Shown piece by piece: positions 1 through 64,000 of a stretch of 64,000 nucleotides of DNA. Each line of letters begins with the position of its first letter. The first letter of the stretch is position 1. The stretch is from Eledone cirrhosa (Eukaryota). The stretch spans positions 8,990,001-9,054,000 of the forward strand of contig OZ024754.1 of NCBI GenBank assembly GCA_964016885.1, read 5' to 3'. The notes under the pieces are model-generated. The model did no database searches. It saw nothing but the letters and a program-made list of their open reading frames with translations, and was not told the DNA's origin. Made by a program: the position numbers and the translations under genes.

Positions 1-644
1 TTCAACCCCTACCAATGGTACTGCTGGTCACAGCGTCTGTCACAAGCCAATGCGCTGTCCTGTGGTGTAAGAGATGAGACAACACAATAATTTTTTAGCA
101 ATTGAGCTACAACAAGTAGACATGGATTTATGTGCTGTCAGGAAAAAGGTATTGTACTTTCATACAACAAAACTCATAAGTGAAACAGAAAAAGTCGGAA
201 AAAAGGCAAAATGAAGAAAGTAAGATATTGTGTTAAAATATGTAAGCCATTGAAATTAATGAGGGGAGGGGGAGAACAAGTTTATCACAGATTAGTAATG
301 ATTAACCTAGATAATTTTAACAAAAGGGGCAAAACATGATACAATTTTTTAAGAGGAAACCTTAAAATATTATTTCTTGAAAATATATACATATATCTTT
401 TGCATTTGATTTATATATATATGTTCAGTAGAGATTGTTTCGGTAAAAACAAGCGCATTGCCTGCAGCATATCACAAATTTTGGATTTTCATCGAGGATT
501 TCATTCTCATAACAAATGCATGGACTACATCTTGGATTGCATAAGAGAACCGTTGAAATAATTATTATGAATGAGCGGTTTATATCACATCAGCATCTTA
601 ATGTTATTCTTATATATATATATACACATATATGTAGGTTTTAT

Positions 645-1245
645 ATGTGGCTGATGCTCAGGTGCAGTAAGTAGCAAGTGCCCACTGGATACTAGCTCTT
701 TCAACTACCCAGATGGTTCTATAGAAATAGTAGGCACTTTCTGTTATCAGGGTGACAAAATCAACAGTGGAGGAGAGTGTACTGAAAGTACAGTAGCCAG
801 AAAAAGAACGGGATGGAAGAAGTTCAGAGAGCTAATACCACTGTTAGCCGCAAAAGGTTTCTCTCTAAAAATGAAAGGCCAATTGTATGATGCTTGTATA
901 CAAACAACAATGTTACATGGTAGTTAGACCTGGGTCTTGTGTGCACAGATTGGAAAGGAATGAAGCATGCATGCTCCGATGGATGTAATAGTAATATAGA
1001 CAAAGGGTAAGTGTACTAAGTGAAAAATTAGGCATAAGAGGGATTAGATGTAGTTTACTAGAGAGGAGATTATGTTGGTATGATCATGTGATGCATATGA
1101 AGAACGACAGCTCTATAGGGCGTTCAAAATTGATGGAAGTCTCATAACGAGGTGATAAAAGCTGACCTTGCACACTTGAACCTCTCTCAGACAATGACAC
1201 AGGATCGAGATGTTTGGCGCTATGCAGTAATACAGAAGCCAACCT
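645..1245 (+). mobile_element. Decayed RTE-clade LINE, 3' fragment (reverse transcriptase C-terminal region)
   Basis: From 721 reads IEIVGTFCYQGDKINSGGECTESTVARKRTGWKKFRELIPLLAAKGFSLKMKGQLYDACIQTTMLHGS*TW, then RLERNEACMLRWM, ERRLCWYDHVMHM and VIKADLAHLNLSQTMTQDRDVWRYAV, which are typical RTE C-terminal motifs; stop at 925-927 and frameshifts. Confidence 0.85.
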
Positions 1246-1294
1246 TCCTTTGTGCACGGACTTCTAGGTACCTTTTAATCCAATATAGATTCCA

Positions 1295-1576
1295 CACACT
1301 TACACCTCCCTTCCACCACCACCCACACCACCTTTACTCTGTAAAGTTATGTTGGTACCACAAAACATCCAGCTTACACTGGAAATTGATCGTGTAGGTG
1401 TCACGACAAAATGCACCCAGTCCACATTGTAAAATAGTCATGTAGGTTTCGTGACAAAAAGATCTTAGTCTGCACTGTATGAACAAGGCATGGTCACCTG
1501 ACCTAGCATTGCAAACAACAGGGCACTCGTTAAACCCATGCTAGCGTGGAAAAATGGATGTAAAGTGGTGATGATT
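1295..1576 (+). mobile_element. Decayed SINE/RTE-tail element with internal ~48-bp repeats (in every unit)
   Basis: TGTAGGTGTCACGACAAAATGCACCCAG-type repeats and an AACCCATGCTAGCGTGGAAAAATGGATGTAAA...GATGAT tail; related sequences at 3225-3420 (+), 12520-12830 (+) and ~6180-6270 (-). Confidence 0.6.
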
Positions 1577-1706
1577 ATATATATATATATATATTATTGT
1601 TTTAACTTCACCTGTTGCAAATTTTTTTATATTGTTTTTGTGAAAAAAAACAATCTTTTTCGCACACACACACACATTATATGTATATATATATTTCTTT
1701 ATTGAG

Positions 1707-2078
1707 TTTCTACTTTGGGCACAAGGCCAGCGAAATACCTCAGTGGACCACTGGTACTTTATTTTATCGACCTCGTAAGGATGAAAGGCAAAGTTAACCT
1801 CGGCGGATTTGAACTCAGAACGCAAAGGGCCATAACTATGCTACAAAGCATGGTATCTGACGCTCTATCGATACTGCCAAATCACTATATATATATACTT
1901 TTGGCACAAGGCCAGCAAATAGCCAGCAAATAAACTGGTACTTTATTTTATCGACCCCGTAAGGATGAAAGGCAAAGTTAACCTTGGTGGGATTTGAACT
2001 CATAATGGCAAGGGCCGTAACTCTTTGCATCAAAGCATGGCGTCCGAGCCTCTACCGATACTGCCAATCCACCGCCCT
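1707..2078 (-). mobile_element. Two tandem tRNA-derived SINE copies (about 1707-1875 and 1898-2078); present in all units, fused to one in unit 6
   Basis: Minus strand has a B-box-like GAGTTCAAATCC followed by TTTGCCTTTCATCCTTACG.GGTCGATAAAATAAAGTACCAG, twice, 184 bp apart. Confidence 0.8.
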
Positions 2079-2244
2079 TGTATATATATAAATAGATAAT
2101 CCCGTTCATTTCTCTTATAATATATATACATATATATAACGTTCTCTTTTTTTTTTTGTTTTATTTCAAGTAACTTACAAGGGATATTCTATGATTGACT
2201 AGAATCACTTCCAGTGTGTGTATTTATTTACAACATTGATATTC

Positions 2245-2361
2245 TACACCACATTCGTCATCTATGTGACACTTGTAATGTTATTTTTACAACCAGGAAT
2301 AAAATTGTTCTTGAGATATTCACTGCGAACCTGTACTTTCTCTATTTCTTGTTCGGACTTG

Positions 2362-2392
<31 letters not shown>

Positions 2393-2520
2393 ATTTACTA
2401 CACCACATTTTTCATCTGTGTGATATTTTTGTAATGTTATTTATACAACCGGGAATAAAATAATTCTTACCCTAAACCTTATTATTCACTGCGAACCTGA
2501 TCTGTTTCTATTTCCTGTCT
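2245..2520. repeat. Diverged direct duplication of about 120-150 bp separated by (TA)n
   Basis: CTACACCACATT...TGTAATGTTATTT.TACAACC.GGAATAAAAT...TATTCACTGCGAACCTG occurs at ~2246 and ~2398. Confidence 0.75.
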
Positions 2521-2681
2521 CACCATCTTCCATTCTTTCATCAATCTCTCGTCATTAATTTTTATCAATTCCTGTCTCCTTTTCTATATTTTCAAGGTAT
2601 TTCAAATTTTTTTATAATTTTTACGTTTCTTTCGTTAATTTATTCAGTTTTATATTTAAAATATTTCTGAGTAACTTTTCC

Positions 2682-2702
2682 TGTATTTTCCGTCTAAATA
2701 TT

Positions 2703-2762
<60 letters not shown>

Positions 2763-2845
2763 AAGTAAGACCCCGACGGTTGAGCTCAAGCCGTTTCGAC
2801 GGCTAATTCTGGACTTTGAGCTCAGCCGTCGGGGTCTTACTTGTT

Positions 2846-2884
<39 letters not shown>

Positions 2885-2905
2885 AATATTTAGACGGAAA
2901 ATACA
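2682..2905. mobile_element. Nested palindrome: ~90-bp MITE-like element (32-bp TIRs) inside (TA)n, inside an outer ~24-bp inverted repeat
   Basis: Inner TIR GGAACAAGTAAGACCCCGACGGCTGAGCTCAA (perfect at 46161..46250); outer TGTATTTTCCGTCTAAATATTGTT / AACAATATTTAGACGGAAAATACA. Present in units 1 and 4-8, absent in units 2 and 3. Confidence 0.8.
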
Positions 2906-2984
2906 AAATATAACTACTCCATTACCAAAGGTTTCTGGATCCCAGATAATAATGATATACGTCTTTTCCTTCGGAATTACCTAA

Positions 2985-3015
<31 letters not shown>

Positions 3016-3077
3016 GTAATAAGGTTGCTTTGATGCGTCCATAGGCGGTATGCCGTTTGAGCACTCTATGCCCCTCG

Positions 3078-3224
3078 ATGGAAAACGAAGAATCAGTGAA
3101 GCATCGAAACAATTTATTACGTATTACAATTGTTTTTCCAGCGAAAAGCTCCAGGTGTGATCTATTCGCCAGAGAAACAATTGTAATACGTAATTGTGTT
3201 CCGATACATCACTGATTCTTCGTT
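3078..3224. mobile_element. Hairpin MITE-like element with ~65-bp imperfect TIRs
   Basis: ATGGAAAACGAAGAATCAGTGA...TTACGTATTACAATTGTTT is mirrored by AAACAATTGTAATACGTAA...TCACTGATTCTTCGTT(TTCCAT); the right end is complete only in units 2 and 3. Confidence 0.7.
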
Positions 3225-3865
3225 GTCCTGTAGGAGTCACGGTAAAAAGCACCCAGCATACACCGTAAATGTGGTTTGTGTTAGGAAGGACATTCGGCCA
3301 TGGAAAAGAAGCCAGAAACAGTTCTGTGTGAGTAAGACATGGTCACCTGGCCTAGCATTGCCTTAAATGGGACAACCCGTCTAATCCAGGCTAACGTGGA
3401 AAATGGCCATTAAATGATAACTATATGTTTTTGTGTGTGTGTAAAGCCCTGCAAATATACTTCCCACTAATTGTGTCTACAGGAATAACACAAGTCATGT
3501 TAGTGGGGTGCCTAGAGTAGCCATGTGTGAGTATCCCTTGACTGTTATCAAGCAATTGCACAGCATTTTCCCCTTCCAGGTAGAAAGAACTGTTACTCAA
3601 GGAACTGTCAAGTTACACATCTCAGGTCTCAGACAATTACTATGTTGGAAAGTCCTATAAGAATGAATTTTGGGGTAAAGACTATCGGGAAGACCTCCCA
3701 AGAGATAAAAGGGTAAAATATATATAGAGCATGCTGGAATACCACTGCTCACATTGGAGAGTATTGCTCTGGACAGGAAAGATATCTAGTTTACCAATAT
3801 AGAAATATAAAATTTCCACTGTTAAATCTATCTCTGCTTCTTAAGTATTCTCTATTATCTCATAC

Positions 3866-3884
3866 CGTTTCTTTCTTATTTCAG
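3866..3884 (+). promoter_or_regulatory. Candidate 3' splice acceptor opening the ZNF exon
   Basis: Polypyrimidine tract CCGTTTCTTTCTTATTTCAG about 360 bp upstream of the ATG; conserved in all 7 copies (e.g. AG at 13294-13295). Confidence 0.6.
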
Positions 3885-4247
3885 AATATCAGATGACATT
3901 GGGATAAATTAATTTTTAATCTTGAATACATCACCTATATTTATCATCATTTCAAGACTAAACTTTTCATACGGAACTGATATAACATTGTTTATATTAG
4001 AATTACTGTGAAAAATTTCTTCAGAACTGTGTTTATCGGAAAAATTTCGTTTCCTCACCAGCCTAAATATTTACAAGATGATTTTGAATCTTAACTAAAA
4101 TTTGATCACAAAGAAGTTTGCATCATCTTCAGATCTTGACTGAGATCACAGTTGGGGGAAATATAGCAGAAGAAATATCTTCAGGAATATAATATATAAA
4201 ATAATACAAGAATAACATCTGTAAATTCAGTCAAGGGAAGAAGAAAC

Positions 4248-5693
4248 ATGGAAAATAAATTGAGTGAGAAGAAGATTAAATGTGAAACATTATCTGAAGA
4301 TATTACTAATCCAGAAGACATGCCAAACGATAGAGGAGAGAAGCCATATCACTGTGATATCTGTCGTAAATCATTCTCTCGAAGTAATCATTTTTCTAGA
4401 CACAAACATATACATACAGGAGAGAAGCCATATCACTGTGATATCTGTCGTAAATCATTCACTCAAAGTACTACCTTAACTACGCACAAACGTATACATA
4501 CAGGTGAGATACCATATGACTGTGATATTTGTGGTAAATCATTCTCTAAATCGGATACATTAACTATTCACAAACATATACATACAGGAGACAAGCCGTA
4601 TCACTGTGATATCTGTGGTAAATCTTTCTCAGTAAGTGGTACATTAACTTCTCACAAATATACACATACAGGAGAGAAGCCATATCACTGTGATATTTGT
4701 GGTAAATCATTCTCTAAATCGGATACATTAACTATTCACAAACGTATACATACAGGAGAGAAGCCGTATCACTGTGATATCTGTGGTAAATCTTTCTCAG
4801 TAAGTGGTACATTAACTTCTCACATACGTACCCATACAGGAGAGAAGCCATATCACTGTGATATCTGTGGTAAATCATTCGCTAAATCGGATACATTAAC
4901 TATTCACAAACATATACATACTGGAGAGAAGCCATATCACTGTGATATCTGTGGTAAATCATTCTCAGTAAGTGATAAATTAACTACTCACAAATATACA
5001 CATACAGGAGAGAAGCCATATCACTGTGATATCTGTGGTAAATCATTCTCTCAAAGTGGTCACTTAAGTACACACAAACGTATACATACAGGAGAGAAAC
5101 CATATCATTGTGGTATCTGTGGTAAATCATTCTCAGTAAGTGATAAATTAACTTTTCACAAATATACACATACAGGAGAGAAGCCATATCACTGTGATAT
5201 CTGTGGTAAATCATTCGCTAGATCGGATACATTAACTATTCACAAACGTATACATACAGGAGACAAGCCATATCACTGTGGTATATGTGGTAAATCTTTC
5301 TCAGTAAGTGGTACATTAACTTCTCACATGCGTAGCCATACAGGTGAGAAGCCATACCACTGTGATATCTGTGGTAAATCATTCTCTAAATCGGGTGCTT
5401 TAACTATTCACAAACGTATACATACAGGTGAGAAACCATACCACTGTGACATCTGTGGTAAATCATTCTCTAGTTCAGGTGATTTAACTATTCACAAACG
5501 TACACATACAGGAGAGAAGCCATACCACTGTGACATCTGTGGTAAATCATTCTCTGTATCGTGTGGTTTAACTAGTCACAATCGTATACATACAGGAAAG
5601 AAGCCATATCACTGTGATATCTGTGGTATATCATTCTCTGTATCAAGTAGGTTAACTAGACACAAATATACCCATACAGGTGAGAAACCATAA
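4248..5693 (+). CDS. C2H2 zinc-finger protein, copy 1, 481 aa, 16 fingers, uninterrupted
   Basis: 16 x 28-aa CxxC-x12-HxxxH repeats with TGEKPY linkers after a short N-terminal leader; no KRAB/SET/BTB domain visible. Confidence 0.93.
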
Positions 5694-5900
5694 CAAAGTC
5701 ATCTCATTATCTCAAAATGGTGATTTTATTAGACACAAATACATTCATATAAATGAAAAGCCATACCATTGCTACATTAATTACACCCAAACTGTGATGT
5801 CTGTGATAAATCATTCTCTAAATGTCGTGGCTTCAGTAGACACTAACATATACAGCAGAGGAACCACATCAGTGCGATGTCTGTGGTAAATGATTCTTTT
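5694..5900 (+). pseudogene. Old, heavily decayed zinc-finger repeats in the 3' UTR (present after every copy)
   Basis: Fragments read [40 protein letters not shown] and PHQCDVCGK*F, with frameshifts between them. Confidence 0.8.
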
Positions 5901-5988
5901 GGACAGGTTACTTAATGCAAGAGAATCAGACAAGATAAAAACCATATCACTCACCCAAAATAGTGCCACCAATGTTGTAAGTATTTTG

Positions 5989-5994
5989 AATAAA
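5989..5994 (+). promoter_or_regulatory. Candidate polyadenylation signal AATAAA (conserved in all copies)
   Basis: AATAAA about 300 bp after the terminal stop; motif only, in AT-rich DNA. Confidence 0.35.
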
Positions 5995-6282
5995 ACTTGT
6001 TTATTCAGAAATTATTCTCCTTTAATTTTATTTGTAAAAGTTGTAACCAACACTAGTTGTGACAAAACTGCATGGTACAGAATTTACAAACACTATATAT
6101 ATATGAGTGTATATAGAAATTATTATCCTTGAATATGATAGTATCTGTATGTGTGTATAATTATGTGTATCTGTGATCAACGTGATCAACGTCTACCTTC
6201 CACACTAATATGGGTTAGCTGGGAACTGTCCCACTTGAGGAAAAAATTGGTCAGGTGACCATGTCTCGCTTGTATAGGGCTA

Positions 6283-6316
<34 letters not shown>

Positions 6317-6914
6317 CAGGAGTGAGACACGATCTCCTGACCCAACTTATCTCTAAATGGGCCAAACAAAATGAAGACATAACAAATCGTCCTTTATATA
6401 TATATATATATATTTGTGTTGGTGCTCTAAAATAGTGATGTATATTGTATGTTTATTTAAAACACTTTGAAGGCCTTTCGCTATAAATTTAAGGTAGTGA
6501 ATATAGTTATATACCTAGCTTCAGTGAAACCAAAGGGAAATAACCAATGATCGTTTCTCACATTTTAGTGCTTATCAAGGTTATATATCCCTTCTTTTTG
6601 CTCTGAGCTGTACAAGCTGGATTCTTATAGAATTCCAATTATGTGTATGAGCTGTTTAATCTCATTAACATACAGAGTGGTTGCCTTAAGCAAGGTATGT
6701 AACATCTGTAACTATCTTGAATTCATAGCGAAAGGGCTTCAAAATGTTATTTAAAAAAACTATATTATTAACTATAAAATATGTACATTCATATATATAT
6801 ATAAACTTAAGCAAATTAACAAGGAGAAGACCAGACAAATTAGAACAATATTTTAAGGGGAATCCTTAAAGAATAATTTTTGAAAATAAAAATACAAATG
6901 AATGAAATAGAACT

Positions 6915-7104
6915 CCAGATTCATTGGCTGTTGAGATGGACTTGGCCAATTTCAACCCCTACCAATGGTACTGCTGGTCACAGCGTCTGTCACAAGCCAA
7001 TGCGCTGTCCTGTGGTGTAAGAGATGAGACAACACAATAATTTTTTAGCAATTGAGCTACAACAAGTAGACATGGATTTATGTGCTGTCAGGAAAAAGGT
7101 ATTG
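6915..7104 (+). promoter_or_regulatory. Candidate CCAAT-box promoter and short first exon with splice donor (repeated in every unit)
   Basis: ATTGG 6923, CCAAT 6946, 6962, 6997 (two in an AGCCAATG context, opposite orientations), followed by ACATGG and AAG|GTATTG with GT at 7099-7100. Confidence 0.45.
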
Positions 7105-7596
7105 TACTTTCATACAACAAAACTCATAAGTGAAACAGAAAAAGTCGGAAAAAAGGCAAAATGAAGAAAGTAAGATATTGTGTTAAAATATGTAAGCCAT
7201 TGAAATTAATGAGGGGAGGGGGAGAACAAGTTTATCACAGATTAGTAATGATTAACCTAGATAATTTTAACAAAAGGGGCAAAACATGATACAATTTTTT
7301 AAGAGGAAACCTTAAAATATTATTTCTTGAAAATATATACATATATCTTTTTCATTTGATTTATATATATATATGTTCAGTAGAGATTGTCTCGGTAAAA
7401 ACAAGCGCGTTGCCTGCGGCATATCACAAATTTTGGATTTTCATCGAGGATTTCATTCTCATAACAAATGCATGGACTACATCTTGGATTGCATAAGAGA
7501 ACCGTTGAAATAATTATTATGAATGAGCGGTTTATATCACATCAGCATCTTAATGTTATTCTTATATATATATATACACATATATGTAGGTTTTAT

Positions 7597-8197
7597 ATGT
7601 GGCTGATGCTCAGGTGCAGTAAGTAGCAAGTGCCCACTGGATACTAGCTCTTTCAACTACCCAGATGGTTCTATAGAAATAGTAGGCACTTTCTGTTATC
7701 AGGGTGACAAAATCAACAGTGGAGGAGAGTGTACTGAAAGTACAGTAGCCAGAAAAAGAACGGGATGGAAAAAGTTCAGAGAGCTAATACCACTGTTAGC
7801 CGCAAAAGGTTTCTCTCTAAAAATGAAAGGCCAATTGTATGATGCTTGTATACAAACAACAATGTTACATGGTAGTTAGACCTGGGTATTGTGTGCACAG
7901 ATTGGAAAGGAATGAAGCATGCATGCTCCGATGGATGTAATAGTAATATAGACAAAGGGTAAGTGTACTAAGTGAAAAATTAGGCATAAGAGGGATTAGA
8001 TGTAGTTTACTAGAGAGGAGATTATGTTGGTATGATCATGTGATGCATATGAAGAACGACAGCTCTATAGGGCGTTCAAAATTGATGGAAGACTCATAAC
8101 GAGGTGATAAAAGCTGACCTTGCACACTTGAACCTCTCTCAGACAATGACACAGGATCGAGATGTTTGGCGCTATGCAGTAATACAGAAGCCAACCT
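7597..8197 (+). mobile_element. RTE LINE 3' fragment, unit 2
   Basis: Near-identical to 645..1245. Confidence 0.85.
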
Positions 8198-9308
8198 TCC
8201 TTTGTGCACGGACTTCTAGGTACCTTTTAATCCAATATAGATTCCACACACTTACACCTCCCTTCCACCACCACCCACACCACCTTTACTCTGTAAAGTT
8301 ATGTTGGTACCACAAAACATCCAGCTCACACTGGAAATTGATCGTGTAGGTGTCACGACAAAATGCACCCAGTCCACATTGTAAAATAGTCATGTAGGTT
8401 TCGTGACAAAAAGATCTTAGTCTGCACTGTATGAACAAGGCATGGTCACCTGACCTAGCATTGCAAACAACAGGGCACTCGTTAAACCCATGCTAGCGTG
8501 GAAAAATGGATGTAAAGTGGTGATGATTATATATATATATATATTATTGTTTTAACTTCACCTGTTGCAAATTTTTTTATATTGTTTTTGTGAAAAAAAA
8601 CAATCTTTTTCGCACACACACACACATTATATGTATATATATATTTCTTTATTGAGTTTCTACTTTGGGCACAAGGCCAGCGAAATACCTCAGTGCACCA
8701 CTGGTACTTTATTTTATCGACCTCGTAAGGATGAAAGGCAAAGTTAACCTCGGCGGATTTGAACTCAGAACGCAAAGGGCCATAACTATGCTACAAAGCA
8801 TGGTATCTGACGCTCTATCGATACTGCCAAATCACTATATATATATACTTTTGGCACAAGGCCAGCAAATAGCCAGCAAATAAACTGGTACTTTATTTTA
8901 TCGACCCCGTAAGGATGAAAGGCAAAGTTAACCTTGGTGGGATTTGAACTCATAATGGCAAGGGCCGTAACTCTTTGCATCAAAGCATGGCGTCCGAGCC
9001 TCTACCGATACTGCCAATCCACTGCCCTTATATATATATAAATAGATAATCCCGTTCATTTCTCTTATAATATATATACATATATATAACGTTCTCTTTT
9101 TTTTGTTTTATTTCAAGTAACTTACAAGGGATATTCTATGATTGACTAGAATCACTTCCAGTGTGTGTATTTATTTACAACATTGATATTCTACACCACA
9201 TTCGTCATCTATGTGACACTTGTAATGTTATTTTTACAACCAGGAATAAAATTGTTCTTGAGATATTCACTGCGAACCTGTACTTTCTCTATTTCTTGTT
9301 CGGACTTG

Positions 9309-9339
<31 letters not shown>

Positions 9340-9510
9340 ATTTACTACACCACATTTTTCATCTGTGTGATATTTTTGTAATGTTATTTATACAACCGGG
9401 AATAAAATAATTCTTACCCTAACCCTTATTATTCACTGCGAACCTGAACTGTTTCTATTTCCTGTCTCACCATCTTCCATTCTTTCATCAATCTCTCGTC
9501 ATTAATTTCC

Positions 9511-9629
9511 TACAATCTGAGTTCAAATCCCGCCGAGGTTGACTTTGCCTTTCATCCTTACGGGGTCGATAAAATAAAGTACCAGTAATGCACTGGGTAA
9601 TTGCTGGCCTTGTGCCTAAAGTAGAAACA
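9511..9629 (+). mobile_element. 5'-truncated SINE insertion with 10-bp target site duplication (also 19669..19787)
   Basis: ATTAATTTCC at 9501-9510 and 9630-9639 flanks the SINE body; the empty site ATTAATTTCCATC is seen in unit 6 near 45864. Confidence 0.88.
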
Positions 9630-10151
9630 ATTAATTTCCATCAATTTCTGTCTCCTTTTCTATATTTTATATTTTCAAGGTATTTCAACAATTTTTATAA
9701 TTTTTACGTTTCTTTCGTTAATTTATTCAGTTTTATATTTAAAATATTTCTGAGTAACATTTCCTGTATTTTCCGTCTAAATATTGTTTACATATATATA
9801 TAAATGAGGTATAGAGATTGTTTTAGCGAGAAGCTAATAGTATTCTATAACATATATGCGACTATAACGTCAAGATGGGAGAAGTAGTTAACGTAAGATT
9901 TAGGAAAAATAAAGATATATAGATATATATAATTAGAAAGTGAACAACACAAAATATAACTACTCCATTACCAAAGCTTTCTGGATCCCAGATAATAATG
10001 ATATACGTCTTTTCCTTCGGAATTACCTAATACATATATATATATATATATTTGTAGTAATGTTGCTTTGATGCGTCCATAGGTCGTATGCCGTTTGAGC
10101 ACTATGCCCCTCGATGGAAAACGAAGAATCAGTGAAACAATTTATTACGTA

Positions 10152-11055
10152 CTAGCAGTAAAGCCCGGCGTTGCTCGGGGTCGCTCAGTAGCTGTGTTAA
10201 AGTTACAATGTTAAGTTTCTTTCTTGACTTAAAAACTGTAGTGTCTACTGTGCAGACTTGCATGTGGTGTTTTTGATTAATATTCCCTCAACCATCAATA
10301 TGCCTTATGAAGTTAAGAAAACATAACGATAACCCGAATGTTATAACCAAAGAGGATGCTGGGGATAGAAACTGCACTGGTTATTTATTAACAAAGATCG
10401 AAAATGTAAACACTGCAACGCAGAGAAAAACATTAGCGTAACCAAATTATCAGTTATGTCTGTCTGCACGCCTATATCACCTCTCTGCACGACTGTCTGT
10501 CTGCACGCCTATATCACCTATCTGCACGACTGTCTGTCTGCACGCCTATATCACCTCTCTGCACGACTATCTGTCTGCACGCGTATATCACCTCTCTGCA
10601 CGACTGTCTGTCTGCACGCCTAACGACGAAATATTTGCTTGTTTTACGTAGTCTTTAAATAGACTTGTTTTCAAGTAAAAATATTGTTTTAAAATGCTTT
10701 TAAATGGAAATGAAGCAAAACGGAAGCTTAGTGTTCGAACTGATGAATTTTGCAGGTCAATATTTTGCTGGCTCGACAACTGTTCGTGAGAAAGCCAGCG
10801 TAATTTTTTACGTAAGACGCTCAATGTAAACAGAACAAAGGGAAATAACTGATAACTTACGCTCAAAAATCGATACATTATATTCGATTTCGTCACATAG
10901 GGTGGGTCAATTTGAAATTTTTTTTTCCCGATGTCTTCGCTAGGGCTCAATGTACAAGTATAGCAATTTCGGTGCAATTCCGTGAGAGATTCTAAGAGGA
11001 GATGTGTGCCAAAAATCGATAGACAGACAGACAACCACAGTTTTATATATATAGA
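10152..11055 (-). mobile_element. Non-autonomous Helitron, 904 bp
   Basis: On the minus strand it starts TC(TATATATATAAAA), ends in hairpin CCCGAGC-AAC-GCCGGG plus CTAG, and sits between A and T with no TSD; the empty site TTACGTA^TTACAA is present in other units. Confidence 0.88.
10457..10621. repeat. 37-bp minisatellite, about 4.5 copies, inside the Helitron (also 20615..20779)
   Basis: Unit TGTCTGTCTGCACGCCTATATCACCTCTCTGCACGAC. Confidence 0.92.
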
Positions 11056-11262
11056 TTACAATTGTTTTTCCAGCGAAAAGCTCCAGGTGTGATCTATTCG
11101 CCAGAGAAACAATTGTAATACGTAATTGTGTTCCGATACATCACTGATTCTTCGTTTTCCATATATAAATATATATATAAGTTTATCACGGTTCAATCGG
11201 GGGTAACCACAGTAAGTAAGGTACTCAATACAAAGCAGAGTATAAATATTTAATATAGAAAA

Positions 11263-11313
11263 GGCTTCTACAGGACTAGAACTGTTTCCTTCGGGAAAAA
11301 TTATCAGGAAGCC
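11263..11313 (-). ncRNA. Type I hammerhead ribozyme relic (core G8>A)
   Basis: Minus strand: GGCTTC CTGATAA TTTTTCCCGAAG GAAA CAG TTCTAGTC CTG TA GAAGCC; perfect 6-bp stem I, stem III ACAG/CTGT, GUA triplet, weak stem II. Confidence 0.6.
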
Positions 11314-11336
11314 CTATATATATATATATATGAAAA

Positions 11337-11456
11337 GTGAAGGCGCGTGGCTGAGTAGTTAGTGAATTGGACTCTCAATCGTAAGGTTGTGAGTTCGATT
11401 CCCGGACCGAGCGATGCGTTATGTCCTTGGGCAAGACACTGTATTTCACGTTGCTC
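11337..11456 (+). mobile_element. tRNA-derived SINE 5' part with CORE-like segment (also 21495..21614)
   Basis: A-box-like TGGCTGAGTAG, B box GAGTTCGATTCCC, then TGTCCTTGGGCAAGACACT. Confidence 0.75.
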
Positions 11457-11672
11457 CTTCTACCTGGGGTTGCGACCGATAGAAAGTATTAGCAATTGGA
11501 AAGACCAGTATATGAAAAGAGTCAGGGCTCCGGCCGTTTTAACAGCTATATGCGAAACGGCCGGAGCTCAGCCGTCGATGTCCTGACTATTTTCATATTA
11601 CCCAGTCTACTACCCAAAGTATTGGTAGACCTGGTATCTTACCTCACTCTCTTTGTTATATAAATATATATA

Positions 11673-11912
11673 TCCAGCGAACCTCAACCGTTAAGACTGT
11701 CTTTATGCGGGTATGTCAATATTTATAAAACAAATTTGTATTTTATCTAATGAAAGCGCACCATAATTTGCCTTGGTTGCCCTTGAAATATATATAATAA
11801 AATAATTATGGTATAATTAATATATTGAATATTTACTCCACTAACTTGTTGAGTGCTTTATATCAGTTATAAAAATGTTTAAGCTTGTTGAATCCCAACA
11901 AATTAAATATAA
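11673..11912 (+). mobile_element. Old Penelope-like terminal fragment (also 21831..22070)
   Basis: Reverse complement aligns by eye with 61960..62231 (GTTATATTTAA.TTGTTGGG, AACTGATATAAA.GCACTC.ACAA, hammerhead region); flanked by (TA)n. Confidence 0.7.
11739..11804 (+). ncRNA. Type I hammerhead ribozyme relic (core G5>A); also 21897..21962
   Basis: TATTTTAT CTAATGA AAGCGCACCA...TGGTTGCCCTT GAAA TATATA TA ATAAAATA; perfect 8-bp stem I, paired stem II, palindromic stem/loop III. Confidence 0.65.
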
Positions 11913-13611
11913 CCTCTGCATATATATATATATATGTGTGTGTGTGTATTTATAAATATATATATAAGTTAGACAATATATTACACCTCCACATCTGATA
12001 TATACGAATAGGCTATGTAGCCGGTAAAACCAATAGGGTCGCAACACACATCGCTATAGTGTTTCACCAGCCCTTCCTCAATCATTCATAGATGTGTGTG
12101 TATGTAATACTTATTTTGTATAATGTGTCTATAAATATATATCAGTAGATGTGTATGTATCACAAATATTCATCCCCCATCCTTGCTTTGGTCTCAATCT
12201 TCCCCCACTCTCGCTTATTTATTTTTCAGATTTTTCTCACCGCCTCCCCGTACTTAATACACCCATCCTCTGTTTATTAAATTTTTATTTTAAGTGGTAG
12301 CATTTCGGCGACAATTTTCTTTAGACATTAAAAAACATTATACATGACAAAAAAAAAGTACATTATTAGAAATCCCATATGTTATAAAATAAATAAGATG
12401 GGTTGGGGCTCTCACTATGTAAACTAAATGACAGATTCTGGTTTTCTATCTCTGGTGAAATTTTGAAAAATTATCGATTTTCCACCCACCCCTTGCTTAT
12501 TTCTGTTTCAATGTATTTAATATGACAAAAAACACGTGGTCATGTAGGTGTCACACCAAAATGCACACAGTTCACACTCTAAAGTGGTTATGTAGATGTC
12601 ACAACAAAAAGCACCCATGCTTCACTGTAAAGTTGTCCTGTAGGAGTCACGGTAAAAAGCACCCAGCATACACCCTAAATGTGGTTTGTGTTAGGAAGGA
12701 CATCCGGCCATGGAAAAGAAGCCAGAAACAGTTCTGTGTGAGTTAGACATGGTCACCTGGCCTAGCATTGCCTTAAATGGGACAACCCGTCTAATCCAGG
12801 CTAACATGGAAAATGGCTATTAAATGATAACTATATGATTTGTGTGTGTGTAAAGCCCTGCAAATAAACTTCCCACTAATTGTGTCTACAGGAATAACAC
12901 AAGTCATGTTAGTGGGGTGCCTAGAGTAGCCATGTGTGAGGATCCCTTGACTGTTATCAAGCAATTGCACAGCATTTTCCCCTTCCAGGTAGAAAGAACT
13001 GTTACTCAAGGAACTGTCAAGTTACACATCTCAGGTCTCAGACAATTAGTATGTTAGAAAGTCCTATAAGAATGAATTTTGGGGAAAAGACTATAGGGAA
13101 GACCTCCCAAGAGATAAAAGGCTAAAATATATATAGAGCATGCTGGAATACCACTGCTCACATTGGAGAGTATTGCTCTGGACAGGAAAGATATCTACAG
13201 TTTAGCAATATAGAAATATAAAATTTCCACTGTTAAATCTATCTCTGCTTCTTAAGTATTCTCTATTATCTCATACTGTTTCTTTCTTATTTCAGAATAT
13301 CAGATGACGTTGGGATGAATTAATTTTTAATCTTGAATACATCACCTATATTTATCATCATTTCAAGACTAAACTTTTCATACGGAACTGATATAACATT
13401 GTTTATATTAGAATTACTGTGAAAAATTTCTTCAGAACTGTTTATCGCAAAAATTTCGTTTCCTCACCAGCCAAAATATTTATAAGATGATTTTGAATCT
13501 TAACTAAAATTTGATCACAAAGAAGTTTGCATCATCTTCAGATCTTGATTGAGATCACAGTTGGGGGAAATATAGCAGAAGAAATATCTTCAGGAATATA
13601 TATATTTATAA

Positions 13612-15673
<2,062 letters not shown>

Positions 15674-16437
15674 CAAAGTCATATCTCATTATCTCAAAAT
15701 GGTGAATTAATTAGACACAAATACATTCATATAAATGAAAAGCCATACCATTGCTACATTAATTACACCCAAACTGTGATGTCTGTGATAAATCATTCTC
15801 TAAATGTTGTGGCTTCAGTAGACACTAACATATACAGGAGAGGAACCACATCAGTGTTATGTCTGTGGTAAATGATTCTTTTGGACAGGTTACTTAATGC
15901 AAGAGAATCAGACAAGATAAAAACCATATCACTCACCCAAAATAGTGCCACCAATGTTGTAAGTGTTTTGAATAAAACTTGTTTATTCAGAAATTATTCT
16001 CCTTTAATTTTATTTGTAAAAGTTGTAACCAACACCAGTTGTGACAAAACTGCATGGTACAGAATTTACAAACACTATATATATATGAGTGTATATAGAA
16101 ATTATTATCCTTGAATATGATAGTATCTGTATGTGTGTATAATTGTGTGTACGTATGTGTTCTTATATACATGTGTGCATATCTGCAGTGTCTGTTCTAG
16201 CTCTCAGAGTACAAATCCCACTGAGGTGAAGTTGCTTCTATATTTTGAGATCCATAAATGAAATACCAGTGAAATACTGGGGTTGATTCTTCTTTGTCAT
16301 TGTCTGTCTATTCTTCTCTCTTTCTATATATATATCATCATGATCAACGTCTACCTTCCACACTAACATGGGTTAGCTGGGAAAGTCCCACTTGAGGAAA
16401 AAATTGGTCGGGTGACCATGTCTCGCTTGTATAGGGC

Positions 16438-16486
<49 letters not shown>

Positions 16487-17753
16487 CCAGGAGTGAGACA
16501 CGATCTCCTGACCCAACTTATCTCTAAATGGGCCAAACAAAATGAAGACATAACAAATCGTCCTTTATATATATTTGTGTTGGTGCTCTAAAATAGTGAT
16601 GTATATTGTATGTTTATTTAAAACACTTTGAAGGCCTTTCGCTATAAATTTAAGGTAGTGAATATAGTCATATACCTAGCTTCAGTGAAACCAAAGGGAA
16701 ATAACCAATGATCGTTTCTCACATTTTAGTGCTTATCAAGGTTATATATCCCTTCTTTTTGCTGTGAGCTGTAGAAGCTGGATTCTTATAGAATTCCAAT
16801 TATGTGTATGAGCTGTTTAATCTCATTAACATACAGAGTGGTTGCCTTAAGCAAGGTATGTGACATCTGTAACTATCTTGAATTCATAGCGAAAGGGCTT
16901 CAAAATGTTATTTAAAAAAACTATATTATTAACTATAAAATATGTACATTCATATATATATAAACTTAAGCAAATTAACAAGGAGAAGACCAGACAAATT
17001 AGAACAATATTTTAAGGGGAGTTCTTAAAGAATAATTTTTCAAAATAAAAATACAAATGAATGAAATAGAACTCCAGATTCATTGGCTGTTGAGATGGAC
17101 TTGGCCAATTTCAACCCCTACCAATGGTACTGCTGGTCACAGCGTCTGTCACAAGCCAATGCGCTGTCCTGTGGTGTAAGAGATGAGACAACACAATAAT
17201 TTTTTAGCAATTGAGCTACAACAAGTAAACATGGATTTATGTGCTGTCAGGAAAAAGGTATTGTACTTTCATACAACAAAACATGAGTGAAACAAAGAAA
17301 AAGTTGGAAAAAAGGCAAATTGAAGAAAGTAAGATATTGTGTTAAAATATGTAAGCCATTGAAATTAATGAGGGGAGGGGGAGAACAAGTTTATCACAGA
17401 TTAGTAATGATTAACCTAGGTAATTTTAACAAAAGGGGCAAAACATGATACAATTTTTTAAGAGGAAACCTTAAAATATTATTTCTTGAAAATATATACA
17501 TATATCTTTTTCATTTGATTTATATATATATGTTCAGTAGAGATTATCTCGGTAAAAACAAGCGCATTGCCTGCGGCATATCACAAATTTTGAATTTTCA
17601 TCGAGGATTTCATTCTCATAACAAATGCATGGACTACATCTTGGATTGCATAAGAGAACCGTTAAAATAATTATTATGAATGAGCGGTTTATATCACATC
17701 AGCATCTTAATGTTATTCTTATATATATATATATACATATATGTAGGTTTTAT

Positions 17754-18354
17754 ATGTGGCTGATGCTCAGGTGCAGTAAGTAGCAAGTGCCCACTGGATA
17801 CTAGCTCTTTCAACTACCCAGATGGTTCTATAGAAATAGTAGGCACTTTCTGTTATCAGGGTGACAAAATCAACAGTGGAGGAGAGTGTACTGAAAGTAC
17901 AGTAGCCAGAAAAAGAACGGGATGGAAGAAGTTCAGAGAGCTAATACCACTGTTAGCCGCAAAAGGTTTCTCTCTAAAAATGAAAGGCCAATTGTATGAT
18001 GCTTGTATACAAACAACAATGTTACATGGTAGTTAGACCTGGGTCTTGTGTGCACAGATTGGAAAGGAATGAAGCATGCATGCTCCGATGGATGTAATAG
18101 TAATATAGACAAAGGGTAAGTGTACTAAGTGAAAAATTAGGCATAAGAGGGATTAGATGTAGTTTACTAGAGAGGAGATTATGTTGGTATGATCATGTGA
18201 TGCATATGAAGAACGACAGCTCTATAGGGCGTTCAAAATTGATGGAAGACTCATAACGAGGTGATAAAAGCTGACCTTGCACACTTGAACCTCTCTCAGA
18301 CAATGACACAGGATCGAGATGTTTGGCGCTATGCAGTAATACAGAAGCCAACCT
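17754..18354 (+). mobile_element. RTE LINE 3' fragment, unit 3
   Basis: Near-identical to 645..1245. Confidence 0.85.
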
Positions 18355-19466
18355 TCCTTTGTGCACGGACTTCTAGGTACCTTTTAATCCAATATATATT
18401 CCACACACTTACACCTCCCTTCCACTACCACCCACACCACCTTTACTCTGTAAAGTTATATTGGTACCACAAAACATCCAGCTCACACTGGAAATTGATC
18501 GTGTAGGTGTCACGACAAAATGCACCCAGTCCACATTGTAAAATAGTCATGTAGGTTTCGTGACAAAAAGATCTTAGTCTGCACTGTATGAACAAGGCAT
18601 GGTCACCTGACCTAGCATTGCAAACAACAGGGCACTCGTTAAACCCATGCTAGCGTGGAAAAATGGATGTAAAGTGGTGATGATTATATATATATATATA
18701 TTATTGTTTTAACTTCACCTGTTGCAAATTTTTTTATATTGTTTTTGTGAAAAAAAAACAATCTTTTTCGCACACACACACACATTATATGTGTACATAT
18801 ATTTCTTTATTGAGTTTCTACTTTGGGCACAAGGCCAGCGAAATACCTCAGTGGACCACTGGTACTTTATTTTATCGACCTCGTAAGGATGAAAGGCAAA
18901 GTTAACCTCGGCGGATTTGAACTCAGAACGCAAAGGGCCATAACTATGCTATAAAGCATGGTATCTGACGCTCTATCGATACTGCCAAATCACTATATAT
19001 ATATACTTTTGGCACAAGGCCAGCAAATAGCCAGCAAATAAACTGGTACTTTATTTTATCGACCCCGTAAGGATGAAAGGCAAAGTTAACCTTGGTGGGA
19101 TTTGAACTCATAATGGCAAGGGCCGTAACTCTTTGCATCAAAGCATGGCGTCCGAGCCTCTACCGATACTGCCAATCCACTGCCCTTATATATATATAAA
19201 TAGATAATCCCGTTCATTTCTCTTATAATATATATACATATATATAACGTTCTCTTTTTTTTGTTTTATTTCAAGTAACTTACAAGGGATATTCTATGAT
19301 TGACTAGAATCACTTCCAGTGTGTGTATTTATTTACAACATTGATATTCTACACCACATTCGTCATCTATGTGACACTTGTAATGTTATTTTTACAACCA
19401 GGAATAAAATTGTTCTTGAGATATTCACTGCGAACCTGTACTTTCTCTATTTCTTGTTCGGACTTG

Positions 19467-19497
<31 letters not shown>

Positions 19498-20309
19498 ATT
19501 TACTACACCACATTTTTCATCTGTGTGATATTTTTGTAATGTTATTTATACAACCGGGAATAAAATAATTCTTACCCTAACCCTTATTATTCACTGCGAA
19601 CCTGAACTGTTTCTATTTCCTGTCTCACCATCTTCCATTCTTTCATCAATCTCTCGTCATTAATTTCCTACAATCTGAGTTCAAATCCCGCCGAGGTTGA
19701 CTTTGCCTTTCATCCTTACGGGGTCGATAAAATAAAGTACCAGTAATGCACTGGGTAATTGCTGGCCTTGTGCCTAAAGTAGAAACAATTAATTTCCATC
19801 AATTTCTGTCTCCTTTTCTATATTTTATATTTTCAAGGTATTTCAACAATTTTTATAATTTTTACGTTTCTTTCGTTAATTTATTCAGTTTTATATTTAA
19901 AATATTTCTGAGTAACATTTCCTGTATTTTCCGTCTAAATATTGTTTACATATATATATAAATGAGGTATAGAGATTGTTTTAGCGAGAAGCTAATAGTA
20001 TTCTATAACATATATGCGACTATAACGTCAAGATGGGAGAAGTAGTTAACGTAAGATTTAGGAAAAATAAAGATATATAGATATATATAATTAGAAAGTG
20101 AACAACACAAAATATAACTACTCCATTACCAAAGCTTTCTGGATCCCAGATAATAATGATATACGTCTTTTCCTTCGGAATTACCTAATACATATATATA
20201 TATATATATTTGTAGTAATGTTGCTTTGATGCGTCCATAGGTCGTATGCCGTTTGAGCACTATGCCCCTCGATGGAAAACGAAGAATCAGTGAAACAATT
20301 TATTACGTA

Positions 20310-21213
20310 CTAGCAGTAAAGCCCGGCGTTGCTCGGGGTCGCTCAGTAGCTGTGTTAAAGTTACAATGTTAAGTTTCTTTCTTGACTTAAAAACTGTAGT
20401 GTCTACTGTGCAGACTTGCATGTGGTGTTTTTGATTAATATTCCCTCAACCATCAATATGCCTTATGAAGTTAAGAAAACATAACGATAACCCGAATGTT
20501 ATAACCAAAGAGGATGCTGGGGATAGAAACTGCACTGGTTATTTATTAACAAAGATCGAAAATGTAAACACTGCAACGCAGAGAAAAACATTAGCGTAAC
20601 CAAATTATCAGTTATGTCTGTCTGCACGCCTATATCACCTCTCTGCACGACTGTCTGTCTGCACGCCTATATCACCTATCTGCACGACTGTCTGTCTGCA
20701 CGCCTATATCACCTCTCTGCACGACTATCTGTCTGCACGCGTATATCACCTCTCTGCACGACTGTCTGTCTGCACGCCTAACGACGAAATATTTGCTTGT
20801 TTTACGTAGTCTTTAAATAGACTTGTTTTCAAGTAAAAATATTGTTTTAAAATGCTTTTAAATGGAAATGAAGCAAAACGGAAGCTTAGTGTTCGAACTG
20901 ATGAATTTTGCAGGTCAATATTTTGCTGGCTCGACAACTGTTCGTGAGAAAGCCAGCGTAATTTTTTACGTAAGACGCTCAATGTAAACAGAACAAAGGG
21001 AAATAACTGATAACTTACGCTCAAAAATCGATACATTATATTCGATTTCGTCACATAGGGTGGGTCAATTTGAAATTTTTTTTTCCCGATGTCTTCGCTA
21101 GGGCTCAATGTACAAGTATAGCAATTTCGGTGCAATTCCGTGAGAGATTCTAAGAGGAGATGTGTGCCAAAAATCGATAGACAGACAGACAACCACAGTT
21201 TTATATATATAGA
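20310..21213 (-). mobile_element. Non-autonomous Helitron, unit 3 copy
   Basis: Matches 10152..11055 at offset 10158. Confidence 0.88.
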
Positions 21214-21420
21214 TTACAATTGTTTTTCCAGCGAAAAGCTCCAGGTGTGATCTATTCGCCAGAGAAACAATTGTAATACGTAATTGTGTTCCGATACATC
21301 ACTGATTCTTCGTTTTCCATATATAAATATATATATAAGTTTATCACGGTTCAATCGGGGGTAACCACAGTAAGTAAGGTACTCAATACAAAGCAGAGTA
21401 TAAATATTTAATATAGAAAA

Positions 21421-21471
21421 GGCTTCTACAGGACTAGAACTGTTTCCTTCGGGAAAAATTATCAGGAAGCC
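21421..21471 (-). ncRNA. Type I hammerhead ribozyme relic, unit 3 copy
   Basis: Same as 11263..11313. Confidence 0.6.
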
Positions 21472-23769
21472 CTATATATATATATATATGAAAAGTGAAG
21501 GCGCGTGGCTGAGTAGTTAGTGAATTGGACTCTCAATCGTAAGGTTGTGAGTTCGATTCCCGGACCGAGCGATGCGTTATGTCCTTGGGCAAGACACTGT
21601 ATTTCACGTTGCTCCTTCTACCTGGGGTTGCGACCGATAGAAAGTATTAGCAATTGGAAAGACCAGTATATGAAAAGAGTCAGGGCTCCGGCCGTTTTAA
21701 CAGCTATATGCGAAACGGCCGGAGCTCAGCCGTCGATGTCCTGACTATTTTCATATTACCCAGTCTACTACCCAAAGTATTGGTAGACCTGGTATCTTAC
21801 CTCACTCTCTTTGTTATATAAATATATATATCCAGCGAACCTCAACCGTTAAGACTGTCTTTATGCGGGTATGTCAATATTTATAAAACAAATTTGTATT
21901 TTATCTAATGAAAGCGCACCATAATTTGCCTTGGTTGCCCTTGAAATATATATAATAAAATAATTATGGTATAATTAATATATTGAATATTTACTCCACT
22001 AACTTGTTGAGTGCTTTATATCAGTTATAAAAATGTTTAAGCTTGTTGAATCCCAACAAATTAAATATAACCTCTGCATATATATATATATATGTGTGTG
22101 TGTGTATTTATAAATATATATATAAGTTAGACAATATATTACACCTCCACATCTGATATATACGAATAGGCTATGTAGCCGGTAAAACCAATAGGGTCGC
22201 AACACACATCGCTATAGTGTTTCACCAGCCCTTCCTCAATCATTCATAGATGTGTGTGTATGTAATACTTATTTTGTATAATGTGTCTATAAATATATAT
22301 CAGTAGATGTGTATGTATCACAAATATTCATCCCCCATCCTTGCTTTGGTCTCAATCTTCCCCCACTCTCGCTTATTTATTTTTCAGATTTTTCTCACCG
22401 CCTCCCCGTACTTAATACACCCATCCTCTGTTTATTAAATTTTTATTTTAAGTGGTAGCATTTCGGCGACAATTTTCTTTAGACATTAAAAAACATTATA
22501 CATGACAAAAAAAAAGTACATTATTAGAAATCCCATATGTTATAAAATAAATAAGATGGGTTGGGGCTCTCACTATGTAAACTAAATGACAGATTCTGGT
22601 TTTCTATCTCTGGTGAAATTTTGAAAAATTATCGATTTTCCACCCACCCCTTGCTTATTTCTGTTTCAATGTATTTAATATGACAAAAAACACGTGGTCA
22701 TGTAGGTGTCACACCAAAATGCACACAGTTCACACTCTAAAGTGGTTATGTAGATGTCACAACAAAAAGCACCCATGCTTCACTGTAAAGTTGTCCTGTA
22801 GGAGTCACGGTAAAAAGCACCCAGCATACACCCTAAATGTGGTTTGTGTTAGGAAGGACATCCGGCCATGGAAAAGAAGCCAGAAACAGTTCTGTGTGAG
22901 TTAGACATGGTCACCTGGCCTAGCATTGCCTTAAATGGGACAACCCGTCTAATCCAGGCTAACATGGAAAATGGCTATTAAATGATAACTATATGATTTG
23001 TGTGTGTGTAAAGCCCTGCAAATAAACTTCCCACTAATTGTGTCTACAGGAATAACACAAGTCATGTTAGTGGGGTGCCTAGAGTAGCCATGTGTGAGGA
23101 TCCCTTGACTGTTATCAAGCAATTGCACAGCATTTTCCCCTTCCAGGTAGAAAGAACTGTTACTCAAGGAACTGTCAAGTTACACATCTCAGGTCTCAGA
23201 CAATTAGTATGTTAGAAAGTCCTATAAGAATGAATTTTGGGGAAAAGACTATAGGGAAGACCTCCCAAGAGATAAAAGGCTAAAATATATATAGAGCATG
23301 CTGGAATACCACTGCTCACATTGGAGAGTATTGCTCTGGACAGGAAAGATATCTACAGTTTAGCAATATAGAAATATAAAATTTCCACTGTTAAATCTAT
23401 CTCTGCTTCTTAAGTATTCTCTATTATCTCATACTGTTTCTTTCTTATTTCAGAATATCAGATGACGTTGGGATGAATTAATTTTTAATCTTGAATACAT
23501 CACCTATATTTATCATCATTTCAAGACTAAACTTTTCATACGGAACTGATATAACATTGTTTATATTAGAATTACTGTGAAAAATTTCTTCAGAACTGTT
23601 TATCGCAAAAATTTCGTTTCCTCACCAGCCAAAATATTTATAAGATGATTTTGAATCTTAACTAAAATTTGATCACAAAGAAGTTTGCATCATCTTCAGA
23701 TCTTGATTGAGATCACAGTTGGGGGAAATATAGCAGAAGAAATATCTTCAGGAATATATATATTTATAA

Positions 23770-25831
<2,062 letters not shown>

Positions 25832-26595
25832 CAAAGTCATATCTCATTATCTCAAAATGGTGAATTAATTAGACACAAATACATTCATATAAATGAAAAG
25901 CCATACCATTGCTACATTAATTACACCCAAACTGTGATGTCTGTGATAAATCATTCTCTAAATGTTGTGGCTTCAGTAGACACTAACATATACAGGAGAG
26001 GAACCACATCAGTGTTATGTCTGTGGTAAATGATTCTTTTGGACAGGTTACTTAATGCAAGAGAATCAGACAAGATAAAAACCATATCACTCACCCAAAA
26101 TAGTGCCACCAATGTTGTAAGTGTTTTGAATAAAACTTGTTTATTCAGAAATTATTCTCCTTTAATTTTATTTGTAAAAGTTGTAACCAACACCAGTTGT
26201 GACAAAACTGCATGGTACAGAATTTACAAACACTATATATATATGAGTGTATATAGAAATTATTATCCTTGAATATGATAGTATCTGTATGTGTGTATAA
26301 TTGTGTGTACGTATGTGTTCTTATATACATGTGTGCATATCTGCAGTGTCTGTTCTAGCTCTCAGAGTACAAATCCCACTGAGGTGAAGTTGCTTCTATA
26401 TTTTGAGATCCATAAATGAAATACCAGTGAAATACTGGGGTTGATTCTTCTTTGTCATTGTCTGTCTATTCTTCTCTCTTTCTATATATATATCATCATG
26501 ATCAACGTCTACCTTCCACACTAACATGGGTTAGCTGGGAAAGTCCCACTTGAGGAAAAAATTGGTCGGGTGACCATGTCTCGCTTGTATAGGGC

Positions 26596-26644
<49 letters not shown>

Positions 26645-27911
26645 CCAGGAGTGAGACACGATCTCCTGACCCAACTTATCTCTAAATGGGCCAAACAAAA
26701 TGAAGACATAACAAATCGTCCTTTATATATATTTGTGTTGGTGCTCTAAAATAGTGATGTATATTGTATGTTTATTTAAAACACTTTGAAGGCCTTTCGC
26801 TATAAATTTAAGGTAGTGAATATAGTCATATACCTAGCTTCAGTGAAACCAAAGGGAAATAACCAATGATCGTTTCTCACATTTTAGTGCTTATCAAGGT
26901 TATATATCCCTTCTTTTTGCTGTGAGCTGTAGAAGCTGGATTCTTATAGAATTCCAATTATGTGTATGAGCTGTTTAATCTCATTAACATACAGAGTGGT
27001 TGCCTTAAGCAAGGTATGTGACATCTGTAACTATCTTGAATTCATAGCGAAAGGGCTTCAAAATGTTATTTAAAAAAACTATATTATTAACTATAAAATA
27101 TGTACATTCATATATATATAAACTTAAGCAAATTAACAAGGAGAAGACCAGACAAATTAGAACAATATTTTAAGGGGAGTTCTTAAAGAATAATTTTTCA
27201 AAATAAAAATACAAATGAATGAAATAGAACTCCAGATTCATTGGCTGTTGAGATGGACTTGGCCAATTTCAACCCCTACCAATGGTACTGCTGGTCACAG
27301 CGTCTGTCACAAGCCAATGCGCTGTCCTGTGGTGTAAGAGATGAGACAACACAATAATTTTTTAGCAATTGAGCTACAACAAGTAAACATGGATTTATGT
27401 GCTGTCAGGAAAAAGGTATTGTACTTTCATACAACAAAACATGAGTGAAACAAAGAAAAAGTTGGAAAAAAGGCAAATTGAAGAAAGTAAGATATTGTGT
27501 TAAAATATGTAAGCCATTGAAATTAATGAGGGGAGGGGGAGAACAAGTTTATCACAGATTAGTAATGATTAACCTAGGTAATTTTAACAAAAGGGGCAAA
27601 ACATGATACAATTTTTTAAGAGGAAACCTTAAAATATTATTTCTTGAAAATATATACATATATCTTTTTCATTTGATTTATATATATATGTTCAGTAGAG
27701 ATTATCTCGGTAAAAACAAGCGCATTGCCTGCGGCATATCACAAATTTTGAATTTTCATCGAGGATTTCATTCTCATAACAAATGCATGGACTACATCTT
27801 GGATTGCATAAGAGAACCGTTAAAATAATTATTATGAATGAGCGGTTTATATCACATCAGCATCTTAATGTTATTCTTATATATATATATATACATATAT
27901 GTAGGTTTTAT

Positions 27912-28512
27912 ATGTGGCTGATGCTCAGGTGCAGTAAGTAGCAAGTGCCCACTGGATACTAGCTCTTTCAACTACCCAGATGGTTCTATAGAAATAGTAG
28001 GCACTTTCTGTTATCAGGGTGACAAAATCAACAGTGGAGGAGAGTGTACTGAAAGTACAGTAGCCAGAAAAAGAACGGGATGGAAGAAGTTCAGAGAGCT
28101 AATACCACTGTTAGCCGCAAAAGGTTTCTCTCTAAAAATGAAAGGCCAATTGTATGATGCTTGTATACAAACAACAATGTTACATGGTAGTTAGACCTGG
28201 GTCTTGTGTGCACAGATTGGAAAGGAATGAAGCATGCATGCTCCGATGGATGTAATAGTAATATAGACAAAGGGTAAGTGTACTAAGTGAAAAATTAGGC
28301 ATAAGAGGGATTAGATGTAGTTTACTAGAGAGGAGATTATGTTGGTATGATCATGTGATGCATATGAAGAACGACAGCTCTATAGGGCGTTCAAAATTGA
28401 TGGAAGACTCATAACGAGGTGATAAAAGCTGACCTTGCACACTTGAACCTCTCTCAGACAATGACACAGGATCGAGATGTTTGGCGCTATGCAGTAATAC
28501 AGAAGCCAACCT
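27912..28512 (+). mobile_element. RTE LINE 3' fragment, unit 4
   Basis: Near-identical to 645..1245. Confidence 0.85.
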
Positions 28513-29629
28513 TCCTTTGTGCACGGACTTCTAGGTACCTTTTAATCCAATATATATTCCACACACTTACACCTCCCTTCCACTACCACCCACACCACCT
28601 TTACTCTGTAAAGTTATATTGGTACCACAAAACATCCAGCTCACACTGGAAATTGATCGTGTAGGTGTCACGACAAAATGCACCCAGTCCACATTGTAAA
28701 ATAGTCATGTAGGTTTCGTGACAAAAAGATCTTAGTCTGCACTGTATGAACAAGGCATGGTCACCTGACCTAGCATTGCAAACAACAGGGCACTCGTTAA
28801 ACCCATGCTAGCGTGGAAAAATGGATGTAAAGTGGTGATGATTATATATATATATATATTATTGTTTTAACTTCACCTGTTGCAAATTTTTTTATATTGT
28901 TTTTGTGAAAAAAAAACAATCTTTTTCGCACACACACACACATTATATGTGTACATATATTTCTTTATTGAGTTTCTACTTTGGGCACAAGGCCAGCGAA
29001 ATACCTCAGTGGACCACTGGTACTTTATTTTATCGACCTCGTAAGGATGAAAGGCAAAGTTAACCTCGGCGGATTTGAACTCAGAACGCAAAGGGCCATA
29101 ACTATGCTATAAAGCATGGTATCTGACGCTCTATCGATACTGCCAAATCACTATATATATATACTTTTGGCACAAGGCCAGCAAATAGCCAGCAAATAAA
29201 CTGGTACTTTATTTTATCGACCCCGTAAGGATGAAAGGCAAAGTTAACCTTGGTGGGATTTGAACTCATAATGGCAAGGGCCGTAACTCTTTGCATCAAA
29301 GCATGGCGTCCGAGCCTCTACCGATACTGCCAATCCACCGCCCTTGTATATATATAAATAGATAATCCCGTTCATTTCTCTTATAATATATATACATATA
29401 TATAACGTTCTCTTTTTTTTTTTTGTTTTATTTCAAGTAACTTACAAGGGATATTCTATGATTGACTAGAATCACTTCCAGTGTGTGTATTTATTTACAA
29501 CATTGATATTCTACACCACATTCGTCATCTATGTGACACTTGTAATGTTATTTTTACAACCAGGAATAAAATTGTTCTTGAGATATTCACTGCGAACCTG
29601 TACTTTCTCTATTTCTTGTTCGGACTTGG

Positions 29630-29660
<31 letters not shown>

Positions 29661-29971
29661 TATTTACTACACCACATTTTTCATCTGTGTGATATTTTTG
29701 TAATGTTATTTATACAACCGGGAATAAAATAATTCTTACCCTAAACCTTATTATTCACTGCGAACCTGATCTGTTTCTATTTCCTGTCTCACCATCTTCC
29801 ATTCTTTCATCAATCTCTCGTCATTAATTTTTATCAATTCCTGTCTCCTTTTCTATATTTTCAAGGTATTTCAAATTTTTTTATAATTTTTACGTTTCTT
29901 TCGTTAATTTATTCAGTTTTATATTTAAAATATTTCTGAGTAACTTTTCCTGTATTTTCCGTCTAAATATT

Positions 29972-30008
<37 letters not shown>

Positions 30009-30094
30009 CAAGTAAGACCCCGACGGTTGAGCTCAAGCCGTTTCGACGGCTAATTCTGGACTTTGAGCTCAGCCGTCGGGGTCTTACTTGTTCC

Positions 30095-30125
<31 letters not shown>

Positions 30126-30224
30126 AATATTTAGACGGAAAATACAAAATATAACTACTCCATTACCAAAGGTTTCTGGATCCCAGATAATAATGATATA
30201 CGTCTTTTCCTTCGGAATTACCTA

Positions 30225-30260
<36 letters not shown>

Positions 30261-31490
30261 AATAAGGTTGCTTTGATGCGTCCATAGGCGGTATGCCGTT
30301 TGAGCACTCTATGCCCCTCGATGGAAAACGAAGAATCAGTGAAGCATCGAAACAATTTATTACGTATTACAATTGTTTTTCCAGCGAAAAGCTCCAGGTG
30401 TGATCTATTCGCCAGAGAAACAATTGTAATACGTAATTGTGTTCCGATACATCACTGATTCTTCGTTGTCCTGTAGGAGTCACGGTAAAAAGCACCCAGC
30501 ATACACCGTAAATGTGGTTTGTGTTAGGAAGGACATTCGGCCATGGAAAAGAAGCCAGAAACAGTTCTGTGTGAGTAAGACATGGTCACCTGGCCTAGCA
30601 TTGCCTTAAATGGGACAACCCGTCTAATCCAGGCTAACGTGGAAAATGGCCATTAAATGATAACTATATGTTTTTGTGTGTGTGTAAAGCCCTGCAAATA
30701 TACTTCCCACTAATTGTGTCTACAGGAATAACACAAGTCATGTTAGTGGGGTGCCTAGAGTAGCCATGTGTGAGTATCCCTTGACTGTTATCAAGCAATT
30801 GCACAGCATTTTCCCCGTCCAGGTAGAAAGAACTGTTACTCAAGGAACTGTCAAGTTACACATCTCAGGTCTCAGACAATTACTATGTTGGAAAGTCCTA
30901 TAAGAATGAATTTTGGGGTAAAGACTATCGGGAAGACCTCCCAAGAGATAAAAGGGTAAAATATATATAGAGCATGCTGGAATACCACTGCTCACATTGG
31001 AGAGTATTGCTCTGGACAGGAAAGATATCTAGTTTACCAATATAGAAATATAAAATTTCCACTGTTAAATCTATCTCTGCTTCTTAAGTATTCTCTATTA
31101 TCTCATACCGTTTCTTTCTTATTTCAGAATATCAGATGACATTGGGATAAATTAATTTTTAATCTTGAATACATCACCTATATTTATCATCATTTCAAGA
31201 CTAAACTTTTCATACGGAACTGATATAACATTGTTTATATTAGAATTACTGTGAAAAATTTCTTCAGAACTGTGTTTATCGGAAAAATTTCGTTTCCTCA
31301 CCAGCCTAAATATTTACAAGATGATTTTGAATCTTAACTAAAATTTGATCACAAAGAAGTTTGCATCATCTTCAGATCTTGACTGAGATCACAGTTGGGG
31401 GAAATATAGCAGAAGAAATATCTTCAGGAATATAATATATAAAATAATACAAGAATAACATCTGTAAATTCAGTCAAGGGAAGAAGAAAC

Positions 31491-33074
31491 ATGGAAAATA
31501 AATTGAGTGAGAAGAAGATTAAATGTGAAACATTGTCTGAAGATATTACTAATCCAGAAGACATGGCAAACGATAAAATAAGGAAGTCATATCACTGCGA
31601 TATCTGTGGTAAATCATTCACTCAAAGTAGTACCTTAACTAGACACAAACGTATACATACAGGAGAGAAACCGTATGACTGTGATATTTGTGGTAAATCA
31701 TTCTCTAAATCGGATACATTAACTATTCACAAACGTATATATTCGGGAGAGAAGCCATATCACTGTGATATCTGTGGTAAATCATTCTCAGTAAGTGATA
31801 AATTAACTTCTCACAAATATACACATACAGGAGAGAAGCCATATCACTGTGATATCTGTGGTAAATCATTCTCTCAAAGTGGTCACTTAAGTACACACAT
31901 ACGTATACATACAGGAGAGAAACCATATCACTGTGGTAAATCATTCTCAGTAAGTGATAAATTAACTTCTCACAAATATACACATACAGGAGAGAAGCCA
32001 TATCACTGTGATATCTGTGGTAAATCATTCGCTAAATCGGATACATTAACTATTCACAAACGTATACATACAGGAGAGAAGCCATATCACTGTGATATCT
32101 GTGGTAAATCATTCTCTCAAAGTGGTCACTTAAGTACACACAAACGTATACATACAGGAGAGAAACCATATCACTGTGGTATCTGTGGTAAATCATTCTC
32201 AGTAAGTGATCATTTATCTAGACACAAATATACACATACAGGAGACAAGCCATATCACTGTGGTATCTGTGGTAAATCTTTCTCAGTAAGTGGTACATTA
32301 ACTTCTCACATGCGTAGCCATACAGGTGAGAAGCCATTCCACTGTGACATTTGTGGTAAATCATTCTCTGTATCGTGTGGTTTAACTAGTCACAAACGTA
32401 TACATACAGGAGACAAGCCATATCACTGTGATATCTGTGGTAAATCATTCGCTAAATCGGATACATTAACTATTCACAAACATATACATACAGGAGACAA
32501 GCCGTATCACTGTGATATCTGTGGTAAATCTTTCTCAGTAAGTGGTACATTAACTTCTCACATACGTACCCATACAGGTGAGAAACCATTCCACTGTGAC
32601 ATCTGTGGTAAATCATTCTCTCAAAGTGATCAATTATGTAGACACAAACGTATACATAGAGGAGAGAAGCCATATCACTGTGATATCTGTGGTAAATCAT
32701 TCTCTCAAAGTGGTCACTTAAGTACACACAAACGTATACATACAGGAGAGAAACCATATCAATGTGGTATCTGTGGTAAATCATTCTCTCAAAGTGATCA
32801 TTTATCTAGACACAAATATACACATACAGGAGAGAAGCCATATCACTGTGATATCTGTGGTAAATCATTCTCTCAAAGTGGTCACTTAAGTACACACAAA
32901 CGTATACATACAGGAGAGAAACCATATCACTGTGGTAAATCATTCTCAGTAAGTGATAAATTAACTTCTCACAAATATACACATACAGGAGAGAAGCCAT
33001 ATCACTGTGATATCTGTGGTAAATCATTCGCTAAATCGGATACATTAACTATTCACAAACGTATACATACATGA
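31491..33074 (+). CDS. C2H2 zinc-finger protein, copy 4, 527 aa, 18 repeats (two with the 9-bp deletion, one H>Y), truncated by GGA>TGA
   Basis: N-terminus ([11 protein letters not shown]) matches copy 5; the last 7 repeats and the stop match copies 2/3. Confidence 0.8.
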
Positions 33075-34083
<1,009 letters not shown>

Positions 34084-34847
34084 CAAAGTCATATCTCATT
34101 ATCTCAAAATGGTGAATTAATTAGACACAAATACATTCATATAAATGAAAAGCCATACCATTGCTACATTAATTACACCCAAACTGTGATGTCTGTGATA
34201 AATCATTCTCTAAATGTTGTGGCTTCAGTAGACACTAACATATACAGGAGAGGAACCACATCAGTGTTATGTCTGTGGTAAATGATTCTTTTGGACAGGT
34301 TACTTAATGCAAGAGAATCAGACAAGATAAAAACCATATCACTCACCCAAAATAGTGCCACCAATGTTGTAAGTGTTTTGAATAAAACTTGTTTATTCAG
34401 AAATTATTCTCCTTTAATTTTATTTGTAAAAGTTGTAACCAACACCAGTTGTGACAAAACTGCATGGTACAGAATTTACAAACACTATATATATATGAGT
34501 GTATATAGAAATTATTATCCTTGAATATGATAGTATCTGTATGTGTGTATAATTGTGTGTACGTATGTGTTCTTATATACATGTGTGCATATCTGCAGTG
34601 TCTGTTCTAGCTCTCAGAGTACAAATCCCACTGAGGTGAAGTTGCTTCTATATTTTGAGATCCATAAATGAAATACCAGTGAAATACTGGGGTTGATTCT
34701 TCTTTGTCATTGTCTGTCTATTCTTCTCTCTTTCTATATATATATCATCATGATCAACGTCTACCTTCCACACTAACATGGGTTAGCTGGGAAAGTCCCA
34801 CTTGAGGAAAAAATTGGTCGGGTGACCATGTCTCGCTTGTATAGGGC

Positions 34848-34894
<47 letters not shown>

Positions 34895-36161
34895 CCAGGA
34901 GTGAGACACGATCTCCTGACCCAACTTATCTCTAAATGGGCCAAACAAAATGAAGACATAACAAATCGTCCTTTATATATATTTGTGTTGGTGCTCTAAA
35001 ATAGTGATGTATATTGTATGTTTATTTAAAACACTTTGAAGGCCTTTCGCTATAAATTTAAGGTAGTGAATATAGTCATATACCTAGCTTCAGTGAAACC
35101 AAAGGGAAATAACCAATGATCGTTTCTCACATTTTAGTGCTTATCAAGGTTATATATCCCTTCTTTTTGCTGTGAGCTGTAGAAGCTGGATTCTTATAGA
35201 ATTCCAATTATGTGTATGAGCTGTTTAATCTCATTAACATACAGAGTGGTTGCCTTAAGCAAGGTATGTGACATCTGTAACTATCTTGAATTCATAGCGA
35301 AAGGGCTTCAAAATGTTATTTAAAAAAACTATATTATTAACTATAAAATATGTACATTCATATATATATAAACTTAAGCAAATTAACAAGGAGAAGACCA
35401 GACAAATTAGAACAATATTTTAAGGGGAGTTCTTAAAGAATAATTTTTCAAAATAAAAATACAAATGAATGAAATAGAACTCCAGATTCATTGGCTGTTG
35501 AGATGGACTTGGCCAATTTCAACCCCTACCAATGGTACTGCTGGTCACAGCGTCTGTCACAAGCCAATGCGCTGTCCTGTGGTGTAAGAGATGAGACAAC
35601 ACAATAATTTTTTAGCAATTGAGCTACAACAAGTAAACATGGATTTATGTGCTGTCAGGAAAAAGGTATTGTACTTTCATACAACAAAACATGAGTGAAA
35701 CAAAGAAAAAGTTGGAAAAAAGGCAAATTGAAGAAAGTAAGATATTGTGTTAAAATATGTAAGCCATTGAAATTAATGAGGGGAGGGGGAGAACAAGTTT
35801 ATCACAGATTAGTAATGATTAACCTAGGTAATTTTAACAAAAGGGGCAAAACATGATACAATTTTTTAAGAGGAAACCTTAAAATATTATTTCTTGAAAA
35901 TATATACATATATCTTTTTCATTTGATTTATATATATATGTTCAGTAGAGATTATCTCGGTAAAAACAAGCGCATTGCCTGCGGCATATCACAAATTTTG
36001 AATTTTCATCGAGGATTTCATTCTCATAACAAATGCATGGACTACATCTTGGATTGCATAAGAGAACCGTTAAAATAATTATTATGAATGAGCGGTTTAT
36101 ATCACATCAGCATCTTAATGTTATTCTTATATATATATATATACATATATGTAGGTTTTAT

Positions 36162-36762
36162 ATGTGGCTGATGCTCAGGTGCAGTAAGTAGCAAGTGCCC
36201 ACTGGATACTAGCTCTTTCAACTACCCAGATGGTTCTATAGAAATAGTAGGCACTTTCTGTTATCAGGGTGACAAAATCAACAGTGGAGGAGAGTGTACT
36301 GAAAGTACAGTAGCCAGAAAAAGAACGGGATGGAAGAAGTTCAGAGAGCTAATACCACTGTTAGCCGCAAAAGGTTTCTCTCTAAAAATGAAAGGCCAAT
36401 TGTATGATGCTTGTATACAAACAACAATGTTACATGGTAGTTAGACCTGGGTCTTGTGTGCACAGATTGGAAAGGAATGAAGCATGCATGCTCCGATGGA
36501 TGTAATAGTAATATAGACAAAGGGTAAGTGTACTAAGTGAAAAATTAGGCATAAGAGGGATTAGATGTAGTTTACTAGAGAGGAGATTATGTTGGTATGA
36601 TCATGTGATGCATATGAAGAACGACAGCTCTATAGGGCGTTCAAAATTGATGGAAGACTCATAACGAGGTGATAAAAGCTGACCTTGCACACTTGAACCT
36701 CTCTCAGACAATGACACAGGATCGAGATGTTTGGCGCTATGCAGTAATACAGAAGCCAACCT
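36162..36762 (+). mobile_element. RTE LINE 3' fragment, unit 5
   Basis: Near-identical to 645..1245. Confidence 0.85.
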
Positions 36763-38217
36763 TCCTTTGTGCACGGACTTCTAGGTACCTTTTAATCCAA
36801 TATATATTCCACACACTTACACCTCCCTTCCACTACCACCCACACCACCTTTACTCTGTAAAGTTATATTGGTACCACAAAACATCCAGCTCACACTGGA
36901 AATTGATCGTGTAGGTGTCACGACAAAATGCACCCAGTCCACATTGTAAAATAGTCATGTAGGTTTCGTGACAAAAAGATCTTAGTCTGCACTGTATGAA
37001 CAAGGCATGGTCACCTGACCTAGCATTGCAAACAACAGGGCACTCGTTAAACCCATGCTAGCGTGGAAAAATGGATGTAAAGTGGTGATGATTATATATA
37101 TATATATATTATTGTTTTAACTTCACCTGTTGCAAATTTTTTTATATTGTTTTTGTGAAAAAAAAACAATCTTTTTCGCACACACACACACATTATATGT
37201 GTACATATATTTCTTTATTGAGTTTCTACTTTGGGCACAAGGCCAGCGAAATACCTCAGTGGACCACTGGTACTTTATTTTATCGACCTCGTAAGGATGA
37301 AAGGCAAAGTTAACCTCGGCGGATTTGAACTCAGAACGCAAAGGGCCATAACTATGCTATAAAGCATGGTATCTGACGCTCTATCGATACTGCCAAATCA
37401 CTATATATATATACTTTTGGCACAAGGCCAGCAAATAGCCAGCAAATAAACTGGTACTTTATTTTATCGACCCCGTAAGGATGAAAGGCAAAGTTAACCT
37501 TGGTGGGATTTGAACTCATAATGGCAAGGGCCGTAACTCTTTGCATCAAAGCATGGCGTCCGAGCCTCTACCGATACTGCCAATCCACCGCCCTTGTATA
37601 TATATAAATAGATAATCCCGTTCATTTCTCTTATAATATATATACATATATATAACGTTCTCTTTTTTTTTTTTGTTTTATTTCAAGTAACTTACAAGGG
37701 ATATTCTATGATTGACTAGAATCACTTCCAGTGTGTGTATTTATTTACAACATTGATATTCTACACCACATTCGTCATCTATGTGACACTTGTAATGTTA
37801 TTTTTACAACCAGGAATAAAATTGTTCTTGAGATATTCACTGCGAACCTGTACTTTCTCTATTTCTTGTTCGGACTTGGTATATATATATATATATATAT
37901 AATATTTATTTACTACACCACATTTTTCATCTGTGTGATATTTTTGTAATGTTATTTATACAACCGGGAATAAAATAATTCTTACCCTAAACCTTATTAT
38001 TCACTGCGAACCTGATCTGTTTCTATTTCCTGTCTCACCATCTTCCATTCTTTCATCAATCTCTCGTCATTAATTTTTATCAATTCCTGTCTCCTTTTCT
38101 ATATTTTCAAGGTATTTCAAATTTTTTTATAATTTTTACGTTTCTTTCGTTAATTTATTCAGTTTTATATTTAAAATATTTCTGAGTAACTTTTCCTGTA
38201 TTTTCCGTCTAAATATT

Positions 38218-38254
<37 letters not shown>

Positions 38255-38340
38255 CAAGTAAGACCCCGACGGTTGAGCTCAAGCCGTTTCGACGGCTAAT
38301 TCTGGACTTTGAGCTCAGCCGTCGGGGTCTTACTTGTTCC

Positions 38341-38371
<31 letters not shown>

Positions 38372-38470
38372 AATATTTAGACGGAAAATACAAAATATAA
38401 CTACTCCATTACCAAAGGTTTCTGGATCCCAGATAATAATGATATACGTCTTTTCCTTCGGAATTACCTA

Positions 38471-38506
<36 letters not shown>

Positions 38507-39736
38507 AATAAGGTTGCTTTGATGCGTCCATAGGCGGTATGCCGTTTGAGCACTCTATGCCCCTCGATGGAAAACGAAGAATCAGTGAAGCATCGAAACA
38601 ATTTATTACGTATTACAATTGTTTTTCCAGCGAAAAGCTCCAGGTGTGATCTATTCGCCAGAGAAACAATTGTAATACGTAATTGTGTTCCGATACATCA
38701 CTGATTCTTCGTTGTCCTGTAGGAGTCACGGTAAAAAGCACCCAGCATACACCGTAAATGTGGTTTGTGTTAGGAAGGACATTCGGCCATGGAAAAGAAG
38801 CCAGAAACAGTTCTGTGTGAGTAAGACATGATCACCTGGCCTAGCATTGCCTTAAATGGGACAACCCGTCTAATCCAGGCTAACGTGGAAAATGGCCATT
38901 AAATGATAACTATATGTTTTTGTGTGTGTGTAAAGCCCTGCAAATATACTTCCCACTAATTGTGTCTACAGGAATAACACAAGTCATGTTAGTGGGGTGC
39001 CTAGAGTAGCCATGTGTGAGGATCCCTTGACTGTTATCAAGCAATTGCACAGCATTTTCCCCTTCCAGGTAGAAAGAACTGTTACTCAAGGAACTGTCAA
39101 GTTACACATCTCAGGTCTCAGACAATTACTATGTTGGAAAGTCCTATAAGAATGAATTTTGGGGTAAAGACTATCGGGAAGACCTCCCAAGAGATAAAAG
39201 GCTAAAATATATATAGAGCATGCTGGAATACCACTGCTCACATTGGAGAGTATTGCTCTGGACAGGAAAGATATCTAGTTTACCAATATAGAAATATAAA
39301 ATTTCCACTGTTAAATCTATCTCTGCTTCTTAAGTATTCTCTATTATCTCATACCGTTTCTTTCTTATTTCAGAATATCAGATGACATTGGGATAAATTA
39401 ATTTTTAATCTTGAATACATCACCTATATTTATCATCATTTCAAGACTAAACTTTTCATACGGAACTGATATAACATTGTTTATATTAGAATTACTGTGA
39501 AAAATTTCTTCAGAACTGTGTTTATCGGAAAAATTTCGTTTCCTCACCAGCCTAAATATTTACAAGATGATTTTGAATCTTAACTAAAATTTGATCACAA
39601 AGAAGTTTGCATCATCTTCAGATCTTGACTGAGATCACAGTTGGGGGAAATATAGCAGAAGAAATATCTTCAGGAATATATTATATAAAATAATACAAGA
39701 ATAACATCTGTAAATTCAGTCAAGGGAAGAAGAAAC

Positions 39737-41997
<2,261 letters not shown>

Positions 41998-44064
41998 CAA
42001 AGTCATATCTCATTATCTCAAAATGGTGAATTAATTAGACACAAATACATTCATATAAATGAAAAGCCATACCATTGCTACATTAATTACACCCAAACTG
42101 TGATGTCAGTGATAAATCATTCTCTAAATGTTGTGGCTTCAGTAAACACTAACATATACAGCAGAGGAACCACATCAGTGTGATGTCTGTGGTAAATGAT
42201 TCTTTTGGACAGGTTACTTAATGCAAGAGAATCAGACAAGATAAAAACCATATCACTCACCCAAAATAGTGCCACCAATGTTGTAAGTGTTTTGAATAAA
42301 ACTTGTTTATTCAGAAATTATTCTCCTTTAATTTTATTTGTAAAAGTTGTAACCAACACTAGTTGTGACAAAACTGCATGGTACAGAATTTACAAACACT
42401 ATATATATATATATATATGAGTGTATATAGAAATTATTATCCTTGAATATGATAGTATCTGTATGTGTGTATAATTATGTGTATCTGTGTGTACGTATGT
42501 GTTCTTATATACATGTGTGCATATCTGCAGTGTCTGTTCTAGCTCTCAGCGTACAAATCCCACTGAGGTGAAGTTGCTTCTATATTTTGAGATCCATAAA
42601 TGAAATACCAGTGAAATACTGGGGTTGATTCTTCTTTGTCATTGTCTGTCTATTCTTCTCTCTTTCTATATATATATCATCATGATCAACGTCTACCTTC
42701 CACACTAACATGGGTTAGCTGGGAAAGTCCCACTTGAGGAAAAAATTGGTCAGGTGACCATGTCTCGCTTGTATAGGGCTATGTATATATATATATATAT
42801 ATATATACCCAGGAGTGAGACACGATCTCCTGACCCAACTTATCTCTAAATGGGCCAAACAAAATGAAGACATAACAAATCGTCCTTTATATATATATAT
42901 ATATATATTTGTGTTGGTGCTCTAAAATAGTGATGTATATTGTATGTTTATTTAAAACACTTTGAAGGCCTTTCGCTATAAATTTAAGGTAGTGAATATA
43001 GTCATATACCTAGCTTCAGTGAAACCAAAGGGAAATAACCAATGATCGTTTCTCACATTTTAGTGCTTATCAAGGTTATATATCCCTTCTTTTTGCTGTG
43101 AGCTGTAGAAGCTGGATTCTTATAGAATTCCAATTATGTGTATGAGCTGTTTAATCTCATTAACATACAGAGTTGTTGCCTTAAGCAAGGTATGTGACAT
43201 CTGTAACTATCTTGAATTCATAGCGAAAGGGCTTCAAAATGTTATTTAAAAAAACTATATTATTAACTATAAAATATGTACATTCATATATATATAAACT
43301 TAAGCAAATTAACAAGGAGAAGACCAGACAAATTAGAACAATATTTTAAGGGGAATTCTTAAAGAATAATTTTTGAAAATAAAAATACAAATGAATGAAA
43401 TAGAACTCCAGATTCATTGGCTGTTGAGATGGACTTGGCCAATTTCAACCCCTACCAATGGTACTGCTGGTCACAGCGTCTGTCACAAGCCAATGCGCTG
43501 TCCTGTGGTGTAAGAGATGAGACAACACAATTTTTTAGCAATTGAGCTACAACAAGTAAACATGGATTTATGTGCTGTCAGGAAAAAGGTATTGTACTTT
43601 CATACAACAAAGCTCATGAGTGAAACAAAGAAAAAGTCGGAAAAAAGGCAAAATGAAGAAAGTAAGATATTGTGTTAAAATATGTAAGCCATTGAAATTA
43701 ATGAGGGGAGGGTGAGATCAAGTTTATCACAGATTAGTAATTATTAACCTAGGTAATTTTAACAAAAGGGGCAAAACATGATACAATTTTTTAAGAGGAA
43801 ACCTTAAAATATTATTTCTTGAAAATATATACATATATCTTTTTCATTTGATTTATATATATATATGTTCAGTAGAGATTGTTTCGGTAAAAACAAGCGC
43901 ATTGCCTGCGGCATATCACAAATTTTGGATTTTCATCGAGGATTTCATTCTCATAACAAATGCATGGACTACATCTTGGATTGCATAAGAGAACCGTTGA
44001 AATAATTATTATGAATGAGCGGTTTATATCACATCAGCATCTTAATGTTATTCTTATATATATA

Positions 44065-44116
44065 AGGGCGGTGCCCCAGCATGGCCTCAGCCGGATGGCT
44101 GAAACAGGTAAAAGAG
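44065..44116 (+). mobile_element. ~52-bp SINE 3'-tail insertion in (TA)n (also ~51235..51286)
   Basis: AGGGCGGTGCCCCAGCATGGCCTCAGCCGGATGGCTGAAACAGGTAAAAGAG is present only in units 6 and 7; the others have plain (TA)n. Confidence 0.7.
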
Positions 44117-44144
44117 TATATATATACATATATGTAGGTTTTAT

Positions 44145-44745
44145 ATGTGGCTGATGCTCAGGTGCAGTAAGTAGCAAGTGCCCACTGGATACTAGCTCTT
44201 TCAACTACCCAGATGGTTCTATAGAAATAGTAGGCACTTTCTGTTATCAGGGTGACAAAATCAACAGTGGAGGAGAGTGTACTGAAAGTACAGTAGCCAG
44301 AAAAAGAACGGGATGGAAAAAGTTCAGAGAGCTAATACCACTGTTAGCCGCAAAAGGTTTCTCTCTAAAAATGAAAGGCCAATTGTATGATGCTTGTATA
44401 CAAACAACAATGTTACATGGTAGTTAGACCTGGGTATTGTGTGCACAGATTGGAAAGGAATGAAGCATGCATGCTCCGATGGATGTAATAGTAATATAGA
44501 CAAAGGGTAAGTGTACTAAGTGAAAAATTAGGCATAAGAGGGATTAGATGTAGTTTACTAGAGAGGAGATTATGTTGGTATGATCATGTGATGCATATGA
44601 AGAACGACAGCTCTATAGGGCGTTCAAAATTGATGGAAGACTCATAACGAGGTGATAAAAGCTGACCTTGCACACTTGAACCTCTCTCAGACAATGACAC
44701 AGGATCGAGATGTTTGGCGCTATGCAGTAATACAGAAGCCAACCT
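44145..44745 (+). mobile_element. RTE LINE 3' fragment, unit 6
   Basis: Near-identical to 645..1245. Confidence 0.85.
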
Positions 44746-46040
44746 TCCTTTGTGCACGGACTTCTAGGTACCTTTTAATCCAATATAGATTCCACACACT
44801 TACACCTCCCTTCCACTACCACCCACACCACCTTTACTCTGTAAAGTTATATTGGTACCACAAAACATCCAGCTCACACTGGAAATTGATCGTGTAGGTG
44901 TCACGACAAAATGCACCCAGTCCACATTGTAAAATAGTCATGTAGGTTTCGTGACAAAAAGATCTTAGTCTGCACTGTATGAACAAGGCATGGTCACCTG
45001 ACCTAGCATTGCAAACAACAGGGCACTCGTTAAACCCATGCTAGCGTGGAAAAATGGATGTAAAGTGGTGATGATTATATATATATATATATTATTGTTT
45101 TAACTTCACCTGTTGCAAATTTTTTTATATTGTTTTTGTGAAAAAAAAACAATCTTTTTCGCACACACACACACATTATATGTATATATATATTTCTTTA
45201 TTGAGTTTCTACTTTGGGCACAAGGCCAGCGAAATACCTCAGTGCACCACTGGTACTTTATTTTATCGACCCCGTAAGGATGAAAGGCAAAGTTAACCTT
45301 GGTGGGATTTGAACTCATAATGGCAAGGGCCGTAACTCTTTGCATCAAAGCATGGCGTCCGAGCCTCTACCGATACTGTCAATCCACCGCCCTTGTATAT
45401 ATATAAATAGATAATCCCGTTCATTTCTCTTATAATATATATACATATATATAACGTTCTCTTTTTTTTTTTTGTTTTATTTCAAGTAACTTACAAGGGA
45501 TATTCTATGATTGACTAGAATCACTTCCAGTGTGTGTATTTATTTACAACATTGATATTCTACACCACATTCGTCATCTATGTGACACTTGTAATGTTAT
45601 TTTTACAACCAGGAATAAAATTGTTCTTGAGATATTCACTGCGAACCTGTACTTTCTCTATTTCTTGTTCGGACTTGGTATATATATATATATATAATAT
45701 TTATTTACTACACCACATTTTTCATCTGTGTGATATTTTTGTAATGTTATTTATACAACCGGGAATAAAATAATTCTTACCCTAACCCTTATTATTCACT
45801 GCGAACCTGAACTGTGTCTATTTCCTGTCTCACCATCTTCCATTCTTTCATCAATCTCTCATCATTAATTTCCATCAATTCCTGTCTCCTTTTCTATATT
45901 TTATATTTTCAAGGTATTTCAAATTTTTTTATAATTTTTACGTTTCTTTCGTTAATTTATTCAGTTTTATATTTAAGATATTTCTGAGTAACTTTTCCTG
46001 TATTTTCCGTCTAAATATTGTTTATATATATATATATATT

Positions 46041-46100
46041 TTTCATTCTGAGGATTGAAAGCAAAACCTTTTGCTTTTAAGAAACCACTGGTAAATGGAA
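46041..46100 (+). ncRNA. Type I hammerhead ribozyme with intact catalytic core, in a ~95-bp insertion unique to unit 6
   Basis: TTTCATT CTGAGGA TTGAAAGCAAA-ACCT-TTTGCTTTTAA GAAA CC-ACT-GG TA AATGGAA: 7-bp stem I, CUGANGA, 11-bp stem II, GAAA, short stem III, GUA cleavage triplet at 46091-46093. Confidence 0.8.
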
Positions 46101-46129
46101 TAATTGCCTTATGTTGTTTATTACATAAT

Positions 46130-46160
<31 letters not shown>

Positions 46161-47641
46161 GGAACAAGTAAGACCCCGACGGCTGAGCTCAAGCCGTTTC
46201 GACGGCTAATTCTGGACTTTGAGCTCAGCCGTCGGGGTCTTACTTGTTCCTATATATATATATATATACATAAACAATATTTAGAAGGAAAATACAAAAT
46301 ATAACTACTCCATTACCAAAGGTTTCTGGATCCCAGATAATAATGATATACGTCTTTTCCTTCGGAATTACCTAATACATATATATATATATATATATAT
46401 ATTTGTAATAAGGTTGCTTTGATGCGTCCATAGGCGGTATGCCGTTTGAGCACTCTATGCCCCTCGATGGAAAACGAAGAATCAGTGAAGCATCGAAACA
46501 ATTTATTACGTATTACAATTGTTTTTCCAGCGAAAAGCTCCAGGTGTGATCTATTCGCCAGAGAAACAATTGTAATACGTAATTGTGTTCCGATACATCA
46601 CTGATTTTTCGTTGTCCTGTAGGAGTCACGGTAAAAAGCACCCAGCATACACCGTAAATGTGGTTTGTGTTAGGAAGGACATCCGGCCATGAAAAAGAAG
46701 CCAGAAACAGTTCTGTGTGAGTAAGACATGGTCACCTGGCCTAGCATTGCCTTAAATGGGACAACCCGTCTAATCCAGGCTAACATGGAAAATGGCCATT
46801 AAATGATAACTATATGTTTTTGTGTGTGTGTAAAGCCCTGCAAATATACTTCCCACTAATTGTGTCTACAGGAATAACACAAGTCATGTTAGTGGGGTGC
46901 CTAGAGTAGCCATGTGTGAGGATCCCTTGACTGTTATCAAGCAATTGCACAGCATTTTCCCCTTCCAGGTAGAAAGAACTGTTACTCAAGGAACTGTCAA
47001 GTTACACATCTCAGGTCTCAGGCAATTACTATGTTAGAAAGTCCTATAAGAATGAATTTTGGGGAAAAGACTATAGGGAAGACCTCCGAAGAGATAAAAG
47101 GGTAAAATATATATAGAGCATGCTGGAATACCACTGCTCACATTGGAGAGTATTGCTCTGGACAGGGAAGATATCTACAGTTTACCAATATAGAAATATA
47201 AAATTTCCACTGTTAAATCTATCTCTGCTTCTTAAGTATTCTCTATTATCTCATACCGTTTCTTTCTTATTTCAGAATATCAGATGACGTTGGGATAAAT
47301 TAATTTTTAATCTTGAATACATCACCTATATTTATCATCATTTCAAGACTAAACTTTTCATACGGAACTGATATAACATTGTTTATATTAGAATTACTGT
47401 GAAAAATTTCTTCAGAACTGTGTTTATCGGAAAAATTTTGTTTCCTCACCAGCCAAAATATTTACAAGATGATTTTGAATCTTAACTAAAATTTGATCAC
47501 AAAGAAGTTTGCATCATCTTCAGATCTTGACTGAGATCACGGTTGGGGGAAATATAGCAGAAGAAATATCTTCAGGAATATATATATTTATAAAATAATA
47601 CAAGAATAACATCTGGAAATTCAGTCAAGGGAAGAAGAAAC

Positions 47642-49171
47642 ATGGAAAATAAATTGAGTGAGAAGAAGATTAAATGTGAAACATTGTCTGAAGATATTAC
47701 TAATCCAGAAGACATGCCAAACGATAGAGGAGAGAAGCCATATCACTGTGATATCTGTCGTAAATCATTCACTCAAAGTAGTACCTTAACTACGCACAAA
47801 CGTATACATACAGGTGAGAAACCATATGACTGTGATATCTGTGGTAAATCATTCTCTCGAAGTAATCATTTATCTAGACACAAACATATAGATACAGGAG
47901 AGAAGCCATATCACTGTGATATCTGTCGTAAATCATTCACTCAAAGTACTACCTTAACTACGCACAAACGTATACATACAGGTGAGATACCATATGACTG
48001 TGATATTTGTGGTAAATCATTCTCTAAATCGGATACATTAACTATTCACAAACATATACATACAGGAGACAAGCCGTATCACTGTGATATCTGTGGTAAA
48101 TCTTTCTCAGTAAGTGGTACATTAACTTCTCACATACGTAGCCATACAGGTGAGAAACCATTCCACTGTGACATCTGTGGTAAATCATTCTCGAGAAGTG
48201 ATCATTTATCTAGACACAAACGTATACATACAGGAGAGAAGCCATATCACTGTGATATCTGTGGTAAATCATTCTCAGTAAGTGATAAATTAACTTCTCA
48301 CAAATATACACATACAGGAGAGAAGCCATATCACTGTGATATCTGTGGTAAATCATTCACTCAAAGTAGTACCTTAACTACGCACAAACGTATACATACA
48401 GGTGAGAAACCATATGACTGTGATATCTGTGGTAAATCATTCTCTCGAAGTAATCATTTATCTAGACACAAATATATACATACAGGTGAGAAACCATATC
48501 ACTGTGATATCTGTGGTAAATCATTCTCTGAATCGGATACATTAACTATTCACAAACGTATACATACAGGAGACAAGCCGTATCACTGTGATATCTGTGG
48601 TAAATCTTTCTCAGTAAGTGGTACATTAACTTCTCACATACGTACCCATACAGGTGAGAAACCATACCACTGTGACATCTGTGGTAAATCATTCGCTAAA
48701 TCGGATACATTGACTATTCACAAACGTATACATACAGGAGACAAGCCTTATCACTGTGGTATCTGTGGTAAATCTTTCTCAGTAAGTGGTACATTAACTT
48801 CTCACAAATATACACATACAGGTGAGAAGCCATACTACTGTGACATCTGTGGTAAATCATTCTCTCACAGTGGTCACTTGACTAGACACAAACGTATACA
48901 TACAGGAGACAAGCCACATCACTGTGGTATCTGTGGTAAATCATTCTCTAAATCGGGTGATTTAACTCGTCACAAACGTATACATACAGGAGAGAAGCCA
49001 TACCACTGTGACATCTGTGGTAAATCATTCTCTGTATCGTGTGCTTTAACTATTCACAAACGTATGCATACAGGAGAGAAGCCATATCACTGTGATATCT
49101 GTGGTATATCATTCTCTGTATCAAGTAGGTTAACTAGACACAAATATACCCATACAGGTGAGAAACCATAA
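47642..49171 (+). CDS. C2H2 zinc-finger protein, copy 6, 509 aa, 17 fingers (finger 2 has H>D), uninterrupted
   Basis: 17 x 28-aa repeats running to the shared terminal TAA. Confidence 0.93.
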
Positions 49172-49932
49172 CAAAGTCATATCTCATTATCTCAAAATGG
49201 TGAATTAATTAGACACAAATACATTCATATAAATGAAAAGCCATACCATTGCTACATTAATTACACCCAAACTGTGATGTCAGTGATAAATCATTCTCTA
49301 AATGTTGTGGCTTCAGTAAACACTAACATATACAGCAGAGGAACCACATCAGTGTGATGTCTGTGGTAAATGATTCTTTTGGACAGGTTACTTAATGCAA
49401 GACAATCAGACAAGATAAAAACCATATCACTCACCCAAAATAGTGCCACCAATGTTGTAAGTGTTTCGAATAAAACTTGTTTATTCAGAAATTATTCTCC
49501 TTTAATTTTATTTGTAAAAGTTGTGACAAAACTGCATGGTACAGAATTTACAAACACTATATATATATATGAGTGTATATAGAAATTATTATCCTTGAAT
49601 ATGATAGTATCTGTATGTGTGTATAATTATGTGTATCTGTGTGTACGTATGTGTTCTTATATACATGTGTGCATATCTGCAGTGTCTGTTCTAGCTCTCA
49701 GCGTACAAATCCCACTGAGGTGAAGTTGCTTCTATATTTTGAGATCCATAAATGAAATACCAGTGAAATACTGGGGTTGATTCTTCTTTGTCATTGTCTG
49801 TCTATTCTTCTCTCTTTCTATATATATATCATCATGATCAACGTCTACCTTCCACACTAACATGGGTCAGCTGGGAAATGTCCCACTTGAGGAAAAAATT
49901 GGTCAGGTGACCATGTCTCGCTTGTATAGGGC

Positions 49933-49969
<37 letters not shown>

Positions 49970-51314
49970 CCAGGAGTGAGACACGATCTCCTGACCCAAC
50001 TTATCTCTAAATGGGCCAAACAAAATGAAGACATAACAAATCGTCCTTTATATATATATATATATATTTGTGTTGGTGCTCTAAAATAGTGATGTATATT
50101 GTATGTTTATTTAAAACACTTTGAAGGCCTTTCGCTATAAATTTAAGGTAGTGAATATAGTCATATACCTAGCTTCAGTGAAACCAAAGGGAAATAACCA
50201 ATGATCGTTTCTCACATTTTAGTGCTTATCAAGGTTATATATCCCTTCTTTTTGCTGTGAGCTGTAGAAGTTGGATTCTTATAGAATTCCAATTATGTGT
50301 ATGAGCTGTTTAAACTCATTAACATACAGAGTGGTTGCCTTAAGCAAGGTATGTGACATCTATAACTATGAATTCATAGCAAAAGGGCTTCAAAATGTTA
50401 TTTTAAAAAACTATATTATTAACTATAAAATATGTACATTCATATATATATATAAACTTAAGCAAATTAACAAGGAGAAGACCAGACAAATTAGAACAAT
50501 ATTTTAAGGGGAATCCTTAAAGAATAATTTTTGAAAATAAAAATACAAATGAATGAAATAGAACTCCAGATTCATTGGCTGTTGAGATGGACTTGGCCAA
50601 TTTCAACCCCTACCAATGGTACTGCTGGTCACAGCGTCTGTCACAAGCCAATGCGCTGTCCTGTGGTGTAAGAGATGAGACAACACAATAATTTTTTAGC
50701 AATTGAGCTACAACAAGTAAACATGGATTTATGTGCTGTCAGGAAAAAGGTATTGTACTTTCATACAACAAAACTCATGAGTGAAACAAAGAAAAAGTCG
50801 GAAAAAGGCAAAATGAAGAAAGTAAGATATTGTGTTAAAATATGTAAGCCATTGAAATTAATGAGCGGAGGGTGAGAACAAGTTTATCACAGATTAGTAA
50901 TGATTAACCTAGGTAATTTTAACAAAAGGGACAAAACAAAGCAAAACATGATACAATTTTTTAAGAGGAAACCTTAAAATATTATTTCTTGAAAATATAT
51001 ACATATATCTTTTTCATTTGATTTATATATATATATGTTCAGTAGAGATTGTTTCGGTAAAAACAAGCGCATTGCCTGCGGCATATCACAAATTTTGGAT
51101 TTTCATCGAGGATTTCATTCTCATAACAAATGCATGGACTACATCTTGGATTGCATAAGAGAACCGTTGAAATAATTATTATGAATGAGCGGTTTATATC
51201 ACATCAGCATCTTAATGTTATTCTTATATATATAAGGGCGGTGCCCCAGCATGGCCTCAGCCGGATGGCTGAAACAGGTAAAAGAGTATATATATACATA
51301 TATGTAGGTTTTAT

Positions 51315-51915
51315 ATGTGGCTGATGCTCAGGTGCAGTAAGTAGCAAGTGCCCACTGGATACTAGCTCTTTCAACTACCCAGATGGTTCTATAGAAATAG
51401 TAGGCACTTTCTGTTATCAGGGTGACAAAATCAACAGTGGAGGAGAGTGTACTGAAAGTACAGTAGCCAGAAAAAGAACGGGATGGAAAAAGTTCAGAGA
51501 GCTAATACCACTGTTAGCCGCAAAAGGTTTCTCTCTAAAAATGAAAGGCCAATTGTATGATGCTTGTATACAAACAACAATGTTACATGGTAGTTAGACC
51601 TGGGTATTGTGTGCACAGATTGGAAAGGAATGAAGCATGCATGCTCCGATGGATGTAATAGTAATATAGACAAAGGGTAAGTGTACTAAGTGAAAAATTA
51701 GGCATAAGAGGGATTAGATGTAGTTTACTAGAGAGGAGATTATGTTGGTATGATCATGTGATGCATATGAAGAACGACAGCTCTATAGGGCGTTCAAAAT
51801 TGATGGAAGACTCATAACGAGGTGATAAAAGCTGACCTTGCACACTTGAACCTCTCTCAGACAATGACACAGGATCGAGATGTTTGGCGCTATGCAGTAA
51901 TACAGAAGCCAACCT
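51315..51915 (+). mobile_element. RTE LINE 3' fragment, unit 7
   Basis: Near-identical to 645..1245. Confidence 0.85.
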
Positions 51916-53368
51916 TCCTTTGTGCACGGACTTCTAGGTACCTTTTAATCCAATATAGATTCCACACACTTACACCTCCCTTCCACTACCACCCACACCA
52001 CCTTTACTCTGTAAAGTTATATTGGTACCACAAAACATCCAGCTCACACTGGAAATTGATCGTGTAGGTGTCACGACAAAATGCACCCAGTCCACATTGT
52101 AAAATAGTCATGTAGGTTTCGTGACAAAAAGATCTTAGTCTGCACTGTATGAACAAGGCATGGTCACCTGACCTAGCATTGCAAACAACAGGGCACTCGT
52201 TAAACCCATGCTAGCGTGGAAAAATGGATGTAAAGTGGTGATGATTATATATATATATATATATTATTGTTTTAACTTCACCTGTTGCAAATTTTTTTAT
52301 ATTGTTTTTGTGAAAAAAAAACAATCTTTTTCGCACACACACACACATTATATGTGTATATATATTTCTTTATTGAGTTTCTACTTTGGGCACAAGGCCA
52401 GCGAAATACCTCAGTGCACCACTGGTACTTTATTTTATCGACCTCGTAAGGATGAAAGGCAAAGTTAACCTCGGCGGATTTGAACTCAGAACGCAAAGGG
52501 CCATAACTATGCTACAAAGCATGGTATCTGACGCTCTATCGATACTGCCAAATCACTATATATATATACTTTTGGCACAAGGCCAGCAAATAGCCAGCAA
52601 ATAAACTGGTACTTTATTTTATCGACCCCGTAAGGATGAAAGGCAAAGTTAACCTTGGTGGGATTTGAACTCATAATGGCAAGGGCCGTAACTCTTTGCA
52701 TCAAAGCATGGCGTCCGAGCCTCTACCGATACTGCCAATCCACCGCCCTTGTATATATATAAATAGATAATCCCGTTCATTTCTCTTATAATATATATAC
52801 ATATATTTAACGTTCTCTTTTTTTTTTTTGTTTTATTTCAAGTAACTTACAAGGGATATTCTATGATTGACTAGAATCACTTCCAGTGTGTGTATTTATT
52901 TACAACATTGATATTCTACACCACATTCGTCATCTATGTGACACTTGTAATGTTATTTTTACAACCAGGAATAAAATTGTTCTTGAGATATTCACTGCGA
53001 ACCTGTACTTTCTCTATTTCTTGTTCGGACTTGGTATATATATATATATATAATATTTATTTACTACACCACATTTTTCATCTGTGTGATATTTTTGTAA
53101 TGTTATTTATACAACCGGGAATAAAATAATTCTTACCCTAAACCTTATTATTCACTGCGAACCTGATCTGTTTCTATTTCCTGTCTCACCATCTTCCATT
53201 CTTTCATCAATCTCTCGTCATTAATTTTTATCAATTCCTGTCTCCTTTTCTATATTTTCAAGGTATTTCAAATTTTTTTATAATTTTTACGTTTCTTTCG
53301 TTAATTTATTCAGTTTTATATTTAAAATATTTCTGAGTAACTTTTCCTGTATTTTCCGTCTAAATATT

Positions 53369-53402
<34 letters not shown>

Positions 53403-54877
53403 AAGTAAGACCCCGACGGTTGAGCTCAAGCCGTTTCGACGGCTAATTCTGGACTTTGAGCTCAGCCGTCGGGGTCTTACTTGTTCCTATATATATATAT
53501 ATATATATATATAAACAATATTTAGACGGAAAATACAAAATATAACTACTCCATTACCAAAGGTTTCTGGATCCCAGATAATAATGATATACGTCTTTTC
53601 CTTCGGAATTACCTAATACATATATATATATATATATATATATTTGTAATAAGGTTGCTTTGATGCGTCCATAGGCGGTATGCCGTTTGAGCACTCTATG
53701 CCCCTCGATGGAAAACGAAGAATCAGTGAAGCATCGAAACAATTTATTACGTATTACAATTGTTTTTCCAGCGAAAAGCTCCAGGTGTGATCTATTCGCC
53801 AGAGAAACAATTGTAATACGTAATTGTGTTCCGATACATCACTGATTCTTCGTTGTCCTGTAGGAGTCACGGTAAAAAGCACCCAGCATACACCGTAAAT
53901 GTGGTTTGTGTTAGGAAGGACATTCGGCCATGGAAAAGAAGCCAGAAACAGTTCTGTGTGAGTAAGACATGGTCACCTGGCCTAGCATTGCCTTAAATGG
54001 GACAACCCGTCTAATCCAGGCTAACGTGGAAAATGGCCATTAAATGATAACTATATGTTTTTGTGTGTGTGTAAAGCCCTGCAAATATACTTCCCACTAA
54101 TTGTGTCTACAGGAATAACACAAGTCATGTTAGTGGGGTGCCTAGAGTAGCCATGTGTGAGTATCCCTTGACTGTTATCAAGCAATTGCACAGCATTTTC
54201 CCCGTCCAGGTAGAAAGAACTGTTACTCAAGGAACTGTCAAGTTACACATCTCAGGTCTCAGACAATTACTATGTTGGAAAGTCCTATAAGAATGAATTT
54301 TGGGGTAAAGACTATCGGGAAGACCTCCCAAGAGATAAAAGGGTAAAATATATATAGAGCATGCTGGAATACCACTGCTCACATTGGAGAGTATTGCTCT
54401 GGACAGGAAAGATATCTAGTTTACCAATATAGAAATATAAAATTTCCACTGTTAAATCTATCTCTGCTTCTTAAGTATTCTCTATTATCTCATACCGTTT
54501 CTTTCTTATTTCAGAATATCAGATGACATTGGGATAAATTAATTTTTAATCTTGAATACATCACCTATATTTATCATCATTTCAAGACTAAACTTTTCAT
54601 ACGGAACTGATATAACATTGTTTATATTAGAATTACTGTGAAAAATTTCTTCAGAACTGTGTTTATCGGAAAAATTTCGTTTCCTCACCAGCCTAAATAT
54701 TTACAAGATGATTTTGAATCTTAACTAAAATTTGATCACAAAGAAGTTTGCATCATCTTCAGATCTTGACTGAGATCACAGTTGGGGGAAATATAGCAGA
54801 AGAAATATCTTCAGGAATATAATATATAAAATAATACAAGAATAACATCTGTAAATTCAGTCAAGGGAAGAAGAAAC

Positions 54878-56461
54878 ATGGAAAATAAATTGAGTGAGAA
54901 GAAGATTAAATGTGAAACATTGTCTGAAGATATTACTAATCCAGAAGACATGGCAAACGATAAAATAAGGAAGTCATATCACTGCGATATCTGTGGTAAA
55001 TCATTCACTCAAAGTAGTACCTTAACTAGACACAAACGTATACATACAGGAGAGAAACCGTATGACTGTGATATTTGTGGTAAATCATTCTCTAAATCGG
55101 ATACATTAACTATTCACAAACGTATATATTCGGGAGAGAAGCCATATCACTGTGATATCTGTGGTAAATCATTCTCAGTAAGTGATAAATTAACTTCTCA
55201 CAAATATACACATACAGGAGAGAAGCCATATCACTGTGATATCTGTGGTAAATCATTCTCTCAAAGTGGTCACTTAAGTACACACATACGTATACATACA
55301 GGAGAGAAACCATATCACTGTGGTAAATCATTCTCAGTAAGTGATAAATTAACTTCTCACAAATATACACATACAGGAGAGAAGCCATATCACTGTGATA
55401 TCTGTGGTAAATCATTCGCTAAATCGGATACATTAACTATTCACAAACGTATACATACAGGAGAGAAGCCATATCACTGTGATATCTGTGGTAAATCATT
55501 CTCTCAAAGTGGTCACTTAAGTACACACAAACGTATACATACAGGAGAGAAACCATATCACTGTGGTATCTGTGGTAAATCATTCTCAGTAAGTGATCAT
55601 TTATCTAGACACAAATATACACATACAGGAGACAAGCCATATCACTGTGGTATCTGTGGTAAATCTTTCTCAGTAAGTGGTACATTAACTTCTCACATGC
55701 GTAGCCATACAGGTGAGAAGCCATTCCACTGTGACATTTGTGGTAAATCATTCTCTGTATCGTGTGGTTTAACTAGTCACAAACGTATACATACAGGAGA
55801 CAAGCCATATCACTGTGATATCTGTGGTAAATCATTCGCTAAATCGGATACATTAACTATTCACAAACATATACATACAGGAGACAAGCCGTATCACTGT
55901 GATATCTGTGGTAAATCTTTCTCAGTAAGTGGTACATTAACTTCTCACATACGTACCCATACAGGTGAGAAACCATTCCACTGTGACATCTGTGGTAAAT
56001 CATTCTCTCAAAGTGATCAATTATGTAGACACAAACGTATACATAGAGGAGAGAAGCCATATCACTGTGATATCTGTGGTAAATCATTCTCTCAAAGTGG
56101 TCACTTAAGTACACACAAACGTATACATACAGGAGAGAAACCATATCAATGTGGTATCTGTGGTAAATCATTCTCTCAAAGTGATCATTTATCTAGACAC
56201 AAATATACACATACAGGAGAGAAGCCATATCACTGTGATATCTGTGGTAAATCATTCTCTCAAAGTGGTCACTTAAGTACACACAAACGTATACATACAG
56301 GAGAGAAACCATATCACTGTGGTAAATCATTCTCAGTAAGTGATAAATTAACTTCTCACAAATATACACATACAGGAGAGAAGCCATATCACTGTGATAT
56401 CTGTGGTAAATCATTCGCTAAATCGGATACATTAACTATTCACAAACGTATACATACATGA
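54878..56461 (+). CDS. C2H2 zinc-finger protein, copy 7, 527 aa, same protein as copy 4, truncated
   Basis: Translation identical to 31491..33074 at offset 23387. Confidence 0.8.
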
Positions 56462-57470
<1,009 letters not shown>

Positions 57471-58234
57471 CAAAGTCATATCTCATTATCTCAAAATGGT
57501 GAATTAATTAGACACAAATACATTCATATAAATGAAAAGCCATACCATTGCTACATTAATTACACCCAAACTGTGATGTCTGTGATAAATCATTCTCTAA
57601 ATGTTGTGGCTTCAGTAGACACTAACATATACAGGAGAGGAACCACATCAGTGTTATGTCTGTGGTAAATGATTCTTTTGGACAGGTTACTTAATGCAAG
57701 AGAATCAGACAAGATAAAAACCATATCACTCACCCAAAATAGTGCCACCAATGTTGTAAGTGTTTTGAATAAAACTTGTTTATTCAGAAATTATTCTCCT
57801 TTAATTTTATTTGTAAAAGTTGTAACCAACACCAGTTGTGACAAAACTGCATGGTACAGAATTTACAAACACTATATATATATGAGTGTATATAGAAATT
57901 ATTATCCTTGAATATGATAGTATCTGTATGTGTGTATAATTGTGTGTACGTATGTGTTCTTATATACATGTGTGCATATCTGCAGTGTCTGTTCTAGCTC
58001 TCAGAGTACAAATCCCACTGAGGTGAAGTTGCTTCTATATTTTGAGATCCATAAATGAAATACCAGTGAAATACTGGGGTTGATTCTTCTTTGTCATTGT
58101 CTGTCTATTCTTCTCTCTTTCTATATATATATCATCATGATCAACGTCTACCTTCCACACTAACATGGGTTAGCTGGGAAAGTCCCACTTGAGGAAAAAA
58201 TTGGTCGGGTGACCATGTCTCGCTTGTATAGGGC

Positions 58235-58293
<59 letters not shown>

Positions 58294-59560
58294 CCAGGAG
58301 TGAGACACGATCTCCTGACCCAACTTATCTCTAAATGGGCCAAACAAAATGAAGACATAACAAATCGTCCTTTATATATATTTGTGTTGGTGCTCTAAAA
58401 TAGTGATGTATATTGTATGTTTATTTAAAACACTTTGAAGGCCTTTCGCTATAAATTTAAGGTAGTGAATATAGTCATATACCTAGCTTCAGTGAAACCA
58501 AAGGGAAATAACCAATGATCGTTTCTCACATTTTAGTGCTTATCAAGGTTATATATCCCTTCTTTTTGCTGTGAGCTGTAGAAGCTGGATTCTTATAGAA
58601 TTCCAATTATGTGTATGAGCTGTTTAATCTCATTAACATACAGAGTGGTTGCCTTAAGCAAGGTATGTGACATCTGTAACTATCTTGAATTCATAGCGAA
58701 AGGGCTTCAAAATGTTATTTAAAAAAACTATATTATTAACTATAAAATATGTACATTCATATATATATAAACTTAAGCAAATTAACAAGGAGAAGACCAG
58801 ACAAATTAGAACAATATTTTAAGGGGAGTTCTTAAAGAATAATTTTTCAAAATAAAAATACAAATGAATGAAATAGAACTCCAGATTCATTGGCTGTTGA
58901 GATGGACTTGGCCAATTTCAACCCCTACCAATGGTACTGCTGGTCACAGCGTCTGTCACAAGCCAATGCGCTGTCCTGTGGTGTAAGAGATGAGACAACA
59001 CAATAATTTTTTAGCAATTGAGCTACAACAAGTAAACATGGATTTATGTGCTGTCAGGAAAAAGGTATTGTACTTTCATACAACAAAACATGAGTGAAAC
59101 AAAGAAAAAGTTGGAAAAAAGGCAAATTGAAGAAAGTAAGATATTGTGTTAAAATATGTAAGCCATTGAAATTAATGAGGGGAGGGGGAGAACAAGTTTA
59201 TCACAGATTAGTAATGATTAACCTAGGTAATTTTAACAAAAGGGGCAAAACATGATACAATTTTTTAAGAGGAAACCTTAAAATATTATTTCTTGAAAAT
59301 ATATACATATATCTTTTTCATTTGATTTATATATATATGTTCAGTAGAGATTATCTCGGTAAAAACAAGCGCATTGCCTGCGGCATATCACAAATTTTGA
59401 ATTTTCATCGAGGATTTCATTCTCATAACAAATGCATGGACTACATCTTGGATTGCATAAGAGAACCGTTAAAATAATTATTATGAATGAGCGGTTTATA
59501 TCACATCAGCATCTTAATGTTATTCTTATATATATATATATACATATATGTAGGTTTTAT

Positions 59561-60161
59561 ATGTGGCTGATGCTCAGGTGCAGTAAGTAGCAAGTGCCCA
59601 CTGGATACTAGCTCTTTCAACTACCCAGATGGTTCTATAGAAATAGTAGGCACTTTCTGTTATCAGGGTGACAAAATCAACAGTGGAGGAGAGTGTACTG
59701 AAAGTACAGTAGCCAGAAAAAGAACGGGATGGAAGAAGTTCAGAGAGCTAATACCACTGTTAGCCGCAAAAGGTTTCTCTCTAAAAATGAAAGGCCAATT
59801 GTATGATGCTTGTATACAAACAACAATGTTACATGGTAGTTAGACCTGGGTCTTGTGTGCACAGATTGGAAAGGAATGAAGCATGCATGCTCCGATGGAT
59901 GTAATAGTAATATAGACAAAGGGTAAGTGTACTAAGTGAAAAATTAGGCATAAGAGGGATTAGATGTAGTTTACTAGAGAGGAGATTATGTTGGTATGAT
60001 CATGTGATGCATATGAAGAACGACAGCTCTATAGGGCGTTCAAAATTGATGGAAGACTCATAACGAGGTGATAAAAGCTGACCTTGCACACTTGAACCTC
60101 TCTCAGACAATGACACAGGATCGAGATGTTTGGCGCTATGCAGTAATACAGAAGCCAACCT
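59561..60161 (+). mobile_element. RTE LINE 3' fragment, unit 8
   Basis: Near-identical to 645..1245. Confidence 0.85.
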
Positions 60162-61048
60162 TCCTTTGTGCACGGACTTCTAGGTACCTTTTAATCCAAT
60201 ATATATTCCACACACTTACACCTCCCTTCCACTACCACCCACACCACCTTTACTCTGTAAAGTTATATTGGTACCACAAAACATCCAGCTCACACTGGAA
60301 ATTGATCGTGTAGGTGTCACGACAAAATGCACCCAGTCCACATTGTAAAATAGTCATGTAGGTTTCGTGACAAAAAGATCTTAGTCTGCACTGTATGAAC
60401 AAGGCATGGTCACCTGACCTAGCATTGCAAACAACAGGGCACTCGTTAAACCCATGCTAGCGTGGAAAAATGGATGTAAAGTGGTGATGATTATATATAT
60501 ATATATATATTATTGTTTTAACTTCACCTGTTGCAAATTTTTTTATATTGTTTTTGTGAAAAAAAAACAATCTTTTTCGCACACACACACACACATTATA
60601 TGTGTATATATATTTCTTTATTGAGTTTCTACTTTGGGCACAAGGCCAGCGAAATACCTCAGTGCACCACTGGTACTTTATTTTATCGACCTCGTAAGGA
60701 TGAAAGGCAAAGTTAACCTCGGCGGATTTGAACTCAGAACGCAAAGGGCCATAACTATGCTACAAAGCATGGTATCTGACGCTCTATCGATACTGCCAAA
60801 TCACTATATATATATACTTTTGGCACAAGGCCAGCAAATAGCCAGTGCATTACTGGTACTTTATTTTATCGACCCCGTAAGGATGAAAGGCAAAGTTAAC
60901 CTTGGTGGGATTTGAACTCATAATGGCAAGGGCCGTAACTCTTTGCATCAAAGCATGGCGTCCGAGCCTCTACCGGTACTGCCAATCCACCGCCCTTGTA
61001 TATATATAAATAGATAATCCCGTTCATTTCTCTTATAATATATATACA

Positions 61049-61083
61049 AGCAGGGAAAAGCGGATGTAAAATGAAACTAAAAC
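61049..61083 (+). mobile_element. 35-bp retroposon 3'-tail insertion in (TA)n, unit 8 only
   Basis: AGCAGGGAAAAGCGGATGTAAAATGAAACTAAAAC resembles the GCGTGGAAAAATGGATGTAAA tail near 1545; absent from other units. Confidence 0.55.
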
Positions 61084-61651
61084 TATATATAACGTTCTCT
61101 TTTTTTTTTTTTGTTTTATTTCAAGTAACTTACAAGGGATATTCTATGATTGACTAGAATCACTTCCAGTGTGTGTATTTATTTACAACATTGATATTCT
61201 ACACCACATTCGTCATCTATGTGACACTTGTAATGTTATTTTTACAACCAGGAATAAAATTGTTCTTGAGATATTCACTGCGAACCTGTACTTTCTCTAT
61301 TTCTTGTTCGGACTTGGTATATATATATATATATAATATTTATTTACTACACCGCATTTTTCATCTGTGTGATATTTTTGTAATGTTATTTATACAACCG
61401 GGAATAAAATAATTCTTACCCTAAACCTTATTATTCACTGCGAACCTGATCTGTTTCTATTTCCTGTCTCACCATCTTCCATTCTTTCATCAATCTCTCG
61501 TCATTAATTTTTATCAATTCCTGTCTCCTTTTCTATATTTTCAAGGTATTTCAAATTTTTTTATAATTTTTACGTTTCTTTCGTTAATTTATTCAGTTTT
61601 ATATTTAAAATATTTCTGAGTAACTTTTCCTGTATTTTCCGTCTAAATATT

Positions 61652-61698
<47 letters not shown>

Positions 61699-61784
61699 AA
61701 CAAGTAAGACCCCGACGGTTGAGCTCAAGCCGTTTCGACGGCTAATTCTGGACTTTGAGCTCAGCCGTCGGGGTCTTACTTGTT

Positions 61785-61827
<43 letters not shown>

Positions 61828-62086
61828 AATATTTAGACGGAAAATACAAAATATAACTATTCCATTACCAAAGGTTTCTGGATCCCAGATAATAATGATA
61901 TACGTCTTTTCCTTCGGAATTACCTAATACATATATATATATATATATATATATGTATAGTTATATTTAAAATTGTTGGGTTACAACTAGTAAATATTTA
62001 TAAACTGATATAAAAGCACTCGACAAATATTTGGAGTATATTTACAATATTAAATAAATGGAAAACTATATTTATAAAACCATATT

Positions 62087-62152
62087 TATTTCATTATATA
62101 TATTTCGGGGATATCATATTAACAATATGCTATGCCTTCATCAGACAAAATA
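62087..62152 (-). ncRNA. Type I hammerhead ribozyme of the Penelope-like element, core intact
   Basis: Minus strand: TATTTTGT CTGATGA AGGCATAGCATATT-GTT-AATATGATATCCCC GAAA TATATA TA ATGAAATA; 8-bp stem I with two G-U pairs, imperfect stem II, palindromic stem/loop III. Confidence 0.72.
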
Positions 62153-62244
62153 CAATATAAACAGTTTTATAGATAAATATATTCGACATACCGTAATAAA
62201 CATCGACTTCATTTGAAGAGGTTTACGCTAGCAGTGAAAATACA

Positions 62245-63220
62245 GAGAGAAAGAAAGAGAGAAAAAAAAAAAAAAAAAAAAAAAAGAAAGAAAGACAAAA
62301 CGAAGAAAAGGAAGAAAAAGAAAAAGAAGAAATGCATGGAACAAAATAGAGAGATGGAAAAATAGATAAAGCGAAGAGCTTCATGTAAAGAAACAGAAAG
62401 AGATATATATATATAGAGAGAGGAAATAGAGATAGATACATATATATATATAGAAAATTAGGTAGTGGGAGGTCATTTTGAGTAAGTGTATCAATGATAC
62501 ATTTATTTATTTATTTATTTATTTATTTAGCTCAAGTATTAATGTAAGGGAGATATATAGAGAGATATAGAGAGAGAAAAAAAAATTTAAAAATAGCCAG
62601 ACATATTCGAGGCGTAGAAAACCCTATGTTTTAATGTATTAGTATTTATAAAACTTACACTATATTGTAAATATCAGTATTCCTGAATGAAACAAGTATC
62701 CATAATGTGTGAAAATTCATTATCTTATGTTTAGTTTTAAAAAATTCATATGTTTATGTGACAGCTACAAACATCAATGTGAATCCAACTGATTCACTCT
62801 GCAAACTCTAAGTTACCGGAAAACATTCTCAATGTGGTATAAAAATTTGAGCGTATTATTATTCTTGCGATTACTCTACAAGATTATCAATCAAGCAGAA
62901 ATAGAGAGCAGATTTCAATATACTAATCAAAAATATATATTATATTATAAACAAAACTAAAAATAAAAAGATAACAATAATAATAATAATAATAAGTAAA
63001 AATATAGAATAGAAAACTAAAAAAATATTACGAAAGAATATTACATAATAAAAATATTGCATATTAAAAATACTACGTATTAAAAAATATTACGTATTAA
63101 AAATTTACATATTAAAGATATTAAAAATATTAAAAATAAAATAAAATAAAAATAAAAATAAAAAAATATAGAATACTACAATACTAAAAGAATAAAAATA
63201 AAAATAAAAATAAAGATAAA
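62245..63220. repeat. Low-complexity A-rich tract with poly-A, (GAAA)n, (TTTA)n, (AAT)n and (AAAAAT)n
   Basis: Directly visible, e.g. A run ~62263-62285 and (TTTA)n ~62501-62528. Confidence 0.8.
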
Positions 63221-63575
63221 CCACAAAGAACAACCCTTCAAAGTTAATTGACAATATATTGCCAAGTTCATTACAAGACAAAGCCAAAAATTATCTATCA
63301 AATCACATCTAGCAAAGAACATCTCAAAAAGATTATGATGTCCAATTATGTCTACATATGTTCCTATATTTAATATAGAAGTTTATCTAGTGTAAGGTTA
63401 ATTCAAAAAATTTGGAGCATCGGCTTTTAGGGTAGCTTAATTTTTCATGAGGAATGTTTAGATAAAAATAAAAAAAATAAAATAAACAATAAAAAAAAAA
63501 AGTAAAAAGAGGGAATCAAAGATTTAGGAATCAAAAATTTATCGGCTAGTTCTCATATAAATCAAATTAAATATA

Positions 63576-63998
63576 CTACATTTTAAATTTAAATTTATAT
63601 TTAAACGTTGAGTTTAATCTATGTTTGCAACAACTGAATAAATTTGTCCGTAGGTTAAGGGAATTTTTAGATTTTAGTATAAAGAATATCTCCTCTGCGC
63701 AGAGGTCACATGTCTCAGAGGATGAATTAAAAGGAATCCCTCTTGAGACTATATTCCAAGCCGTCGAATATCTAACGTTATCTAGCTTAAGTTGCCAGAG
63801 TACGCCTGATAGTGCCGTTGAAGATTTTTTATTTGGATCTGTGAAAGAATTCTTGTGGTTATTATAGCGAAGTTTAAATTCCGTCGATGTGGAACCGGCG
63901 TAGTTAAAAGAATTAGAGTCAGTATTAACATTACAATTGTATACTATATTTTTAACTAAGCAGTTGTTATTTAACGGACATTTAGATCTATCTCTACA
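63576..63998 (-). CDS. Penelope-like element GIY-YIG endonuclease domain, C-terminal 140 aa, 5'-partial
   Basis: Manual translation without stops: CRDRSKCPLNNNCLVKNIVYNCNVNTDSNSFNYAGSTSTEFKLRYNNHKNSFTDPNKKSSTALSGVLWQLKLDNVRYSTAWNIVSRGIPFNSSSETCDLCAEEIFFILKSKNSLNLRTNLFSCCKHRLNSTFKYKFKFKM*; shows IVY..YAG, R, H, CxxC..E, LN and CxH motifs. Confidence 0.88.
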   Translation of the reverse strand, partial: CRDRSKCPLNNNCLVKNIVYNCNVNTDSNSFNYAGSTSTEFKLRYNNHKNSFTDPNKKSSTALSGVLWQLKLDNVRYSTAWNIVSRGIPFNSSSETCDLCAEEIFFILKSKNSLNLRTNLFSCCKHRLNSTFKYKFKFKM

Positions 63999-64000
63999 GT

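What the first reader, a model, noticed from the sequence alone, without database searches (positions are those of the whole stretch)
46039..46135. Tiny mobile insertion that is essentially just an intact hammerhead ribozyme, in the sense direction of a ZNF gene
Seen: unit 6 alone has a ~95-bp insert in a (TA)n tract that folds into a complete type I hammerhead (stem I 46041-47/46094-100, CUGAGGA, 11-bp stem II, GAAA, near-palindromic ACCACUGGU stem III, GUA site) with an (ATA)n-like end. Known: Penelope-like elements and retrozymes carry minimal hammerheads with short palindromic stem III that often cleave as dimers. Inference: a young Penelope/retrozyme-derived insertion. It lies on the same strand as, and within the predicted intron of, one of only two uninterrupted ZNF copies, so it could cleave that pre-mRNA.
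Basis: partly seen in the sequence, partly recalled or inferred. Interest (0 to 1): 0.75.

Follow-up and report, generated by a model that had tools for sequence, protein, structure and literature searches.

The report
Hammerhead stub of Hydra-clade Penelope retrotransposon
This 96-base insert is an exact copy of the tail end of an abundant jumping gene of a known group and carries a hammerhead (self-cutting RNA) motif, but it has no partner nearby and is predicted to misfold in its surroundings, so it is likely ordinary transposon debris that does not cut the neighbouring zinc-finger gene's RNA.

Summary
The hammerhead motif is real and sits in only one unit of the ZNF array. It is not an element in its own right. 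It matches 96 of 96 bases at the 3' end of a 4.1-4.7 kb Penelope-like element of the Hydra clade (710-aa RT/GIY-YIG ORF, many intact copies). The motif has over 4,000 copies in the genome, and 21 of 100 sampled copies are about as short. Stem II covaries across sister subfamilies. The idea that it cuts the ZNF pre-mRNA is weak: stem III is the dimer type, no partner lies within 164 kb, stem I is predicted unformed in the host flanks, and the intron has no RNA support. One side result is new to my searches: the element carries the same kind of stub inside its own 3' UTR, missing from two older sister copies and damaged differently in two sublineages. This scan has already reported Hydra-clade hammerhead stubs from other windows of this genome. 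Verdict: a new family of a known kind, low interest.

The parts
46040..46135 (+). 5'-truncated 3' end (pLTR stub, short-end class) of a Hydra-clade Penelope-like element; both edges blurred by 1-2 bases shared with the TA tract
   Evidence: 96 of 96 identical to the pLTR of the ORF-intact copy L084; anchored match runs 10 nt upstream of C3 and 43 nt past the cut site
46041..46047 (+). Hammerhead stem I, 5' strand (pairs with 46094-46100)
   Evidence: sequence; descriptor; 97% of cells paired in alignment A2, partly fixed by the search pattern
46048..46054 (+). Catalytic core CUGAGGA (C3-G8 pair possible; position 7 varies G/A/T/C among copies)
46055..46080 (+). Stem II, 11 pairs with a 4-nt loop; the first pair (U-A) is not a conserved pair in sister subfamilies
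   Evidence: 5 of 11 pairs change on both sides; first pair unpaired in 17 of 34 rows; pairing probability 0.67-1.0
46081..46093 (+). GAAA, near-palindromic stem III (ACCACUGGU) and GUA site; predicted cut after 46093
   Evidence: self-duplex -8.2 kcal/mol, no fold alone
46094..46100 (+). Hammerhead stem I, 3' strand
46109..46128 (+). Small hairpin just before the short 3' end of the element
   Evidence: predicted fold; sequence kept in most sister-subfamily copies
46022..46039 (.). Left part of the host (TA)n target
46134..46160 (.). Right part of the host (TA)n target
47256..47275 (+). Acceptor-like pyrimidine tract ending in CAG, present in all 13 units; no RNA support
47594..49171 (+). C2H2 zinc-finger ORF of this unit (first ATG 47642; 16 fingers by regex)

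Best explanation
The insert is the last 96 bases of a Hydra-clade Penelope-like retrotransposon, likely written into a (TA)n tract by target-primed reverse transcription that stopped early, and its hammerhead likely does not cut the host RNA. Shown: identity to the element's end, the element's anatomy (pLTR hammerhead, 710-aa ORF, 3' UTR, pLTR hammerhead), thousands of copies, two fixed 3' ends, TA targets. Inferred from what is known of EN+ PLEs: the GIY-YIG domain nicks (TA)n; the RT primes on the element's RNA at one of two sites, about 35-47 or 107-115 nt past the ribozyme cut site, here the short one; synthesis ends at a variable point, here 10 nt upstream of the core. Because copies run across the cut site, the template was uncut or re-ligated there. 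The ribozyme likely works for the element as a dimer between two pLTRs; alone in the ZNF unit it has no cis partner and is predicted to fold into competing hairpins.
For: 96/96 identity to L084. 4,167 exact 20-mer and 1,191 exact 65-mer matches, reversed controls 0. 24 of 150 listed protein hits have open frames of 708 aa or more; 19 of 20 fetched regions hold a 714-718-aa frame with the same start. AlphaFold model pLDDT 93; 8 of the first 8 Foldseek hits are telomerase RTs. Hydra motifs present (against PMC8557442 section 11). 3' ends of the first 100 copies: 55 short, 44 long, 1 other; 51 of 55 short ends run into TA; 23 of 23 head-to-head pairs have one short and one long end. 5' ends of the same 100: 11 inside the hammerhead, 10 at 7-25 nt, 28 at 26-60 nt upstream of C3. 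35 distinct loci have TA within 12 nt of stem I (overlapping rows merged by hand). Only 22 copies have a base other than A after GUA, against 4,151 that continue. No other family hammerhead in 164 kb. Stem I probability 0.02 or less with host flanks. A single minimal PLE hammerhead showed no cleavage in vitro (PMC4209133).
Against: No cleavage or RNA data were obtained, so 'likely inactive here' rests on folding models without tertiary contacts and on analogy. The parent's own pLTR also gives low stem I probability in the same model (0.0-0.26), so low probability does not prove inactivity. With only the TA tract upstream and the RNA ending just after stem I, stem I reaches 0.75. Stem III here has 3 pairs as a monomer, more than the 1-2 typical of dimer-only motifs, and some single animal hammerheads cut 6-22% in an hour or faster (PMC7229834). 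Pfam and PDB sequence searches did not recognise the ORF. The 100 copies are the first 100 of 4,167, all from one contig.
Confidence: 0.85

Rival explanations
1. The stub cuts this ZNF copy's pre-mRNA, as a monomer or by pairing its palindromic stem III in trans with the element's RNA, and lowers that copy's output.
For: Same strand as the ORF, upstream of an acceptor-like site kept in 13 of 13 units. Core and GUA site intact; stem III self-duplex -8.2 kcal/mol. Thousands of identical potential partners exist in the genome. In Xenopus, retrozymes are depleted from introns (bioRxiv 10.64898/2026.07.22.740005).
Against: No cis partner in 164 kb; stem I is predicted unformed in context; exon 1 and the donor are unverified; present in 1 of 13 units, so no sign of retention; 4 other units also have full ORFs.
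Confidence: 0.07
2. The stub is a complete copy of the RNA's front end: the RT primed in the leader pLTR and ran off the transcript's 5' end, so the stub's left edge marks the start of the element's RNA rather than a failure of the RT.
For: 49 of 100 sampled copies end within 60 nt upstream of C3, while the element runs on for 4 kb. Earlier scan notes proposed this for other families (e1-9939475, e1-10309617; unchecked notes).
Against: The ends are spread from inside the ribozyme to +62 with no single peak; per base they are no denser at 7-25 (10 in 19 nt) than at 26-60 (28 in 35 nt). About half of the copies extend further into 3'-UTR sequence.
Confidence: 0.2
3. It is a free non-autonomous unit (retrozyme monomer or SINE) built around the hammerhead.
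For: 35 loci look like TA-flanked short units; a preprint derives animal retrozymes from PLE pLTRs.
Against: No tandem short repeats; the short copies have differing left edges; no private variant against the autonomous element.
Confidence: 0.04

Closest known systems
Hydra clade of C-terminal EN+ Penelope-like elements, including Hydra-1_Obim of Octopus bimaculoides (Craig et al. 2021, PMC8557442; seen: passages, section 11, supplement part 2 of 59 and supplement search passages)
   Same: RWK, DKT, CxCX5C linker, no CCHH, CxxC and CxH around E and N; (TA)n targets; canonical-order hammerhead with a palindromic 4-bp stem III and 1-nt loop (Hydra-1_Obim has acca-a-tggt); inverted 5'-truncated copies and a tail at one end only.
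   Different: A different family from Hydra-1_Obim (different stems I and II in File S2). Unit of 4.1-4.7 kb against under 3 kb; tail about 70 nt against the 30-40 bp given for PLEs; longer stem II; a second, damaged hammerhead inside the 3' UTR.
Minimal and palindromic-helix-III hammerheads of metazoan PLEs (Cervera and De la Pena 2014, PMC4209133; seen: parts 1-2 of 4 of the text)
   Same: Type I, long helix II, palindromic helix III, mostly single motifs from truncated PLEs, opposite-strand pairs 100-700 bp apart.
   Different: No G10.1-C11.1 pair (U-A here, often unpaired in sisters); stem I of 7 pairs; stem III present.
Metazoan non-LTR retrozymes (PMC7229834, passages; bioRxiv 10.64898/2026.07.22.740005, part 1 of 5 and passages)
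   Same: Type I hammerhead with short palindromic helix III; PLE kinship.
   Different: No tandem 200-400 nt monomers; this is the end of a coding element.

Membership tests
Type I hammerhead ribozyme | CUGANGA and GAAA boxes, three helices, NUH site, open helix I | tested here: met
   NUH rule from PMC4191386 passages
Type I hammerhead ribozyme | Covariation of helices among homologues | tested here: met
   Stem II: 5 of 11 pairs change on both sides; whole structure score 0.140 against 0.097 shuffled, 0 of 500; slid controls 0.069 or less. Stem III and part of stem I were fixed by the search pattern and test nothing.
Type I hammerhead ribozyme | G10.1-C11.1 closing pair | tested here: not met
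   U-A in the insert; unpaired in 17 of 34 rows. Many Hydra-clade motifs in File S2 also lack it.
Type I hammerhead ribozyme | Match to an Rfam hammerhead model | tested here: not met
Type I hammerhead ribozyme | Self-cleavage | not testable with these tools
   needs a bench assay
EN+ Penelope-like element | Single ORF with telomerase-like RT | tested here: met
   710 aa, YRDD at 346; Foldseek top hits TERT, E 4e-8; no Pfam RT hit
EN+ Penelope-like element | C-terminal GIY-YIG endonuclease | tested here: inconclusive
   VVY...YVG motif at 574 and Atlas neighbours carrying GIY-YIG; no direct Pfam or fold hit for this domain
EN+ Penelope-like element | pLTRs with hammerhead, partial tandems, inverted 5'-truncated copies, one-sided tail | tested here: met
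Hydra clade | RWK motif; DKG changed to DKT | tested here: met
   RWK 37, DKT 114, no DKG
Hydra clade | CxCX5C linker, no CX2-5CxxC, no CCHH cysteines between GIY and YIG, CxxC and CxH around E and N | tested here: met
Hydra clade | Insertion into (TA)n | tested here: met
   51 of 55 short ends run into TA
Hydra clade | Length generally under 3 kb | tested here: not met
   4,143-4,678 bp in 12 pairs; the paper gives this as typical, not as a rule
Hydra clade | Placement in the RT phylogeny | not tested
   Reference sequences were compared by eye only with the paper's alignment
Non-LTR retrozyme | Tandem non-coding monomers, each with a hammerhead | tested here: not met
   single copy in 164 kb; parent is coding

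The most novel reading that the evidence does not exclude
Stubs of this kind cut RNA in vivo once a second hammerhead is within reach. The element once inserted such a stub, sense, into its own 3' UTR; the two surviving sublineages then either disabled it under selection (GUG site in one; a mismatch next to the cut site and a non-palindromic stem III in the other) or keep it as an enzyme-only partner that cuts the terminal ribozyme without being cut. The same pairing in trans would let thousands of intronic stubs, this one included, be cut by the element's RNA.
Probability: 0.15. Interest if true: 0.6.

Novelty: new member of a known kind. Interest (0 to 1): 0.2.

Why it matters
As a single insert it matters little: such stubs are routine products of a described clade. 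The family is useful as material: a young Hydra-clade element with many intact ORFs and two fixed priming ends suits an in vitro PLE retrotransposition system, which PMC8557442 names as missing. The role of PLE hammerheads in vivo is still open there, and the self-inserted internal stub with two differently damaged lineages gives ready natural variants to test it.

Tried and rejected
DNA search of the genome with the 96-mer returned nothing (the tool skips very common words), so patterns were used. Rfam: no hammerhead. Pfam and PDB sequence searches missed the parent ORF. My first guess, the Nematis clade (recalled), was dropped after the motifs matched Hydra. No RNA holder listed; this says nothing on expression. 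Reads laid twice: the simple-repeat junction was skipped by the tool, so presence of the insert in other individuals, splicing and transcription stay open; the pile of read ends in the RAD run lies at an AATT and is likely a library cut. One search used a structure string off by one column and is void; one search replaces it. The 5' extents (unanchored) and the 3' classes (drop at a subfamily indel) are unreliable and are replaced; 5' extents above about 100 nt are under-called. A sharp truncation hot spot at the ribozyme edge was looked for and not found. Copies ending at the cut site: at most 22; an end followed by A would be missed. The internal stub's damage is not significant by itself: about 7 differences in 110 nt would hit one of about 12 critical positions roughly half the time (hand estimate). 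The bacterial promoter scan is irrelevant here. PMC12513265 passages hold nothing on ZNF exon structure. Supplements of the bioRxiv preprint were not seen and may list mollusc or Hydra-type families.

Full report
Observation. The motif is as described. My descriptor found it as the only hit on both strands of the window, against 0.01 loose and 0 strict hits per shuffled window in 200 shuffles. Rfam has no hammerhead match. The insert is at 1 of 8 homologous sites in the window and 1 of 12 anchor hits in 164 kb, where the array has 13 units. The flanks of this unit are 96-98.5% identical to the others, so the insertion is likely younger than most of the duplications. The host is an animal genome of 3.0 Gb; that it is an octopus-type genome is my inference from the zinc-finger arrays and the likeness to Hydra-1_Obim.

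What it comes from. A 20-mer of the motif has 4,167 exact matches and a 65-mer 1,191, with reversed controls at 0. A pattern for sister subfamilies gives 3,097 more. Longer copies lead upstream into an ORF. Of 150 listed protein hits, 24 have open frames of 708 aa or more, and 19 of 20 fetched regions hold a 714-718-aa frame with the same start. The unit is: hammerhead, about 260 nt, ORF (710 aa from ATG), microsatellite-rich 3' UTR, hammerhead; 4,143-4,678 bp in 12 pairs, and the two pLTRs are identical over 126 nt in 10 of 12. The insert equals the pLTR of copy L084 at 96 of 96 bases.

Clade. Pfam and PDB sequence searches miss the protein. The AlphaFold model (pLDDT 93, 107 sequences) has telomerase RTs as its first 8 Foldseek hits, and Atlas neighbours carry RVT_1 and GIY-YIG. 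The protein has RWK, DKT, YRDD, CxCX5C, no CX2-5CxxC, no cysteines between the GIY- and YIG-like motifs, and CxxC and CxH near the end. These are the features given for the Hydra clade in PMC8557442 (section 11). Its supplement lists Hydra-1_Obim from Octopus bimaculoides, (TA)n-targeting, with a hammerhead whose stem III is acca-a-tggt but whose other stems differ; by eye the proteins align closely. No tree was built, and the endonuclease fold was not confirmed directly.

How the stub arose. Among the first 100 of the 4,167 hits (all on one contig), 55 end at a short site, 44 at a long site about 70 nt further, 1 elsewhere; 51 of 55 short ends run into TA; all 23 head-to-head pairs have one end of each kind (two pairs are duplicates of one segment; one three-copy locus was left out). 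The ends lie about 35-47 and 107-115 nt past the cut site. The window's copy is short-ended. On the 5' side, 11 of 100 break inside the hammerhead, 10 at 7-25 nt and 28 at 26-60 nt upstream of C3; the window's copy breaks at 10. There is no peak at the ribozyme edge, and 35 loci have TA within 12 nt of stem I. 'Just the hammerhead' is therefore a common outcome. Only 22 copies have a base other than A after GUA, against 4,151 that continue (the latter includes GUG copies), so the template was uncut or re-ligated at this site. That the ends are priming sites of target-primed reverse transcription is inference from known EN+ PLEs.

Is the ribozyme conserved as a structure? In 34 distinct motifs (window, 4 young copies, 27 sister copies, 2 internal copies; 4 of 35 distinct central matches were dropped as identical to the window or 5'-truncated) 94% of cells pair, 7 pairs change on both sides, and the score exceeds all 500 shuffles and all slid controls. 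Only stem II is a free test, and related sequences can beat this control. The first pair of stem II is unpaired in 17 of 34.

Does it cut the ZNF RNA? Probably not. Stem III is palindromic (self-duplex -8.2 kcal/mol), the type thought to work as a dimer; a single minimal PLE motif did not cut in vitro (PMC4209133), although some single animal motifs do (PMC7229834). No second family motif lies in 164 kb. With 50 or more bases of upstream host flank, stem I pairing is 0.02 or less at all five nascent lengths tried; with only the TA tract upstream it reaches 0.75 at the shortest. The same model also gives low values in the parent, which limits this argument. An acceptor-like site at 47256-75 is kept in all 13 units; donor-like sites at 45914 and 45988 are read from the sequence only. 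Five of 13 ORFs run to the shared end and the other eight still encode 11-31 fingers, so this unit is not a rare intact copy.

Side result. The young element carries a second hammerhead 300-470 nt after the stop and 1.1-1.8 kb before the terminal one. It starts about 16 nt upstream of the core, ends at the short site and is followed by TATATA. Of 20 regions fetched around sister copies, 2 run unbroken from ORF end to terminal motif, and both lack it and have (TA)n there. It is thus likely a self-inserted stub of the window's kind. One sublineage has GUG at the site (721 and 151 matches with two patterns), which hammerheads do not cut (PMC4191386). Another keeps GUA (75 matches); of 30 inspected, 27 have a mismatch at the pair next to the cut site, 2 are truncated, 1 keeps the pair, and all 30 have a non-palindromic stem III. 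These are two events and chance decay explains them about as well as selection. Searches for Penelope-like + self-insertion + hammerhead gave 0 papers; Hydra clade + Penelope + ribozyme listed only PMC8557442; hammerhead ribozyme + Penelope + octopus the same.

Earlier scan notes on other windows of this genome already describe Hydra-clade hammerhead stubs, the hairpins behind the ribozyme and the one-long, one-short pattern; sequence look-ups found no note on this family. I reached the Hydra assignment from the paper before reading those notes.

Verdict: real motif, new family of a known clade, ordinary stub. Interest 0.2.

Noticed in passing
L084:6898 (also L033, L038, L039, L161-L190); absent in L193, L201: Internal, likely self-inserted hammerhead stub in the element's 3' UTR, with GUG in one sublineage and stem I/III damage in another; L072 and L073 also have a core change at position 6.
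   Followed up: yes
L084 pLTR, around 4080-4230: CCAGGA upstream of stem I is predicted to pair with UCCUGG in the long tail, enclosing the hammerhead and two hairpins. The window's stub lacks both strands.
   Followed up: partly
window 46161-46250: A 90-bp palindrome between TA tracts, at 6 of 8 homologous sites in the window; related sequence flanks unrelated loci (L002, L022). Likely a head-to-head stub of another element.
   Followed up: no
window 46469-46617: A second imperfect inverted repeat shared among units.
   Followed up: no
window and 50 kb each side: At least 13 tandem ZNF units; 8 have a frameshift or stop in the finger array, some shared between near-identical units. Real lesions or assembly errors not distinguished.
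   Followed up: partly
L007-L150, many loci: Many unrelated hammerhead families turned up by chance in the fetched loci, most with palindromic stem III and a non-G-C first pair in stem II; L095 has a 310-bp tandem array.
   Followed up: no
L034, L042, L043, L049: ORFs of other Hydra-like families lie nested next to copies of this family.
   Followed up: no
L087:4073 and 8678: The two pLTRs of one copy differ at 3 of 126 positions, unlike 10 of 12 pairs; does not fit a single circular template unless changed later.
   Followed up: no
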